Part shown: positions 1 through 64,000 of the stretch, one piece after another
How positions within the stretch are numbered: position 1 is the stretch's first letter
Layout: each line of letters opens with the position of its first letter
NCBI GenBank assembly: GCA_965205015.1
Contig: OZ242029.1
Coordinates: forward strand, 2,336,001-2,400,000
Length of the DNA: 64,000 nt
Reading direction: 5' to 3'
Source: Candidatus Poribacteria bacterium
GTDB lineage: Bacteria > Poribacteria > WGA-4E > WGA-3G
Notes under the pieces: generated by a model
Seen by the model: the letters and a program-made list of their open reading frames with translations, nothing else
The model's database searches: none
What the model was told of the DNA's origin: nothing
Program-made: the position numbers and the translations under genes

Positions 1-1222
1 TTATTCCCCAGAAGATGCGTCCGCCCTCACCATTAAGAAAGGCAACAGCATATTCATCAGAAGTATTTGTAATTGGGCTAACAGGATTTTTACTTTTGAT
101 TTCCTTAAATTCATAAAAGCGTGTTTCTTCAAAAGGGACAGGTTGCTTCTGGATAAAACGGATTTGGGTCGGTTTGGTTAATTTATCAGCATCAGTCGCA
201 ATTGCTAAGTATTTTTCAGCTATCTGTTTGTTGTCACGTAATTCGGAAAATTGACTTTCTGAGTCAAACGCAATGCCTTTTTCAAAACACTCAAGTGCTT
301 TTTGGTATTGTTTGAGACTGAGAAAAGTCAAACCTCTGTTGTTTAAAACAATTGCCTTGTGGCTTGCATCTTGCACCGCGTCAAGTGCATCATCGAAATT
401 GTTGAGAGCAGCTTGGAATTCTCCAAGATGAAGGAATGCTAAACCATCATCAGATAAGTCAATCGGATTAACATACGTAATCAATTGTCCAGTGCGCCAA
501 TTCTGTGCTAAGTCCTCCTCCACTTTACGGGAGCCAAAAACCCTTGTCCCTGTTGTCTCAACGTACTTTTCGTTGATGGTTGCCAAGCTCACTTGGGTAC
601 TTATCTTGACCAACCGAATTTGGAGTTTGTCGTGAAGAGACATATAAGCGATAGGGTTCATATCAGCAGCAAGCATTTCCGATAATTTCATCATGAATTC
701 GTTATTCAGGTTTTGAAGGAGTTCGTCACGAGTCCAACCAGGAGAATCTAACTGATTCCAATGTGACCAAGATTCGTTAAAAGCTGCTGTGTCACCATGC
801 AAAGCAAAAAACAATGCTGAGGGAGACGCGAGTAGTATTCTTCCGATTTGCTGTTTCTCCCCATCAGTTTGATACACTGAATCAAGGTAGAAACGTCTAA
901 GAACATAGTCAACTAACCGATAGTCAATTCTAGCAAAGTAATACTCAGAAGTAATAAATTGCTCCGTTTCCTCATCATTTTCTTCTTTCTCTGAAAGGAA
1001 CTCTTTAACTAATCGTGCGAAAGTTTCAATATCTTTTCTGAGAACATACTGACTTACCTCATCTTGGCCTACTTTTTCACCAATATTTTCTGAGACGAGT
1101 GCTGTAAGTTGCTCCTCTATAGCTGCCAACAACTCACCAATCTCATTAGCAATTTCGTTTGTAGTCTTGGGAGTGCAATCTAATAAGTGTAAAATAATTT
1201 TTTTCCGGATTAAAGTATCCAT
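1..1222 (-). CDS. wHTH + TPR + Schlafen/AlbA_2 domain protein (3' end outside the window)
   Basis: Not in the ORF track because it has no stop in the window. ATG at 1222 follows GGAGG and the frame is open to the edge. N-term MDTLIRKKIILHLLDCTPKTTNEIANEIG is wHTH-like; TPRs GLAFLHLGEFQAALNNFDDAL and VLNNRGLTFLSLKQYQKALECFEKG; FEETRFYEFKE...AVAFLNGEGGRIFWGI is the AlbA_2 signature. Confidence 0.8.
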   Translation of the reverse strand, partial: MDTLIRKKIILHLLDCTPKTTNEIANEIGELLAAIEEQLTALVSENIGEKVGQDEVSQYVLRKDIETFARLVKEFLSEKEENDEETEQFITSEYYFARIDYRLVDYVLRRFYLDSVYQTDGEKQQIGRILLASPSALFFALHGDTAAFNESWSHWNQLDSPGWTRDELLQNLNNEFMMKLSEMLAADMNPIAYMSLHDKLQIRLVKISTQVSLATINEKYVETTGTRVFGSRKVEEDLAQNWRTGQLITYVNPIDLSDDGLAFLHLGEFQAALNNFDDALDAVQDASHKAIVLNNRGLTFLSLKQYQKALECFEKGIAFDSESQFSELRDNKQIAEKYLAIATDADKLTKPTQIRFIQKQPVPFEETRFYEFKEIKSKNPVSPITNTSDEYAVAFLNGEGGRIFWGI

Positions 1223-1336
1223 CGCATCCTCCATGTTTGGCAATTTGTGAGATGTATTCTATTCTTCTTGTCAATTTCCCGAATCCATACGATATTAGGT
1301 GGAGTCCAACGTTAGTTGTATTGTGGCTTGTATTTC

Positions 1337-3234
1337 TCACTGCTTCAGTCCATCAATACCGATTTCCTCAGATGGCACGGGTTCCATTTCTGGTTTGTTC
1401 ACGAAGTTTAACACCGGGACTGTAAACCTCTCAGCTTTCACGTATACGTTCTTTAGGTCAATATCTCTTGCCAAAACTGAAATTGGATCTTCGTAATTGG
1501 TAATGTTGTTTCTTTGCAGGAAATCCTCGACAACGTTGAATTTTATGGCGAAATTGACGTTTTGATTCCGGACAACATCAGGATTAAGACTACTCACAAC
1601 AACCCCAACCACATTTCCAGCAGAATCCAATACAGGGCCCCCACTGTTCCCTCCTTGGGTTGGTGCAGTGTACTGAAAAAGATTATTGGGTTGGGGATCA
1701 CCTATTGTAGATGTCAGTCCGCTAACAATGCCTGATGTACCATTACCTCTGTATGACAATAGACTACTCAGTGGATAGCCGAACACGGCCACCTCTTCTC
1801 CAAAATCAACCGGATAACTCCTGAATGTCGCAGTATTGGGATTTCCGTGTGGATCAAACAGTAATGCCAAATCAATATCTTCATCCACCGCGATTACTTT
1901 TACGCGGTGGTAAGGAGTGCGTAACTCATCGCATGAATTTATAACGTGAGCATTGGTCAGAATGTGATTTTCGCTGATATAAAACCCTGTGCCAGAGGAA
2001 GCTAGCCGCTTGGGTTTCCAGTTATCAATTTGTTTCTGAATTTCACTTTTCTGTTTTTCAGATAATCTATTTCCAACATTTGATGCTTCTTTAGCTACTT
2101 CGGCAGCAATGTTGTGAAAGTCTGTCTTATCCAAGCCAGGTTGTCCTCAAGTGCTAAGCTATACCAATAATATGCTTCCTCGTCGTCTAGTGGTACCTTT
2201 TCCTGCCCTTTGGTGAAGTTCATGCCAAGATTGGCCTGTGCGATAGCAAAACCTTGCTGAGCAGATGCAAAAGTGAGCCTCCGCGCCATTTCGGGGTTAT
2301 AGGACACACCTTTTCCCTCGTTATACATTTCGGCCAAACCATGTTGGGCCCGCGCCAATTCCTGTTCAGCTGCCATTTGATACCATTTGGCAGCTTCTTT
2401 GAAATTCTGGTTTATGCCATTACCCTTAAGGTAAACGAGACCGAGGCTGAATTGAGATTCAGCAATGCCTTGTTCAGCTGCCATTTGATACCATCTTAAT
2501 GCCTCTTTAAAGTCCCGCTCCACTCCACTTCCGGTAGCATACATTGTGGCGAGATTGTGTTGCGCTGGAGCATAGCCTTTCTTATATGGAGAGCCTTCAC
2601 TAAGATTTGGAGTTGCTGCCTTTGTAAACAATTCCAAGGCCTTTTCAGAGTCTTTCACAACTCCCCACAAGCCAGTTCGGTATATCTCGGCAAGTTCATA
2701 TTGGGCTGGTGGATAATTTTGCTCCACAGCCTTCTCATTCCAGTCTACTATTAGGACGGGTAATTCAATAGCCCTTGTAGCATCCGTAAAGGAAGAAAGA
2801 ACAACACCTAATCTGCACATTAAGGCAGCATTAAATTGTGCAACCGCATTGCCTTGGTTTGCTGCATCGTGGAACCACTTCAAAGCTATTTGGAACCACT
2901 GCAAAACTATTGTTAATATTTCAATTCCGAACTCCTTACTCGAAAGTAATGCATGTGCCCCAATACATTCATACATTACACCGAGATCGTTTTGGGCTAG
3001 AACATAACCTTGTTCGGCAGCTTTTGTATACCATGCGATAGCTTTTTCAAGGTCAGGTCTTACTCCTCTACCGTGCTTGTACATGAAACCGAGGCAGAAT
3101 TGTGCTACGGGATCGTCGTGGACGACTGCCCTTTGTTCAAAATCGTACATTGCCATTTCGTAGTGTCCACGATAGTAAGCTGCGAGGCCTGCATCGTAGT
3201 TTGAAGACTCCTCGGCTGTTGGTGGAATTTCCAT
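1337..3234 (-). pseudogene. Sel1-repeat + trypsin-like (S1C) serine protease, split by an apparent 1-nt deletion near 2133
   Basis: Multiple Sel1 repeats (e.g. AQFCLGFMYKHGRGVRPDLEKAIAWYTKAAEQG) in 2095..3234. Protease motifs GTGF, LTNAHV, DLALL and GNSGGP in 1337..2134. Adding one T at GCT-T(T)G-GAT joins the two frames. Start at ATG 3234 after GGAGG. Confidence 0.75.
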
Positions 3235-3297
3235 TATAATTATTCCTCCGTTGGTTATCAAAATTGAATGTTTGTCTAAACACAAGTTAACACTTGC

Positions 3298-3374
3298 TTA
3301 TAGACATAGCACTCCGCTGGAGTACAAGGGTTTGAATACGCCGTTTTCTATAGACATACCACCCCTCTGGGGTG
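3298..3374 (+). repeat. Tandem pair of REP-like palindromic repeats (CTATAGACAT-N-CYCCNCTGGRG family)
   Basis: ttatagacatagcactccgctggagt and ctatagacataccacccctctggggtg. Reverse-orientation copies occur at 40639-40708 and 56614-56639. Confidence 0.7.
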
Positions 3375-3496
3375 AAGAAAGGTGCTGAAAAAGGGATTCA
3401 AACGATCAGAATTCGTTAGTAGCAAGTTGGGTTAAATAGCGCGGAATGAATCGGAAATTCTTCTGAATAACACCCTGATAATGTCAACAAATATTA

Positions 3497-3525
3497 AGTA
3501 TAGCACACAGCACAAGGAAGGTCAA
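3497..3525 (-). promoter_or_regulatory. sigma70-type promoter for the Sel1/protease gene
   Basis: Minus strand TTGACC-17 nt-TATACT. Confidence 0.55.
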
Positions 3526-4093
3526 ATTTATTTGTTTTTTGCGTCCAATTGGCTGTATTAATGCCCTAATCCCATCCGATATTTGATGTCGTAGTTGATG
3601 ATGAAGTCCAATTCCTCGTCGGTGAAGCCGTAGTGTTTAGCGAGCACGCGGTCGATGTCGTCTATAATGTCTTTACTCAAACGTGGGTAGAACTCTTGAT
3701 AGATAATCTGTCCTGTCCGGGACGAGGTTTGTTCCTTCAGTTGACTGTTTTCTCTGTAATCGACCATCAACTTTTTACATAAAGATTCTAATTCATTGGC
3801 ATGGGTTGCTGATAATTGCGTTAAATTTATTGGAAACTCGTAAAGGACACTTGGAGCCAAATCACGACAGTTTGTCGTAAGTATGTAATACCAATAAAAT
3901 AAGGAACTACTCAAGATCGAGATTCCGATGTTTCTCGCTCTTTCTTCTTGAAAATATAGATGGTTTTCTTTACTCGACATAGATTCCTTGCCGTTTAAAA
4001 CGAACCGGGGTTGGAAGTTCGTGAATATTTTCCAGTATCGTCCGCCACTCGTTCGATAATAAATAGGAGATGAAGACCGCTTTAATAAATGAG

Positions 4094-5448
4094 CTGATAT
4101 TTCTCAAAAGTTGTCCTAAAGCAATAGTTATCAAGGTTCTTTAGGATTAAGTTTATGAAAATGCGTCATGAAATCCATGAGCGTCTGTCTTTCTCCGGTG
4201 AGTTGAAGCTGTATTTGATGAAATGTGCGTCGCTCTGAGATGCTAACTTGAAGCAACATCAGGTAGCTCATGGCTTTTATGCCAAGACTCACATACGCAC
4301 CTTCTCTGCTTTCCAAACTCATCGCGGAGATGTGCAAACTCGATTTCAAATACCGCCAATACTGTTCAATACCATGGTGTTGCGACCAAATCCTCAGTGC
4401 CTCGCAGGTGCGTAGCGGTTTACCAAAGATTAAGAGGGTGCGTATCTTTTTCCGATCCACAAAGAAGATGACGACACACTCGCCAAAAGTTGGGCTTTCC
4501 GCTTTGAGACGACAGACGGGTTTATCACACCCCCATTGATCTTCACGCAACTCTATGTGCTTTTTATGAGCCGAAAGTTTCGCAGTTGTATCGCCTATGG
4601 TCATGACATAGTTGTTTTTTCCGTGAACGAGTATGCAAGCAAACCCTAACTCCGATAAGGCCTCAACGAGTTTACGACTGCCATACCACGAATCGAAGGT
4701 AATCGGATACTTTCTTAGATCAACGCCTTGGGTATCAAAGAAATCTAAGACATCTTTGAGCATCGCTATCGCAAGACTCGGTTTATCTGTATTGCCACGT
4801 CCTTGTTTACTGACAAGACGCGTCTGTAATGGAATCACGCGATCGCCAACTTTTAGTGTGATCCCTAAGACGTTCTGACACCAGATAGAGGTCTTGTGTT
4901 TTTTCGACCACCACTTTGAACAATAAGAGAGCGTCTCTCCGTAGCGAGGTAGATTCGTATCATCAACACTGACGGTAATCCGCCGCCGCGATTGCGTTGA
5001 AGCACTCTTGCTTTCGGCGTCTTTGATGAAATCGACTGCCATCGCACACCCGAGTCGTAGATTCAAAGACTTCGAGTGATAGAAACTCAGAGAACCGAGG
5101 TGCCGATAAAGACCGGCTTTCGGAAGTTCCAAGGCATCGGCAACTTGATTCGGGTTGTAAAGTCCAAAGAGATGACAAACGCAGAGCAGCAGCAGTGTCT
5201 CAACGACTTGACGCTTCATACACTGAAAGGAAGAACAAAGAAGGTCTTGAAAAAAGAGGGTGGATTTGATAAGATGATCACGCATGCGATGGCCTCCTAA
5301 TGACTCAAAGGTGGTTCTCTGAATCCTTAGGATGCCATTTCATGTGCTAAAAATCAAGCACCCTTTTCAAAACCATCGCATTTTCACCTTGCTATACCTG
5401 CTTTCTCTTTGTTATTACTGCCTTCATGATAACTGTGATAAATATCAG
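4094..5448 (-). mobile_element. IS4-superfamily (IS701/ISH3-like) insertion sequence
   Basis: Terminal IRs ctgatatttctcaaaagtt and ctgatatttatcacagtt (reverse complement). 5-bp TSD ATGAG at 4089-4093 and 5449-5453. Confidence 0.85.
4131..5285 (-). CDS. DDE transposase (IS701/ISH3-like)
   Basis: VSVDDT, ITFDSWYGS and WSQHHGIEQYWRYLK catalytic regions, 384 aa, located between the IRs. Confidence 0.85.
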   Translation of the reverse strand: MRDHLIKSTLFFQDLLCSSFQCMKRQVVETLLLLCVCHLFGLYNPNQVADALELPKAGLYRHLGSLSFYHSKSLNLRLGCAMAVDFIKDAESKSASTQSRRRITVSVDDTNLPRYGETLSYCSKWWSKKHKTSIWCQNVLGITLKVGDRVIPLQTRLVSKQGRGNTDKPSLAIAMLKDVLDFFDTQGVDLRKYPITFDSWYGSRKLVEALSELGFACILVHGKNNYVMTIGDTTAKLSAHKKHIELREDQWGCDKPVCRLKAESPTFGECVVIFFVDRKKIRTLLIFGKPLRTCEALRIWSQHHGIEQYWRYLKSSLHISAMSLESREGAYVSLGIKAMSYLMLLQVSISERRTFHQIQLQLTGERQTLMDFMTHFHKLNPKEP

Positions 5449-5508
5449 ATGAGTTTGTAAGTTCCCAACATAAAAAAATAATTTTGCAAGAATACTCGCC
5501 TCGGTATT

Positions 5509-6848
5509 CAGGGTCATTCAATTTTAAGATTCCTCATTTTATGAGGTTAACTGCGAGTATAGGTTTTGCTGCGAGATATTGGAGAGCATCAGTGATTTTT
5601 GTATGTCCGGTGAATCGTAAAACAGAAAGTGCCGTGTTTCGCATGGCTGCCATGACTTGAGGGATCACGCCGGTTCGGACGCATGAGGCATCCTCTCGAA
5701 AGACGGTATCTCGGACCCAATGAAGTTTATTCTCAATCGTCCAATGCTCACGTCGGAGTTTGAGCAAATCCGCTGCCGAGGCACGTTGAGGTGTCAGACT
5801 CGTGATGCCATACTGCACGTGGCACTTGACCTTTTTGGTGTTTTTCTGTTCCTGGTGTGTGATGTATTGATAAACTTGCTGTAGCCCTGGCCAGTCGGAA
5901 TCCTCTCTCAAGAGGGTGCTTGCGGTGAGGGTGCGAGTGGTAATCCTACCTTTTGCGTCTTCTGTGTCTGTATACGTCTGAAGTGTTGCCTCGTTTTCTA
6001 CGTGAAGGTTTTCAAACCGGCGATGCTCGACTTCAGGGGGGTCAGTTTCATCAAAGGGTTCAAAGAGGTCTCGAATATCTTCATATAACTGCTTCTGATT
6101 CGCTTTGACGGGGAGACAATAATCTGCGTGATTTTCAAGAATCTGTTGACAGAACTTACGTTGGCTGAGAAGGGCATCGGTGGTAATCACCAGACCTGCG
6201 ACATCAAAGGCTTTCAGGAGTTCGATGGAAAGTGGGATTTCATTGGTCTTTTCACCCACCGCAGCTTCTGCCACAGGGATGCCTACCTCATGAAAGACGG
6301 CTGCGAGGAGATGTGTCCTGCGGGCATCTTCGCTATGACTGTTGCCTAAGGTTTTGCCATCTATGGCAAGTCCCTTCAAGCCAGACGTGGAAATGGGCAA
6401 ACTGGCTAAAGTCTGTGTTGTCCACTGCGTGAGCGTCTTTTCTACAGCCGTGATGTCCAGACGTTGATAAAGATAATGAAACGTCGATGCTGCCGGGGTT
6501 TGTTTGGCTCTGAACCCCAAGGCGTTTGGCAGGTCTGGGTGGAGGCGTGCCCATTTGGCAATCTGTGTATAGCTGCGTTGTCCACACAAGAGTCCGACAA
6601 CCGTGAGGGCGAGCATCGCGGCTAAGGGGTGGCGGCGTCCTTTTTTCTTGCGTGGATCTGGCACTTTTGCTAACATATCAAGTAAGTGGCAAGAGGAACG
6701 TCTTGTCATGATTCACCTCAAAAACGTGGTAATTTTTAGGGTGAAGTATAGCAGAAGTCGCGTGAAAAGTCACGCGACTTCTGCTTATCTGAAAATATTA
6801 ACACCTGTGAAAAATATGACACCAAAAACCTACAATTGAATGGCCCTG
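5509..6848 (-). mobile_element. ISAs1-family insertion sequence (copy 1)
   Basis: IRs cagggtcattcaatt and cagggccattcaatt (reverse complement). 10-bp TSD CCTCGGTATT at 5499-5508 and 6849-6858. Confidence 0.92.
5534..6709 (-). CDS. ISAs1 family transposase
   Basis: VPDPR..GRRHPL, AIDGKTL, KTNEIP, TTDAL, VKANQ and REHWTIENKLHWVRDTVFRED motifs. Confidence 0.95.
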   Translation of the reverse strand: MTRRSSCHLLDMLAKVPDPRKKKGRRHPLAAMLALTVVGLLCGQRSYTQIAKWARLHPDLPNALGFRAKQTPAASTFHYLYQRLDITAVEKTLTQWTTQTLASLPISTSGLKGLAIDGKTLGNSHSEDARRTHLLAAVFHEVGIPVAEAAVGEKTNEIPLSIELLKAFDVAGLVITTDALLSQRKFCQQILENHADYCLPVKANQKQLYEDIRDLFEPFDETDPPEVEHRRFENLHVENEATLQTYTDTEDAKGRITTRTLTASTLLREDSDWPGLQQVYQYITHQEQKNTKKVKCHVQYGITSLTPQRASAADLLKLRREHWTIENKLHWVRDTVFREDASCVRTGVIPQVMAAMRNTALSVLRFTGHTKITDALQYLAAKPILAVNLIK

Positions 6849-7448
6849 CCTCGGTATTGGAGCAAAGTTTTGGAATAACATGTGGTTTGACTTTCTCCAC
6901 TGCAAAATGGTAAGTAATGCGATGAAAAAGATGAAATCTTTCATCGCTAGTCCACTTCATAAATTCAGTTGTAGCAAGAGCACATTCGCCCTTTCTCCCG
7001 GCTCTGCTTAGTAAAATTGTCAATAGAACATCAGCCCCAGCGAAGAGTTTGCTAGGTCTTTCAGCGAAATTACTTAGCCAAACTAATTTTGATGATCGAA
7101 TAAGTATTTTCTGCATCGTTTCCATTCTCTGAGTACCGACAAGACTTATGGGGACAATAAAGCCAAAACCTCCAGAATTATTCAAAAGCCTCAAACTTCT
7201 TTCACTCGCAAACGCGTAGAGGTTACCACAATCTTCTGTCTCATAATTTTTCACGGCGTAGTCTTTCCTAACCTTTCTATATTCCACATACGGCGGGTTA
7301 CCAATAATCACATCAAAGCCACCGTCCTTCAGAATCCCGTAGAACGCAATGAACCAGTGGAACGGCTTATGTGAAGAAAGCCATGCCTGATAAGCGGGAT
7401 TGGTATCCGCCGAGTCGAGATTTACTTTTTGCTTATCGTTTGTAAAGT

Positions 7449-7459
7449 GGGGGGGGGGG
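7449..7459 (-). repeat. C11 homopolymer (G11 on +) inside the methyltransferase
   Basis: tgtaaagt-G11-ccgc. C9 or C12 would be in frame; C11 is not. Confidence 0.9.
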
Positions 7460-9623
7460 CCGCATTGTATTCGCCAGCAAGGTATTCGTTGAGTTCGTTT
7501 TCTAACGCCCTGAGTTTATCCTGTAAAACTTGTTTGTCTGCTGGGCGCACATCGCCTCCCAATTCCGTCTGCTGCTCCCGAAACAGGAAAGACAACCGCT
7601 CAACATCTTCAACCTTTTCTTCAATGCGCTTCATGGTATCGTCGAAGTCAAATTTACCGGTGACTGCTTCCTTCACCTCATCGTAGGAGGTATAACCGAC
7701 GAGGGTATTTCCTGCCTGAATGTTAAAGTCGATGTCTGGTAGTGGCTCGATCCGTCTCACGTCCTCAAGTTGCGCTACCATTTTTAAGAAAAGGCGCAGT
7801 TTGCAAATCTCAATTGCCTCCTCCATGATGTCTACGCCGTAGAGGTTGTTGATAATGATGGATTTGAGGATGAAGTAACGGTGATTTGGGTGCTGCTTAA
7901 TGTCCTCAAGGATATTGCGGAAGTCGTTATATTTACGAGAGGAGCGTGATTCAGAAATCATTTCTATCTCGTCTAAGAAGACTTGCATCCGATCAAGACA
8001 TGCCTCATAGAGCGGTTCGAGGATATTCAGTGCGGCAAATAGGAATGCCCCGGAACCACAAGTGGGGTCGAGTATTGTCACCTGCGTGATGGATTTCCAG
8101 AAGGCGCGGAGGAGTTCGGGACTTTCACAATTTTCAATAACATCCTGCGCGAATTGACGGATGTTAAGGTTGTAGGTGATTAGATCGTTGATGTCGCGGA
8201 CCTCTCCATTTGCGAGTTTGGCTCGAACGGTCTTGTAACGTTGCCGCCGTGCGACAACCTCTCGCCAGATCTCGGTTGGCAAGGCGTATTCATCGGACGC
8301 GAGTGTGTTCCAGCAATCGTTACGTTTGGAGACATCGTCGATTCCAGCAGCGATTTCCTCTGGCAAATCTAATTTGACCCCTTTTTTTACGGCATCGTAG
8401 ATGTAACGGTCAGGATCTTCTTGTAGGGGTTTCCAGACAGACGGGTTGCCTTCAAACTCGGTTTTGCATGCCTTTCGCGCCTTGTCAAAGAGGCATGGGA
8501 TGATGGTATTTTTGCTGATATAGTCCGTGATGTCTTCTTTGGTGTAGTAGGCACCCATCTGCTTCTGGTTGATGTATTTCTCAAAGATGTAACCGAGGAC
8601 ATCAGGGTTAATCTCGTTATCGTTCCGTAGCGGACGATCGTCGAGATGCCACTGGTATTGCTCAAAGAACTTGAAAAGTTGTTCAAATGCTTTGTCAGGA
8701 ATCTCAATGTTTTCACCGTGGAGTGTTTCAAGGTGGTGTTTCTGAAAGATGCCCCCGTTGAGATAGGGGATTTTACCGAGCAGACGTTTCACCTCTCTGC
8801 TCCGTTCGTTTTCCGGTTTCGCGAATCCGTCAAAGAAAAGCGGACAGAGGAATCCTTTGTAATATCGGTCAGTGTTCTGTGTCAACTTGTTGCGCAGATA
8901 GTTTGGATCGTCATCAAGGAAGCCTTTCTTCTGGATGAAGTAGATGAACATCAAGCGATTAAGCATGACGGAGGCGTACCAGCGTTGCATTTCTTCATCG
9001 GGAATGCCGTTGAGGAATTTGAGGAATGCAGTATGCTCTCTTTTGAAATGGTCATAGAATTTTTTGGTAACCCTTTCAATGTCAAAACTTACCCGAACAC
9101 GGCTCGTTACATCGAACAGTGTAAGTTGCCCTTCCTCCTCAAAACTAAAGGCAATGGCTTCAAGTTTTTGGATCAGCAAGTCACCGGGTTGTGTTGTATG
9201 ATACCGATGTTCACGACACGCTGTGGGTTTTCCGTGCTCTCGCCTTACCCACTGCCAGATGTGTGTGTTTTTTGGGGCATCAGTGTAAATGATAAAGTGC
9301 TCGTAAAAAGATTTTGCAACTTCCTTTTGAATCTTGCGGCGAGTCGTGTAATCTGGGATGTGGTCATCAGATGTAGTTGGTGAACACTCAAAGACGACCA
9401 TCCCGCGTTTTTCAGCAATGGCCGTGAGTCGATAGTCGGTTTCGTCTACTGTGATATTGAGTGGTTGGGTGCGATGATAATCCCAACCGAGTTCTTCAAT
9501 AAAGAGGGTTTCAAATTCGGATTCTTTGAGATATTGGCGTGTTTCTCGAAGGTTCAGCATTTATGTTTTCCTGTGAATTCGTGTGGTTTCAAAGCCTAAC
9601 GATCCAATTTGAGTAGATCATGG

Positions 9624-9905
9624 TTAATAGATATCACCACGATTATCAATTTGAACAATGCGAATTACCCGTCTGTCTCTATCAACTCGGTAAACGAAAC
9701 GAATATCCCCGATGCGATAGCGATAACGTTCTTTTGTTCTGCCGCGCAATCGCCTGATTGTCATAGGGTTTTCGTGATGAAAAGGAGAGTGGGTGATATA
9801 TTCAAAAGCGGCATTAATTCGTTCCCGTGTTTTTTGATCTCGCCGCTTAATAAAATTTTCAACCTTTCTTGGAAGAGGCTCAAGCGTGAAGGGCTGGTGA
9901 TTCAC
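9624..9905 (-). CDS. RelE/ParE family toxin
   Basis: 93 aa and basic; IRRLRG...YRYRIGDIRFVYRVD...VQIDNRGDIY. Overlaps the upstream gene by ATGA-type coupling. Confidence 0.85.
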   Translation of the reverse strand: MNHQPFTLEPLPRKVENFIKRRDQKTRERINAAFEYITHSPFHHENPMTIRRLRGRTKERYRYRIGDIRFVYRVDRDRRVIRIVQIDNRGDIY

Positions 9906-10231
9906 AGCCCAATCTCCTTCTTAATCTGAGACCACGGTTTTCCGCCGCCAGCATCTAATTCCTGTTCTGCCTCAGCAATATCTGCCAGGACCTCTGGTTC
10001 TGAATTGATGAGTGCTGTTTCGCGCCAATCCGCAAGAAAAACCGAAAACGTTTCGCGATATTTTTTTTCTTCTGAGGTGTGTGTTAGCAGTTCAAGCAAT
10101 TCCTCGAAAAACTCAACAAGTTCCTCGGGATCCAACCATTTAAGCCACTCAAGGGACTTTGAAATCGGAACAGATTTGACGAACAATTGATCATTCATGA
10201 GGTGTCCAACGACAAGTTTGGGCTTTTTCAT
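9902..10231 (-). CDS. Putative antitoxin
   Basis: 109-aa acidic protein directly upstream of relE. C-term LADIAEAEQELDAGGGKPWSQIKKEIGL is a typical RelB/Phd-like toxin-binding tail. Confidence 0.75.
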   Translation of the reverse strand: MKKPKLVVGHLMNDQLFVKSVPISKSLEWLKWLDPEELVEFFEELLELLTHTSEEKKYRETFSVFLADWRETALINSEPEVLADIAEAEQELDAGGGKPWSQIKKEIGL

Positions 10232-10269
10232 CTGAGGTCTCCATGTGTGTCAGTGTTAGGTTTAGGCAG

Positions 10270-10298
10270 ATTATACACGATGTATTGATGGGATTCAA
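10270..10298 (-). promoter_or_regulatory. sigma70 promoter of the TA operon
   Basis: TTGAAT-17 nt-TATAAT on minus strand; homologous to 14518-14546. Confidence 0.7.
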
Positions 10299-10398
10299 GT
10301 ATCTTTTTAGGTAAACTAAGGTTTTGGATCTAAGAGTCCGGGGCGGTTAGGTGAAAGACCCTACCGGTTCTGGGACGAGTCTATCTTTTTTCGTAGAT

Positions 10399-13300
10399 TT
10401 ATGCGTTACTTGTACGAAGTCCTAACGAACAAACAATCTGCGGTTCTCGCGTTTGCCGCTCTTCCTCAATAATGCAAAGCCGATCCGTTTCCCATAAATC
10501 AATTACCAATTCTGCAAGAGCTTCGTTGGAAATACTGCTGCGGAGTTGACGGTTGAGAGTATCAGTTGCTGTCTGCCGCAGCGGATACCGGTAAATAGCT
10601 TCAATGACCTGTTTAAGTTGAGGCGTGTTAAGTAGCGTTCCTTCGACCTCTGAGGCGTAATCCTTCAGGCGTTCATAAGTGCGGAACCGTGCCCCTGATG
10701 GGCGTCCGAGTTGTCCGCCACTCGTCCGTTCTTCAGAGACAATCAACTTTGCGGCTTCTTCCACAAGGCGGTGATGTTCTTCGAGCGGTGAGAGTGCCTC
10801 AGTCTTCGGTTGGCACGCTGCAGCTTGGAGAATCGCAAACTGGGATTCGGTTACGCTTTGACCGTCTTGATCTATCCATGCCAGCGCGTCGTTTTCCTGT
10901 CCCGTTCGGATGTAGACCAGCGCGCCTTCGGGTTCGTTATCGGTTAGCGTATGCGGTTGGGTTGAATAGACGACAGAGGAGAGTGCAGGAACAATTTTTT
11001 CTAAATTCGGATCTTGCGTAATGGCGTTTTTCCAAATCTGGTAGGCATGAGAGGCGAGGTCAACATCGTTATCCCGTTCATCGTCAAGCAAGCCTGCCTC
11101 CTCATTATAGAGATTAACAATCGTCTGATTGCCTTCCTCACCGTCGTCTTCAAAAAAGGCTTCGTCCGTGCCGACAACCTCTGCGTTCTGGCGAAGGCGC
11201 GCACGGACGCGTCCGCGTAAGTTAATGATGCGCTCCACGCCTTCGGCGGGTAGGAACGAATAGCACAAAATGTCTTCTGACATCTGACCAATCCGGTCAA
11301 CCCGACCTGCACGCTGCACCAAGCGTATGATTGCCCATGGCAGATCGTAGTTGACAACAATTGAACAGTCCTGCAAATTTTGTCCCTCACTCAGGACATC
11401 TGTACTAATGAGCACCCGCAATTCGTCTGCCCGATTAATTCTATCCCGTTTATTGTTGCTGATAGGACTAAAGCGATGTGCTAAGGCGGTGGGATCTGCC
11501 GAATCGCCAGTCGCTGGAGCGATTTGTGTCATCCCGCGTTCTGAGAGGACATCTGTGAGATACTGCACTGTATCCGCGAATTGTGTGAAGACTAAGACCT
11601 TATCGTCCGGATGTGTCTGGATTAGCAGTTCTTGAAGGGCATTGAGTTTTGCGTCTTGTTCGGGGTTCCATGTGCCGTATTGCTGCAGGATCTCAGTGAG
11701 TGCGAGCGCGTCACCAGTAAGGTCTTTCCGTAGCACGGACAAAAAGAGATTTGGACGCAGCCACTTAAACCTGCTTTTATACTTTGTCCTGTAGAGTCGA
11801 TAGATAGCAGCGGCGCGTTGTTTGTAGCCGTCGTCCGTGTATTGCCGAGATTGTGAGTCGGTATTATCAATCTGTGTGTCATCTTCATCACCAGAAGCAT
11901 CTAAGATAACGGTGGCGTCCTCGGTATCTCTGTCTTCAAACCGAGAATCGAGCATCTCGGCGTTCTGGGATCCGATCGGCAGCGGTTCATCGTTTTCAAG
12001 GGCGTGAAGGAAGATATAATTCCGTAGGATATGCCGATCAACGGATTGAATGAACGCTTGTCCACTGCTTTCGAGTCGTTTGAAAAGATTCGTTCGGCAA
12101 AATCCCATCAATCGTTGTCCCCCACGGGAGAGGTCTTCTAACTGCTGCTGCTCTGTTTCCGTCGGTGGCTCCGATGGTGCGTCAACAATGTAGTTTGCAA
12201 GTCCATACCGAGCCAACTTGAGACTGCTAATCACGTTCACAACAGAAGCAGAGTATAGTTGTGCGTAGGTATCGTCTGGATTTTGATCGTCAATTTCAAA
12301 CTGTATTGTTTTTGGCACGCGCGTAGGAAAGTAGGATCGCGTGCCGTCAGGAAAGGAGAGGAATTTCCGCTGTGTCTCAGGATCCGTGTCGGCGTAATTT
12401 TCCGTGATGAAACTTCGCGTGCGACGCACAAGATACCGGCGCATCAACTCACGCCAGTCGTCAATATACTCACTGTGTTCAAACGCTGAAAGCGTCCGGA
12501 CTCCGCTTTGGTGTTTACGGATAAACTCGGTTTCACTGCCTAACTTCTTGATGTATTGCTCTGGTCGAATGCCGAGATCCTCGGTTTCATCAACAAAAAG
12601 GCGGAGTTGATTAGAGAGATCGAGATAGGTTTTGTTATAGGGGGTCGCGGAGAGGAGGATGACCTTGCTCTCGTTTTGTTGGATATAGTCCTGAATGGCG
12701 CGGTAACGTTTGCCTTCACGGTTTCTGAGATTATGGCTTTCATCAATCATGACGAGGCGATAGCGTCGGAGATCGGGCAATTCGTTAAGCACTCGGCTAA
12801 TTGAGAGCACCCTTCCCCGTAGGCGATATTCCTCTCGATAGTCTTCCCACATATTAACGAGATTCTTCGGACAGATAATCAGTGTTTCAAGGTCGTAATC
12901 GTCTTCCTGTATGCGCGCCAGTGCCGTCCCCATGAGCGTTTTGCCGAGTCCGACGACATCCCCTATGAGCACACCCCCGCGTCTGTTGAGATGATGCGCT
13001 GCGATTTTCACGGCAGCCGTTTGGAATTCAAAGAGTTTGTCCTCAAATTCGCGTGGAATCTGAAATTCAGTCAACCCAGCGCGTGCTTCCTGTGAGAGGT
13101 GATACGCCATTTTGATATAAATGTGATATGGGGGGATGCGTTCCTCACGCGCCCAACTCTGCTCGATAATTTCAATCAATTCCTTAGAAATGTCGATGCA
13201 CCATCTGTCATTCCACCGGTCTTCAAACCAATCCTCTAACTTATCACAAGAATCTGAGTCAACAACATCAATGTTGAGTTCTGCCTGATGTGACAGCCCA

Positions 13301-13797
13301 GAAAGCGTCAAATTGCTACTGCCGAGGTAACCCACAGTCGGCGCGACGAGGTCAGAACGATAGATTAAATAGAGTTTCGCATGGAGCGTATGTCGCAGAA
13401 AGAGTTTTACCTTTACTTTCTCGTCACGAAGTTGTTGTGCCAACTGACGCAATCCTATTTCATCCGCACGCGTCGGCACACCGACAGTCAGTTGTTCTCG
13501 AAATTCCTCTGCCAATCTCCGTTTCAAACGGAGTGCGGTTTGGTTGTCGATTCTGCCGTCCTGCTTCGCGAGTCTCTTGGCATGCCGGAGTTCTTCATTT
13601 GGCAAGCGTTGCATGCCGACAAGTAAGCGGCAGCATTCGTCTGCACCGCCATCCCAATTCTCAACGTAAGATGCGAGTCCTCTCCAGCCACGAAGATTGA
13701 AATAGCCGACACAAAAGTCGGCATGTGTAGCGGTTTCAAGTGTCTGTTGGAGTGCAGGAAGTAGCGGTTGGTCGATATTATCGAAGATACGGGGCAT
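10399..13797 (-). CDS. PLD (HKD-type) nuclease fused to SNF2-family helicase
   Basis: LHAKLY...GSSNLT (PLD); [32 protein letters not shown] and [11 protein letters not shown] (SF2/SNF2); 1132 aa. Confidence 0.9.
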
Positions 13798-14478
13798 TTA
13801 GAATGATGTCTCCTCGTCGTCCTCGTCATCCATATCCATTCCGAGGTAAAGTCCCATGGGAGCGAGACCTGCTTTGACTTTTTGGAGTGATCCCATCCCG
13901 AAATGATTGATCTGTAGTAGTTCTGATTCCGTTTTTTCGACGAGTGCTCGTAAGGTATAGATGTTTTCCCTTTCGAGGCAATTGTGGGCTCGGGTCGGGA
14001 GTCTGAGTGCAGTGATAGAGAGAGTTAAGTAATCATCCCGCTCCTGTTCCGTCACATCAGCGATCTCCGGTTCCCTGTAGATGTTAGGGAACAGTGGGTC
14101 CCGTTCATCTTGGACATCGATAATATTTACCCAAGGTGAATCCAACTCCTGTTCTGCCTCAGTCATATCTGACAAGACATCGCTTTCTGGATGGAGCAAA
14201 ACTCTTTGGAGCAAAGGAGGGAGAGATTCCCAAATCCTCGCGTAATCCTCCGATTCTAATGCGGTTTCACGCCAATGGTCCAGAAAGGTCCGAAGCGTCT
14301 CGCTATCTTCCTTTCCCTCTGAAATCTGTGCTATCAATTCAAATAATCCCTCAAAAAACGGAACAAGTTCTTCGACCACTAACGAGCTGATCCAATTGAG
14401 GGGTTTTGAAATCTTAACAGATTTCACGAGCATTTCGTCTTCAATAAGGTATCCAACGACAAGTTTAGCCTTTTTCAT
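13798..14478 (-). CDS. Antitoxin-like domain fused to an RNA polymerase alpha-subunit C-terminal domain
   Basis: N-terminal ~115 aa align with 9902..10231. C-term LRLPTRAHNCLERENIYTLRALVEKTESELLQINHFGMGSLQKVKAGLAPMGLYLGM matches the RpoA CTD pattern. Its TAA abuts the helicase ATG. Confidence 0.85.
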   Translation of the reverse strand: MKKAKLVVGYLIEDEMLVKSVKISKPLNWISSLVVEELVPFFEGLFELIAQISEGKEDSETLRTFLDHWRETALESEDYARIWESLPPLLQRVLLHPESDVLSDMTEAEQELDSPWVNIIDVQDERDPLFPNIYREPEIADVTEQERDDYLTLSITALRLPTRAHNCLERENIYTLRALVEKTESELLQINHFGMGSLQKVKAGLAPMGLYLGMDMDDEDDEETSF

Positions 14479-14517
14479 TTGAAACCTCTGTGTAGCAAGA
14501 GTGTTAAATTTATGCCA

Positions 14518-14546
14518 ATTATACAGGACGTATTGATAGTGTTCAA
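14518..14546 (-). promoter_or_regulatory. sigma70 promoter for the alphaCTD-fusion/helicase operon
   Basis: TTGAAC-17 nt-TATAAT; the spacer shares ATCAATAC with the promoter at 10270-10298. Confidence 0.7.
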
Positions 14547-14763
14547 GGTTTTTCGGAGGTCGGAATTACAACTGAACAAATTTTGGAGATTTCGACAAGG
14601 TTTTTCAGAAGAATTGGTTTGACACAATTTTGACTTTCAATTAAACTATCTCCACAAATTGCAGTTCTTGCGTTCGATTTTTCATGGAAGCGGCGGATTT
14701 CGTGCCGTTCCCAAATTGTGCTCTTAAGGCACAATGTGTTTTTCCTTTACAGTGGAGGCTCTC

Positions 14764-15411
14764 ATGTCGAAAATTCTCGTGTTATCAGGTGAAAACCACG
14801 GTTTCAGTGCAAGTGCCAGCATCATTCACGACTTTCTCTCCGAAGATGCTAATATTTCAGCGACGCTAACTGACGATAAAGCGATTTTAGCATCCGAGGC
14901 GTTGAATACCTACGATGTGTGTGTCTTTGGCACCGGCTTCACACGTACAGAACGCCAAGAGGACGGCTCCGTCGCTCGTGTCTCTGATTTAGCATCCGCT
15001 GAAGAAGAAGGTTTGTTCCAATTTGTCAATAGCGGCAAAGGGTTGGTCGGCATTCACGGGACCGCGTGGTGGATCGGCGGTCAAGCAATGGATCTCATCG
15101 GTGGTGCTTCCAATTGGCATCCGCCCGGCTCGACCTTTACCGTCCATATTGAGGATAGTGAACATCCGACAACCCAAGGCGTTGAAGATTTTGATGTGGA
15201 GGATGAAATTTATATCTCCGCGCATGATCCCCATATTCACGTGCTGGCATCTGCTGAGTGGTTCGGCAAGTCACACCCGATGGCTTGGGTGAAACCTTAC
15301 GGTTCTGGACGCGTCTTTTATACCACGTTAGGACACGGACCCGGAACTTTCGAGCGTGCCGGAATGCAGAAATTCCTCACCCAAGGCGTGAAATGGGCAG
15401 CGGCATCGTAG
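14764..15411 (+). CDS. ThuA-like domain protein
   Basis: GKGLVGIH, HPP, DEIY and GRVFYTTLGH motifs. ATG 14764 after GGAGG. Confidence 0.85.
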   Translation: MSKILVLSGENHGFSASASIIHDFLSEDANISATLTDDKAILASEALNTYDVCVFGTGFTRTERQEDGSVARVSDLASAEEEGLFQFVNSGKGLVGIHGTAWWIGGQAMDLIGGASNWHPPGSTFTVHIEDSEHPTTQGVEDFDVEDEIYISAHDPHIHVLASAEWFGKSHPMAWVKPYGSGRVFYTTLGHGPGTFERAGMQKFLTQGVKWAAAS

Positions 15412-15505
15412 TTTTATGTGGCACGTTTTGAAAACCGATAGGCTACACCCAAAATTCTGTAAGGCGGGGCACCCATGCCTCGCCACTCCATTACCTTAAA
15501 GCTAA

Positions 15506-16588
15506 ATGCCCACACTAAAAATCGCAAACATAGAGACCGAGATCGTTCAGGTAAACCACCGCGGCAATTGGGTCTTCGTCAAAGTCCATGCCGACGACGG
15601 CACAATCGGTGTTGGTGAGGCGTCCCACGGTAGGGATGACGCAAGCATCCAACATATCATTAACAACACCCTCAAATCTGCGTTCATCGGTTGGGATCCG
15701 TTTCAACTGGAAGCATTTCGCCAGCGTTTCTATCACGACTCTGAAAGCCATACCTACCATACCGCTCTCAGTGGGATCGAGCAGGGGATGTGCGATCTGA
15801 TAGGGAAGGGGTTGGAGGTACCGAGTTATCAATTGTTAGGTGGCAAGTGCCGAGAGAAGATCCGTCTTTACGCCAATATCAACCGTGCGACACTCGATCG
15901 CAGCCCTGTCGGTTTCGCCACCAATGCGGAGCGCGCCGTCGCTGAGGGGTTTACTGCCATAAAATGTGCGCCCTTTGACGATGTTTCCGTCGCGAACCTT
16001 TCGCGCGGGACGCTGACTCCTGCTATCTGCGCCGGAATTGATCGCATTCGCACGATACGCGCCGCGATTGGAGACGATATCGATCTCATGGTGGATTGCC
16101 ATAGCCGTTTTAACCCGGGGATTCTTATCCAAGTCGCCAAGGAACTGGAGGATTTGCACCTTTTCTGGATTGAGGACGCCGTGTCGCTGGACAATCTCGA
16201 TGCCTTCGCCTATATGAGCCAATCCATCGGTATCCCGATTGCAACCGGCGAACGTTTACGAACCCTCACAGATTTTGATCGGTTGCTAACCGAGGCACAC
16301 GTCGATTATATTTTACCGGATGTCAAGCATGTTGGCGGAATTACGGGTTTGAAAAGAATTGCGACGCTTGCTGCTGCACGAAACGTCATGGTAACACCTC
16401 ACAATCCGAGCGGTCCCGTGGCAACTGCCGCGAGTGTGCAATGCATGGCGAGTGTCCCGAACTTCGCAATCCTTGAATACGCGTGGGGGGAAGTCGACTG
16501 GCGTGCTGCTCTCATTGATCCGCCAGAAGACATCGTTGATGGGTTTATTGAAGTGCCTTCCCGACCGGGATTAGGTATCACGTTCTAA
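15506..16588 (+). CDS. Mandelate racemase/enolase superfamily, galactonate dehydratase-like
   Basis: LLGGKCREKIRLYAN, GFTAIK, MVDCH, WIED, ATGER, PHNPSGP and PGLG motifs. Confidence 0.85.
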   Translation: MPTLKIANIETEIVQVNHRGNWVFVKVHADDGTIGVGEASHGRDDASIQHIINNTLKSAFIGWDPFQLEAFRQRFYHDSESHTYHTALSGIEQGMCDLIGKGLEVPSYQLLGGKCREKIRLYANINRATLDRSPVGFATNAERAVAEGFTAIKCAPFDDVSVANLSRGTLTPAICAGIDRIRTIRAAIGDDIDLMVDCHSRFNPGILIQVAKELEDLHLFWIEDAVSLDNLDAFAYMSQSIGIPIATGERLRTLTDFDRLLTEAHVDYILPDVKHVGGITGLKRIATLAAARNVMVTPHNPSGPVATAASVQCMASVPNFAILEYAWGEVDWRAALIDPPEDIVDGFIEVPSRPGLGITF

Positions 16589-16606
16589 AACATATCAGGA
16601 GTCTTA

Positions 16607-17383
16607 ATGATGCTGTGCAATGTTAATAGACAAGTTATCACAAAATGTACTTTCGTTTCTCTCTTTCTACTTGTCGTTGTTCTTGCTGGATGCCTCGGGA
16701 ATATACAGACGATGCAAACGGGAACCGAAGCGTCTACCCCTGCTACAGAGACGGAGGAAGCACCACCTCCGCTCGCGGAACTCCAACTTTCGACACCTAA
16801 AACAAATTACGCTGCACAGGAAGAGATTCCCCTTCAACTCAATATTCAGAACGGCAAATTTGACCTTCTTGTGCCTTCTTTTGGGGTCGCAACAAAGGGT
16901 GCCTTTACCCAGATAACAGTGAAGGACGCGAACGGACAGGTTGTCGAACCGAAGCGCCCGATTACGCAAGAGAACCCGCAGAAATATATAACGCACGACG
17001 GAAAATCCGTCCGATGTATTCACGGGTTTGATTTCAAAGCGGACATGAATCAGGAACTGAAATTCAAAGATATCCAACGATACTATCGGTTACAACCCGG
17101 TACTTACACGATAACACTCGCAATTGATCTGGAAGTTTACCGAGAATCTATCATTGAAGATCACCCCGAGATACTCGAATTAAAGCGCGATCTCACACGG
17201 CTTCAGACGGATCCGAATCTTCAAGCCGCCGCAAAGGCAGACGCTGTCAATTACTACCAAGAACAAATTAAACTGATTGAGGAAAGACACAAGGATGCAG
17301 TGAAGGACATTTACTTGCCTGTCAAATCTCGGCGTGGAAAGGCGTCGCTTGTATCTAACGAAATCACACTAACGATAGAGTAA
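16607..17383 (+). CDS. Putative lipoprotein, unknown function (paralog 1)
   Basis: Signal peptide with lipobox LAGC; beta-rich body with PGTYTITL and a coiled-coil insertion. Confidence 0.7.
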   Translation: MMLCNVNRQVITKCTFVSLFLLVVVLAGCLGNIQTMQTGTEASTPATETEEAPPPLAELQLSTPKTNYAAQEEIPLQLNIQNGKFDLLVPSFGVATKGAFTQITVKDANGQVVEPKRPITQENPQKYITHDGKSVRCIHGFDFKADMNQELKFKDIQRYYRLQPGTYTITLAIDLEVYRESIIEDHPEILELKRDLTRLQTDPNLQAAAKADAVNYYQEQIKLIEERHKDAVKDIYLPVKSRRGKASLVSNEITLTIE

Positions 17384-17391
17384 AATTTTCT

Positions 17392-18117
17392 ATGAAACCA
17401 TCTAATTGTCTTGCCCTTCTTTGTATAGTTCTGATTTTAAGCGTGATGGGGTGCATCACGAGTTTACAAACCCCATCTTCCCCAACCGATGTAGCGACTG
17501 CGGTTTCAGGTGTTACCCTCTCTCTTAAAACGTCCACATCGACTTATACCTCTAAGGCACCTATTCCTCTCGAACTCAGCATTCAGGGTGGGGAGTTTAA
17601 TCTGCTCGTTCCTTTTGTCAATGTCGCAACATCCGGTGCGTTTACCCAACTGAAAGTAACCGATCCCGAAGGCAACGTTGTTGAACCCAAACGTCCAGTT
17701 ACGCTTCCCAACACAGAAGAAATTTTTATCGAAAAAAAGGGTAAATCTGTTCAGTGCATCCGAGGCTTTGAATTGAAATCTGCCACAACACAGGTTGCCT
17801 CTCTCGCGGATTTGCGGAAATATTATAAGTTTCAGAAAGGTAACTACACAATCGCACTCACGATGGAACTACCGGTTTACCGAGATTTTCTGAAAAAGCG
17901 AAATCCAGAGATTATAGAATTAGAAGAAGAGATTAAAAGGATTAAAAAGGTTACAGATGCCCATGTCTCCGCTGCCGACAAACGTTCCGCAGTGAACGAT
18001 CTACAGCAACAGATTGAACGTCTTGAAAAGAGGTCCAAAGAGGTCTATCTGCCCGTCAAATCATTGCTCGGTAAGGCAACGCTCACGTCCAACACTGTTG
18101 TCTTGACGATAGAATAA
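17392..18117 (+). CDS. Putative lipoprotein, unknown function (paralog 2)
   Basis: Lipobox VMGC. Clear paralog of the upstream gene (GAFTQ, VVEPKRP, GKSV-CI-GF, YLPVKS). Confidence 0.7.
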   Translation: MKPSNCLALLCIVLILSVMGCITSLQTPSSPTDVATAVSGVTLSLKTSTSTYTSKAPIPLELSIQGGEFNLLVPFVNVATSGAFTQLKVTDPEGNVVEPKRPVTLPNTEEIFIEKKGKSVQCIRGFELKSATTQVASLADLRKYYKFQKGNYTIALTMELPVYRDFLKKRNPEIIELEEEIKRIKKVTDAHVSAADKRSAVNDLQQQIERLEKRSKEVYLPVKSLLGKATLTSNTVVLTIE

Positions 18118-18266
18118 CCCGAGTTTTGTAGCGTAAACTTTCAGCCGTGGTTGCTAACAACCCCATGGGGTGCAGTTAAAAGTCGGGACTGAATCTGGAC
18201 GCTGGAGAGGTGTTCTCGTGAAAATAGGTATGAACACCACGCGCCCGCGCCCGTTAAAAATTTTAC

Positions 18267-18295
18267 TTGCAAATTGGCGTAGAATGATATATAAT
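18267..18295 (+). promoter_or_regulatory. sigma70 promoter of the nuo operon
   Basis: TTGCAA-17 nt-TATAAT upstream of nuoA. Confidence 0.65.
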
Positions 18296-18363
18296 TTATT
18301 AAGTAACGAAACACATACACCCTAAAGTTTTCGCAATATCGCGGTTCTCAAGGATCATTCAGA

Positions 18364-18774
18364 ATGCTTTTTAACTTCGCAAATGTGCTAATCTTTTTGA
18401 TTGTTGGTTGTGTATTTGTCGTCCTAAACCTTACTATCTCTCGCCTCCTGCATACCAAACTGTTCTCAGGCGAAAAGTATATCCCCTATGAATGCGGTGA
18501 AGATCCGATCGGTGATACGCGGATTAAGTTTAACACCCGCTTTTACGTCATCGCGCTCATTTTCCTCATTTTCGACGTAGAAGTCGTATTCCTTTTCCCG
18601 TGGGCGGTTGTTTTCCGCGACTTCGGGCTCTTCGCGTTTTTGGAAATGCTTGTTTTCATCGCCATTCTGTTAGTCGGGCTTGCATACGTCTGGGCAAAAG
18701 GGGATCTGGAGTGGATCCGATCCACGCAGTTGGAAGTCCAATCCGTTCGGAGGGAAGAAAGTTATGATAATTGA
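18364..18774 (+). CDS. nuoA: NADH-quinone oxidoreductase subunit A
   Basis: [20 protein letters not shown] and KGDLEW motifs. Confidence 0.95.
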
Positions 18775-19345
18775 TGAGAAACTGGACAAAAATGTTATTG
18801 TCACCTCAGTTGATGCCGTCGCGAACTGGGCACGTTCGTCTGCACTCTGGCCGATGACGTTCGGACTCGCCTGTTGTGCCATTGAATTTATGGCGACTGC
18901 GGCTTCTAACTACGACCTCGACCGATTCGGGGCGGGTGTGCCGCGGGCGACACCCCGTCAATCTGATCTCATGGTCATCTCTGGCACGGTGACGCTCAAA
19001 ATGGCAACTCGGATCCGACGGCTTTATGAACAGATGCCGGAACCGAAATATGTTATTTCGATGGGCAGTTGCGCTACCAGTGGCGGCCCCTATTGGCAAC
19101 ACGGATACCACGTCCTCAAAGGCGTTGATCGGGTTATTCCTGTTGATGTTTATGTGCCTGGATGTCCACCGCGCCCAGAAGCACTTATTGAAGGGCTGCT
19201 CAAATTACAAGAGAAGATTAAAACCCAGACCGTCGCGAAACGCGATCACGTGCCGTTCCTGAAGAGACTCTTTACAAAAACAGAGTGGTACGAACTCGAA
19301 GGAACCGAAACTGCAGAAGGCGATACCCCTGAAACCAACGCCTAA
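18764..19345 (+). CDS. nuoB: NADH-quinone oxidoreductase subunit B
   Basis: [15 protein letters not shown] and [10 protein letters not shown] motifs. Start set at ATG 18764, overlapping nuoA. Confidence 0.95.
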
Positions 19346-19443
19346 GATGCCAATGCGTTCAACAGCGGGAGTGATCTGTAATCGCGGCTTTTTCAACCAA
19401 CAGTAAGAGCGATTTGTAATCGCGATCATGGAGCAGGATATAC

Positions 19444-19929
19444 GTGAAACCGGAAGAAATCTATGAAGTCCTAACCAAACAGTTTGGTGAAGCCATTCTC
19501 GGTTTTGACACCGAACTCGCTGGTGATCCGAACATACGCATTGTTCCCTCAGCAATCGCCGATGTGTGCCAATATCTCGCCGAAACCGACACATTGGCAT
19601 TTGATTCCCTGATGTGCCTCAGTGGCGTTGATTTGAATGCCAGGGATGAAGAATTTGCGATTGTCTATCATCTCTATGCCATGCGGCACCGGCATAGCGT
19701 TGTTCTAAAAACGACAGTTCCGAAAACCGATCCACACCTCCCCAGCGTTTCGCATATATGGAAAACCGCAGATTGGCACGAACGCGAGGCGTACGACCTC
19801 TACGGAATCTTCTTTGAGGGACACAGTGACCTCCGCCGCATCCTGCTTCCCGATGACTGGGAAGGATATCCCTTACGCAAGGACTACCAGGAGCCTGAAT
19901 TCTATCGCGGTATGCGTGTGCCATATTAG
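19444..19929 (+). CDS. nuoC: NADH-quinone oxidoreductase subunit C
   Basis: WHEREAYDLYGIFFEGH..LRRILLP..WEGYPLRKD. Confidence 0.95.
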   Translation: MKPEEIYEVLTKQFGEAILGFDTELAGDPNIRIVPSAIADVCQYLAETDTLAFDSLMCLSGVDLNARDEEFAIVYHLYAMRHRHSVVLKTTVPKTDPHLPSVSHIWKTADWHEREAYDLYGIFFEGHSDLRRILLPDDWEGYPLRKDYQEPEFYRGMRVPY

Positions 19930-20060
19930 CTGTTGGTTGTCAGTTCTCAGTTAAGAAGTTTTCCTATAACAATTGACGCTCTATGGGCGGACTTCAAGAA
20001 AGAGAGAATTGCTATAAAATACCTCTTAACCAACAACCGATGACTGAAAACTGAAAACTA
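19927..20060. repeat. Inverted element with heptamer-repeat arms (TCAGTTN ... ACTGAAA)
   Basis: gttggttgtcagttctcagttaagaag...cctcttaaccaacaaccgatgactgaaaactgaaaact. A related copy lies at 24981-25075. Confidence 0.6.
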
Positions 20061-20069
20061 CTTTGAGAT

Positions 20070-20098
20070 TTGACATTAGACGGCAAAAATGGTATCAT
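20070..20098 (+). promoter_or_regulatory. Internal sigma70 promoter upstream of nuoD
   Basis: TTGACA-17 nt-TATCAT. Confidence 0.6.
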
Positions 20099-20195
20099 AT
20101 ATATTCAGAGAGTCCATGCGAAAGCGTGGCGTTCCCAGTCTGAAGAGATTGATGGTAAAACCCAAAGATGTGGAGACGAATCCGAAATCAAGCCT

Positions 20196-20306
20196 GTAGT
20201 CCGTAACGAAGTGGAGAACGGTTCTTGAGAAAGGCGCGTTGAACTTTTAGGGGAAACACCCAAGCAAAAACACCTATGCTGTTTAACGGCAAGGTAAAAT
20301 TAAAAA
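20196..20306 (+). repeat. ~100-bp dispersed repeat (GTAA-GNA-TGGA hairpin ... GCAAGGTAAAATTAAAAA), copy 1
   Basis: Related copies at 27438-27525, 54881-54969 and 57800-57885. Confidence 0.65.
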
Positions 20307-21512
20307 ATGGAAAATACACCACAGACTGAAAGCAAAATTATAGAGTTGAAACCGTTCGCCGATGAAATGGTTGTCAATATGGGACCTCAGCATCCAAGTA
20401 CACACGGTGTGTTACGGCTGGAATTGAAATTGGATGGTGAAGTCGTTCGGGAAGCGATTCCCCACATCGGTTACCTGCATCGCTGCTTTGAGAAGCACTC
20501 CGAGAATCTCTCCTACCCCCAAATTATTCCCTTTACCGACCGAATGGATTACATAGCGGCGATGAACCAGAATTGGGGATTCTGTCTTGCTGTTGAGAAA
20601 TTGTTGGAGGCGGATGAGAGCAAAGACTTTGAGGTACCGGAACGGGCGGAATACCTGCGCGTGCTTATCTGTGAATTAAATCGTATTGCGAGCCATCTCC
20701 TCTCCTTCGGGACCTACGGAATGGACATCGGCGCATTTACCCCATTTCTCTACGCATTCCGGGATCGGGAACGATTGCTCCTGCTTTTTGAGAAAATATG
20801 CGGCGCACGCCTCACCTATAACTATATCCGCATCGGTGGGGTCTCCGAAATCATCCCGATGGAGTCGGGTTCCATTGCCGAACAGAACTTTTTGGACGAA
20901 GTCGAAGCGTTTTTAGACTACTTTGAACCGTTGATTGATGAATATAACGAACTCCTGACAAAAAACAGTATCTTCGCGCAACGCACGACGGGGGTCGCTG
21001 TCATGTCAGCAGAGATGGCGCTGAGCTACGGCGCAACGGGTCCGAACCTTCGCGGTTCCGGTGTTGATTGGGATCTGCGACGAGACGAACCCTACTCTAT
21101 TTACGACAGATTTGACTTTGATGTGCCTGTTGCTGTGGATGTCCCAGAATTAGGCTCCGTCGTTGGGGACTGCTGGAGTCGATACAAAATACGTATGGAT
21201 GAGATGAAGCAATCCGTCCGGATTGTACGACAGATTTTAGCGGAAGGACTCCCCGACGGTCCCGTCATGGCAGATTTGAAAGCCGTCCGTCCACCGAAAG
21301 GCGAAATCTATTTCCGCAGTGAAGCCCCGCGCGGTGAACTTGGGTTCTACATCGTCAGCGATGGCACACCGAAGCCGGTGCGTCTCAAGGGACGTTCCCC
21401 GTGTTTCAGTGCTTTGAGTGCGCTCCAGGAACTCAGTCGCGGTTTGATGGTCGCAGATATTATCGCCATTATCGGCAGCATTGATATTGTGATGGGAGAA
21501 GTGGACCGCTAA
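20307..21512 (+). CDS. nuoD: NADH-quinone oxidoreductase subunit D
   Basis: NMGPQHPSTHGVLRL, GYLHR and C-terminal DIVMGEVDR. Confidence 0.97.
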   Translation: MENTPQTESKIIELKPFADEMVVNMGPQHPSTHGVLRLELKLDGEVVREAIPHIGYLHRCFEKHSENLSYPQIIPFTDRMDYIAAMNQNWGFCLAVEKLLEADESKDFEVPERAEYLRVLICELNRIASHLLSFGTYGMDIGAFTPFLYAFRDRERLLLLFEKICGARLTYNYIRIGGVSEIIPMESGSIAEQNFLDEVEAFLDYFEPLIDEYNELLTKNSIFAQRTTGVAVMSAEMALSYGATGPNLRGSGVDWDLRRDEPYSIYDRFDFDVPVAVDVPELGSVVGDCWSRYKIRMDEMKQSVRIVRQILAEGLPDGPVMADLKAVRPPKGEIYFRSEAPRGELGFYIVSDGTPKPVRLKGRSPCFSALSALQELSRGLMVADIIAIIGSIDIVMGEVDR

Positions 21513-21536
21513 ACGCACTTGATAGTGGAGTAAAAA

Positions 21537-21830
21537 ATGAGAATCATAGCGAAGGAACAGACAAAGGGAGTAATGTGGGGTGCCTTTGGATTATTACTTT
21601 TCTATGCGTTGATAGTCTGTTTGACCGATTTTGGTGGAATCAACTTATTCGCTATCACTGGCGTTTTTTTTAGTGTTTTGATCACTAGCGTTCGTATAGC
21701 GGATCCCGAGTGTCTCCCAATATCAATATTATCGAACAACAAGTTTTTGCAGGGGACATTTGTCTTTTTAATTGTTTTTATGCTAACACATGGAGTTTTT
21801 GAGCTCTGGAAAGTTATATCTACAGGATAG
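21537..21830 (+). CDS. Small hypothetical membrane protein within the nuo operon
   Basis: 97 aa, about three hydrophobic segments, GGAG RBS, AT-rich. Confidence 0.55.
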   Translation: MRIIAKEQTKGVMWGAFGLLLFYALIVCLTDFGGINLFAITGVFFSVLITSVRIADPECLPISILSNNKFLQGTFVFLIVFMLTHGVFELWKVISTG

Positions 21831-21904
21831 TCGACACGACATTCTGTATGAAGATAGAGATTAATTTGTAGGCAATAGGTTTTGAATTAGATTGAGGAGG
21901 TTAG

Positions 21905-23173
21905 ATGTCGGATTTTAGGGCGATGCTTGTAGGTTTCCCATATTTCAATGTATCTGAAAGTTTCTTACCCAATATAGAGCTACAAGATGGACGCAATTGG
22001 GCTGAGGAATTTATACAGAATGTTGTGATTCCGCGACTACCAGAAGCCGCTGCTTCGCATTTTCCGGTGGAGATAGGCACAGTTCTCGTCATGTTTGCAT
22101 GTGCTGGTGTTTTTGTTGGAGTCGTCCCACTACTTCCTTTGGTGTTGGTGCTCGCAGAGCGAAAGGTCTCCGCACGTTTCCAAAATCGAACGGGACCCAT
22201 GCGGGTCGGACCGTGGGGTATACTGCAAACGTTAGCCGACGGCGTAAAACTTATCTTCAAAGAGGATTATATCCCACCGCAAGGCGATAAATTCCTTTTC
22301 TTACTTGCCCCCTACATCATTTTTGCCTGCTCGTTTGCTGTCTTCGCTGCGATTCCCTTCGGTCAAGGTATATTGGTGAGTGACTTTAATATTGGTATCT
22401 TCTATATCATGGCGATCTCCTCTGTAATTGTCATGGGAGTGATTATGGCGGGCTGGTCTTCAAACAGTAAATGGTCGTTGTTGGGTTCGCTCCGCTCCGC
22501 CGCACAGATCGTCAGTTATGAAATCCCGCTCGGTCTTTCCATCCTGACGGTCGTCATGCTCGTCGAAAGTTTGAGCATGCAAGAGATTGTCGCAAGTCAA
22601 TCCAATGGTGTTTTCAGTTGGCTCATTTTCCGAACTCCATTCACCTTTATCGCCTTCTTTGTCTTCTTTATTTCTTCTATTGCTGAGGTAAATCGAACCC
22701 CCTTTGATTTGCCCGAAGCCGAATCTGAAATCGTTGCCGGCTTCCATACCGAGTACAGCGGAATGCGCTTTGCCCTCTTCTTCATCGCTGAATACGCGAA
22801 TATGTTCGCTGTGAGTGCAATCGCTGTGACACTTTTCCTCGGCGGTTGGGAGGGTGTTTTGCCGGGTTACGATATTCTCGGTGGATTCCCCGGTTTCGTT
22901 ATCAAATCTATGGCACTCGTCTTTTTGATGATGTGGTTGAGATGGACGTTGCCGCGCTTGCGGGTAGATCAGCTGATGAATCTCTGCTGGAAATACTTTA
23001 TTCCGATCGCCTTCTTCAATATCTTAGGCACCGGCATCTGGGGACTCATTTTTCCAGAGGACACCGTGATTAGCACCGCCATTAGCTGCGCAATTATCTA
23101 TATTGGACTTATCGCCGCATATAAAGTTGCTGGACGGGGTCTCGCAGAGAGACCAGCACCACAACCGAGTTAG
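21905..23173 (+). CDS. nuoH: NADH-quinone oxidoreductase subunit H
   Basis: ERKVSARFQNRTGP, ADGVKL, NRTPFDLPEAESE and PRLRVDQL. Has an N-terminal extension. Confidence 0.97.
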   Translation: MSDFRAMLVGFPYFNVSESFLPNIELQDGRNWAEEFIQNVVIPRLPEAAASHFPVEIGTVLVMFACAGVFVGVVPLLPLVLVLAERKVSARFQNRTGPMRVGPWGILQTLADGVKLIFKEDYIPPQGDKFLFLLAPYIIFACSFAVFAAIPFGQGILVSDFNIGIFYIMAISSVIVMGVIMAGWSSNSKWSLLGSLRSAAQIVSYEIPLGLSILTVVMLVESLSMQEIVASQSNGVFSWLIFRTPFTFIAFFVFFISSIAEVNRTPFDLPEAESEIVAGFHTEYSGMRFALFFIAEYANMFAVSAIAVTLFLGGWEGVLPGYDILGGFPGFVIKSMALVFLMMWLRWTLPRLRVDQLMNLCWKYFIPIAFFNILGTGIWGLIFPEDTVISTAISCAIIYIGLIAAYKVAGRGLAERPAPQPS

Positions 23174-23212
23174 GGTCGTATCTGTATCCATTATTTGGAA
23201 GGAGCACCTAAA

Positions 23213-23932
23213 ATGGACAAATACATACGGAACATCTACAGAGGCGTTTATACCGTTCTCGTCGGGATGCGGGTGACAATCAGGCAGTTCTTTGAACCGA
23301 ACGTCACGCATCAATACCCGTATGAACACGACTTTGAAAAGAAACAGAACATCCGAGAGATTCCGAAAGGATATCGTGGGCAACTCTATAATCGAATTGA
23401 GGATTGCATCGGGTGCAAAAAATGTGAAATGATTTGTCCTGTTGATTGCATTACGATCACAGGCACCAAACTTCCCAAGGGTGAACAGCTCTGGGATAGC
23501 ATGAACGTTGTGCACCTTAAGGATGGGCGTGAAGTCATCGGTATTGTTGAAGGCGACGATAAAAAGATAAAGTCGGCAGATTCGATAACCCTTACGAATA
23601 TCACTTCTCGCCAGGGAACACAGGAGGTCATAGACCGCCTTGAGCCATCCGGGGTTGAGCGTCGAACCCAGACCTTTTCCAGTGACGAGGTATCGCGTGT
23701 TGTTACCCGAAATCCGGTGGTCTTCTACCTCGATCAGTTTGATATTGATATGTCCCTCTGTATGTATTGTGGACTTTGTACTGAGGTTTGTCCGACAGAG
23801 TGTCTCACCATGAAGGACACACTCGCCGGGATTGAGTACTCCAAATTCGACCGATCGGATCTAATCTTTAAGTTTGACAAGCAAGAGATGTACGGTAAAG
23901 GTAGCACCGAGGAAGTGGATGCCGCAGATTAG
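23213..23932 (+). CDS. nuoI: NADH-quinone oxidoreductase subunit I, with a large insertion
   Basis: THQYP, GYRG, CIGCKKCEMICP and CMYCGLCTEVCP. Start at ATG after GGAG. Confidence 0.9.
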   Translation: MDKYIRNIYRGVYTVLVGMRVTIRQFFEPNVTHQYPYEHDFEKKQNIREIPKGYRGQLYNRIEDCIGCKKCEMICPVDCITITGTKLPKGEQLWDSMNVVHLKDGREVIGIVEGDDKKIKSADSITLTNITSRQGTQEVIDRLEPSGVERRTQTFSSDEVSRVVTRNPVVFYLDQFDIDMSLCMYCGLCTEVCPTECLTMKDTLAGIEYSKFDRSDLIFKFDKQEMYGKGSTEEVDAAD

Positions 23933-24130
23933 CACTTTCATAACATCGGATCTTGCGTTGCAGATTTAATTCGTATTGAACGAGGTTTCTGTGTCACTTG
24001 CTTGATGTCCTAAAAAGTTGAAAAGACTGGCAAAAGTCAGCAGCACTGCAACAATGGCAGCAGTGCGGACTTGAAAAGAGGAGCTGCACGCCAAGTAATC
24101 CTGACAATTCGCTTGCGCCAGCTTAAAAGA

Positions 24131-24649
24131 ATGGAATTTACGCTCAAAACCTTTATTTTTTACGGTTTCGCCCTGATGACAATTGCGTCCGCGCTCGTTG
24201 TTGTCACGGTACGAAACATCGTCCACGCGGCGTTTTCGCTCATGGTGACGCTCTTCGGTGTTGCCGGGCTTTACGTCTTTTTACAAGCTGATTTCCTTGC
24301 TGCAACGCAGGTGATTGTTTATGTCGGCGGTATACTCGTTCTCATTCTATTCGGTGTCATGATGACAAGCGGACGCTTAGAGATGCGCATTCATATTGAA
24401 CGCGGGCAACTTCTGCTCGGTGGTGTTGTTTCATTGGCACTGCTCATGTTGCTTTTAACTGTTATTGCGAATACACCCGCATGGAAGAATCTCACCGATG
24501 ACGGCACCGAGCTTCCACCGACAACAGAACGTATTGGCGAGTTGATTTTGAATGGACCATTTCTCCTACCATTTGAAGTCGTCTCCGTGCTGCTATTGGT
24601 CGCATTAATCGGAGCCGCCCTAATTTCCCGAAAGGAGGTTAGGGACTAA
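24131..24649 (+). CDS. nuoJ: NADH-quinone oxidoreductase subunit J
   Basis: RNIVHAA, QVIVYVGGILVL and PFEVVSVLLLVALIGA. Confidence 0.93.
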   Translation: MEFTLKTFIFYGFALMTIASALVVVTVRNIVHAAFSLMVTLFGVAGLYVFLQADFLAATQVIVYVGGILVLILFGVMMTSGRLEMRIHIERGQLLLGGVVSLALLMLLLTVIANTPAWKNLTDDGTELPPTTERIGELILNGPFLLPFEVVSVLLLVALIGAALISRKEVRD

Positions 24650-24666
24650 ATCCCCTGCGTAACACA

Positions 24667-24975
24667 ATGACCTTACAACATTATCTCGTCATCAGTGCGA
24701 TTCTGTTCACACTCGGCATTTTCGCCGTCCTGACCCGACGGAACGCTATTAGCATTTTGATGGGAATTGAACTTATTCTCAATTCGTGTAATCTTAACTT
24801 TGCCGCATTCTCGCGTTTTATGACGCCACTGGAGGACATCAGCGGACAAATTATCGCGATTTTCGGGATTGTGCTCGCCGCAGCGGAAGCCGCTGTCTTT
24901 CTGGCGATTATCCTCGCCATCTATCGTGAATTCGGTAGCATACGTCCCAACGAAGTCGATACGCTAAAAGGTTAG
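24667..24975 (+). CDS. nuoK: NADH-quinone oxidoreductase subunit K
   Basis: RRNAISILMGIELILN and AAAEAAV motifs. Confidence 0.95.
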   Translation: MTLQHYLVISAILFTLGIFAVLTRRNAISILMGIELILNSCNLNFAAFSRFMTPLEDISGQIIAIFGIVLAAAEAAVFLAIILAIYREFGSIRPNEVDTLKG

Positions 24976-24980
24976 AAGGC

Positions 24981-25075
24981 TTATCGGCTATCAGTTATCG
25001 GTTGTCAGTTACAAGAGGGTTTTATTCAACGAAAACCTCTTGACGGATGGTTTCCAACAGTTTCCGACAGCTGAA
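24981..25075. repeat. Heptamer-arm inverted element, copy 2
   Basis: tatcggctatcagttatcggttgtcagttacaagagg...cctcttgac...ccaacag...ccgacagctga. Confidence 0.55.
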
Positions 25076-25109
25076 TCCTAAAAAAAGAAAAGGCTTAAAC
25101 AGAAAAAAT

Positions 25110-27329
25110 ATGATGATCCCGTTAATAAGTCTCATCTTGCTTTGCCCGCTTGCCGCATTTGCGATCTTTGGGCTTTTGGGCTTGGGAAATCGGAGTTTCC
25201 CGCGACAGGACTACCTATCCACTGCAGCAATGCTCATTGCGCTCGTATGTTCGTTCCTGCTTTTGGGAGAAGTCGGCCCCGAGCCAGAACCTCATACAGT
25301 TAAGTGGATTTCGCTCGGTGGTGTTACCTTCTCTATGGGTTTTTATTTGGACAGCGTCACAGCGATCATGCTGATTGTCGTCACGCTCGTCAGTAGCCTC
25401 GTCCATATTTTCTCGATGGGCTACATGCACGGTGATCCGAGATACCCACGGTTTTTTGCCTATCTTTCGCTTTTCTCCTTTTCGATGCTTTTCTTGGTCG
25501 TGTCGGATAACCTGCTCGGTATTTATATCGGTTGGGAACTCGTTGGACTCTGTTCCTATCTGCTCATCGGTTTCTGGTTTGAAAAGGACTCCGCCGCGGA
25601 TGCGTGTAAAAAGGCGTTCTTGACGACGCGTGTCGGTGATGTCGGTATGTTCATCGGCATGATGATGCTCTTCACTAAGTTTAAGACGCTCTCGCTCTAC
25701 GGAGAAGGCGGTATTTTTGCCCTCGCCGCCAGCCTGAATACCGGCGATATGGTATGGCTCTCGATCGCGGGGGTCCTCATCTTTTGCGGTGCCATCGGTA
25801 AATCGGCACAGGTGCCGCTACATACATGGCTTCCTGACGCAATGGAAGGTCCTACACCCGTCAGTGCTTTGATTCATGCCGCTACGATGGTTGCTGCTGG
25901 CGTGTATCTCACCGCTCGGATGTTCCCTATTCTGACGGAGACGTCATCCTTAGTCATCGCCTATATCGGTGGTATCACCGCACTTATCGCTGCAACTATC
26001 GCTATTGTCCGTTTCGACATTAAACGGGTTCTGGCATATTCCACGATTAGCCAACTTGGGTATATGATGCTTGGGATTGGCGTTGGTAGTTATGTCGCAG
26101 GGCTTTTCCACCTCACGACACACGCCTTTTTCAAAGCACTGCTGTTTCTCGGTTCAGGAAGCGTTATCCACGCCTTCCATGCCATGCATGCGCACGCACA
26201 TGATGATGAACACGTCCACGATGACCACGATACGCACGGACATGACCACGATAACCACGGTTTAGTACATGCTCACGGTTCGGAAATTCCGCCCGATCAG
26301 GACATGCGAAACATGGGTGGGTTGCGCCACAAAATGCCAATTACTTTTGTCACAATGCTCATCGCAACGTTGTCTATTTCTGGGGTGCCTTTTGTCTTCT
26401 CTGGGTTCTGGAGTAAGGACGCAATCTTAGCCGGCGTGCTGGGGCGGGCGATGGAATGGAACTCTGTTCATCACTATCTCCTCTTCGGTATCGCACTCTT
26501 TGCCGCTGGAATTACGGCGTTCTATATGTTCCGACTGATTTTCATGACCTTCTTCGGTGAACCACGCAATCAGGAGATGCACGACATGGCGCATGAATCC
26601 CCGAAGTCGATGACCGTGCCACTCCTTATTCTGGCAGTTCTGAGTCTGCCTATCGTGAATACACTTTGGTTTAACCAAGACTATGTTAAACCACCAGAAC
26701 AACCACATCTTCATGCCCCGCAGCATGCACATGTCTCACCTGACAGCAAAACTGACACGGTCGGAGCCACGCTATCACTCTTCGGTGTTTCTGAAGCAGT
26801 CGCAGCCGAAGAAGGCGGACACGACACACACGGCGCACACGCGGATGATGGGCATCATGGACACGGTCCCGCACATACCATCGCGATGGTACTATCTATC
26901 TGCGTCGCTGGATTCGGTATCCTGTTTTCATGGTTGTTCTACCACAGGAGAACGTTGTCTGCCGAATCTGTCGCAACGACTTTCCGACCGCTTTATAATC
27001 TTTTCTGGCACAAATACTACTTTGACGAATTTTACGACGGTGTATTGGTCGCGCTAACGGTGTATAAAGCACGACTCTTCGCTCAATTTGATGGGATTAT
27101 CGTTGACGGCATCGTCAACGGTGTTGGAAAAGTGACGCGGGACTTCCTCGCCGTGTTCATCGGCTTCTTTGATAATCGTGTCGTCGATGGCATGGTCAAT
27201 CGAGTCGCTCAGGTTACATGGGCAGTCGGCGGAAGGGTCCGTCGGATCCAGACCGGCGCGATTCAGACCTATCTCTTCGTTGTGCTGGCTGGAATTGTGT
27301 TGTTAATCTTAATTTTCCGGGCTTTTTAA
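25110..27329 (+). CDS. nuoL: NADH-quinone oxidoreductase subunit L
   Basis: WELVGLCSYLLIGFW, GKSAQVPLHTWLPDAMEGPTPVSALIHAATMV and HAFFKALLF. Contains His-rich loops. Confidence 0.97.
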   Translation: MMIPLISLILLCPLAAFAIFGLLGLGNRSFPRQDYLSTAAMLIALVCSFLLLGEVGPEPEPHTVKWISLGGVTFSMGFYLDSVTAIMLIVVTLVSSLVHIFSMGYMHGDPRYPRFFAYLSLFSFSMLFLVVSDNLLGIYIGWELVGLCSYLLIGFWFEKDSAADACKKAFLTTRVGDVGMFIGMMMLFTKFKTLSLYGEGGIFALAASLNTGDMVWLSIAGVLIFCGAIGKSAQVPLHTWLPDAMEGPTPVSALIHAATMVAAGVYLTARMFPILTETSSLVIAYIGGITALIAATIAIVRFDIKRVLAYSTISQLGYMMLGIGVGSYVAGLFHLTTHAFFKALLFLGSGSVIHAFHAMHAHAHDDEHVHDDHDTHGHDHDNHGLVHAHGSEIPPDQDMRNMGGLRHKMPITFVTMLIATLSISGVPFVFSGFWSKDAILAGVLGRAMEWNSVHHYLLFGIALFAAGITAFYMFRLIFMTFFGEPRNQEMHDMAHESPKSMTVPLLILAVLSLPIVNTLWFNQDYVKPPEQPHLHAPQHAHVSPDSKTDTVGATLSLFGVSEAVAAEEGGHDTHGAHADDGHHGHGPAHTIAMVLSICVAGFGILFSWLFYHRRTLSAESVATTFRPLYNLFWHKYYFDEFYDGVLVALTVYKARLFAQFDGIIVDGIVNGVGKVTRDFLAVFIGFFDNRVVDGMVNRVAQVTWAVGGRVRRIQTGAIQTYLFVVLAGIVLLILIFRAF

Positions 27330-27437
27330 TGATGCGCAAGGCGTTAGCAAGGGTAATTTGTTTATTGACGGTTTTTTCTGGGAGTCGCCTGCTCCGTTGT
27401 TGCAGGCTGCCGTCTTAAGCTAATTTTACAAAACGCA

Positions 27438-27525
27438 TCGTCCGTAATGAAATGGAGGACGGGTATACGGAAAGGCATTCTAAACCCCAAACCCGCCTGA
27501 CCGAACCGCAAGGAATAATTAAAAA
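27438..27525 (+). repeat. Dispersed ~100-bp repeat, copy 2, ending at the nuoM ATG
   Basis: gtccgtaatgaaatggaggac...ccgcaaggaataattaaaaaATG. Confidence 0.65.
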
Positions 27526-29037
27526 ATGTTACTATCGCTGATGATTTTTATCCCGTTGCTCGGGATGATCGCTGTTTTACTTCTGCCGCGCGAGTCAGAG
27601 GAACTGGTTAAACGCGTTACGCTCCTCTTTACACTCATCCCACTCGCACTCGCAGTCGCTTTATTCATATCCTACGACCGCTCGACTGCAGGAACGCAGT
27701 ATGTCGTTAACGTTCCTTGGATCCAAGCGTTTAACATCCAATATCACATCGGCATTGATGGGCTCAGTGTGACGCTTCTGCTCCTCACTGCGCTCTTAGG
27801 TCCCATCTGCGTTATTGCCTCTTGGCGCAACATCGAAAAAGGTATCAAGGCTTATATGGCGTTGTTCCTACTGCTTGAGACCGGAATGTTGGGGTTCTTT
27901 GCCGCCTTGGATCTGTTCCTTTTCTACGTCTTTTTTGAATTGACACTCCTGCCGATGTACTTCCTGATCGGTATCTGGGGTGGACCGCGCCGCGAATACG
28001 CTGCGATTAAGTTCTTCCTCTATACCCTCTTCGGCAGTGTGTTAATGTTGGTGGCAATGATAGCGGTTTATCTCAACAGTGGTGCCCCGGGGGCGCGAAC
28101 CTTTGATATTCCGACACTCATTACGTTAGCATCTACGGAAGGACACGCGCTTAACACCCTCAACTTCCAGATCTGGGTCTTCCTCGGTTTCTTTATCGGG
28201 TTTGCCGTTAAGGTGCCGATCTTCCCGTTCCATACGTGGCTTCCCGATGCACACGTCGAAGCACCGACAGCCATTAGCGTTATCCTTGCCGGGATTCTCC
28301 TAAAGATGGGGACTTATGGGTTGGTTCGGGTTAATATGGCGATGTTTCCACACGGCTTGGACTTCTTCTGTAATGGAATCGGTTTCTGGGGCAACAGTCT
28401 CGCACTTCTTGGGTTTATTAATATCGTCTACGGCTCCTTCTGCGCATTGGCACAAACCGACTTTAAGAAGTTGGTCGCATATTCGAGTATCGGACACATG
28501 GGCTTCGTCATCTTAGGACTTTCCGCCCGAAATGACAGCGGCATCACTGGGGCAATTCTTCAGATGTTTAACCACGGTGTTATCAGCGCGATGCTCTTCC
28601 TACTCGTCGGTGTTCTTTACGACAGGGCACACCATCGTGAAATCAACGGATTCGGCGGTCTGGGAACCAAAATGCCTGTCTACACCGGCATTACGACGCT
28701 TGCGTTCATGGCTTCTTTGGGATTGCCCGGCTTGAGCGGATTCGTCGGAGAGGCGCTCTCCTTACTCGGTGCCTACGATAAATTCAAACTATTGACCATC
28801 TTATCCACAATCGGTATTGTTGTCGGTGCGGCATATTTCCTCTGGACGCTCCAAAGGGTTTTCTTAGGGACACTCAATCCTAAATATGAAGACCTTCCCG
28901 AAATCAATGGACGCGAAATCCTGACGCTGGTGCCGCTTGGAATCCTAACCATTGTGCTTGGTGTCTGGCCCAACTTCGCTATTGATATGTTTAGAGAATC
29001 GGTTACCAACCTCATAGACGTCCTACAGGCGATATAG
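27526..29037 (+). CDS. nuoM: NADH-quinone oxidoreductase subunit M
   Basis: GIDGLS, KVPIFPFHTWLPDAHVEAPT and LPGLSGFVGE. Confidence 0.97.
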   Translation: MLLSLMIFIPLLGMIAVLLLPRESEELVKRVTLLFTLIPLALAVALFISYDRSTAGTQYVVNVPWIQAFNIQYHIGIDGLSVTLLLLTALLGPICVIASWRNIEKGIKAYMALFLLLETGMLGFFAALDLFLFYVFFELTLLPMYFLIGIWGGPRREYAAIKFFLYTLFGSVLMLVAMIAVYLNSGAPGARTFDIPTLITLASTEGHALNTLNFQIWVFLGFFIGFAVKVPIFPFHTWLPDAHVEAPTAISVILAGILLKMGTYGLVRVNMAMFPHGLDFFCNGIGFWGNSLALLGFINIVYGSFCALAQTDFKKLVAYSSIGHMGFVILGLSARNDSGITGAILQMFNHGVISAMLFLLVGVLYDRAHHREINGFGGLGTKMPVYTGITTLAFMASLGLPGLSGFVGEALSLLGAYDKFKLLTILSTIGIVVGAAYFLWTLQRVFLGTLNPKYEDLPEINGREILTLVPLGILTIVLGVWPNFAIDMFRESVTNLIDVLQAI

Positions 29038-29053
29038 GAGGTTTGAGGAAAGT

Positions 29054-30544
29054 ATGCAACCCTTAAGCAACATCGGAAGCCTCCTCTACTTCAGTCCAGA
29101 AATCCTCCTCGTGATTTTTGCCGCAGCTGTTGTGCTCCTTGATCTCGTTGTGAAAGATAGAGAGAGTTCCGCGGTCGCACATCTCTCCCTCGCAGGATGT
29201 ATTTGTGTCTTCGCCGCTGTCCTGATCACGCATTTCTCTTTCGGCAATGAAGGTCCTATTTCCCTCTTTTTCGGAATGATCCGACTTGACACGTTTTCCA
29301 GTTTTTTCAAGGTGCTGCTGCTGCTTGCAACCGCTGCAACGATTCTCTTTTCTCTCCGCTCCGAGGAACTCGACGCGCGGTTGAAAGGCGAATACTACGC
29401 ACTCTTGTTAGCGATTACCCTTGGGATGTTCCTGATGGCATCGTCGACGAATCTGTTGATGATATTCATCTCGTTGGAAACGGTGAGTCTTACCTCCTAT
29501 ATCCTCGCTGGGTTCTTGACGCATAATCCCCGTTCCAGTGAAGCGGCGTTCAAATACATTACGTATGGCGCAGTCGCCTCCGGAACCATGCTCTTCGGGC
29601 TGTCCCTCCTCTTCGGGATGGCTGGTTCTGGCGATCTCGGTCAAATTAGCGTGCGACTCACGGAACTCCTCGCAGCCGGGGACGTTGCGCCTCTTGCCGT
29701 GTTGATTGCGATAACCTTCATTCTTGCGGGTGTCGGCTATAAGATAGCCTCAGTTCCGTTTCACATGTGGTCCCCCGATGTTTACGAAGGCGCGCCTATT
29801 CCGATCACCGCTTTTCTGTCAGTCGCTTCAAAATCCGCAGGTTTTGCCCTGTTCATCAGATTTTTCTACGCCGGGTTTGGCAACTCTGAATTGATGCAAG
29901 CTGTTGATTGGACCCTTATGTTGGCGATCGTCTCCGCATTGACGATGACTGTCGGAAATCTTGCCGCTTTGCCACAACAGAATGTGAAACGTTTATTGGC
30001 GTATTCCAGCATCGCACACGGTGGTTACCTTTTGATGGGCGGTGTCCTGCTCACCTCTGAAGGCATCGGCGCGATCCTCTTCTACCTCGTTGTCTATCTC
30101 TTTATGAACTTGGGGGCGTTTTATGTCGTTGTGCTGATTGCGAACGAGGAGGGAACTGAGATGGTTGAGGGTTATCGGGGTCTTGCCTCGCGGGCACCGA
30201 TGGTCGCTTGGGCAATGGCGATTTTCCTATTTTCGCTGACCGGGATTCCGCCGTTCGCAGGTTTCTTCGGAAAATGGCTACTCTTTGCCGCTGTCCTTGA
30301 GCAAGGCTACTATTGGCTGGCACTTGTCGGTCTACTCAATAGCGTTGTCTCGCTCTACTATTATGCCCGCATTGTGAAAGCGATGTTTCTTGAAGATGCT
30401 GGCGAGGAAACAACGCAGGTCTCCTTTTCTACTGGTACCTTTGCCCTTTTGAGCGTCTTTGTCATCCCAACGATCCTCATCGGATTCCTCAATATTTTCT
30501 ATACCTTCTCCAATATCTCAGTTTCGGTCATGCCGATGCAGTAA
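29054..30544 (+). CDS. nuoN: NADH-quinone oxidoreductase subunit N
   Basis: EAAFKY, VPFHMWSPDVYEGAP, KRLLAYSSIAH and GIPPFAGFFGK. Confidence 0.97.
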   Translation: MQPLSNIGSLLYFSPEILLVIFAAAVVLLDLVVKDRESSAVAHLSLAGCICVFAAVLITHFSFGNEGPISLFFGMIRLDTFSSFFKVLLLLATAATILFSLRSEELDARLKGEYYALLLAITLGMFLMASSTNLLMIFISLETVSLTSYILAGFLTHNPRSSEAAFKYITYGAVASGTMLFGLSLLFGMAGSGDLGQISVRLTELLAAGDVAPLAVLIAITFILAGVGYKIASVPFHMWSPDVYEGAPIPITAFLSVASKSAGFALFIRFFYAGFGNSELMQAVDWTLMLAIVSALTMTVGNLAALPQQNVKRLLAYSSIAHGGYLLMGGVLLTSEGIGAILFYLVVYLFMNLGAFYVVVLIANEEGTEMVEGYRGLASRAPMVAWAMAIFLFSLTGIPPFAGFFGKWLLFAAVLEQGYYWLALVGLLNSVVSLYYYARIVKAMFLEDAGEETTQVSFSTGTFALLSVFVIPTILIGFLNIFYTFSNISVSVMPMQ

Positions 30545-30648
30545 ATTTCCATGGCTACGTTTTACCTTGCGCAAAGTTTATCTTCAAGGTATAATGTTCG
30601 GAGAGTGGTTATCCTTTTTAATTCCTAAAAATGAAAAATCAGCATGGC

Positions 30649-30870
30649 ATGAATGATAAGCTCAAAGAAGAAATTGGCTGGTTAAAGGTTATATTTGCTA
30701 TTTTGCTTGCAACCGATATTTCTTTAATCGCTTGGCTCGTCCAGAATTATGGAAGAGTTAACTCAGTTCTTTTTCTCATCGGAGCTCTTGCGGCAATTCT
30801 ACTTACATTTCTAAATGTCTTGATTAATAGAATAGCATATCGAAAGATTGATGAATTGGAGGAAGATTGA
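30649..30870 (+). CDS. Small hypothetical 2-TM membrane protein
   Basis: MNDKLKEEIGWLKVIFAILL... with two hydrophobic helices. Start uncertain (30631 or 30649). Confidence 0.6.
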   Translation: MNDKLKEEIGWLKVIFAILLATDISLIAWLVQNYGRVNSVLFLIGALAAILLTFLNVLINRIAYRKIDELEED

Positions 30871-30971
30871 TGAATTGGATGGAATGGGTTATTGCGGGTG
30901 TATTTATTGCTTTTCTTGCTGGTTTGGGTACAATCGTAGGCACTGCTATTAGACACGCGAACAAAAGTTAA
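30870..30971 (+). CDS. 33-aa single-TM peptide (not in ORF track)
   Basis: MNWMEWVIAGVFIAFLAGLGTIVGTAIRHANKS. TGATG overlap with the previous gene and GGAGG RBS. Confidence 0.5.
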   Translation: MNWMEWVIAGVFIAFLAGLGTIVGTAIRHANKS

Positions 30972-30992
30972 ATTTACTTATCTGTCGAAAAA

Positions 30993-31021
30993 TTGACAAA
31001 CGCGATTTCTTAAGGTATACT
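30993..31021 (+). promoter_or_regulatory. sigma70 promoter for the tRNA pair
   Basis: TTGACA-17 nt-TATACT. Confidence 0.75.
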
Positions 31022-31051
31022 TAAACATAACACGCCGCAAATGCGTGTTAA

Positions 31052-31122
31052 TGCCCGGTCGTCTAATGGTAGGACACGTGGCTCTGGACCACGTAGTGAA
31101 GGTTCGAGTCCTTCCCGGGCAG
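31052..31122 (+). tRNA. tRNA-Gln (CTG)
   Basis: Acceptor stem tgcccgg/ccgggca, anticodon arm cgtgg-ctCTGga-ccacg, T-loop gttcgag. No encoded CCA. Confidence 0.95.
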
Positions 31123-31143
31123 TTCTTCCTATTATATCAATGT

Positions 31144-31215
31144 GCCGCTATCGTCTAGGGGTTAGGACGGGTGGTTCTCAGCCACCAAACCGGGGTTCGA
31201 ATCCCCGTAGCGGTA
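31144..31215 (+). tRNA. tRNA-Glu (CTC)
   Basis: Acceptor stem gccgcta/tagcggt, anticodon arm ggtgg-ttCTCag-ccacc, T-loop gttcgaat. Confidence 0.95.
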
Positions 31216-31230
31216 TTTCTTTACCTATAA

Positions 31231-31264
31231 GAGCGGTGCCATACTTCGGGACCGCTCATTTTTT
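31231..31264 (+). terminator. Intrinsic terminator after the tRNAs
   Basis: gagcggt...accgctc followed by a T run. Confidence 0.6.
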
Positions 31265-31289
31265 CATGTCTTTAAAAAGGTAACGTCAG

Positions 31290-31613
31290 ATGAAACAGGC
31301 ACAAACGTTAGCAGAAGCCCAAAATCAATTGTTCGCGTCTATCCGTTCCTTTGCGGAACATACAGTTTATCGTGCTTGTTCCGGTTATTGTAATTCTGAG
31401 GAAGACACGTTTGCAGAAGTACAGCAGAATCTCTTGAATGCTCTGCGTAACTACGCAGAAACATTGGTTTATGATGCTTATTCGCGATATGACCCGTATG
31501 ACGGGGGCGAGTTTTTGACGCATGAAGCTTATGCGGAAATCTTAAAATCACTTGAGGATGATGAAGTAATTCCAATGGAAGATGTTGCCAAGGAGTTAGG
31601 GATCAAGTGGTGA
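31290..31613 (+). CDS. Putative antitoxin with an internal repeat
   Basis: Acidic, ends EVIPMEDVAKELGIKW (RelB-like tail), and overlaps relE. Confidence 0.7.
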   Translation: MKQAQTLAEAQNQLFASIRSFAEHTVYRACSGYCNSEEDTFAEVQQNLLNALRNYAETLVYDAYSRYDPYDGGEFLTHEAYAEILKSLEDDEVIPMEDVAKELGIKW

Positions 31614-31802
31614 AACTCGGGTGGAAGAAACAAGCGCGTGATGTCTTTACCAAGTTGGACACTACTATTCAGAGACGTATCACCAATAAACTCGAAGAAA
31701 TAGTAGGGAATGCCCCGCGTTATCCTCACCGACCTCTGAGAGGAGACCTTGCTGGTAATTTTAGATTCCGAGTTGGAATCTACCGGATCGTTTATCGGAT
31801 TT

Positions 31803-33263
31803 AACCGAGTCTAAAACCCCTGAATTCATTCAGGGGATACAGTCTCGCCCTCTTGGAAAGGACCAAAGCGTTCATTTTTTGCTTGACGTTTGGTCCGAAA
31901 GTGTGGTATAATGAGAGTATCAGGTTGGCAGACATTACAAGCGTTACCTCTCGGTAATGTGTCTGCCTCCCACTTGTAAGGGGATAAATTCCTGATACCT
32001 GATAGGTTTCTATGCGAAACACGACCCATAAACTTTTCAAGGATAGGACGTTGCGTCACTTGCACGACGATTGCAATATCTGTGGTGTTGTGAAAAATCA
32101 TTTTTTGGCACTCTGCATGCGATATTACCGCCGCTATGGTAAAGGACTTTCGTATCGGAAAATGTCCAAGCATCTGACGAAACTCAAGAAACTTGAGAAA
32201 TACAAGCATTGGAATATCCCGTACTCGTGGAGCCTCCAAAATGTGCTAAAACGGTTAGCACAATCCTTTAGAGAAATAAAAACACTCGGAAGAGGTCACC
32301 CAAAATTCAAGTCGTGTAAGAAACACAAAGGGATGACGTTTCGGGGTGAACAGGTCAAGCTTGAAAAAGTCCTGGATAAGCAGAAAAACGAAAGAAACCA
32401 TCCGACGTATAAAATCCGCCTGAACGGACGTTGGTATCGTTTCGCCCTGCATCGTGAAATCGAAGGCGAAATCATCCAAGTTCACGTAACGAGGGACGCA
32501 CTCGGTGATATGTATATTACGTTGACAGAAGACTTTACCGAAATCAAGATCGAACCCAAGACGGGTCAAGCTGAAGGGTTCGACTTTGGTATCAAGGACT
32601 TCCTGATTGACAGTGGTGGACACCGAGAGGCTTCTCCAATGTTCTACAACCTCAATGCCAAGAAGTTGGCAAAAGCACAAAAGGCGTATTCCCGCAAGGT
32701 CAAAGGGTCTCACAACCAAGAACGCGAACGCAAGACGGTTGCGCGTATCCACAAGAAAACGTCGAATCAGCGATCAGATCATCATTGGAAACTTGCGATA
32801 AAGTTGTGTCGCAAGTTCGATATAATGTTCTTTGAAGACCTGAACCTTGACGGCATGAAACGCTTGTGGGGGAAACAGGTCTCGGATCTTGCGTTTGGTG
32901 AGTTCCTGCGGAAACTCAAGCACCAGTCTCATAAGCGTATCCGTTCTGTGCTGAAAATCAATCGCTGGTCGCCAACGACAAAATGCTGTTGTGTTTGTGA
33001 ACATAAAAACGAAAATCTCACGTTAGCAGATCGTCACTGGACGTGTTCAAGTTGTCATACACACCTTGACCGCGACCAGAACGCTGCGCTGAACATTCTT
33101 AAGGAAGGGGTAGCTTCCTTTAGGTTAGGAGTCGTAAGACCGATCGTCCTATTCAATAGGATTGTCGGCACCTCCGTTGAATCTAACCACCCGATTCTGA
33201 ATTCTACAAATGCTTCTGCTTAATATTTGCAGAAGCCCCCGACTTCAGTCGGGGGTCTATCAC
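31803..33263 (+). mobile_element. Non-autonomous IS200/IS605-family (IS1341-like) element encoding TnpB only
   Basis: LE hairpin cccctgaa-ttca-ttcagggg (31817-36), RE hairpin cccccgac-ttca-gtcggggg (33236-55), RE ends TCAC, no TSD. Left boundary uncertain by a few nt. Confidence 0.85.
32012..33223 (+). CDS. tnpB: RNA-guided endonuclease TnpB
   Basis: RuvC residues GFDFG, FEDL and DRDQNAALNI; Zn finger CCVC...CSSC; GHPKFK. Confidence 0.93.
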   Translation: MRNTTHKLFKDRTLRHLHDDCNICGVVKNHFLALCMRYYRRYGKGLSYRKMSKHLTKLKKLEKYKHWNIPYSWSLQNVLKRLAQSFREIKTLGRGHPKFKSCKKHKGMTFRGEQVKLEKVLDKQKNERNHPTYKIRLNGRWYRFALHREIEGEIIQVHVTRDALGDMYITLTEDFTEIKIEPKTGQAEGFDFGIKDFLIDSGGHREASPMFYNLNAKKLAKAQKAYSRKVKGSHNQERERKTVARIHKKTSNQRSDHHWKLAIKLCRKFDIMFFEDLNLDGMKRLWGKQVSDLAFGEFLRKLKHQSHKRIRSVLKINRWSPTTKCCCVCEHKNENLTLADRHWTCSSCHTHLDRDQNAALNILKEGVASFRLGVVRPIVLFNRIVGTSVESNHPILNSTNASA

Positions 33264-33280
33264 ACCTACAATAATGACCT
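33100..33280 (+). ncRNA. Predicted TnpB omegaRNA/reRNA (scaffold plus about 16-nt flanking guide)
   Basis: Position overlapping the tnpB 3' end and RE. Hairpins ccgat..tcctatt-c-aatagga..gtcgg and cttctgc...gcagaag. Boundaries inferred. Confidence 0.55.
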
Positions 33281-33375
33281 TGTGATCGTCCAAAGTGTTC
33301 AGCGGCGTGACAAAGGTTACGAATAGGAAGGTAAGTTAACGCAAATTAAACGCGCATTAATGAGAGGAACTTTCG

Positions 33376-33618
33376 ATGCCTAACATCAAAGAACAGCAGG
33401 ATTTCATAACTGCCATGCAAAACTATGCAGAACAGTTGGTCGTTGACGCGTATGCACGCACTACCGAAAATCCCGATGAGCACTTAAGCGAGGAAGTACT
33501 CGCCGAACTTGTTGATGCCGTTGAAAGCAGGCTAATTGTTGAGGCAACGAAAGCGGTTAAATCAGTTGCAAATTCGCTAACATCTACTGATAAGGAATCG
33601 GTACAATCTATTAGATGA
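33376..33618 (+). CDS. Small protein paralogous to the repeat of the upstream antitoxin
   Basis: QQDFITAMQNYAEQLVVDAY resembles QQNLLNALRNYAETLVYDAY in 31290..31613. GAGG RBS. Confidence 0.6.
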   Translation: MPNIKEQQDFITAMQNYAEQLVVDAYARTTENPDEHLSEEVLAELVDAVESRLIVEATKAVKSVANSLTSTDKESVQSIR

Positions 33619-33657
33619 TCTGAATGCCATACCCTCATGACGCTGGAGAAAATACAA

Positions 33658-35721
33658 ATGCACGGTACACCCGAACACACCAACCGCCTTATCCATGAAA
33701 CAAGCCCTTATCTGCTCCAGCATGCGCATAATCCCGTTGACTGGTATCCGTGGGGCGAAGAAGCGTTAGCGCGCGCCAAAGATGAGCAGAAGCCTATCCT
33801 CCTGAGTATCGGCTACTCCGCGTGCCACTGGTGCCACGTCATGGAACGCGAATCCTTTGAGAATGCGGAGATCGCCGCGGTCATGAACGAGCTTTTCATC
33901 AACATCAAGGTCGATAGAGAAGAACGTCCCGATTTAGATGAAATCTACATGAACGCCGTCCAGATCATGACGCGTCAAGGCGGCTGGCCCATGACCGTCT
34001 TCCTCACGCCTGACCTGAAACCGTTCTACGGCGGGACCTATTACCCACCGACCGACAGATACGGGAGACCCGGGTTTCCAAAGGTGATGCACGCCGTTGC
34101 TGAGGCGTTCAGCGGTCAGAATGTGCAGGTCCTACAGCAAGCCGACCAAATTACCGCCCACCTTACCCAGATGAGTAACGTCGTTGACCCGCCCCACCGT
34201 GAACTCACGGAAGAATTGATGACCCAGGCGTTTCAACAGTACAGCTCGCAATTCGATTCGCAACACGGCGGATTCGGCAATGCCCCCAAATTCCCACCCA
34301 GCATGGGGTTGCCCTTCCTGTTACGCTATTGGCACCACAGCGGCAACGCCAACGCCTTAGAGATGGTCGAACTCACGTTGGAGAAGATGGCACGCGGCGG
34401 TATGTATGACCAACTCGGTGGCGGTTTCCACCGATATTCCACCGATGCGCACTGGCTTGTCCCGCACTTCGAGAAAATGTTGTATGACAACGCCCAACTC
34501 GTCGTCGCCTATTTTGAGGCGTATCAAGCCACTCAGAAACCGTTTTATCGTGATATAGCCACGGAAACCCTCGATTACGTCCTCCGTGAGATGTACGATG
34601 CAGAAAACGGCGGTTTCTATTCCACCCAAGATGCCGATAGTGAGGGTGTGGAGGGTAAGTTCTTCGTCTGGGAGCCGAACGATGTGGAAGACGTCGTCGG
34701 CGAAGAAAACGCCGAAGTCTTCTGTGAGTATTACGACATTACACCACAAGGCAACTTTGAAGGAGAAAACATCCTCAATGTTCAAGCACCGCCCGATATC
34801 TTTGCTCGGAAGCTGCGTATGGATGTCGGGGAACTGGAAGCTCTCCTTGCAGATGGAAAACGAAAATTGTTTGATGAACGAGAGAAACGGATTAAACCCG
34901 GATTAGACGACAAAATCCTCACCAGTTGGAACGGCATCATGATCCGCGGTATGGCGATGGGATACCAACTGACCGGGAAACCGGAATATCTTGAGGCGTG
35001 TGAAAAATCCGCCGAATTCGTTTTGACGACCCTATCACAAGAGAACGGACTCCTTTTACGTACCTACCGTGCCGGTAAAAGCCACCTCAACGCCTATCTT
35101 GAGGACTACGCTTACTTCATCGCCGGGTTAATCGCGCTCTACGAAGCCAGTTTTGAACCGCGGTGGCTTACTGAAGCCGAACGCCTCGCACATATCATGA
35201 TCGATCAGTTCGGTGATGACGCCGGCGACGGATTCTTCTTCACCGGCAAAGCGCACGAAACGCTTATCGTCCAATCCAAGTCCGCTTACGACGGTGCCAC
35301 ACCTTCCGGGGCATCTATGGCGATTCACAGTCTCTTACGACTTGCGAAACACCTCGACACCCCCGAATTCCACGACAAAGCCGTTGAGACGTTGTTGCTC
35401 TACTTCCATCAGATGGAGGGAATGCCATCAGGGTCAGGACAGCTCCTCTGTGAGTTAGCGTTCCTGCTATCAACACCAAAAGAGGTTGCGATTGTTGGTG
35501 AAAAAGGGGATGCGGAAACGGATGCGATGTTAGCAGCGTTACACAACACGTATCTGCCCAACAAAATCGTTGCCTTGAGCGAATCCGCTGACGGACAGAC
35601 GTTACCGCTTCTCGCCGGCAAGACCCAAGTTGACAGCACCGCGACCGCCTACGTCTGTGAGAATTACGTCTGCCAAGCCCCCACAACGGATGTCGAGGTA
35701 TTTACGGAACTGCTTCAATAA
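33658..35721 (+). CDS. Thioredoxin-domain/six-hairpin protein (YyaL/SSP411, DUF255)
   Basis: [37 protein letters not shown] and [11 protein letters not shown]. Confidence 0.93.
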
Positions 35722-35737
35722 CTTCTCTTTTCTTCTG

Positions 35738-35932
35738 CTGGCGAGGTTTCCCAACCTCGCCTAATCTCCAACCAGAAGGTAGGTGCGGTTTTGCGGCGTA
35801 CACGCCCAAATGCGATCTGCATTCCCAACCGCATCGGACAATCCTCAAAAACCCTTTTATGGTAAAGTCGAAAATTAAGTAGAGGCTTTTCCTTTAACGA
35901 AGGCAGCTCGTAGGGGCGAGGTTCCCTCGCCC
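35738..35932. repeat. Cluster of REP-like palindromes (GTAG family)
   Basis: ggcgaggtt..aacctcgcc, gtaggtgcggtt...aaccgcatc and gtaggggcgagg-ttc-cctcgccc. Relatives at 15459-15484, 53184-53204 and 58529-58559. Confidence 0.6.
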
Positions 35933-35960
35933 GTCGGGGCTTTACCATAATCAATTTAGG

Positions 35961-35989
35961 TTGCGATTTTAATACACCTTCGGTATAAT
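35961..35989 (+). promoter_or_regulatory. sigma70 promoter for res
   Basis: TTGCGA-17 nt-TATAAT. Confidence 0.6.
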
Positions 35990-36044
35990 AAAGCCACGAA
36001 AAATAGACCTCTGTTGACACAGATTAAAGACAGAATCAACAAGT

Positions 36045-38726
36045 ATGGCTTTACATCCCGACTTTCCCGAATCTCCACACGCCGTCATTGATCCTTCGGT
36101 GCGGTGGCTCCCAGATCAGTCTCTGCTGTTTGATCTGGAATATGCAATGCTGCTCCCGCCACTTGTCCACAAAATCCGTGAGCAAGTCAAAACGTGGCGA
36201 GACAACAAGTACAGTGGTGCTGCCGAAACAAGCAAAGCACTCCTCAATTGGTGGTTCAATATCCCTCATCTGCAAGAAGGAGATGAGGGAACAAGGCAAG
36301 AGTTTCAGTATTACTTCGCCCAACGCGAGGCAATCGAAACTATCATCTATCTATACGATGTCGTCAAGGTCCGAGACGAATTCGATCTGATGCGCTTTGA
36401 CAGTTCAGGTGCTGTTTCAGCGAATATGTTTGACGAAAATTGGCGGCGGTTTGTGATAAAGATGGCAACAGGCACTGGGAAAACAAAGGTGATGAGCCTC
36501 GCAATCGCATGGAGTTTCTTTCATAAGTTGTATGAACAGGACTCTGAACTCTCGCGCAACTTCCTCGTCATTGCTCCCAATATCATTGTGCTTGATCGTC
36601 TCTATCACGATTTTCAGGGATTACGCATCTTCTTTGAAGACCCAGTGCTACCCGATAACGGCTTTGAAGGAAACAATTGGCGCGACGATTTTCAACTCAC
36701 CCTGCATGTCCAAGATGAGGTGCGCACTACCCGGCCTACCGGTAATATCTTTCTCACCAATATCCATCGTGTCTATTCCAGTAACCAGTCCCCACCAGCA
36801 CCCGATGATGAAGACAGTATGGACTACTTCTTGGGCAAAAAACCGACGGGTGAAACCACGGATTCCCAAGTGGACCTCGGAGACATTGTCCGCGATATTG
36901 ACGAACTGATGATCCTCAATGATGAAGCACACCATGTCCATGACCGACGGATGGCATGGTTCAAGTCCATTGAAGATATTCACAATCGCTTGTTGCAAAA
37001 AGGCGGCGAGTTAGCGTTGCAAGTAGACGTAACCGCCACGCCTAAGCATAGCGACGGTGCAATTTTTGTCCAGACAGTCGCCGACTATCCGCTTGTAGAG
37101 GCGATTTCACAAAATATCGTCAAACACCCCGTCCTCCCGGATGCTGAAAGCAGAGCGAAACTTGTTGAGCGACAGAGCATAAAGTATACCGAGAAATATG
37201 CCGACTATCTTGATCTCGGAGTCATTGAATGGCGCAAAGCGTATGCCGAACACGAAAAACTGGAAAAGAAAGCCGTTCTGTTCGTGATGACCGACAATAC
37301 TCAGAGCTGCGATGAGGTGGCGGAATATCTCGAAAACCATTACCCCGACCTCAAAGATGCCGTGCTTGTGATTCACACGAACAAAAGTGGTGAAATCTCC
37401 GAAGCCAGATCCAGTAAGAAACAAGCAGAACTTGAGAAACTCCGTAAACAAGCGAATACAATTGACTCGCTGGAGAGTCCATATAAAGCGATCGTTTCCG
37501 TGCTGATGCTCAAAGAGGGATGGGATGTCAAGAACGTTACCACGATTGTTGGACTCCGTGCTTATTCGGCTAAACCCAACATCTTGCCAGAGCAGACCTT
37601 GGGACGCGGATTACGCCTGATGTACTCGGGTGCTATCGAAGAGACCGTGAGCGTTATTGGCACCAATGCCTTCATGGAATTTGTTGAATCCGTTAAATCG
37701 GAAGGTGTGGAATTGGAACGGCAACCCATGGGTGGTGGTACAAAACCGAAGGCACCCCTCGTCATCGAGGTAGACCATACGAACGTCAACAAAGATATTG
37801 ACGCGCTTGATATTGAAATCCCAATACTGACGTGTCGTATCTACCGCGAGTACAAGAATCTGGGGGATTTAGACGTTACACATCTCGATTTTACGCCCAT
37901 TTCGTATCAGGCATTTGGCGAGGATGAACTACGGGAGATCGTGTTTAAGGACATGACAACAGGCGCGGTTACACATACCACAGTGATGGATAGTAACGGG
38001 ATCGCCGACTACCGCAGCGTAATCGGTTATTTTGCAGAGACTGTCCGCAAAGACCTCCGCCTCGTTAGTGGCTACGATGTCCTGTATGGAAAGGTTAAGA
38101 ATTTTGTGCAAAACCAACTCTTCGGCGAGACGATAGTGTTGGAGGATCCCAATACCTTACGAAATCTGTCGGAGCTCCCCGCCACGAAAACTGTTATGGA
38201 AACCTTCAAATACGCCATCAACGACCTCACAATACAAGATAGAGGAGAAGCGGAACTGAGCGAAACGACGCGTGCCCAGGACGCACGTCCGTTTATGGTG
38301 AAAGAACAGGATTACTTGGTCCCCCAAAAGTCTGTGTTCAATAGAATCACTGGTGATAGTCATTTTGAATTGGAGTTTGCCGCATTTTTGGAAAACTGCC
38401 CAGATGTCGTCTCCTACGTCAAAAACGAGTTTAGCCTGGATTTCAAACTCGACTATATCAATGCCGATGGCAATGTTGCCAACTACTACCCAGATTTCCT
38501 CGTCAAGTTGACAGATGGACGTGTAATCGTTGTTGAGACGAAAGGCAGGGAAGATTTGGATGTCCCGCGCAAAATGCAACGCTTATCGCAATGGTGTGAG
38601 GATGTCAACAAGGTTTCGCCAAAAGCTATCTATGACTTTGTCTATGTCGATCAAGAGAATTTCAAGGCGTATAGACAGGAAACATTCCAGCAACTTCTTG
38701 ATGGCTTCACGGAATACAAAACCTGA
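36045..38726 (+). CDS. res: Type III restriction endonuclease subunit Res
   Basis: KMATGTGKT, NDEAHH, TATP, LKEGWDV, QTLGRGLR and C-terminal YYPDF...VETKG nuclease. Confidence 0.9.
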   Translation: MALHPDFPESPHAVIDPSVRWLPDQSLLFDLEYAMLLPPLVHKIREQVKTWRDNKYSGAAETSKALLNWWFNIPHLQEGDEGTRQEFQYYFAQREAIETIIYLYDVVKVRDEFDLMRFDSSGAVSANMFDENWRRFVIKMATGTGKTKVMSLAIAWSFFHKLYEQDSELSRNFLVIAPNIIVLDRLYHDFQGLRIFFEDPVLPDNGFEGNNWRDDFQLTLHVQDEVRTTRPTGNIFLTNIHRVYSSNQSPPAPDDEDSMDYFLGKKPTGETTDSQVDLGDIVRDIDELMILNDEAHHVHDRRMAWFKSIEDIHNRLLQKGGELALQVDVTATPKHSDGAIFVQTVADYPLVEAISQNIVKHPVLPDAESRAKLVERQSIKYTEKYADYLDLGVIEWRKAYAEHEKLEKKAVLFVMTDNTQSCDEVAEYLENHYPDLKDAVLVIHTNKSGEISEARSSKKQAELEKLRKQANTIDSLESPYKAIVSVLMLKEGWDVKNVTTIVGLRAYSAKPNILPEQTLGRGLRLMYSGAIEETVSVIGTNAFMEFVESVKSEGVELERQPMGGGTKPKAPLVIEVDHTNVNKDIDALDIEIPILTCRIYREYKNLGDLDVTHLDFTPISYQAFGEDELREIVFKDMTTGAVTHTTVMDSNGIADYRSVIGYFAETVRKDLRLVSGYDVLYGKVKNFVQNQLFGETIVLEDPNTLRNLSELPATKTVMETFKYAINDLTIQDRGEAELSETTRAQDARPFMVKEQDYLVPQKSVFNRITGDSHFELEFAAFLENCPDVVSYVKNEFSLDFKLDYINADGNVANYYPDFLVKLTDGRVIVVETKGREDLDVPRKMQRLSQWCEDVNKVSPKAIYDFVYVDQENFKAYRQETFQQLLDGFTEYKT

Positions 38727-38790
38727 AATATACTTGTGGTGAGGTAGAAGCAATCTCTGAATCGCAACTGAAAACAAACGCGAAAACTAC

Positions 38791-38820
38791 TTGACATACC
38801 ATACCAATCTATGTTAGAAT
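38791..38820 (+). promoter_or_regulatory. Promoter of the ParA-HEPN cargo
   Basis: TTGACA-18 nt-TAGAAT with extended TG. Confidence 0.6.
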
Positions 38821-38869
38821 ATAAGACATCTTTTCACAAGTTTTCTCATTTTCGAGAGGGGGTGGCACT

Positions 38870-39964
38870 ATGACAGCTTACGCATTTTGGAACAATAAAG
38901 GCGGAATTGGCAAGAGTTTCTTAAGCTTTGTTGCAGCAACCGAGTATGCTCGCACTCATCCGAGCACTGATGTCTATGTTATAGACCTCTGCCCACAAGC
39001 GAATATTTCTGAGATGTTGCTATTAGATTCCCAGCTCTTAATTGATACCGGTGCCCAAAAGTCACTATATAGTTATGATGTAGTGCGCGAAAATTTTGAT
39101 CCGATACACAAACTGGTCGGACGAACGCCGCGTGCTACGGTCGCAGGTTATCTTGAAGCACGCCTGAATTCCCCCTTCAAGCAGATCCAAGATGTGTCCC
39201 CTTATGTGTGCCGTCCTCGGAATTCCAATGCAAAAGTTCCAACGAATTTACTGTTAGTTTGTGGTGACTATCTACTGGAGATCCTTTCGGAAGCGATCCG
39301 TCAGACCTCACAACTCGCCATTCCAGTGGATGCTTGGAAACAGGTACTCAGTTGGATCAAAGATTTAACAGCTGCGTTACGTAAGCGGAGCGGAAGCAGA
39401 GATGCCCTTTTTATTATTGACTGTAATCCGAGTTTCGCTATCTATACTCAGTTGGCACTTGCTGCAGCTGATAACCTTGTTGTGCCTTTTACGCCTGATG
39501 ATAGTTCGCGTCGGGCTGTAGAGAACGTTGTCGCGCTACTTTATGGCCACGGCGTTAGTGACCGCAAAATAGAAACCTATGCGAGGATCAACTTTGCTAA
39601 TAGAGCGAAGGACGAAGGCTTAGATGTTCCGAAACTCCATACGTTTGTCAGTAATCGCGTAACCCTCTATGGCCGCAAAGCAAGCAAGGCTTTTGAGGCA
39701 GTGAATCAAGCCATCAAAGTCACGTTGGATGAGCTTCACAAAGATCATCGTCAAATCTACGCAAACCCAAGAGAGTTACCGAGTGAGAGACTCATGGAGA
39801 TACCTGATTATCACAGTGCATGTGTGGTTATGACCGTTAAAGGAATACCCTTAGATAGACTTCGCCCCGGACCAAATAAAGTTCATGATAAACCTGTCCA
39901 ACTCAATCCCGAACCCTTAGAGAAGTATCGAAAAGCACTCACTGAATTTGTAAATTGTCTTTAA
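38870..39964 (+). CDS. ParA/Soj-family ATPase
   Basis: Deviant Walker A NNKGGIGKS, IDLCPQAN and IIDCNPS. Confidence 0.85.
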   Translation: MTAYAFWNNKGGIGKSFLSFVAATEYARTHPSTDVYVIDLCPQANISEMLLLDSQLLIDTGAQKSLYSYDVVRENFDPIHKLVGRTPRATVAGYLEARLNSPFKQIQDVSPYVCRPRNSNAKVPTNLLLVCGDYLLEILSEAIRQTSQLAIPVDAWKQVLSWIKDLTAALRKRSGSRDALFIIDCNPSFAIYTQLALAAADNLVVPFTPDDSSRRAVENVVALLYGHGVSDRKIETYARINFANRAKDEGLDVPKLHTFVSNRVTLYGRKASKAFEAVNQAIKVTLDELHKDHRQIYANPRELPSERLMEIPDYHSACVVMTVKGIPLDRLRPGPNKVHDKPVQLNPEPLEKYRKALTEFVNCL

Positions 39965-39973
39965 AGGTTTCTT

Positions 39974-40561
39974 GTGTCATCACCAGCAGCATTGAAGTAC
40001 ACGGTATCGGCGAATCGTATAGAAACGCTGCGTAGAGCAGCAACAGATAGGCGATTACGACCCATGTCGTATGACGAAATACAGGTTTACTATCACGCGG
40101 CACTTGCAGCTTACGTCGCAGCGTGGAACGCGTACATAAAAAATGTCGTGAACGACTTCTACGATGTAATACCGAATTCATCGCCTGTTTACGCAATCGC
40201 CCGACAAGCATCGCAAAGATCAATGGAGAGATTCAATACGCCAAATTGGGAAAATACACAGAGATTTCTTGAGCAGTGCACAGGATATGATCCTATTAAT
40301 GACTGGATCTGGAGTAGACGTGAAATGAGCGGTTTACAGGTTCGTGTGAGATTGAATGAAATATTACGGGTTCGCCATAGTTTCGCGCATGGATTTAATA
40401 TACCCGCTTACAATTGGACAGAATTGCCAAATGGCAGAGTCCGCCTAACGAGCAAAGCCATTCAAGATATTGAGGCTTTCTTCAAAAATCTTGTCAATGT
40501 TACGGACGCGGGCATGAAAGCACATATTGAGTCAACTTACGGGCTTACCAGCATCTGGTAA
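39974..40561 (+). CDS. HEPN-domain putative RNase
   Basis: All-helical pattern with Rx4H motif RHSFAH preceded by LNEILRV. Confidence 0.7.
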   Translation: MSSPAALKYTVSANRIETLRRAATDRRLRPMSYDEIQVYYHAALAAYVAAWNAYIKNVVNDFYDVIPNSSPVYAIARQASQRSMERFNTPNWENTQRFLEQCTGYDPINDWIWSRREMSGLQVRVRLNEILRVRHSFAHGFNIPAYNWTELPNGRVRLTSKAIQDIEAFFKNLVNVTDAGMKAHIESTYGLTSIW

Positions 40562-40638
40562 TCAATGCCAAATTAACAAGATTCATACTTTTTTTTGAAG
40601 GAACTCTATAGCGAGAATCACACTGATTTCGATCCTTC

Positions 40639-40708
40639 GCTCCAGCGGAGCGATATGTCTATAGCACGTGTGGGTTTTAGGTCTTCCGCTCCAGCGGAGC
40701 GGTATGTG
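40639..40708 (-). repeat. Tandem pair of CTATAGACAT-family REP-like repeats
   Basis: gctccagcggagcgatatgtctatag and gctccagcggagcggtatgtg. Confidence 0.7.
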
Positions 40709-40746
40709 ATTGGTAAAATTAATTTGGATACAATAGGTGATTCATT

Positions 40747-41661
40747 ATGTCAGATACTACAAACAAACCGAAACAAATGGTCTCATACGATACGTATGAT
40801 ATTGGCGGTTTGGATGGCGTGCCCTTTGATGAGGATTATTGTTCTGGCAAAACTATTGGTGAGATTATTGATAATGTTCTTCAAAACCTCAGGTATTGTG
40901 ATTATTGCTCAACTAAATTACTAAGAATTGAAGGGCAGGTTCATGAAGTAAGTAATTATCGGGACTATTGCTTTTGGTATTGTCGCAAGTGCCGTTTCTG
41001 GCAGGCACGCTTTCGTCCGGACCCATCCTGTTATGACATGCCACCACCAGATTTTCATGCGTATATCTCAAAACTCCGCGAGTTTAATGGAGATTTACCT
41101 GAGGGCTGTAATGAAGAGTTGGCTTCGCACATAAGACAGTGCCCTGCTTTGTTGCATTCTTTCAACCCTACGCGTTTTGAAAAATTTGTCGCGGACGTTT
41201 TCCGGGCCAATTATACGAATGCTGAAGTATTGCATGTCGGAAAGCCTCACGATGGGGGTGTTGATGTTCTGTTAATAGATACGGGAAAAGAGGATTGGCT
41301 CATACAGGTCAAACGTCGCAAATCTCAAAACCGTTCTGAAGGTGTTAATACTATTCGGAATGTACTGGGTGCTATGATTGAGAACAGAACTCACAACAGT
41401 ATTATAATCTCAACAGCTAAACAGTTTTCACGATATGCGATACAAACTGCTTCTGCGGCCAAGGTTAAACCTTATTGTATGACTATCAAACTTGTTGATA
41501 AAGGTGTCTTTAACAAAATGTTAGACCCAATCTTACCGGATCGTCCTTGGTTGGATCCTATCAGCGAAATTGATGAAGGAATAGCTAATTACCTTGCAGG
41601 TCGAATTCCAAGCGACAACCAACTTGATATGTTCAAGCCTCAAACTTTTCAACTGATATAA
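40747..41661 (+). CDS. Mrr-like (type IV) restriction endonuclease with N-terminal Zn ribbon
   Basis: PTRFEKFVADVF, DGGVDV and LIQVKR; CDYC...CRKC. Confidence 0.8.
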   Translation: MSDTTNKPKQMVSYDTYDIGGLDGVPFDEDYCSGKTIGEIIDNVLQNLRYCDYCSTKLLRIEGQVHEVSNYRDYCFWYCRKCRFWQARFRPDPSCYDMPPPDFHAYISKLREFNGDLPEGCNEELASHIRQCPALLHSFNPTRFEKFVADVFRANYTNAEVLHVGKPHDGGVDVLLIDTGKEDWLIQVKRRKSQNRSEGVNTIRNVLGAMIENRTHNSIIISTAKQFSRYAIQTASAAKVKPYCMTIKLVDKGVFNKMLDPILPDRPWLDPISEIDEGIANYLAGRIPSDNQLDMFKPQTFQLI

Positions 41662-41671
41662 GAGATAACCC

Positions 41672-43791
41672 ATGCCAAGACTCACCGAACAGGAACAACA
41701 AGAAATTATTCGCTTCATTGAGGCAGACAAACCGCTGCCCGACAAATACCGCTTTTTGCTGTTTGAAGACAAACGCGAGGTCGAACTCGTCTGGAACGGC
41801 AAAACCAACGAAGTCTGCAACATCGTCCTACCTTTTCAAACAATCGAACAGGTAGACGAACCGCGCGCCGAAAAACTGACCGAAGACAACCTGCAAACTC
41901 TGCTTTTTGACACCCGCGGACGCCAACGAAAGGGTTGGACCAACAAACTCATCTGGGGTGACAACAAACTGGTTTTGTCATCGCTCAAGAACGGACCCCT
42001 GCGCGAGGAGATTGAGGCACAAGGCGGGCTCAAACTCATCTATATTGACCCACCCTTTGACGTGGGGCGGATTTTTCCATGGATATCGAAATTGGTGAGG
42101 TGACCTTTACCAAAGATCCAAATATTCTTGAGGAGATAGCCTACCGCGATACTTGGGGACAAGGTGCGGATTCTTTCCTTACTATGATCTATGAACGGTT
42201 AGTGCTAATGCGAGATTTGCTAACAGAAGATGGCAGTATCTATGTACATTGTGATTGGCGGGTTAATAATTATATCAGGTCGGTGTTAGATGAGATTTTT
42301 GGGAATTTTCGTGACGAAATTATATGGTTCTATCCAAACTCTGGATTAAAGGCAAAATCAAAAAAATTCCATCAAGTTCATGATGTGCTTTTTCATTTCA
42401 CTAAAAGTAATAATTTTATTTGGAACGAGCAGCGCGAGCCGTTTGATGATGGTAAAGTTAAGCGACAACCTATGCGAAAATTTAATTCTACCACTAAAAA
42501 AGCGGATGTTGTACGAAATCACGATGGCAAGATTCTGTATGTTGAAGTAGTTGATAAACTTGTAAATAGTGTTTGGCGAATTCCTATGTTGAATATTGGA
42601 GGTGAGATTGTCGGTTACCCTACTCAAAAACCCGAAGCCCTCCTTGAGCGCATCATCAAAGCGTCCTCTAATGAAGGCGACCTCGTTGCTGATCTCTTCT
42701 GCGGTTCCGGTACCACTGCTGCCGTTGCTGAAAAACTGGGGCGCAAGTGGATTGCTACAGACCTCGGTAAATTCGCCATTCATACCACACGTAAGCGGAT
42801 GATTGGTGTTCAGCGTCAACTCAAAACGGACGGTAAAAACTATCGCGCTTTTGAAATTCTCAATCTCGGCAAATACGAACGGCAGCATTACCTTGGTGTC
42901 AATCCAAATCTACGTGAAGTTGAACAACAGAAACAATCGGCAGAGAAGGAAAAGGAATTCATTGATCTCATCCTACGCGCTTACGCTGCCGAGAAAACAG
43001 ACGGTTTCACCAATTTTCAGGGTAAAAAAGCGGGACGGCTTGTCGCAATCGGTCCTGTCAATCTACCGGTGACGCGGCTGTTCGTAGAAGAAATTATCCT
43101 TGAGTGCCGCAAGCATCAGATTACGCGGGTAGACGTTCTCGGTTTTGAATTCGAGATGGGGTTATTTCCTAACGTTTTGGACGAAGCGAAAAGCAAAGGC
43201 ATAGACATCGCACCGAAATTCATTCCCGCCGAAGTGTTCGACAAACGCGCAATAGAGCAAGGTCAGGTGGTGTTTCACGACATGGCGTTTATTGAGGTCA
43301 AACCCCATATCACCACTGGGGAGAAAGACAAACCCGCAATCGTAACGGTAGAGCTAACCGATTTTTCTGTCTTTTACTCACAAGACTCTATCTCCAACGC
43401 TGAGCAGACCCTCAAAAACAGGGGCAGTCGCATCGTGGTAGAAAAAGGGCAAGTCGTGAAAGTGAGTAAAGATGCTGATGGGATTGTCAGTCGTGAGGTG
43501 CTAACCAAGCACTGGACGGACTGGATCGACTACTGGTCGGTTGATTTCGACTTTGAGAGCAAACACGAGATTATCCGTATGCAAGATTCAAAAACAGGCG
43601 AGTGGGAAGAACAGTGGACAGGCGACTATGTCTTTGAAAACGAGTGGCAGAGTTTCCGTACCAAAAAGGACCGCTCCTTAGAATTGACCAGCGTTGCCCA
43701 CGAATGCGAACCCGGTCGCCGCAAAATCGCCGTCAAAGTGGTAGATATTTTTGGCAATGATACAATGACGATTGTGGAGGTTTCAGTGTGA
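41672..43791 (+). pseudogene. mod: Type III modification methyltransferase Mod, frameshifted at G4 (42064-42067)
   Basis: YIDPPF in the first ORF; [10 protein letters not shown] and DLFCGSGTT in the second. One extra G restores [17 protein letters not shown]. Confidence 0.85.
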
Positions 43792-45329
43792 GAATCAGAT
43801 CCATATACTTGAAAGATTTTAAACGATTTGTGGACTTAACAATTGAAGACATCCCCAACACAGCACGACTGGTTATTTTAGTTGGTCCCAGTGGTAGCGG
43901 GAAATCATCTCTATTTGAAGCTATTAATGTTTGGGGGAAAGACTATAGTTATAGCCATTATGATCCTGAATACTATAAGAGAGATGTACAACCGACAAAT
44001 TTTCAGGCCAGGGAAGTTTTCCATAATCTTGGTGTAACTATTGAAGCTGATGATCTGCCTGCAAATTTAGGTGCGGCTTGTTATATTCGTTCAGCATATA
44101 GACATACTCCAAAATTCAGTATTTCTTCCATGACAAGAATTGATGAAACTGAATATTGGCGACATCAAGGACAACGGAATTTCTCCACACCCGATGATGA
44201 AGTACAAAAAAATTATCAGAGGGTATACGGACAAATGATGAAAGAAATTTTTAACCCTAAAGTCCTCACTAATGTGAATATTAGAGAAGAAGTTATTGGT
44301 TTAGTTCGTGATTCCTTACAATCAATCTTTCCTGACTTGCGCTTGCATTCACTCGAAGACCCTGAAGGTAGAGGCACTTTCTATTTTGAGAAAGGAGCGG
44401 CAAAAAAATATAACTTTGTAAATCTATCAGGCGGTGAGAAAGCAGCTTTTGACCTACTCCTTGACTTTATCATTCGGAGCGAATATTACTCAAATGCGGC
44501 AATGTGTATTGATGAACCAGAAGGGCATATGGGCTTAAGTGCGCAGGGAAAATTGCTTGAGGTGTTGTATGATTTGATTCCTGAGCAGTCCCAACTTTGG
44601 CTTGGAACACACTCCATTGGAATTCTACGAGCATCAAAAAAAATCTTAGAAGAAAACCCGGGGGAAGTAGTTTTTTTGGATTTTTCCGGACACGATTTTG
44701 ACCAAAAAGTCGAGATAAAGCCCATTACCAAACCTGACCGTGAACTTTGGCAGAAGCTTCACCAAAATGTTTTAGAGGATCTATCTGGTTTACTGGCACC
44801 AGAAAAAATCATTGTTTGTGAATCTGATCCAAATAGTGCAGCTTTTGATGCCCGTTGCTACAATAAAATTTTCGCTAAAAATTACCCCGATGCTTTGTTT
44901 GTTTCAGCCGGGGGCAAATCGGAATTAAATAAAATCATTCCTGTACTTCAGGATATCATACAAAAAGCAGAAATCTTCGTTGTACGAGATCGGGATAATT
45001 TGCTTCCTGAAAAGCGCAAGGAGCTTATTGAACAAGGTACCCGTGTTTTAACTCGCCGCCGTATAGAAGATTATCTTATTGATGACGAAGTGCTGGAGAA
45101 GTTCGCTAATGAGAATGGCTTAGATGTGTGCCAATTGCAAGAATTAAAAGACATTAATGGAGACGATAGTAAGGCGAGGAGCGGACAAATATATCAAAAA
45201 ATTAGTAAGGGATACGGATTGATCATTGGGGACGATAGAGAGGAATTTCTGTCTGATGTGCTTGCTCCATTGTTTAGTGAAGATATGACTGTTTATCAAG
45301 AGTTGGAAAATGATATCTTTGGTCCCTAG
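43788..45329 (+). CDS. OLD-family-like ABC ATPase + TOPRIM nuclease
   Basis: [18 protein letters not shown] and THS; C-term IVCE..GGK..VRDRD. GTGA overlap with mod. Confidence 0.75.
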
Positions 45330-45440
45330 CGCAAAAAAATCGCAATGACATAGGGCGAAAGATACATCAAATAATAGATACATCCCTTTACAGACCTACT
45401 TCTGTTCCAAACGCAAAAGACATCTTTTAAGGAGATACCC

Positions 45441-45830
45441 GTGTCAGAAAATATTAGAATATCCATGTTTGAAGTCGTCGGGAGTCCTTTTTGCGTTGCC
45501 TCCGATGATGGGCAGAAGGTTCATAAACACCTGGATGCTGCTCTCAGAGCGAATCAAGAGGTCGTCCTCTCATTTCACAATGTCACAGCACTAACAGGTG
45601 CTTTTCTGAACGCCGCTGTAGGTCAGTTATATGGCACATTCAGTGAGGAAAAGATCCGTTCTCTGTTGAAAGTAGAGGATGCTGAGCAAGACGATGTGGC
45701 ACTGTTGAAGAGTGTTGTTAACAACGCAAAGTTGTACTTTAAGGATCCAGAGAGATTCAACCAAGCAGTTAGAGAAGTCATGGGCGATGATGACGATGAC
45801 ATAACAACAATTGTAGAGGTATCTGTATGA
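45441..45830 (+). CDS. STAS-like (DUF4325-type) protein
   Basis: CVASDDGQKV...VVLSFHNV..LTGAFLNAAVGQLYG pattern. AAGGAG RBS. Confidence 0.7.
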   Translation: MSENIRISMFEVVGSPFCVASDDGQKVHKHLDAALRANQEVVLSFHNVTALTGAFLNAAVGQLYGTFSEEKIRSLLKVEDAEQDDVALLKSVVNNAKLYFKDPERFNQAVREVMGDDDDDITTIVEVSV

Positions 45831-47218
45831 GTCTCACAGTCCACTTGAAAAACATTGGCATCCTAAAACAAGCAGAATTTTCGCTGGGGGACTTGACGCT
45901 TATTTGTGGTGAGAATAATACTGGTAAAACGTATATTGCTTATACACTGTATGGTTTCTTAAAGTCTTGGTCTAATGCTGGCTATATTTCGATTAGTGAG
46001 GATCAGATTCGTACCCTGCTTACGCATGGTGCTCTTAAAATTGAGTTAACACAATATGTCGAACAGGCAAATCAGGTACTTATGGCGGCATGTGAGAGGT
46101 ACCCTAATCAATTGGATGAGATATTTGCAGCACATGAGGGTACTTTTCATAACAGCAAATTCCACATTGATGTAGGCGAAAATAACGTACATAACAAAAA
46201 AATCAATGAAAAAATCATGACCGCGTATGAGGAGAATTTTAACTATTCAAAACACGAAGATAGTGAAATCCTAACAGTTAAGATAGAGATAGAAAAAGAT
46301 CGAAAAAAAATTGATCCGCATTTCGCGAGAATGCTCGTTGAACTTATTATTCTTAGGGCTTTTTTTTCGGATTATCTTCCTCGACCTTTTATCTGCTCAG
46401 TTGAACGAACGGGTACGGCTATTTTTCGCAGGGAACTCAATTTTGCTCGCAACCGACTACTTGAGGAAATGAGACGAGCGGATCAAAAAATTGATCCACG
46501 AGAATTGCTATTGAAGTCGTACCAAAGTTATCCTTCGCCGGTAGAAGATAACGTAGACTTTACACGTCAACTTGAAGATATTGCTAAAAGCAAAAGTTTC
46601 ATCGCTAAAGAACATCCTGAAATCTTAGAAGACTTTGCAGATATTGTCGGAGGCGAATATACTGTTACACAAAATGACCAACTCTACTATATCCCTAAAG
46701 GCACACAGCTCAAATTGACGATGGTGGAAAGCTCAAGTACTGCCCGCTCCCTCTTAGACCTCAGTTTTTATCTCAATTGTATTGCCAAAAAAGGGGACCT
46801 ACTGATGATAGACGAACCCGAATTGAGTCTCCATCCAGAAAATCAACGTCGTATCGCTAGACTCTTTGCACGACTCGTAAATTTAGGTGTCAAAGTTTTC
46901 ATCACTACCCACAGCGATTACATCATCAAGGAATTGAATACGCTCATAATGCTCAACCACGACAAGCCGCACCTGAAAAGAGTTGCTGAAGAAAATGGCT
47001 ATCAGGATAACGAGTTGATCAAAGCGGATCAGGTCAAAGTGTATATCGCGGAAAAAGCATTGCTGCCGTTAGAGGAGGGACAAAAGAGACGTAAAAGGGA
47101 GCACACACTCGTCCCAGCTGACATCGATCCCGAGTTCGGCATTGAAGTCGGCAGTTTTGACAAGACAATTGATACTATGAATAAGATTCAGCGGGACATC
47201 GTGTGGGGAGCAAAGTAA
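45827..47218 (+). CDS. ABC/AAA_21-type ATPase (defence-associated)
   Basis: GENNTGKT, ESSS, IDEPELSLHP and ITTHSDY. Confidence 0.85.
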   Translation: MSLTVHLKNIGILKQAEFSLGDLTLICGENNTGKTYIAYTLYGFLKSWSNAGYISISEDQIRTLLTHGALKIELTQYVEQANQVLMAACERYPNQLDEIFAAHEGTFHNSKFHIDVGENNVHNKKINEKIMTAYEENFNYSKHEDSEILTVKIEIEKDRKKIDPHFARMLVELIILRAFFSDYLPRPFICSVERTGTAIFRRELNFARNRLLEEMRRADQKIDPRELLLKSYQSYPSPVEDNVDFTRQLEDIAKSKSFIAKEHPEILEDFADIVGGEYTVTQNDQLYYIPKGTQLKLTMVESSSTARSLLDLSFYLNCIAKKGDLLMIDEPELSLHPENQRRIARLFARLVNLGVKVFITTHSDYIIKELNTLIMLNHDKPHLKRVAEENGYQDNELIKADQVKVYIAEKALLPLEEGQKRRKREHTLVPADIDPEFGIEVGSFDKTIDTMNKIQRDIVWGAK

Positions 47219-47223
47219 GATTG

Positions 47224-47781
47224 GTGAATGATATTATCATATTGCAAGAAATGCTCAGTACTGGTGCTCAAGTTCCTTTACAACAAACAGCAGGAAAGTG
47301 TTTCGTCACACTGAGAGATAAGCAAGCAAAGACAGCCGTAGAGATCACAGATCTTCCCCATAATTCAATTGTTATAAAAGCGGAAGTTTTTAAACCACCT
47401 AATGTTTTTAAGGGCTCAAAGGGTGAACGCAGACGAGCTGATTTCGTCATTGTGTCCCATGCAGCGACGGAAAAGTGGATTATCTGTATTGAAACTCAAG
47501 CAGGAACAGGTAAAGATCCAGAAGACGTTGAACAACAATTGAGAGGCGCGCAATGCTTTATCGGCTACTGTAAATGTATAGGAAAATCCTTCTGGAAATC
47601 GGCAGGATTTCTTGACGACTATCAGTACCGATTTGTAAGCATTTCAGGCATCAATATCAACAAACAAAGCACACGTTTCTACAAGCCAAGAAACCAATCG
47701 AGACAAAGGTTGCACAATACCCCCGAGGCTTTTCTGGAGTTTTTGGGGTATCAAAGTCTCTATTTCAATGAGTTGACCTGA
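47224..47781 (+). CDS. Putative PD-(D/E)xK-fold nuclease partner of the ATPase
   Basis: RRADFVIV...IICIETQ...QQLRGA, immediately downstream of the ATPase. Start uncertain. Confidence 0.55.
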   Translation: MNDIIILQEMLSTGAQVPLQQTAGKCFVTLRDKQAKTAVEITDLPHNSIVIKAEVFKPPNVFKGSKGERRRADFVIVSHAATEKWIICIETQAGTGKDPEDVEQQLRGAQCFIGYCKCIGKSFWKSAGFLDDYQYRFVSISGININKQSTRFYKPRNQSRQRLHNTPEAFLEFLGYQSLYFNELT

Positions 47782-47842
47782 GGACAAATTCTAATAAGAG
47801 ACTTTTACCTCCGCCTCTCAGGAGAATACAGGAGAAAAAGTA

Positions 47843-48718
47843 ATGACATACACAAACAAAGCAGCAATTGATATGGACTGGTATCCGCTCCCTGATGAAG
47901 AGATACGCCATTTTGACGACACAGGCTATCTCATCGTCCGGAATGTGCTGGATTCGGATACGCTTGGGGAACTCATTGAAGTCAGTGATCAACTCATGGC
48001 GAGTGATCGGATCGAGAATCGCCAACATAGCTCTAACAACTTATACGACAGTTTCCGAAATTGTATCTCCATTGACGATGCCTTCATTCCGCTACTCGCG
48101 CAGAAAACCATCCTACCTGTTGTGGTGCAACTTCTTGGTGCAGATTTGCAACTGATGACCTCACACCTGATATACAAACATCCGGATCCGCCAGGAACAC
48201 CCGATACCACACGCGCGCCGGGTTGGCACCGCGACTACGCTATCGCAACAAGAACACACGGTAACAAACTACCACGCATTTTACTAAAATGCGCCTACTA
48301 CTTTACCGATTTGAGTGAACCCAATTCCGGTGCGACACTTGTCGCTCCCGGTAGCAACCATCTCCTTGAACGGATCAGAATTCCAGAGGGACAGGCAGAT
48401 CCAGAAGGGGCACTCGAACCGAGCCTGCAACCCGGCGATTGCCTACTATTTGAGAATCGGATCTTTCATGCCGGGGCAACAAACCTAACTGCCCAGACCC
48501 GCAAAGCTGTGATGTTTGGCTACGGTTACCGTTGGGTGATGCCGATGGATTATCGGACACAGGAACAGACTTTGTTGGATAAGTTGTCACCACTGGAGCA
48601 GTATCTGGTGGGTGAACCCTTTAAAAAGACGAAAGAATATCATCCGGGTGGCGGTGAAAACCCACTCGTTCCATGGTGTGAGCAGCACGGCGCGCCAGCG
48701 GTGAGGCCCGTCGATTAA
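47843..48718 (+). CDS. Phytanoyl-CoA dioxygenase (PhyH) family
   Basis: FDDTGYLIVRNVL, GWHRD, VAPGSN and PGDCLLF..RIFH. Confidence 0.9.
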   Translation: MTYTNKAAIDMDWYPLPDEEIRHFDDTGYLIVRNVLDSDTLGELIEVSDQLMASDRIENRQHSSNNLYDSFRNCISIDDAFIPLLAQKTILPVVVQLLGADLQLMTSHLIYKHPDPPGTPDTTRAPGWHRDYAIATRTHGNKLPRILLKCAYYFTDLSEPNSGATLVAPGSNHLLERIRIPEGQADPEGALEPSLQPGDCLLFENRIFHAGATNLTAQTRKAVMFGYGYRWVMPMDYRTQEQTLLDKLSPLEQYLVGEPFKKTKEYHPGGGENPLVPWCEQHGAPAVRPVD

Positions 48719-48771
48719 CGCATTTGGGATAGGGATTGTAACCCCAATGGGGGAGAGGTTTGTAATCCCGA

Positions 48772-49581
48772 TTACGTTAAGGTAATAACGTCCTTTTTAA
48801 CGATCTCTTTCGTGTCATAGTGACCCGCTTGGGAGATGAGTTCCAGCGTTTCCGGGGACAATCGTGTTCTAACCTCTGGCGGCACCCGACTCTCACCGCG
48901 ATGCTGCGGTCTGTAGCGTAAGGTTAAGACGCAACGATAGCGGTCTTTCGGTTTCCACGGCAGCGCACCGTGCGTCAAGAGTTCAGAGATAATCACGAAA
49001 TCCCCTGCCTTTGGCGTGATGTTAACGACCCCTTCTGGAATATCATCGGCATCCTTAATTTTTCCGTTGTTGTAGAGGTGTTCAGGACGATCGAAAAGGG
49101 TCTTGTGTGTGCCGGGGACGACCAACAGTCCACCATCTCCGGGATGCACATCGTAGAGGTAGGGAAAAACGACAAAATCGTCACAAAAGATTCGACCGTT
49201 TCGGACCTCATAACGGTTGCAGTGCCATCCGAAATCTTCTCGCGCACAATGCAAGCGGAGTCCTTCTTCCGATTCCGACGCACCCGCCCGATCCGCTATC
49301 ATAGTTCCACGCATCAGTTGCGGTTTGTTATTCGTCAGTTCTTTGATGATGGGCCATGTTGATCGGTGCATTGTGAGGGCTTCTAAGGGTTTCGCAAAGG
49401 CAAAGCCGTTTGGAAGGTTTTTTTCGCTGGAATTAAATCCGGGTGGAAGCTTCTCGGTAGGGGTATTGATGTATTCATTTGCTGCTGCTTGTGCCGCTTT
49501 CAGTTCTGCGTCGGTCATGACATTCTTCAGGTGAAGGTATCCCGTAACATCGAAAAGATACCGTTGTTCAGGGGTCATCAT
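48772..49581 (-). CDS. Phytanoyl-CoA dioxygenase (PhyH) family
   Basis: YLFDVTGYLHL, GGLLVVPGTHK and AGDFVII..LTHG. Confidence 0.85.
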   Translation of the reverse strand: MMTPEQRYLFDVTGYLHLKNVMTDAELKAAQAAANEYINTPTEKLPPGFNSSEKNLPNGFAFAKPLEALTMHRSTWPIIKELTNNKPQLMRGTMIADRAGASESEEGLRLHCAREDFGWHCNRYEVRNGRIFCDDFVVFPYLYDVHPGDGGLLVVPGTHKTLFDRPEHLYNNGKIKDADDIPEGVVNITPKAGDFVIISELLTHGALPWKPKDRYRCVLTLRYRPQHRGESRVPPEVRTRLSPETLELISQAGHYDTKEIVKKDVITLT

Positions 49582-49656
49582 AGTATTTTACTCCTTGCCA
49601 TACAAATAGAACTTATGCAAAACTCATTTCTTTGCTGACGCGAGTGGAAGACGCTT

Positions 49657-49730
49657 GATTGGAAGGTTGGAAGATTGGGATCCCCATCCTTCCATTCTTC
49701 CATTCCCGATCCATCCTTCCGTCCTTCATC
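49657..49730. repeat. Octamer tandem/inverted repeat (GGAAGRTT / CTTCCAT)
   Basis: gattggaaggttggaagattggg...ccatccttccattcttccattccc. Confidence 0.5.
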
Positions 49731-50995
49731 TAAGCCGGTGCTTCCCACACGGGCCATTCACTGTCCTGTAACTGCTTGAAAAGTTTGTCAAAGGCTTCAC
49801 TACCGTCATCTTCCCATTCATCCAAACGCACACCGGGGGCATAAGATTCGTCCACGCCCTGCTTCATGAGGCGTTCGGCTTGTTGTAGGTTTCGGTAGTA
49901 ATGCTTTATGCCACCGGGTAAGGTGACAACAGAGATGTGTCGTTTCCATGTGGGTTCAGGTGTTTGGGAATACCGTTTCACAGCAGCTTCATCTAATGCC
50001 ACACCGAGACCGGGACCCTCTGGCACCTGCATAAATCCGCGCTGAACTTTGTGCGGTGCAACAATTAAGTCGCTTTCATAAGCGTGGCTTGCAGTGACAC
50101 CGGGTATGGTGGCTGTCGGAATCACAGCGCCCAGATGGCACGCAAATGCCGCCGTAATGCCAGTACCGACATACTGGAGCAGGATCGGTGTATTCGCGGC
50201 AGCGAAAGCCCACCCCGATGCCAGCGCGCTTTTGACACTTTCATGGCTACACAGCGCACCGTCAAAATCGCCTTCCCGAAGTCCAATCCACGGACCTGAA
50301 GGTTGACGCGAGGCACCCTCCCGGATAACGCCAACACCGTGCAGATAAAATGGAATCCGAATCTCTTGATGCAGCCGTCGCCAGCCCTCCACGTCATAAG
50401 CGAAAATCGGTTCTTCGAGACCCTTGACAACTGGAATTTTCTCCAATTCCCGTAGGATGGGGAGTGCTTTCTCAACGTTGATTAACGAGCCATTGAAATC
50501 GAACTCCACCCGAAAGTCGGGAGGCGCGACGTCTTGAATTGCCTGCGACTGCTCGACAACATCGTAGAAGGCACGCGCCTTACACTTCAAGCCGCGATAC
50601 CCACGTCCAGCAGCGACTTGAACCTCAGCGGCGGTGTCTTCAGGCGACATACACGGCATCCACCACCCCATCGCAACCCACTCCCGAACCTGTTGACCCA
50701 TCAATTTCCATGCTGGCAGACCGAGATGTTTGCCCATCAGGTCGTAGCACGCCATGTCGAGATTAAAACGTCCTTCACCCATGACGTGGTCGAACGGATT
50801 CGTGCCGAGATAGGTGTCCAGGACCTCCTGATCAAACGGCGGTCCCGGGTTCTCTCCGAGACCGACAAGACCCGTATCGGTATAAAATTTATAGACCGTG
50901 ACCAACTCCGTCATCGCGAAGTGGTAATATTTCTTGCGAATCCGTTCCTCATAAGGTACACGTAATGGAATAGATTCAATCTCGGTAATCTTCAT
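49730..50995 (-). CDS. Mandelate racemase/muconate lactonizing enzyme family
   Basis: MKITEIE start, DMACYDLMGK, KCK, FDFN, EEP and GPGLGV. Confidence 0.85.
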   Translation of the reverse strand: MKITEIESIPLRVPYEERIRKKYYHFAMTELVTVYKFYTDTGLVGLGENPGPPFDQEVLDTYLGTNPFDHVMGEGRFNLDMACYDLMGKHLGLPAWKLMGQQVREWVAMGWWMPCMSPEDTAAEVQVAAGRGYRGLKCKARAFYDVVEQSQAIQDVAPPDFRVEFDFNGSLINVEKALPILRELEKIPVVKGLEEPIFAYDVEGWRRLHQEIRIPFYLHGVGVIREGASRQPSGPWIGLREGDFDGALCSHESVKSALASGWAFAAANTPILLQYVGTGITAAFACHLGAVIPTATIPGVTASHAYESDLIVAPHKVQRGFMQVPEGPGLGVALDEAAVKRYSQTPEPTWKRHISVVTLPGGIKHYYRNLQQAERLMKQGVDESYAPGVRLDEWEDDGSEAFDKLFKQLQDSEWPVWEAPA

Positions 50996-51180
50996 CGAAA
51001 AAATTAGGCACGGAACCCGCGAATTGCCTATCTCCTTGTATCCATGTGTTTTTTCCATATTTCCGGGTATTTTACCAAAGTCCCTGAAAACAGTCAAACC
51101 TAAAATGCTAAAATTGGTTCACTCCGTTCTCATAGGACGCGTACATCTTTCCTGTGCTCCAAGCGTAGAATAGCGCGTTG

Positions 51181-52527
51181 CAGGGGTATTCAGTTTTCGG
51201 TTTTTTCGTAATATTTTTCACATCTGTTAATATTATAAAATAAACAGATACAGCGTGACTTTTCCCGCTGTATCTGCTATACTTCACCGTAAAAAACCAT
51301 CACATTTTTTGAGGTGAATCATGACAAGAAGTTCCTCTTGCCACTTACTTGACATATTAGCAGAAGTTCCGGATCCACGCCATAAAAAAGGGAAACGCTA
51401 CAACTTGGGGTCTATCCTTGCGCTGCTCGTCATCGGTGTAATGTCGAATCATAAAGGGTATACGTCTATAGCGACTTGGGCACGGCATCAAGGGGCCCTG
51501 GCAAAAGCGTTAGGTTTCAAATCAGAGAAGACCCCGTGTGCTGGAACGCTTCATAATCTTTTGAAGCGTCTTGACGTCGTGAGTCTCGAAGCCTTACTCA
51601 CGAAATGGGTGTTTTCAAAACTTGAAAGTCTTCAAGTTTTGAAAACACAGGATTTACAAGGGGTGGCGATAGATGGCAAAGAGTTATGTGGCTCCAAAGA
51701 CCCAGAAACCCGATACCGCACACATTTACTCTCCGCTGTCTCTCATGAGTTAGGGATTACCCTTACACAGCGGGCTGTCAGTGGAAAAACAAATGAGATC
51801 CCCATCTCAACGCAACTTCTGAAAACCTTTGATGTCACCGGGAAAGTCATAACAACAGATGCACTTTTGACCCAAAGAACCTTTTGTAAAGAGGTTCTCA
51901 AATATCACGCAAACTATGCAATGCCCGTCAAAGAGAATCACAAACAGATGTATCACGACATTCGCGAACTCTTTGAACCGCTTTCGGAGACAGACACACC
52001 ACACGTCCAAGCACGACGGTTTCAGAACCTACACACCGAGGCAGACGCACACCTTGATACCCACACAGACGTTGAAACATCACACGGGTTTATCACCACA
52101 CGCACGCTAACAGCAAGCACACTCTTGACGGATTATATCAACTGGCCAGGACTCGCACAAGTGTATCAATACCAATCCAAGCGGGAGAATACCAAAACAG
52201 GCGAGACTACCTACCAGACGCAGTATGGCATCACGAGTCTTACACCACAAGACGCATCCGCAGAAACTTTGCTCAAACTCCGACGCCAACACTGGACGAT
52301 AGAAAACAAAGTCCATTGGGTGCGAGATGTCGTCCTCGGGGAGGACGCTTCACAAGCAAGAACAGGGAGACTCCCACAAGTCATGGCTGCCCTACGCAAC
52401 ACTGCCCTGGCTCTCTTACGCTTTGACGGACACACAAAAATTGCGGAAACACTGCGATTTTTCGCTGCAAAACCTAAACTCGCAGTTAAACTCATACAGT
52501 GACAAAACTTAAAACTAAATACCCCTG
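51181..52527 (+). mobile_element. ISAs1-family insertion sequence (copy 2, diverged from copy 1)
   Basis: IRs caggggtattcagtttt / aaaactaaatacccctg. 10-bp TSD TAGCGCGTTG at 51171-80 and 52528-37. Confidence 0.92.
51321..52502 (+). CDS. ISAs1 family transposase
   Basis: VPDPR, AIDGK, KTNEIP, TTDAL and RQHWTIENKVHWVRDV. Confidence 0.95.
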   Translation: MTRSSSCHLLDILAEVPDPRHKKGKRYNLGSILALLVIGVMSNHKGYTSIATWARHQGALAKALGFKSEKTPCAGTLHNLLKRLDVVSLEALLTKWVFSKLESLQVLKTQDLQGVAIDGKELCGSKDPETRYRTHLLSAVSHELGITLTQRAVSGKTNEIPISTQLLKTFDVTGKVITTDALLTQRTFCKEVLKYHANYAMPVKENHKQMYHDIRELFEPLSETDTPHVQARRFQNLHTEADAHLDTHTDVETSHGFITTRTLTASTLLTDYINWPGLAQVYQYQSKRENTKTGETTYQTQYGITSLTPQDASAETLLKLRRQHWTIENKVHWVRDVVLGEDASQARTGRLPQVMAALRNTALALLRFDGHTKIAETLRFFAAKPKLAVKLIQ

Positions 52528-52618
52528 TAGCGCGTTGGAAAAAGGATTGAGTTTGAATTTTATATCAGGTATAATATATCAACGTCTTACGCAAAAATGA
52601 TATAAGGGGGTATTTCTC

Positions 52619-52945
52619 ATGGCAGAGACGCTTGAAACATTAGCAAAAAGGGTAACTCAGTTAGAAAAGGTGGTTGCAGAGATGACGCTGCAACTCTCCC
52701 GCTCCGTTGAGGTCTCGACACTTGTGGATCCAAAGAATTGCAAGGCAGCGGATGAACAGAGAACTTTTCGCATCACGGACAAACAGAATGAGGCACAAGC
52801 TATTCAGAAAATGCGTGAACATCTCGGCATTGCCGATATAGAACTCATGCCGCTTGAAGAACTTCGCAGGAGTATGGCACGTCGTGGCATCCGGGCGGAG
52901 GATAACGAGTTTAGCCGCGCCATTATTGAAGAACGCGAGAAATAG
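52619..52945 (+). CDS. Hypothetical small protein, antitoxin-like
   Basis: N-terminal coiled coil LAKRVTQLEK. Preceded by TTGAGT-17-TATAAT and an RBS. Confidence 0.55.
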   Translation: MAETLETLAKRVTQLEKVVAEMTLQLSRSVEVSTLVDPKNCKAADEQRTFRITDKQNEAQAIQKMREHLGIADIELMPLEELRRSMARRGIRAEDNEFSRAIIEEREK

Positions 52946-52961
52946 GGGGTGGTATCGCAGA

Positions 52962-53096
52962 ATGGCATTTAGCGATTTCAAAAAAATCTCTGAAGTCCAA
53001 GAAAAATTCAGAATCAAATATACGGCGAGCGCCTTTTTCGAGGTTGAAACAACGAAGTTTTTCAGGTTGATGAAACCCGACTTGGACCTGCAGTAA
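52962..53096 (+). pseudogene. Probable truncated gene fragment (MAFSDFKKISEVQEKF...)
   Basis: RBS and plausible N-terminus, but stops after 44 codons. Confidence 0.35.
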
Positions 53097-53321
53097 CGGA
53101 TACAACGCTCGGAATCAAAATAGCAGCACCGAAGAATTGGTTCTATTATAGTAAAGTTTAGAATTAATTAGACACTTTAAAGAGGCGAGGATACAATCCT
53201 CGCCAGCGGCGGAGAGGATTGTTTCGCTAAGCAACTGTCTACATATTTTTCGACTTTACTATAATCTAATCCACAAACAACAATAGGCACGCTGTAAAAG
53301 CATGCCCCCAAGGAGAAATTT

Positions 53322-53615
53322 ATGTTCAAAAAACTTTCCGCTGTGCTTCTCATCGTAGGAATGTTGTTCGTCATTGGTTGTGCGACACACATGCACAAAG
53401 TCGGGAACGGGGCACAAGGCACCGATCTGATCGAGTCACGGCAATGGTACGTGCTGTGGGGTTTGGTGCCGATCAACGAGGTTGATACACAGGCAATGGC
53501 AGGTGAGGCAACCGATTATGACATCATCACCGAGGTGAACCTGCTTGATGGTGTTATCAATGCGTTTGTCGGTACTGCCACGATCTATTGCCGCACCGTA
53601 ACTGTCCTGAAGTAA
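53322..53615 (+). CDS. Bor/Iss-like small lipoprotein
   Basis: Lipobox VIGC, WYVLWGLVP and C-terminal RTVTV. AAGGAG RBS. Confidence 0.65.
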   Translation: MFKKLSAVLLIVGMLFVIGCATHMHKVGNGAQGTDLIESRQWYVLWGLVPINEVDTQAMAGEATDYDIITEVNLLDGVINAFVGTATIYCRTVTVLK

Positions 53616-53695
53616 CCTATCGCTGGTTCAAACAACCCACAGGCAAAGTAGGTGTCTGTCTTAGCGTTAGACACTACTTTGCCATATCCGACCCT

Positions 53696-54769
53696 TCACG
53701 GCACCAACTGCACCTTAATCGAATCCGACCCTTCCTGAACCATCTCGAACCCCGTAAGATAATCTTCCAACGACAGTTGATGCGTCACAATATGCTCGAC
53801 CTCAATGAGACCGCGGTGGATGTAATCAATCGCCAGTGGATACGCATACGGACCTAAGTGCGAACCGTGGATGTTTAACTCCTTTGTGTCACCAATGATC
53901 GTCCAGTCCACGGTTACCGGCTCCCGCATGACACTGAATTCGACGAAAGTGCCCGCCTTCCGAATCATGTGCAGTCCCTGCTCAACCGCCTTCGGATGTC
54001 CCGTTGCCTCAATATAGACATCGCATCCGTAGCCTTCTGTGAGGTCTAACACCTCTTGAACAGCATCCGTTTCTGATGGGTTAATCCCGATATCCGCTCC
54101 CAACTTTTTGGCGACCTCCAACCGGTTTGGCATCAAATCTATGGCGATAAGCACCCCCGGATTTTTTAACTTCGCCGCACCGATCATACCGAGTCCGAGC
54201 GTGCCTGCTCCCGCAACCACGACAACATCACCGAACTCGATGTTCCCTCGTTGCACGGCATGAATAGAACAAGCGAGCGGTTCAATCATCGCTGCACTCG
54301 CCGTTGGGATATCGGACGGGACTTTGTAAACAAGCGAGCGCGCCGGAAACTTCATATAGTCCGCCATACCACCGTTCACAACAGGTTGAAACCCGTAGAT
54401 GTTGTGGACTTGGCAGAGCCAATACTTCCCGGTTCGACAATACCGACACTCCCAACACGGAACTATCTGCTCTGCGATAGCCGTATCACCGATTTCAAGT
54501 TTGTACTTCTCACCTGCCCCTGGACCGAGTTCCACGACTTCACCGATGAATTCGTGTCCGGCAATAACGGGTGCCTCTACGTAGGGTTTTCGGTGTTTAT
54601 CGCCCCAGAAAAGTGGCGCGCCTGTATAACACTTAATGTCGCTGGCACAAACCCCGCATGCGTTCACCTTAATGACGACTTCACCGGGACCCGCTTCCGG
54701 CAGTGGCACCTCTTCGAGGCGGTAATCCCAGGGTTCGCGACACATAATCGCTCGCATCGTTTTCGACAT
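53696..54769 (-). CDS. Zn-dependent polyol/alcohol dehydrogenase
   Basis: CGVCASD, GHEFIG, C..C..C...C structural Zn site and GAGTLG. Confidence 0.9.
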   Translation of the reverse strand: MSKTMRAIMCREPWDYRLEEVPLPEAGPGEVVIKVNACGVCASDIKCYTGAPLFWGDKHRKPYVEAPVIAGHEFIGEVVELGPGAGEKYKLEIGDTAIAEQIVPCWECRYCRTGKYWLCQVHNIYGFQPVVNGGMADYMKFPARSLVYKVPSDIPTASAAMIEPLACSIHAVQRGNIEFGDVVVVAGAGTLGLGMIGAAKLKNPGVLIAIDLMPNRLEVAKKLGADIGINPSETDAVQEVLDLTEGYGCDVYIEATGHPKAVEQGLHMIRKAGTFVEFSVMREPVTVDWTIIGDTKELNIHGSHLGPYAYPLAIDYIHRGLIEVEHIVTHQLSLEDYLTGFEMVQEGSDSIKVQLVP

Positions 54770-54880
54770 TTTTCTAACTATGGCCTCCCAGCCTGCCCTC
54801 CACTTCGTTCGTTAAGAGCGGATTTTCAGTAAGTCTTGTACACGAGGGGACGCGAAGGATCCGCGAAAGAAACAAGGCAC

Positions 54881-54969
54881 GTAGCACGTAATGTAATGGA
54901 GTGCGGATTTAAGGAATGCATTTGATAGTCTTAGCCCACGTGGTTCCTCCGCAAGGTATAATTAAAAAA
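54881..54969 (+). repeat. Dispersed ~100-bp repeat, copy 3
   Basis: gtagcacgtaatgtaatggagtgc...ccgcaaggtataattaaaaaa. Confidence 0.65.
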
Positions 54970-55474
54970 CGTGCAAGATGTGGTAGGCGGCGACTCCGAG
55001 TGAGACATGAACGTTCAGTGAGGCGCCTGCGCCGTACATCGGAAGATAAACTACCATATCACAGGCAGCAAGGGTCCGTTTCGTTACCCCGTGATCCTCG
55101 TGTCCCACGATGAGACAGATTTTATCTGGATAGTCTATTTCATCGTAACGGACCGATTGCTCGGTAACTTCTAAGGCGCAACTCGTGTAACCCTCTGCTT
55201 TGAGGGATAGAATCGCGTCCGCTGCCTGCTCTATGTACCGCCATTTCACGCGTCGGTGTTTCCCGCGCGCCACTTTACGCACCAATGGGTGGGGCGGTTG
55301 TGCGCTGATACCTGTTAAAATCAGTTCTTTCACGCGGCAGGCATCCGCTATCCGAAACGCGGAACCGACATTCACCGGGTCTTGTACGTCTTGTAGAATA
55401 AAAACCAGTTCTTTTTCCGGCGGTTTCGCCTGCTTCAAAAAGTCTTTAAGCGGTTTGCCACGTAACTGTTTCAT
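54962..55474 (-). CDS. SpoU/TrmH family RNA methyltransferase
   Basis: DPVNVGSAFR, VGHEDHGV and LPMYG..SLNV. Confidence 0.9.
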   Translation of the reverse strand: MKQLRGKPLKDFLKQAKPPEKELVFILQDVQDPVNVGSAFRIADACRVKELILTGISAQPPHPLVRKVARGKHRRVKWRYIEQAADAILSLKAEGYTSCALEVTEQSVRYDEIDYPDKICLIVGHEDHGVTKRTLAACDMVVYLPMYGAGASLNVHVSLGVAAYHILHVF

Positions 55475-55481
55475 CCGAATT

Positions 55482-56270
55482 TTAAGCCGCTTTACGTTGT
55501 ATCAAACGGCGTCTTGCACTCGCACGGGCAAGCCCGACATCCAACGTGATGTGGGGATAATCGCTGATGCCGAGGTTGATCGCATGTGTCGTTTCGAGGT
55601 TAAAGCCCCATTCGATCCATTCCGGCATATCCGCCTCTGGAATATCACCAGCGACGATAACTTTCATGATACTGATGCCTTTACCGAGCGAATACGCGCG
55701 TTCAATGTATTCCAGATGCCGGTCAAAGGGACCGCCTTCTAACATCTTACCCTCTTTATTTGCCGTTGTCAGAATGACATCAATTTCTGGATGGTCAATT
55801 ACCGCATCCATCACGGGACCCGTATAGATATGCGTGGAACAGCCGATGACTCGGATCTTGCCAGCCGCTTTCGCTTCTCGGAAGGCATCAAGTGCGCCCT
55901 CTCGTGATGTTAAATCTTCAGGTGAGGAAATGCCGTGCAGTAATAGAACATCTAAGTAATCCGTTTGCATTTCCTGAAGAGAACGTGTAATACTTACCTT
56001 GGCGCCTTCATAATCTTTTGCACCGGTTTTCGTTTGAATGACAACTTCATCTCGAGAAATTTGACGGACTGCCTCCCCAAGGTGCGGCTGGCTCCCATAA
56101 CCTTCGGCAGTGTCCCAAAACGTAATCCCTTCGTCAAGTGCCTTCAACATCAATTTACCACCGGCTTCGTAGTTTTCGCAGGTGTTGTTGAGATGTCCTG
56201 CCCCGAAACAGAGGCGTGAGATTTCTAAACCTGTTTTTCCGTATGCTAAATATTCCATGTTGTCCTCCAC
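55482..56270 (-). CDS. Aldo/keto reductase
   Basis: GKTGLEISRLCFG, WDTAEGY, TDYLDVLLLH and GKIRVIG. Confidence 0.9.
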   Translation of the reverse strand: MEDNMEYLAYGKTGLEISRLCFGAGHLNNTCENYEAGGKLMLKALDEGITFWDTAEGYGSQPHLGEAVRQISRDEVVIQTKTGAKDYEGAKVSITRSLQEMQTDYLDVLLLHGISSPEDLTSREGALDAFREAKAAGKIRVIGCSTHIYTGPVMDAVIDHPEIDVILTTANKEGKMLEGGPFDRHLEYIERAYSLGKGISIMKVIVAGDIPEADMPEWIEWGFNLETTHAINLGISDYPHITLDVGLARASARRRLIQRKAA

Positions 56271-56559
56271 GTCCAGTCGCTATTCACTTCAGGAGCCCTT
56301 ATTTAATAGTTTTCAGCGCGAGTTATTACGCGACCCTTTGAGTCGTCAGTTAAAGTCTGCACTATGATTTCCATGATTATTGAAGATTCCATCATCATGG
56401 TAATCACATAAATTAATAAATCTTGGTCAAAACTGGTTCAGATATTCTTGTGTATACTTTAACCGAATTTTGCTAAAAAATGCAACCCTTTTTTCTTGGT
56501 AACAAATCGCTTTTCAGGTATCATAAGAAGAGCGCTCGAACGTTGCGGAGGTATGATTG

Positions 56560-57768
56560 ATGACCAAGCGTTATTCCTTGCGAGAAAACAGTCTGGAGAG
56601 CCGCATCGACTTAGCCCCAGAGGGGCGGCATGTGTATAGGGGACGTACAATTTTCCATAATACCCCTACCGAAATCGTCCTTGCCGACGGACGCGTTCAA
56701 ACAATTCACGAAGTAGACGCCGGCAACGGCAGCACATGGATCGCACCTGCCTTGATAGATATTCAAGTGAACGGTTTCGCTGGATTCGATCTCAATGTTG
56801 CTATCGTTACGTCGGATGATGTGCTTGCGATGGTCCGCGCCCTCTGGCGGGTCGGTACCGGCTTCTTGTGCCCGACAGTCGTGACCGGTTCTTTCGACGG
56901 AATCAGCAATTCTCTTCGTGCCATTCTGAAAGCGTGTAAAGCGGATTCACGTGTGGCACACTCGATGCTTGGGATTCATCTTGAGGGACCCTATATCTCC
57001 GCCGAAGATGGACCGCGAGGGGCACATCCATTAGAGCATGTTAGAGAACCAAATTGGGACGAGTTTCAGCAGTGGCAGGACATTGCCGAAGGACACATCA
57101 CCATCGTAACGCTCGCCCCTGAGAAAAAGGGTGCCATCCCATTTATTGAAAAACTGGTTGCGAATGGGGTTGTTGTCGCATTGGGACATACAAATGCTAC
57201 GGCGGACGATATTCAAGCAGCAATTGACGCTGGTGCCAGACTTTCCACACATCTCGGCAACGGTGCGCACGCCTTAATCCGTCGCCATCCGAATTATATT
57301 TGGGAGCAACTCGGTGCCGATGAACTCTGGGCAAGCCTCATTGTTGATGGACATCACTTGCCCCCTACTGTCGCTAAATCAATGATACGCGCCAAGACGC
57401 TTGATCGGTGTCTTCTGGTCAGCGATGCTGTCGCTTTAGCGGGAATGAAACCGGGTATCTATCAGTTTGCAGGAAAATCGGTGGAGTTAACCGCAGAACG
57501 GTGTGTCCGATTGGTCGGGACAGAGTATCTCGCGGGTTCTGCCATTGAATTGGCACGTGGTATTGAGAACAGTGTCCGGTTCGCAGGTATCTCCCTTGAG
57601 GAAGCAGTCTCGCTCGCCACGCTACAACCGATGCGACTCCTCAACGCGGAAAAACGGGTAGAGGCGCAGACGAACCTGATTCTCTTTGAATGGGACGCCG
57701 CACAATGCCAAATCAATCTACTGGCGACAATTATTGGAGACGAATTGGTATATCCTTCAGAGGCTTGA
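56560..57768 (+). CDS. nagA: N-acetylglucosamine-6-phosphate deacetylase-like amidohydrolase
   Basis: IDIQVNG, GIHLEGPYI..RGAH, TLAPE, GHT, THLGNG, DGHH and LAGS. Confidence 0.8.
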   Translation: MTKRYSLRENSLESRIDLAPEGRHVYRGRTIFHNTPTEIVLADGRVQTIHEVDAGNGSTWIAPALIDIQVNGFAGFDLNVAIVTSDDVLAMVRALWRVGTGFLCPTVVTGSFDGISNSLRAILKACKADSRVAHSMLGIHLEGPYISAEDGPRGAHPLEHVREPNWDEFQQWQDIAEGHITIVTLAPEKKGAIPFIEKLVANGVVVALGHTNATADDIQAAIDAGARLSTHLGNGAHALIRRHPNYIWEQLGADELWASLIVDGHHLPPTVAKSMIRAKTLDRCLLVSDAVALAGMKPGIYQFAGKSVELTAERCVRLVGTEYLAGSAIELARGIENSVRFAGISLEEAVSLATLQPMRLLNAEKRVEAQTNLILFEWDAAQCQINLLATIIGDELVYPSEA

Positions 57769-57799
57769 TCTGTGGAATGAGAATTAGTCCGAAACCCAA

Positions 57800-57885
57800 G
57801 CCCGTAAGCGTAGTGGAGGGCGACTCGTGAGAAGGGCCGTCAAAGATGAAACCCACATTCTTCATCCGCAAAGTAAAATTAAAAA
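57800..57885 (+). repeat. Dispersed ~100-bp repeat, copy 4, overlapping the TPR gene start
   Basis: gcccgtaagcgtagtggagggc...ccgcaaagtaaaattaaaaa. Confidence 0.6.
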
Positions 57886-59443
57886 TTGGTTTGTAGGGAG
57901 TCTTTTCGCCTTCTGTTTCGTGGTATCACTTAGCGCGCAGCAAACGGATCAAGCGGAAACTGAATACTATGCTCGCGGGATGCGCGCAATCCAGTTAGGG
58001 CTTTACGATGAAGCAATCAGTGCTTTTCAACAGGTCTTGCAGCTGAACCCACAAAATGCCGAGGCGTACTGCGAACTCGGTGCGGCTTACAGGCTCAAGG
58101 AAAAAACCGACCAGGCGTTGGAGGCATATCTCTATGCTTTGGAATTGCCAGCGTCCCCGCAAACCCATGGGGTCGCGCATCTCTGTTTGGCACGGCTTTA
58201 CCATTCACAAGGAAAATTCACAGCCGCTGAAAACCACGGGCAACACGCTACGAACCTACTTCCGAGAAATGCCGAACCCTTTTTTCGGCTCGCGGATACA
58301 TACGTACAAAGGGGAAAGTTGGCGTTGGCGCAACGTATGTATCACCAAGCACTGGCATTGGATAAAAACCTTGCATCGGTCTACCAGGGATTGGGCAAAA
58401 TTGCGTTCCTACGGGATAGATTAGAGGAAGCCGCTCAGTATTACCAGAAGTCTCTTACGCTCGCGCCGTATCACGCCGAGACCTATTACAACCTCGGACT
58501 CGTTTATCGGCGTTTGGGACAGCGTTCCGTAGGCGGGGTTTCTAACCCCGATGCCTTACAGAATCTCGCGGAAGCGAAAAATCTGATGACCTCTTTCCAA
58601 CGGGTGAAAACTTATAACGAGCAGACGAACCGATATCGCAGGATCTTGCTGGAGCAACCAACTGCCTTGGAGCCGCGTGTAAAGTTGGCAGAGGCACACA
58701 TTGAAATGGGCAACTCTAAGGAGGCGATTCGTGTTTATCAAATCGCTACTGCGTTGCATCCCAAGAGACTCCCGCTTTATCACAATTTAGGTGGACTTTA
58801 CATGCAGACGGGACAGTTAGCAGCGGCAGTTTCAGCTTTTCAACGTCTTATTGCGCTTGATGATACAGACGCTGAAGCACATCTCCATCTCGGTTGGTTG
58901 CACGCTCGTCAACGCAAGTTCACTGAAGCACAGACTTACCTCCAGACGGCGATTCAACAAGATAAAAATTTAATTTCTGCCTACTATGGTCTGGCAGAGG
59001 TCTACGCACAACAAGGGTTGTTTGCCGATGCGATTGCTGTTTACCAACAATTGACGTCTATCCATCCCGATGAAGCAAAGGCATGGGTACGACAGGGGGT
59101 ACTTCATCTCAAACAGCAACGGGTTTCAGACGCTATTCTCGCTTTTACGCAGGCAATTGCCGTGGATGAAAACTCGGCAGATGCGCATAACAACTTGGCG
59201 TGGCTCTATGCATCGCAAGGGAAACAGTTGAAGCGCGCCGTTGAATTGGCGGAACGTGCTGTCGCTTTAGACGCGAATGCCGCTCGCTTGGACACGCTCG
59301 CTTACGCATACTACCGCTATGGCGCATACGCGCAGGCGGAGCAGGCTATCTTACGCGCAATCGACTTAGAACCGAAAAATACCACCTACAAAGACCGCTT
59401 GAACGAGATTCGGCAGGCGATGGAGGAAGCAAAAAAGCAGTGA
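57827..59443 (+). CDS. Secreted tetratricopeptide repeat protein
   Basis: More than 10 TPR motifs after a hydrophobic signal-like segment. Start uncertain. Confidence 0.85.
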   Translation: MRRAVKDETHILHPQSKIKNWFVGSLFAFCFVVSLSAQQTDQAETEYYARGMRAIQLGLYDEAISAFQQVLQLNPQNAEAYCELGAAYRLKEKTDQALEAYLYALELPASPQTHGVAHLCLARLYHSQGKFTAAENHGQHATNLLPRNAEPFFRLADTYVQRGKLALAQRMYHQALALDKNLASVYQGLGKIAFLRDRLEEAAQYYQKSLTLAPYHAETYYNLGLVYRRLGQRSVGGVSNPDALQNLAEAKNLMTSFQRVKTYNEQTNRYRRILLEQPTALEPRVKLAEAHIEMGNSKEAIRVYQIATALHPKRLPLYHNLGGLYMQTGQLAAAVSAFQRLIALDDTDAEAHLHLGWLHARQRKFTEAQTYLQTAIQQDKNLISAYYGLAEVYAQQGLFADAIAVYQQLTSIHPDEAKAWVRQGVLHLKQQRVSDAILAFTQAIAVDENSADAHNNLAWLYASQGKQLKRAVELAERAVALDANAARLDTLAYAYYRYGAYAQAEQAILRAIDLEPKNTTYKDRLNEIRQAMEEAKKQ

Positions 59444-61098
59444 TGTGCTATCTTCGTTTTTCTTTCCTTATGTGTGCCTTTCTCGTGTCATCTGTGGCAT
59501 ATCCCGTCACTTTCGTCGAGGTCGCTGAAAAGTCTGGGGTTCACTTCAAGCATACCGATGGTGAAAGCGGTAAACGCCTCTTTAATGAGCAATACGGGTC
59601 GGGCGGCGGCTTCTTCGATTACGATAATGACGGATATCTGGACCTCTATCTTATCAATGCCCGTCCGCAGGGAAAGCAAACGGCATCCATTCCGCTCCCT
59701 ACGAATGTTCTCTACCACAACAACGGTGATGGCTCTTTTACGGATGTCACCCGTGTCGCAGGCGTAGGCGATACCCGCTACGGTGTCGGCGCAACCACCG
59801 GTGATTACGATAACGATGGCGACGTAGACCTTTATCTAACCAACTTCGGGAGCAATGCGCTTTATCGTAATAACGGAGATGGCACTTTCACGGATGTCGC
59901 AGCCGCCGCACAGGTCGCGGATGCTGGGTGGGGGGCGAGTTGTGCCTTTGCTGACTTTGACAACGATGGGTTTCTTGAACTCTATGTGAGCAATTATGCG
60001 AAATACACCCCTGACGCGGATAAACCGTGTTATCGACACGATATTCCGGTCTACTGTGGTCCCAGTTCTTATCCCCCGCAACCGGATGTATTGTATCGTA
60101 ATAACGGGAATGGCACTTTTACGGATCTAACCGAACAGAACGGTTTGTTAAGTGTCCCTGCTGCACACGGTCTCGGCGTTGCCATTGGAGACAGTGATAA
60201 CGATGGTGACATTGACATCTATGTCGCCAACGATCAGGATTTCAACTTCCTCTTTGAAAATCGCGGCGATGGCACCTTTGAAGAGGCAGGGTTGCTCTCC
60301 GGTGTCAGCTGCAGCGATACGGGAAAAGCGGAAGCAGGGATGGGGATTGCCTTCGCAGATTACGACAATGATGGCAAGTTGGACCTCACCGTCAGTAACT
60401 TCCAGAACGAGACGAACACCCTCTACCACAATGAAGGCGACAACTTTTTCATTGATAGCACGATTCCCGCGGGTGTTGCTGAACACACGCATCGTTACCT
60501 CGGTTGGGGCATCGGTTTTCTCGATTACGATAATGACGGCTACAAGGATATATTCGTCGCAAACGGACATACGATGGATAACATCGCCGAGGTCGATCGA
60601 TCCACGACGACACCACAGCAGAACTTACTCTTTCGGAATTTAGGGGATGGGAAATTTGCGAATGTCACGGCACAGATGGGAGCGGGTTTCGCACTGCGTA
60701 AAACAAGCCGTGCCGCTGCTTTTGGCGATTATGACAACGATGGCGACATTGATATCCTCATCACAAACTGGAATCAGACCGTTGACCTCCTAAGGAATGA
60801 GGGCGGGAACCGAAACAACTGGATACAGGTGCAAGCGGTTGGCACGAAAAGTAACCGCTCCGGTATCGGCGCACGTATCAAAGTTGTTACGGGTGAACTC
60901 ACGCAGTATGCAGAGGTGAAGAGTAGCGGAAGTTATCTCGCATTCAGCGATCTTCGGGTTCACTTTGGACTGAAAGATGCTGAAAGCATTGACCTGTTGG
61001 AGATTCGTTGGAACAGTGGGATCGTTGATACCGCAACCAATCTTCCGGTGAATCGACGATTTATCGCGGTAGAGGGGAAAGAAATTATTTCAGAATAA
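59440..61098 (+). CDS. CRTAC1-like FG-GAP/VCBS repeat protein with ASPIC/UnbV domain
   Basis: Repeated DYDNDGxxD motifs; C-term NRSGIGARI...VHFGL. Confidence 0.9.
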   Translation: MMCYLRFSFLMCAFLVSSVAYPVTFVEVAEKSGVHFKHTDGESGKRLFNEQYGSGGGFFDYDNDGYLDLYLINARPQGKQTASIPLPTNVLYHNNGDGSFTDVTRVAGVGDTRYGVGATTGDYDNDGDVDLYLTNFGSNALYRNNGDGTFTDVAAAAQVADAGWGASCAFADFDNDGFLELYVSNYAKYTPDADKPCYRHDIPVYCGPSSYPPQPDVLYRNNGNGTFTDLTEQNGLLSVPAAHGLGVAIGDSDNDGDIDIYVANDQDFNFLFENRGDGTFEEAGLLSGVSCSDTGKAEAGMGIAFADYDNDGKLDLTVSNFQNETNTLYHNEGDNFFIDSTIPAGVAEHTHRYLGWGIGFLDYDNDGYKDIFVANGHTMDNIAEVDRSTTTPQQNLLFRNLGDGKFANVTAQMGAGFALRKTSRAAAFGDYDNDGDIDILITNWNQTVDLLRNEGGNRNNWIQVQAVGTKSNRSGIGARIKVVTGELTQYAEVKSSGSYLAFSDLRVHFGLKDAESIDLLEIRWNSGIVDTATNLPVNRRFIAVEGKEIISE

Positions 61099-61235
61099 CA
61101 ATTTTAATTTTTTGTTGAAAAAAAAGTAAAATTTTGTATAATGGGGACATGACATACAGCAAAATACGTAGATATGTCTTTACGTAGGTTGTTGGAACAA
61201 TTCAATGTAAGTTTCAAATTAGGAGGGAAATTGTA

Positions 61236-62069
61236 ATGAAATTGGTTATTGTAATCTTCGCTATTGCCGTATTGGCGATCGGCATTTCAGTTTCTGCGTT
61301 CGCAGACCTAAATGACGGCGTCATTGCTGCCTGGACTTTTGACGATGGCAAGGTAACGGATGCGATAGGAGATGCGCACGGAGAACTCTTTAAGGCGGCT
61401 AAAATTATTAACAAAGGAAAATTCGGCAAGGCATTGGATGTTGATGGAAGTGACGATACGCGTGCGGACATTGAGTTCAACGATGATCTTGAGAAAGCGA
61501 TTGAAGGAGCGCATACCGTTTCTTATTGGCTCTTCGTCCGAAACGGTGCAAATCACTCCGGCGTTTGGAAAGGCGAAAAGGTCGGCTGGGGGGCACACTT
61601 CACCTTTCGTATGGTGACGACCAGTAGTACCGGTCTGACCTGGGGAACAACAAGTGGAGGCACCGAAAATTGGTTCGCCACAGATGGTGCCATTGAAGCC
61701 GATAAGTGGTTCCATCTCTGCCAGACGGTAGATGGTGAGGAGGCAATTGGATACGTAACACCAGAGGGCGGGAAAACCGAAATACCTGTCAGTGGCCAAG
61801 GTAACCCCAAAGCCTCACCGGAACCTTACAACCTTTTTCCAGATCGTCCTTTGGAACTCGGGGCAGGCAGACAGATTGGTGGAAACCAAGGAAACGACAT
61901 GTTCCTTGATGGAATCATCGATGATGTTATCATCTGGGACCGTGCCCTCTCTGAAGATGAAGTCAAGGAACTCGGGAGCGGTAAACGTCCAGAGAAAGCA
62001 CTCGCCGTGAAAGCGGAAGGCAAGTTAGCCACTACCTGGGGAAAGGTTAAATCCTATCACCATCGCTAA
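61236..62069 (+). CDS. Secreted LamG/concanavalin-like domain protein
   Basis: Signal peptide, AAWTFDD, GIIDDVIIWDRALSEDE and tail AVKAEGKLATTWGKVK. Confidence 0.85.
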   Translation: MKLVIVIFAIAVLAIGISVSAFADLNDGVIAAWTFDDGKVTDAIGDAHGELFKAAKIINKGKFGKALDVDGSDDTRADIEFNDDLEKAIEGAHTVSYWLFVRNGANHSGVWKGEKVGWGAHFTFRMVTTSSTGLTWGTTSGGTENWFATDGAIEADKWFHLCQTVDGEEAIGYVTPEGGKTEIPVSGQGNPKASPEPYNLFPDRPLELGAGRQIGGNQGNDMFLDGIIDDVIIWDRALSEDEVKELGSGKRPEKALAVKAEGKLATTWGKVKSYHHR

Positions 62070-62157
62070 GCACGATTAAGAAACTAAAGAATAGCGCGGG
62101 TTTGTGAGATTCTACCGCAAACCCGCTTGATAAGGTTAAAACGATAAGGAGCTTATC

Positions 62158-62997
62158 ATGAAGCAAATTTGTCTGTTTTTCATTTTAGCACTTATAGTAT
62201 TCAGTGCCAATAGTTACGCCGGGCTTGAAGACGGTCTCGTCTCCGCGTGGACCTTTGACGATGGCACGGCAAACGATGCCGTCGGAGATAACGATGGCGA
62301 ATTTGTGAACGGTGCCAGCACCACAGACGGGGAATTTGGCATGGCACTTAACCTTGAAAACCCCGAGAATCCGGCAACGGGTGATAATAGCGGACAGTAT
62401 GTTGAAATCCCGTCGTCGTCAAGTCTTGAAAAAGAGGATGGTGTCTTTTCTGTGTCCTTATGGGTCTACGTCAGACCCGACGGTGGCAGAAACCATGCCG
62501 GGATGTTCTTCAAAGGCGATAAGGTCGGCTGGGGTGACCACTTCATGGTCCGGATGTGCACCACAAGTGACACCAACATGACTTGGGGCAGCTGCTGGGA
62601 AGGTAGTGAAGGTTGGTTCGCTACTGACAACGTTTACGCAGTGGAGGAGTGGGTTCACGTCGCTTACGTTGTTGATGGTTCAGAAGCAACAGCGTACGTT
62701 ACCTCTTCCGTTACCGGTGATACTGCGGTCCCTGCCAGTGGACAGTCCAATCCAAGGTCGATTGAGACTCCGCTACTGACGTTCCCAGAGCGTCCGGTTG
62801 AAATCGGTGTCGGACGGCAAGTCGGCGGCGATGCAGGCAACGACTTCTGGCTTGATGGCATGATTGATGAGGTCTACTTCTGGGAGCGCGCGCTTAGTGA
62901 AGACGAAGTACGTGACCTTGCCGGTGGCGCGACTGTCGTTGCTGTGGAGGCACAAGGTAAACTCGCGACTACATGGGCACAGGTCAAGAAACGCTAA
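62158..62997 (+). CDS. Secreted LamG/concanavalin-like domain protein (paralog)
   Basis: SAWTFDD, GMIDEVYFWERALSEDE and tail AVEAQGKLATTWAQVK. Confidence 0.85.
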   Translation: MKQICLFFILALIVFSANSYAGLEDGLVSAWTFDDGTANDAVGDNDGEFVNGASTTDGEFGMALNLENPENPATGDNSGQYVEIPSSSSLEKEDGVFSVSLWVYVRPDGGRNHAGMFFKGDKVGWGDHFMVRMCTTSDTNMTWGSCWEGSEGWFATDNVYAVEEWVHVAYVVDGSEATAYVTSSVTGDTAVPASGQSNPRSIETPLLTFPERPVEIGVGRQVGGDAGNDFWLDGMIDEVYFWERALSEDEVRDLAGGATVVAVEAQGKLATTWAQVKKR

Positions 62998-63011
62998 GTG
63001 TTATTAACCTG

Positions 63012-63056
63012 AAACAGAAAGGCTCTGGGTTTCATGAATCCAGAGCCTTTCTGTTT
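63012..63056 (+). terminator. Intrinsic terminator (possibly bidirectional)
   Basis: 17-bp stem aaacagaaaggctctgg / ccagagcctttctgttt. Confidence 0.75.
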
Positions 63057-63088
63057 ATCAAATACCGCCATGTCGGAGGGGATACGCA

Positions 63089-63475
63089 ATGAACGGTTAT
63101 TACGGCATTGGAGAGGTTTTCGTTAAAGTCGCCAACCTTGAGCGAGCAGCAGATTTTTACCGAGATCTGCTCGGATTTGAAGTCGTCGAGCGCAACAATC
63201 GCCAACTTTATATCTACTTAGATAATGGGCATCTTGTCCTCAAAGAAACCGGTTCACCAGGGCATGATGCAGGGGGACCCATGCACTTTGCTTTTGTGAC
63301 AAGCACTGATCGAATTAATCAACTCGTCAAACAATTCGCTTCTTTGCCTTATCAGACTCGCGGACCTTTTGATTTTGATGACCCGCGCGGTAAATGTCGG
63401 GCTTTCTTCATCTTTGATCCGGACGGAAACGAAATTGAATTTAATGACCTCTACTGTCCAGAAAATTCGACTTAG
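63089..63475 (+). CDS. VOC/glyoxalase family protein
   Basis: VANLERAADFYRDLLGF, MHFAF and FDPDGNEIEF. Confidence 0.9.
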   Translation: MNGYYGIGEVFVKVANLERAADFYRDLLGFEVVERNNRQLYIYLDNGHLVLKETGSPGHDAGGPMHFAFVTSTDRINQLVKQFASLPYQTRGPFDFDDPRGKCRAFFIFDPDGNEIEFNDLYCPENST

Positions 63476-63508
63476 AGACCATTATCGTATCGTGAGGAAA
63501 ACCTAAAA

Positions 63509-64000
63509 ATGCTAACCCAGTCAGAAATTGATGCCTTCGTTGAAAACGGCTATATCATTCGTAAGGGGGCACTCTCTGAAACCGACATCCGCATCTATCG
63601 GAATGCTATTGATCGGATTCTCCACAAGTGCCGTGTTGAAGGTTTACACGCTGATTACTTGCGCTATATAGATGGCGAACGCGATGATATCTGGGGGGTC
63701 AATAACATTTTTCATCCAAGCATTCGTGAGCAAGCACTCGTTGACGCGCTTGCACACCCCCAGATATTAGATGTCATTGAAGCACTTATCGGACAAAGGT
63801 TAAGGTATTACCTTTGCACGCTCCTCGTCAGCTCCGAACGGAAACCGTATCACATCAACTGGCATCGAGATTCTGCACCCGATGGGGAGGTCCCGCTGGA
63901 AACCCTCCAGAGTCGGCTCAGGAGCCACGTCCAACTCAACGGTGCGCTTTATGACGATGAGACCCTTTACATCGTCCCGGGTAGCCATCGGCGTGAACTC
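63509..64000 (+). CDS. PhyH family dioxygenase (3' end outside the window)
   Basis: Not in the ORF track. MLTQSEIDAFVENGYII...NWHRD...LYIVPGSHRREL is open to the edge. Confidence 0.85.
   Translation, partial: MLTQSEIDAFVENGYIIRKGALSETDIRIYRNAIDRILHKCRVEGLHADYLRYIDGERDDIWGVNNIFHPSIREQALVDALAHPQILDVIEALIGQRLRYYLCTLLVSSERKPYHINWHRDSAPDGEVPLETLQSRLRSHVQLNGALYDDETLYIVPGSHRREL

What the first reader, a model, noticed from the sequence alone, without database searches (positions are those of the whole stretch)
13798..14478. Antitoxin paralog fused to an RNA polymerase alpha-CTD: candidate integrated-decoy sensor
Seen: the N-terminal half is a clear paralog of the antitoxin at 9902..10231 (MKKxKLVVG.L....L.VKSV.ISK.L.W...L..EELV.FFE.L.EL...WRETAL...VL.D..EAEQELD). 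The usual C-terminal tail is replaced by a complete alphaCTD-like domain and an acidic tail. Against the E. coli RpoA CTD sequence as I recall it, R265/N268/C269/G296/S299 are kept, but the acidic 258-261 patch (DDLE to TALR) and N294/K298 (PNLGKKS to NHFGMGS) are lost. Known: alphaCTD is targeted by phage proteins (T4 Alt/ModA ADP-ribosylate R265). Inference: a degenerate alphaCTD on an antitoxin scaffold could act as bait whose binding or modification triggers RelE or the coupled helicase-nuclease. Alternatively it is a transcription regulator of the locus.
Basis: partly seen in the sequence, partly recalled or inferred. Interest (0 to 1): 0.85.

Follow-up and report, generated by a model that had tools for sequence, protein, structure and literature searches.

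The report
Antitoxin-like protein carrying polymerase alpha tail
A small, very acidic protein of sponge-associated Poribacteria joins an antitoxin-like module to a copy of the host RNA polymerase alpha subunit's DNA-touching tail and sits, with its own strong promoter, in front of defence genes, most likely as their regulator rather than as a proven phage bait.

Summary
ORF 13798..14478(-) encodes 226 aa. Residues 1-119 are 46% identical to the RelE-linked antitoxin at 9902..10231. Residues 145-205 are a true RNA polymerase alpha-CTD (Pfam E 8e-17; fold match). R265, N268, C269, G296 and S299 (E. coli numbering) are kept.

New here:
- The whole C-half (linker end, alpha-CTD, acidic tail) descends from the Poribacteria rpoA 3' end.
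- The fusion is a conserved Poribacteria family of 89 clusters.
- In 12 of 13 loci it lies in one island holding an SNF2+PLD helicase-nuclease and a type IIG-like methyltransferase. It occupies slots that elsewhere hold the plain antitoxin, with or without RelE.
- RelE lies within the locus in only 4 of 13. It was not found in 2 of 5 fusion-bearing genomes.
- Fusions and antitoxins share a near-consensus promoter cassette.

Best reading (0.45): a portable, self-promoted regulator cassette for the downstream defence genes. The decoy reading is neither supported nor excluded (0.15). A RelE trigger is unlikely as the general role. The scan met this family before on other DNA (e1-1115311). In this window the methyltransferase is broken by IS elements.

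The parts
13798..14478 (-). Fusion gene, 226 aa: antitoxin-like N-half plus RpoA-derived linker, alpha-CTD and acidic tail. pI 4.3, net charge -27.
14251..14478 (-). N-module, residues 1-76: basic beta-hairpin (residues 1-30, pI 9.6) plus two long helices. It is shared with the RelE-linked antitoxins. K5, V8, G9, L11, W29 and F41 are invariant in the family.
14119..14181 (-). Conserved motif inside the otherwise poorly modelled linker (residues 100-120, DVLSDMTEAEQELDSPWVNII). E111, L112, D113, P115, I117 and I119 are kept in >=90% of 64 members. It is homologous to the antitoxin's C-terminal helix region.
13843..14049 (-). Alpha-CTD, residues 144-212, with R163 (= E. coli R265).
13801..13842 (-). 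Acidic C-terminal tail (net -8), homologous to the acidic tail of Poribacteria RpoA.
14518..14546 (-). Promoter-like site TTGAAC-17-TATAAT (10 of 12) with an A-tract just upstream. It is part of a cassette conserved upstream of fusions and antitoxins.
10399..13797 (-). SNF2 helicase with N-terminal PLD/HKD nuclease domain, 1132 aa. Its ATG abuts the fusion's TAA (TAAATG).
9902..10231 (-). 109-aa antitoxin paralog (weak DUF6247 likeness), with its own promoter-like site at 10270..10298(-).
9624..9905 (-). RelE/ParE-family toxin, 93 aa, overlapping the antitoxin stop.
3558..9560 (-). Type IIG-like methyltransferase (PADLOC PDLC03628) in three pieces: 7422..9560, 6736..7311 and 3558..3980. It is interrupted by two DDE transposase genes, 5534..6709 and 4131..5285. 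The same gene is one 1096-aa ORF in L006.

Best explanation
The gene is one copy of a portable regulator cassette of Poribacteria defence islands. The cassette holds a near-consensus sigma-70-type promoter and a small protein. The protein's N-module is the beta-hairpin-plus-helices module of a RelE-linked antitoxin family. I infer that this module dimerises and binds an operator in its own promoter, as type II antitoxins do. The protein's C-half is a duplicated 3' end of the host rpoA: linker, alpha-CTD and acidic tail. I infer that the tethered alpha-CTD binds the A/T-rich minor groove next to the -35 element, or touches RNA polymerase there. That would set the level or timing of transcription of the cassette and of the gene behind it. 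Here the gene behind is the translationally coupled SNF2-PLD helicase-nuclease. This is the logic of a controller (C) protein of a restriction-modification system. Shown: the domain make-up, the rpoA origin, the conserved position and the conserved promoter. Inferred: operator binding, DNA or RNAP contact by the alpha-CTD, and the regulatory effect.
For: 1. Position. There are 16 full-length fusion genes in 13 loci, the window included. In 12 of 13 loci the gene lies in the helicase-PLD/methyltransferase island. It is always co-oriented and at the 5' side of a large gene. Eight stand directly before the helicase (gap 0-4 nt where the helicase is intact). Five stand after the helicase; in four of these the methyltransferase follows 56-87 nt downstream (none detected in L003).
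2. The slot before the methyltransferase is otherwise filled by the plain antitoxin with RelE (5 loci), by the antitoxin alone with no room for a toxin (L011, L012, L013; gaps 108-124 nt), or by nothing (L007). So the N-module family serves there without a toxin.
3. The cassette is not tied to one partner. The window's copy is 64-80% identical to the pre-methyltransferase copies of L001-L004, but only 43-48% to the other pre-helicase copies. In L008 and L038 the cassette stands before SLFN-AlbA_2/HATPase_c_4, NsnB-like AAA and PIN-like genes.
4. Promoter. AAAA.CTTGAA-17-(T)GTATAAT and a shared leader were found upstream of 25 of 30 cassettes examined, fusions and antitoxins alike. Two more carry a GTATATAAT variant. 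These are the two best minus-strand promoter-like sites in 9400..14800. Short palindromes lie over the -10 in some cassettes, for example ATACATCATGTAT.
5. R163 (= R265, the minor-groove arginine; role recalled) is invariant in 64 of 64 members. G194 is also invariant, and A164 and C167 are >=90% conserved.
6. In one relative (P0110) residues 1-80 of the N-module are fused to a HicB-type toxin-binding domain. That is the place where HicB proteins carry their DNA-binding domain (HicB architecture recalled).
7. Both domains are under purifying selection. Pairwise dN/dS is 0.14-0.51 for the N-module and 0.23-0.67 for the alpha-CTD, over 10 pairs.
Against: No DNA binding by either domain has been shown. 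The N-module has no fold match to any solved DNA-binding antitoxin (best Foldseek E 0.54). As a whole it is acidic (residues 1-76: pI 4.8). The window's alpha-CTD has lost the basic residues at E. coli positions 297/298 and is near neutral (pI 6.1, against 8.9 for the host domain). That weakens DNA binding. The conserved promoter may only reflect common descent of the cassettes. Most loci sit at one chromosomal site next to ThuA/enolase, so they are not independent observations. The conserved antitoxin-type motif in the linker suggests a protein partner that this model does not name. A regulator hardly needs a copy of a polymerase domain, so the choice of alpha-CTD remains unexplained.
Confidence: 0.45

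Rival explanations
1. Integrated decoy. The rpoA-derived alpha-CTD mimics the host polymerase tail. A phage factor that binds or ADP-ribosylates alpha-CTD also hits the decoy. The altered protein then releases or activates the neighbouring effector: the helicase-nuclease, or other defence genes in other loci.
For: The C-half, including linker and acidic tail, descends from the Poribacteria rpoA. In the tree the split of other-phyla RpoA from Poribacteria RpoA plus fusions has support 100/97. R265, the residue that T4 Alt/ModA modify (recalled), is invariant in 64 of 64 members. The context is defence islands in 13 of 13 loci. A conserved partner-binding-like motif is retained from the antitoxin. 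A decoy model has been proposed for a bacterial NLR-like sensor (PMC11702601, passages read).
Against: No phage trigger is known. Fusion alpha-CTDs are only 48-67% identical to the nearly invariant host domain; the window's is 48% and sits on a long branch of 0.7. That is poor mimicry of most of the surface. The module is fused to a small antitoxin-like protein, not to a sensor ATPase or an effector. It is dispensable for the island: L001 and L004 lack the pre-helicase copy and L007 lacks the pre-methyltransferase copy. Crude dN/dS shows no positive selection.
Confidence: 0.15
2. Protein-level partner or inhibitor. The fusion acts like an antitoxin for the helicase-PLD nuclease (or the methyltransferase). 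It holds the enzyme inactive, or tethers it to promoter DNA or RNA polymerase, through the conserved linker motif and the acidic tail.
For: The gene order is TA-like and the stop abuts the helicase start, TAAATG. The same coupling is seen in L006, L007, L092 and L093. The EAEQELDSPW motif is conserved within a low-confidence linker. Linker and tail are strongly acidic, net -21.
Against: Intact 1132-aa helicases exist with no fusion upstream (L001, L004). The same subtype stands before either the helicase or the methyltransferase. Other copies stand before unrelated defence genes. A specific protein partner would be expected to co-vary with the cassette type, and it does not.
Confidence: 0.15
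3. Polymerase competitor. A dimer carrying two free alpha-CTDs competes with RNA polymerase for UP elements or for activators. It thereby reshapes host or phage transcription more widely, not just at its own locus.
For: The architecture copies the alpha subunit: a putative dimer module, a flexible linker, then a CTD. Alpha-CTD fusions also occur on a viral contig (L101) and in other proteins of Poribacteria genomes (L088, L089).
Against: The tight linkage to defence genes and to a dedicated promoter cassette argues for a local role. The determinants for sigma and activator contacts are not conserved in the family: position 261 is E, G, Q or R.
Confidence: 0.1
4. It is still a working RelE antitoxin. 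It neutralises the RelE at 9624..9905, or RelE copies elsewhere, and the alpha-CTD is an added DNA-binding domain.
For: Homology covers 103 of 109 antitoxin residues, including the C-terminal helix region. RelE is present in this window.
Against: RelE here has its own overlapping antitoxin. RelE is absent from 8 of 12 evaluable fusion loci. It was not found in G002 and G006, and only distant (29-37% identity) or frameshifted copies were found in G003, G004 and G005. The last residues of the antitoxin (KKEIGL, invariant G108) are lost.
Confidence: 0.07

Closest known systems
C-terminal domain of the bacterial RNA polymerase alpha subunit (RpoA alpha-CTD, Pfam PF03118; solved e.g. 1LB2, 3K4G, 3N4M, 9ZUM)
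   Same: Sequence profile, (HhH)2-type fold, and R265, N268, C269, G296 and S299 are shared. The preceding EPEP linker piece and the acidic tail of the Poribacteria RpoA are also shared.
   Different: There is no alpha N-terminal (assembly) domain, so it cannot be a polymerase subunit. The basic residues at 297/298 and the acidic 258-261 patch are changed. It is 48% identical to the host domain.
The RelE/ParE-linked antitoxin family of this window (9902..10231; weakly DUF6247-like)
   Same: 46% identity over nearly the whole antitoxin. The promoter and leader cassette is homologous. Both occupy the same slot in the island.
   Different: The fusion carries a 20-aa or longer insertion and about 105 extra residues. 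It has no toxin gene behind it, and it occurs in genomes where this RelE was not found.
Controller (C) proteins of restriction-modification systems (recalled knowledge, no call)
   Same: A small gene with its own promoter stands directly upstream of the restriction-type gene and is co-transcribed with it. The proposed autoregulation is also the same.
   Different: C proteins are Xre-type helix-turn-helix dimers with defined C-boxes. This protein has no HTH, and no operator has been defined.
Integrated decoys of plant NLRs, and the decoy model proposed for bacterial bNACHT11 (PMC11702601, passages read)
   Same: A copy of a host domain that pathogens are known to target is built into an immunity locus.
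   Different: Here the copy is on a small antitoxin-like protein, not on the receptor or effector itself. No trigger is known.
Earlier finding of this scan, e1-1115311 (another Poribacteria genome)
   Same: It is the same protein family and the same island, and it reached the same regulator reading.
   Different: That locus had two fusions bracketing a decayed nuclease gene. This window has one fusion, an intact helicase-nuclease, a TA pair in the second slot and a broken methyltransferase. The paralogy to a RelE antitoxin, the rpoA 3'-end origin and the shared promoter cassette were worked out here.

Membership tests
RNA_pol_A_CTD domain (PF03118) | Profile match above the curated cut-off | tested here: met
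   61.2 bits against a cut-off of 23.8, E 8e-17, residues 145-205
RNA_pol_A_CTD domain (PF03118) | Compact helix-hairpin-helix fold of solved alpha-CTDs | tested here: met
   AF2 pLDDT 80-94. Foldseek target TM 0.85-0.96, rmsd 0.7-1.1 A to 8y5t, 3n4m and 1lb2
RNA_pol_A_CTD domain (PF03118) | DNA-contact residues of the 265 determinant (R265, N268, G296, K298, S299; list recalled) | tested here: inconclusive
   R265, N268, G296 and S299 are kept; K298 is G and K297 is M. The host RpoA itself has R297/T298
RNA polymerase alpha subunit (RpoA) | N-terminal dimerisation and assembly domain | tested here: not met
   rpoA models match only their last 70-85 positions, far below their cut-offs. The true rpoA lies elsewhere in related genomes (L080-L082)
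Type II antitoxin of a RelE/ParE toxin | Homology to an antitoxin defined by a conserved overlapping gene pair with the toxin | tested here: met
   46% identity, E 2e-19. The antitoxin-RelE pair is conserved in about 20 loci away from the island and in 5 inside it
Type II antitoxin of a RelE/ParE toxin | Cognate toxin gene immediately downstream | tested here: not met
   The gene downstream is the helicase-PLD. RelE lies within the locus in 4 of 13 fusion loci and was not found in G002 and G006
Type II antitoxin of a RelE/ParE toxin | Neutralises the toxin and represses its own promoter | not testable with these tools
   Needs co-expression and DNA-binding assays
R-M controller (C) protein | Xre-type helix-turn-helix fold | tested here: not met
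   No HTH family in Pfam. The model of the N-module is a beta-hairpin plus helices with no PDB match
R-M controller (C) protein | Own promoter, gene directly upstream of and co-oriented with the restriction gene | tested here: met
   Promoter-like site at 14546..14518(-), and TAAATG junction with the helicase-PLD
Integrated decoy | Domain derived from a host protein that pathogens target | tested here: met
   Derived from the Poribacteria rpoA 3' end. That phages target alpha-CTD is recalled knowledge
Integrated decoy | Decoy is part of the immune receptor or effector and its modification activates immunity | not testable with these tools
   It is a separate small protein, and no trigger or activation assay is available

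The most novel reading that the evidence does not exclude
A bacterial 'guard' built from the host's own polymerase. The rpoA-derived alpha-CTD, held on an antitoxin-type scaffold, is a bait for phage factors that bind or ADP-ribosylate the polymerase alpha tail. Hitting the bait changes what the scaffold does at its promoter or to its partner, and so switches on the helicase-nuclease or other neighbouring defence genes. The same scaffold family would then couple to three different 'heads': RelE-binding helix, HicB-type domain, and alpha-CTD.
Probability: 0.13. Interest if true: 0.9.

Novelty: new variant of a known kind. Interest (0 to 1): 0.55.

Why it matters
If the regulator reading is right, it shows a new way to build a transcription factor. 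A duplicated piece of the polymerase itself (linker plus alpha-CTD) is grafted onto an antitoxin module, and the product is used as a movable on-board controller for restriction-like defence genes in an uncultured phylum. It also gives a function to an antitoxin family that has no solved fold. If the decoy reading is right, it would be a clear bacterial example of an integrated decoy of a core host machine. Either way the family offers a simple test bed of three parts: a 226-aa protein, one promoter fragment and one downstream nuclease. Four literature searches found no paper on an alpha-CTD/antitoxin fusion or on DUF6247. Supplements of papers were closed and could hold unlisted mentions.

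Tried and rejected
- Complex prediction of RelE (alignment A3) with fusion residues 1-125 (A2) gave no verdict: score 0.00, controls not run. It says nothing either way.
- Foldseek of the antitoxin model against the PDB gave no significant match; the best E was 0.54. The fold class of the N-module stays open.
- PADLOC has no model for the fusion, the antitoxin or RelE.
- PF26169, listed for some homologs, did not appear in the Pfam copy searched. I could not learn what it is.
- No whole genome is held for the window. Related genomes were reached through loci instead.
- The metagenome scan added only 2 full-length loci, L092 and L093, probably one organism. The viral scan found 0 full-length fusions and 2 alpha-CTD-only hits.
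- Contigs of two metatranscriptome runs (X22, X23) laid on 9400..14800 covered parts of a relative's helicase gene. Those contigs end at 13804 with unlike sequence. They gave no cover over the fusion gene. These are contigs, and DNA may be present in the runs, so this shows neither expression nor silence.
- The inverted-repeat tool call failed on a strand slip and was not repeated. The palindromes were read by eye.
- Literature searches found nothing relevant: 'alpha-CTD'+'antitoxin' gave 5 unrelated papers; 'RNA_pol_A_CTD'+'defense' gave 0; 'PF03118' gave 1 paper, where it is used as a marker gene; 'DUF6247' gave 0; the Poribacteria + TA + RM search gave only general sponge-symbiont genomics listings.
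- I rejected the idea that the alpha-CTD was recently copied from rpoA, because identity to the host domain is only 48-67%.
- I rejected the idea that alpha-CTD is massively amplified in these genomes. The three genomes searched have 2, 4 and 6 matches, rpoA included.

Full report
WHAT IS THERE

The minus-strand ORF 13798..14478 is open for 226 aa.
- Its first 119 residues align with residues 1-103 of the 109-aa protein encoded at 9902..10231(-). There are 57/123 identities and E is 2e-19. The one gap is a 20-residue insertion in the longer protein.
- That shorter protein overlaps the start of a 93-aa RelE/ParE-family gene at 9624..9905 (Pfam ParE_toxin E 9.3e-6). The same pair recurs in about 20 other Poribacteria loci. 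It is therefore an antitoxin by context. Its only family likeness is a weak DUF6247 match (E 0.0015; Atlas neighbours).
- Residues 145-205 of the long protein match Pfam RNA_pol_A_CTD at E 8e-17, 61.2 bits against a cut-off of 23.8.
- AlphaFold2 with a 64-row alignment models residues 144-208 at pLDDT 80-94. Foldseek finds solved alpha-CTD chains at target TM 0.85-0.96 and rmsd about 1 A.
- By the E. coli chain row, E. coli numbering is query residue + 102.
- One detail is wrong. The antitoxin tail is not replaced, because almost the whole antitoxin is kept and the new part is appended behind it.

WHERE THE C-HALF COMES FROM

I fetched rpoA from three related Poribacteria genomes.
- Their alpha linker ends in YVEPEPEIDE and their C-terminus is an acidic tail. 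Both features recur in the fusion family.
- P0027 is 60% identical to host RpoA residues 266-361 over 96 aa, E 7e-32. The window's protein is 41% identical over 127 aa, E 1e-21.
- I built a tree from the 66-column domain. Rows were 57 fusion domains, 2 Poribacteria RpoA and 25 RpoA of other phyla. The other-phyla rows were those that the locus search happened to return, so the sample is biased. The branch that sets the other phyla apart from Poribacteria RpoA plus all fusions has support 100/97.
- So the C-half is a duplicated rpoA 3' end of this lineage, but the duplication is old. Fusion domains are 48-67% identical to the host domain. The window's is 48% and sits on a long branch of 0.7.
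- The domain is not widely amplified. Three genomes have 2, 4 and 6 matches, counting rpoA.

THE FAMILY AND ITS SETTING

The big protein index returns 89 clusters at E <= 1e-3. Nearly all are 223-272 aa, and the few that carry names are from Candidatus Poribacteria.

The genome collection gave 10 loci with full-length copies and the metagenome collection gave 2. With the window, that makes 16 genes in 13 loci.

In 12 of 13 loci the gene lies in one island, usually beside ThuA-like and enolase-family genes. The island has two parts:
- an SNF2 helicase with an N-terminal PLD/HKD nuclease domain (PADLOC 'HKD+Snf2' E 1.8e-55);
- a roughly 1100-aa type IIG-like methyltransferase (PDLC03628 E 3e-242).

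The island has two accessory slots.
- The slot before the helicase holds a fusion in 8 loci. It is empty in L001, and no fusion was detected before the helicase of L004.
- The slot between helicase and methyltransferase holds one of four things: a fusion (5 loci), the plain antitoxin with RelE (5 loci, this window among them), the antitoxin alone with only 108-124 nt to the methyltransferase (L011, L012, L013), or nothing (L007).

Cassette type does not follow the slot. The window's pre-helicase copy is 64-80% identical to the pre-methyltransferase copies of L001-L004, and only 43-48% to the other pre-helicase copies.

Two copies, in L008 and L038, stand before other defence-type genes. These are SLFN-AlbA_2/HATPase_c_4, an NsnB-like AAA ATPase (E 2.4e-54) and a weakly PIN-like protein.

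A caveat applies. Most loci share one chromosomal site, so they are relatives and not independent trials.

RelE IS NOT THE COMMON PARTNER

- RelE lies within the locus in 4 of 13 (window, L006, L038, L092). L093 ends too early to tell.
- I searched five whole genomes that carry fusions, using the window's RelE as query at E <= 1e-5. G002 and G006 gave nothing. G003 and G005 gave only 29-37% relatives. G004 gave a frameshifted copy. These are 'not found with this query' results.
- The complex prediction of RelE with the fusion's N-half gave no verdict and is not used as evidence.

THE N-MODULE

- A model of the antitoxin (pLDDT 77) has a beta-hairpin at residues 5-22 followed by five helices. 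No solved structure resembles it; the best E is 0.54.
- The hairpin part is basic (pI 9.6-9.8) while the rest is acidic.
- A profile of the N-module found only 72 proteins at E <= 1e-3 among 1.84 billion representatives. Most are 100-120-aa DUF6247-like proteins.
- The longer hits carry one alpha-CTD (P0044, P0080, P0093), two alpha-CTDs (P0099), or a HicB-type toxin-binding domain (P0110).
- So the first roughly 75 residues behave as a constant module with exchangeable heads. In the fusions a stretch homologous to the antitoxin's C-terminal helix stays highly conserved (EAEQELDSPW: E111, L112, D113, P115, I117 and I119 at >=90% of 64). This holds even though the linker around it is modelled at pLDDT about 32. 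That is typical of a motif that folds on a partner. The partner is unknown.

THE PROMOTER CASSETTE

- Upstream of 25 of 30 cassettes examined I found AAAA.CTTGAA, 17 nt, then (T)GTATAAT and a related leader. The set covered fusions in both slots, island antitoxins and free TA pairs. Two more carry a GTATATAAT variant.
- In the window these are the best minus-strand promoter-like sites of 9400..14800: 14546..14518 and 10298..10270, each 10 of 12.
- Promoter subtype travels with protein subtype.
- Some copies have a palindrome across the -10, for example ATACATCATGTAT.
- The A-tract lies where, from recalled knowledge of UP elements, an alpha-CTD binds next to the -35.

SELECTION AND STATE OF THIS COPY

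- Pairwise dN/dS over 10 pairs is 0.14-0.51 for the N-module, 0.23-0.67 for the alpha-CTD and 0.34-1.24 for the linker. Both domains are maintained. The estimates rest on about 70 codons each and are rough.
- In this window the fusion and the 1132-aa helicase are intact and abut (TAAATG).
- The methyltransferase is in three pieces with two DDE transposase genes inside it. In L006 it is one 1096-aa ORF.
- Other genomes have lost the helicase instead (L002, L003, L009, L038). A DNA contig of a sponge metagenome joins a fusion directly to the methyltransferase. The island is often decaying.

READING

The anatomy fits best a movable, self-promoted regulator of the gene behind it (0.45).
- By analogy with type II antitoxins, the N-module would dimerise and bind the cassette's own promoter.
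- The tethered alpha-CTD, with its invariant R265, would add A/T-tract or polymerase contacts.
- The logic is that of a C protein of a restriction-modification system, but the fold is unrelated. The protein works like a C protein and is not a member of that family.

The weak points of this reading:
- no binding has been shown;
- the protein is very acidic (pI 4.3);
- the window's alpha-CTD has lost two basic residues;
- the reading does not explain why a polymerase domain was chosen.

The rival readings:
- The decoy reading (0.15) explains that choice and the defence setting. Against it stand the low identity to the host domain, the absence of any known trigger, and the cassette's dispensability.
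- A protein-level inhibitor or tether of the nuclease (0.15) fits the TA-like coupling. It does not fit the free exchange of cassettes between slots and partners.
- A general polymerase competitor (0.10) and a still-working RelE antitoxin (0.07) are less likely.

NOVELTY

- The searches found no paper on such a fusion or on DUF6247.
- The scan itself met the family before in another Poribacteria genome (e1-1115311) and also read it as a regulator. That is not independent evidence.
- New here are four findings: the paralogy to a RelE antitoxin, the slot exchange with TA genes, the rpoA 3'-end origin, and the shared promoter cassette.

Noticed in passing
window 3558..9560 (-): The type IIG-like methyltransferase of the island is a pseudogene here. 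There is a break between 7422 and 7311, and two DDE transposase genes (5534..6709, 4131..5285) are inserted before the last piece (3558..3980). The helicase-nuclease next to it is still intact.
   Followed up: partly
L101 7668..8225 (+), IMG/VR viral contig: A 185-aa viral-contig protein joins an unrelated N-terminal part to a well-conserved alpha-CTD (ELELSVRSVNCL...). About 750 nt downstream lies a small ORF (72 aa) that ends in an SSB-like DDEIPF tail. L102 holds a similar alpha-CTD match.
   Followed up: no
L089 (G002:C1:693187-696354), minus strand: A long Poribacteria ORF carries three tandem alpha-CTD-like repeats, followed by a region with a sigma-70 region-4-like stretch. This is another non-RpoA use of the domain in this phylum.
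   Followed up: no
L088 (G003:C3:1109288-1112440), minus strand: A stand-alone open frame of about 110 aa that is little more than an alpha-CTD with an acidic tail.
   Followed up: no
L001 10001..10795 (+): This fusion copy has an internal tandem duplication of the linker module (…YARIW.S..P.LQRVLLH.E.DVRADITE.EQEL… occurs twice). It shows that the linker grows by repeats.
   Followed up: no
P0110 (177 aa): The same N-module is fused to a HicB-like antitoxin domain (Pfam E 2.2e-10). This is a third kind of head on the scaffold.
   Followed up: partly
L008 10854..14168 and L038 12053..13902: A SLFN-AlbA_2/HATPase_c_4 gene (present only in L008 of these two), an NsnB-like AAA ATPase and an overlapping 177-aa, weakly PIN-like gene follow the fusion. 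They look like a separate candidate defence module.
   Followed up: partly
window 9400..14800 versus run X4: A sponge-metagenome DNA contig joins the 3' part of a fusion gene to the methyltransferase start with 89 other letters between, skipping the helicase and the TA pair. Strain-level variants of the island therefore coexist in nature.
   Followed up: no
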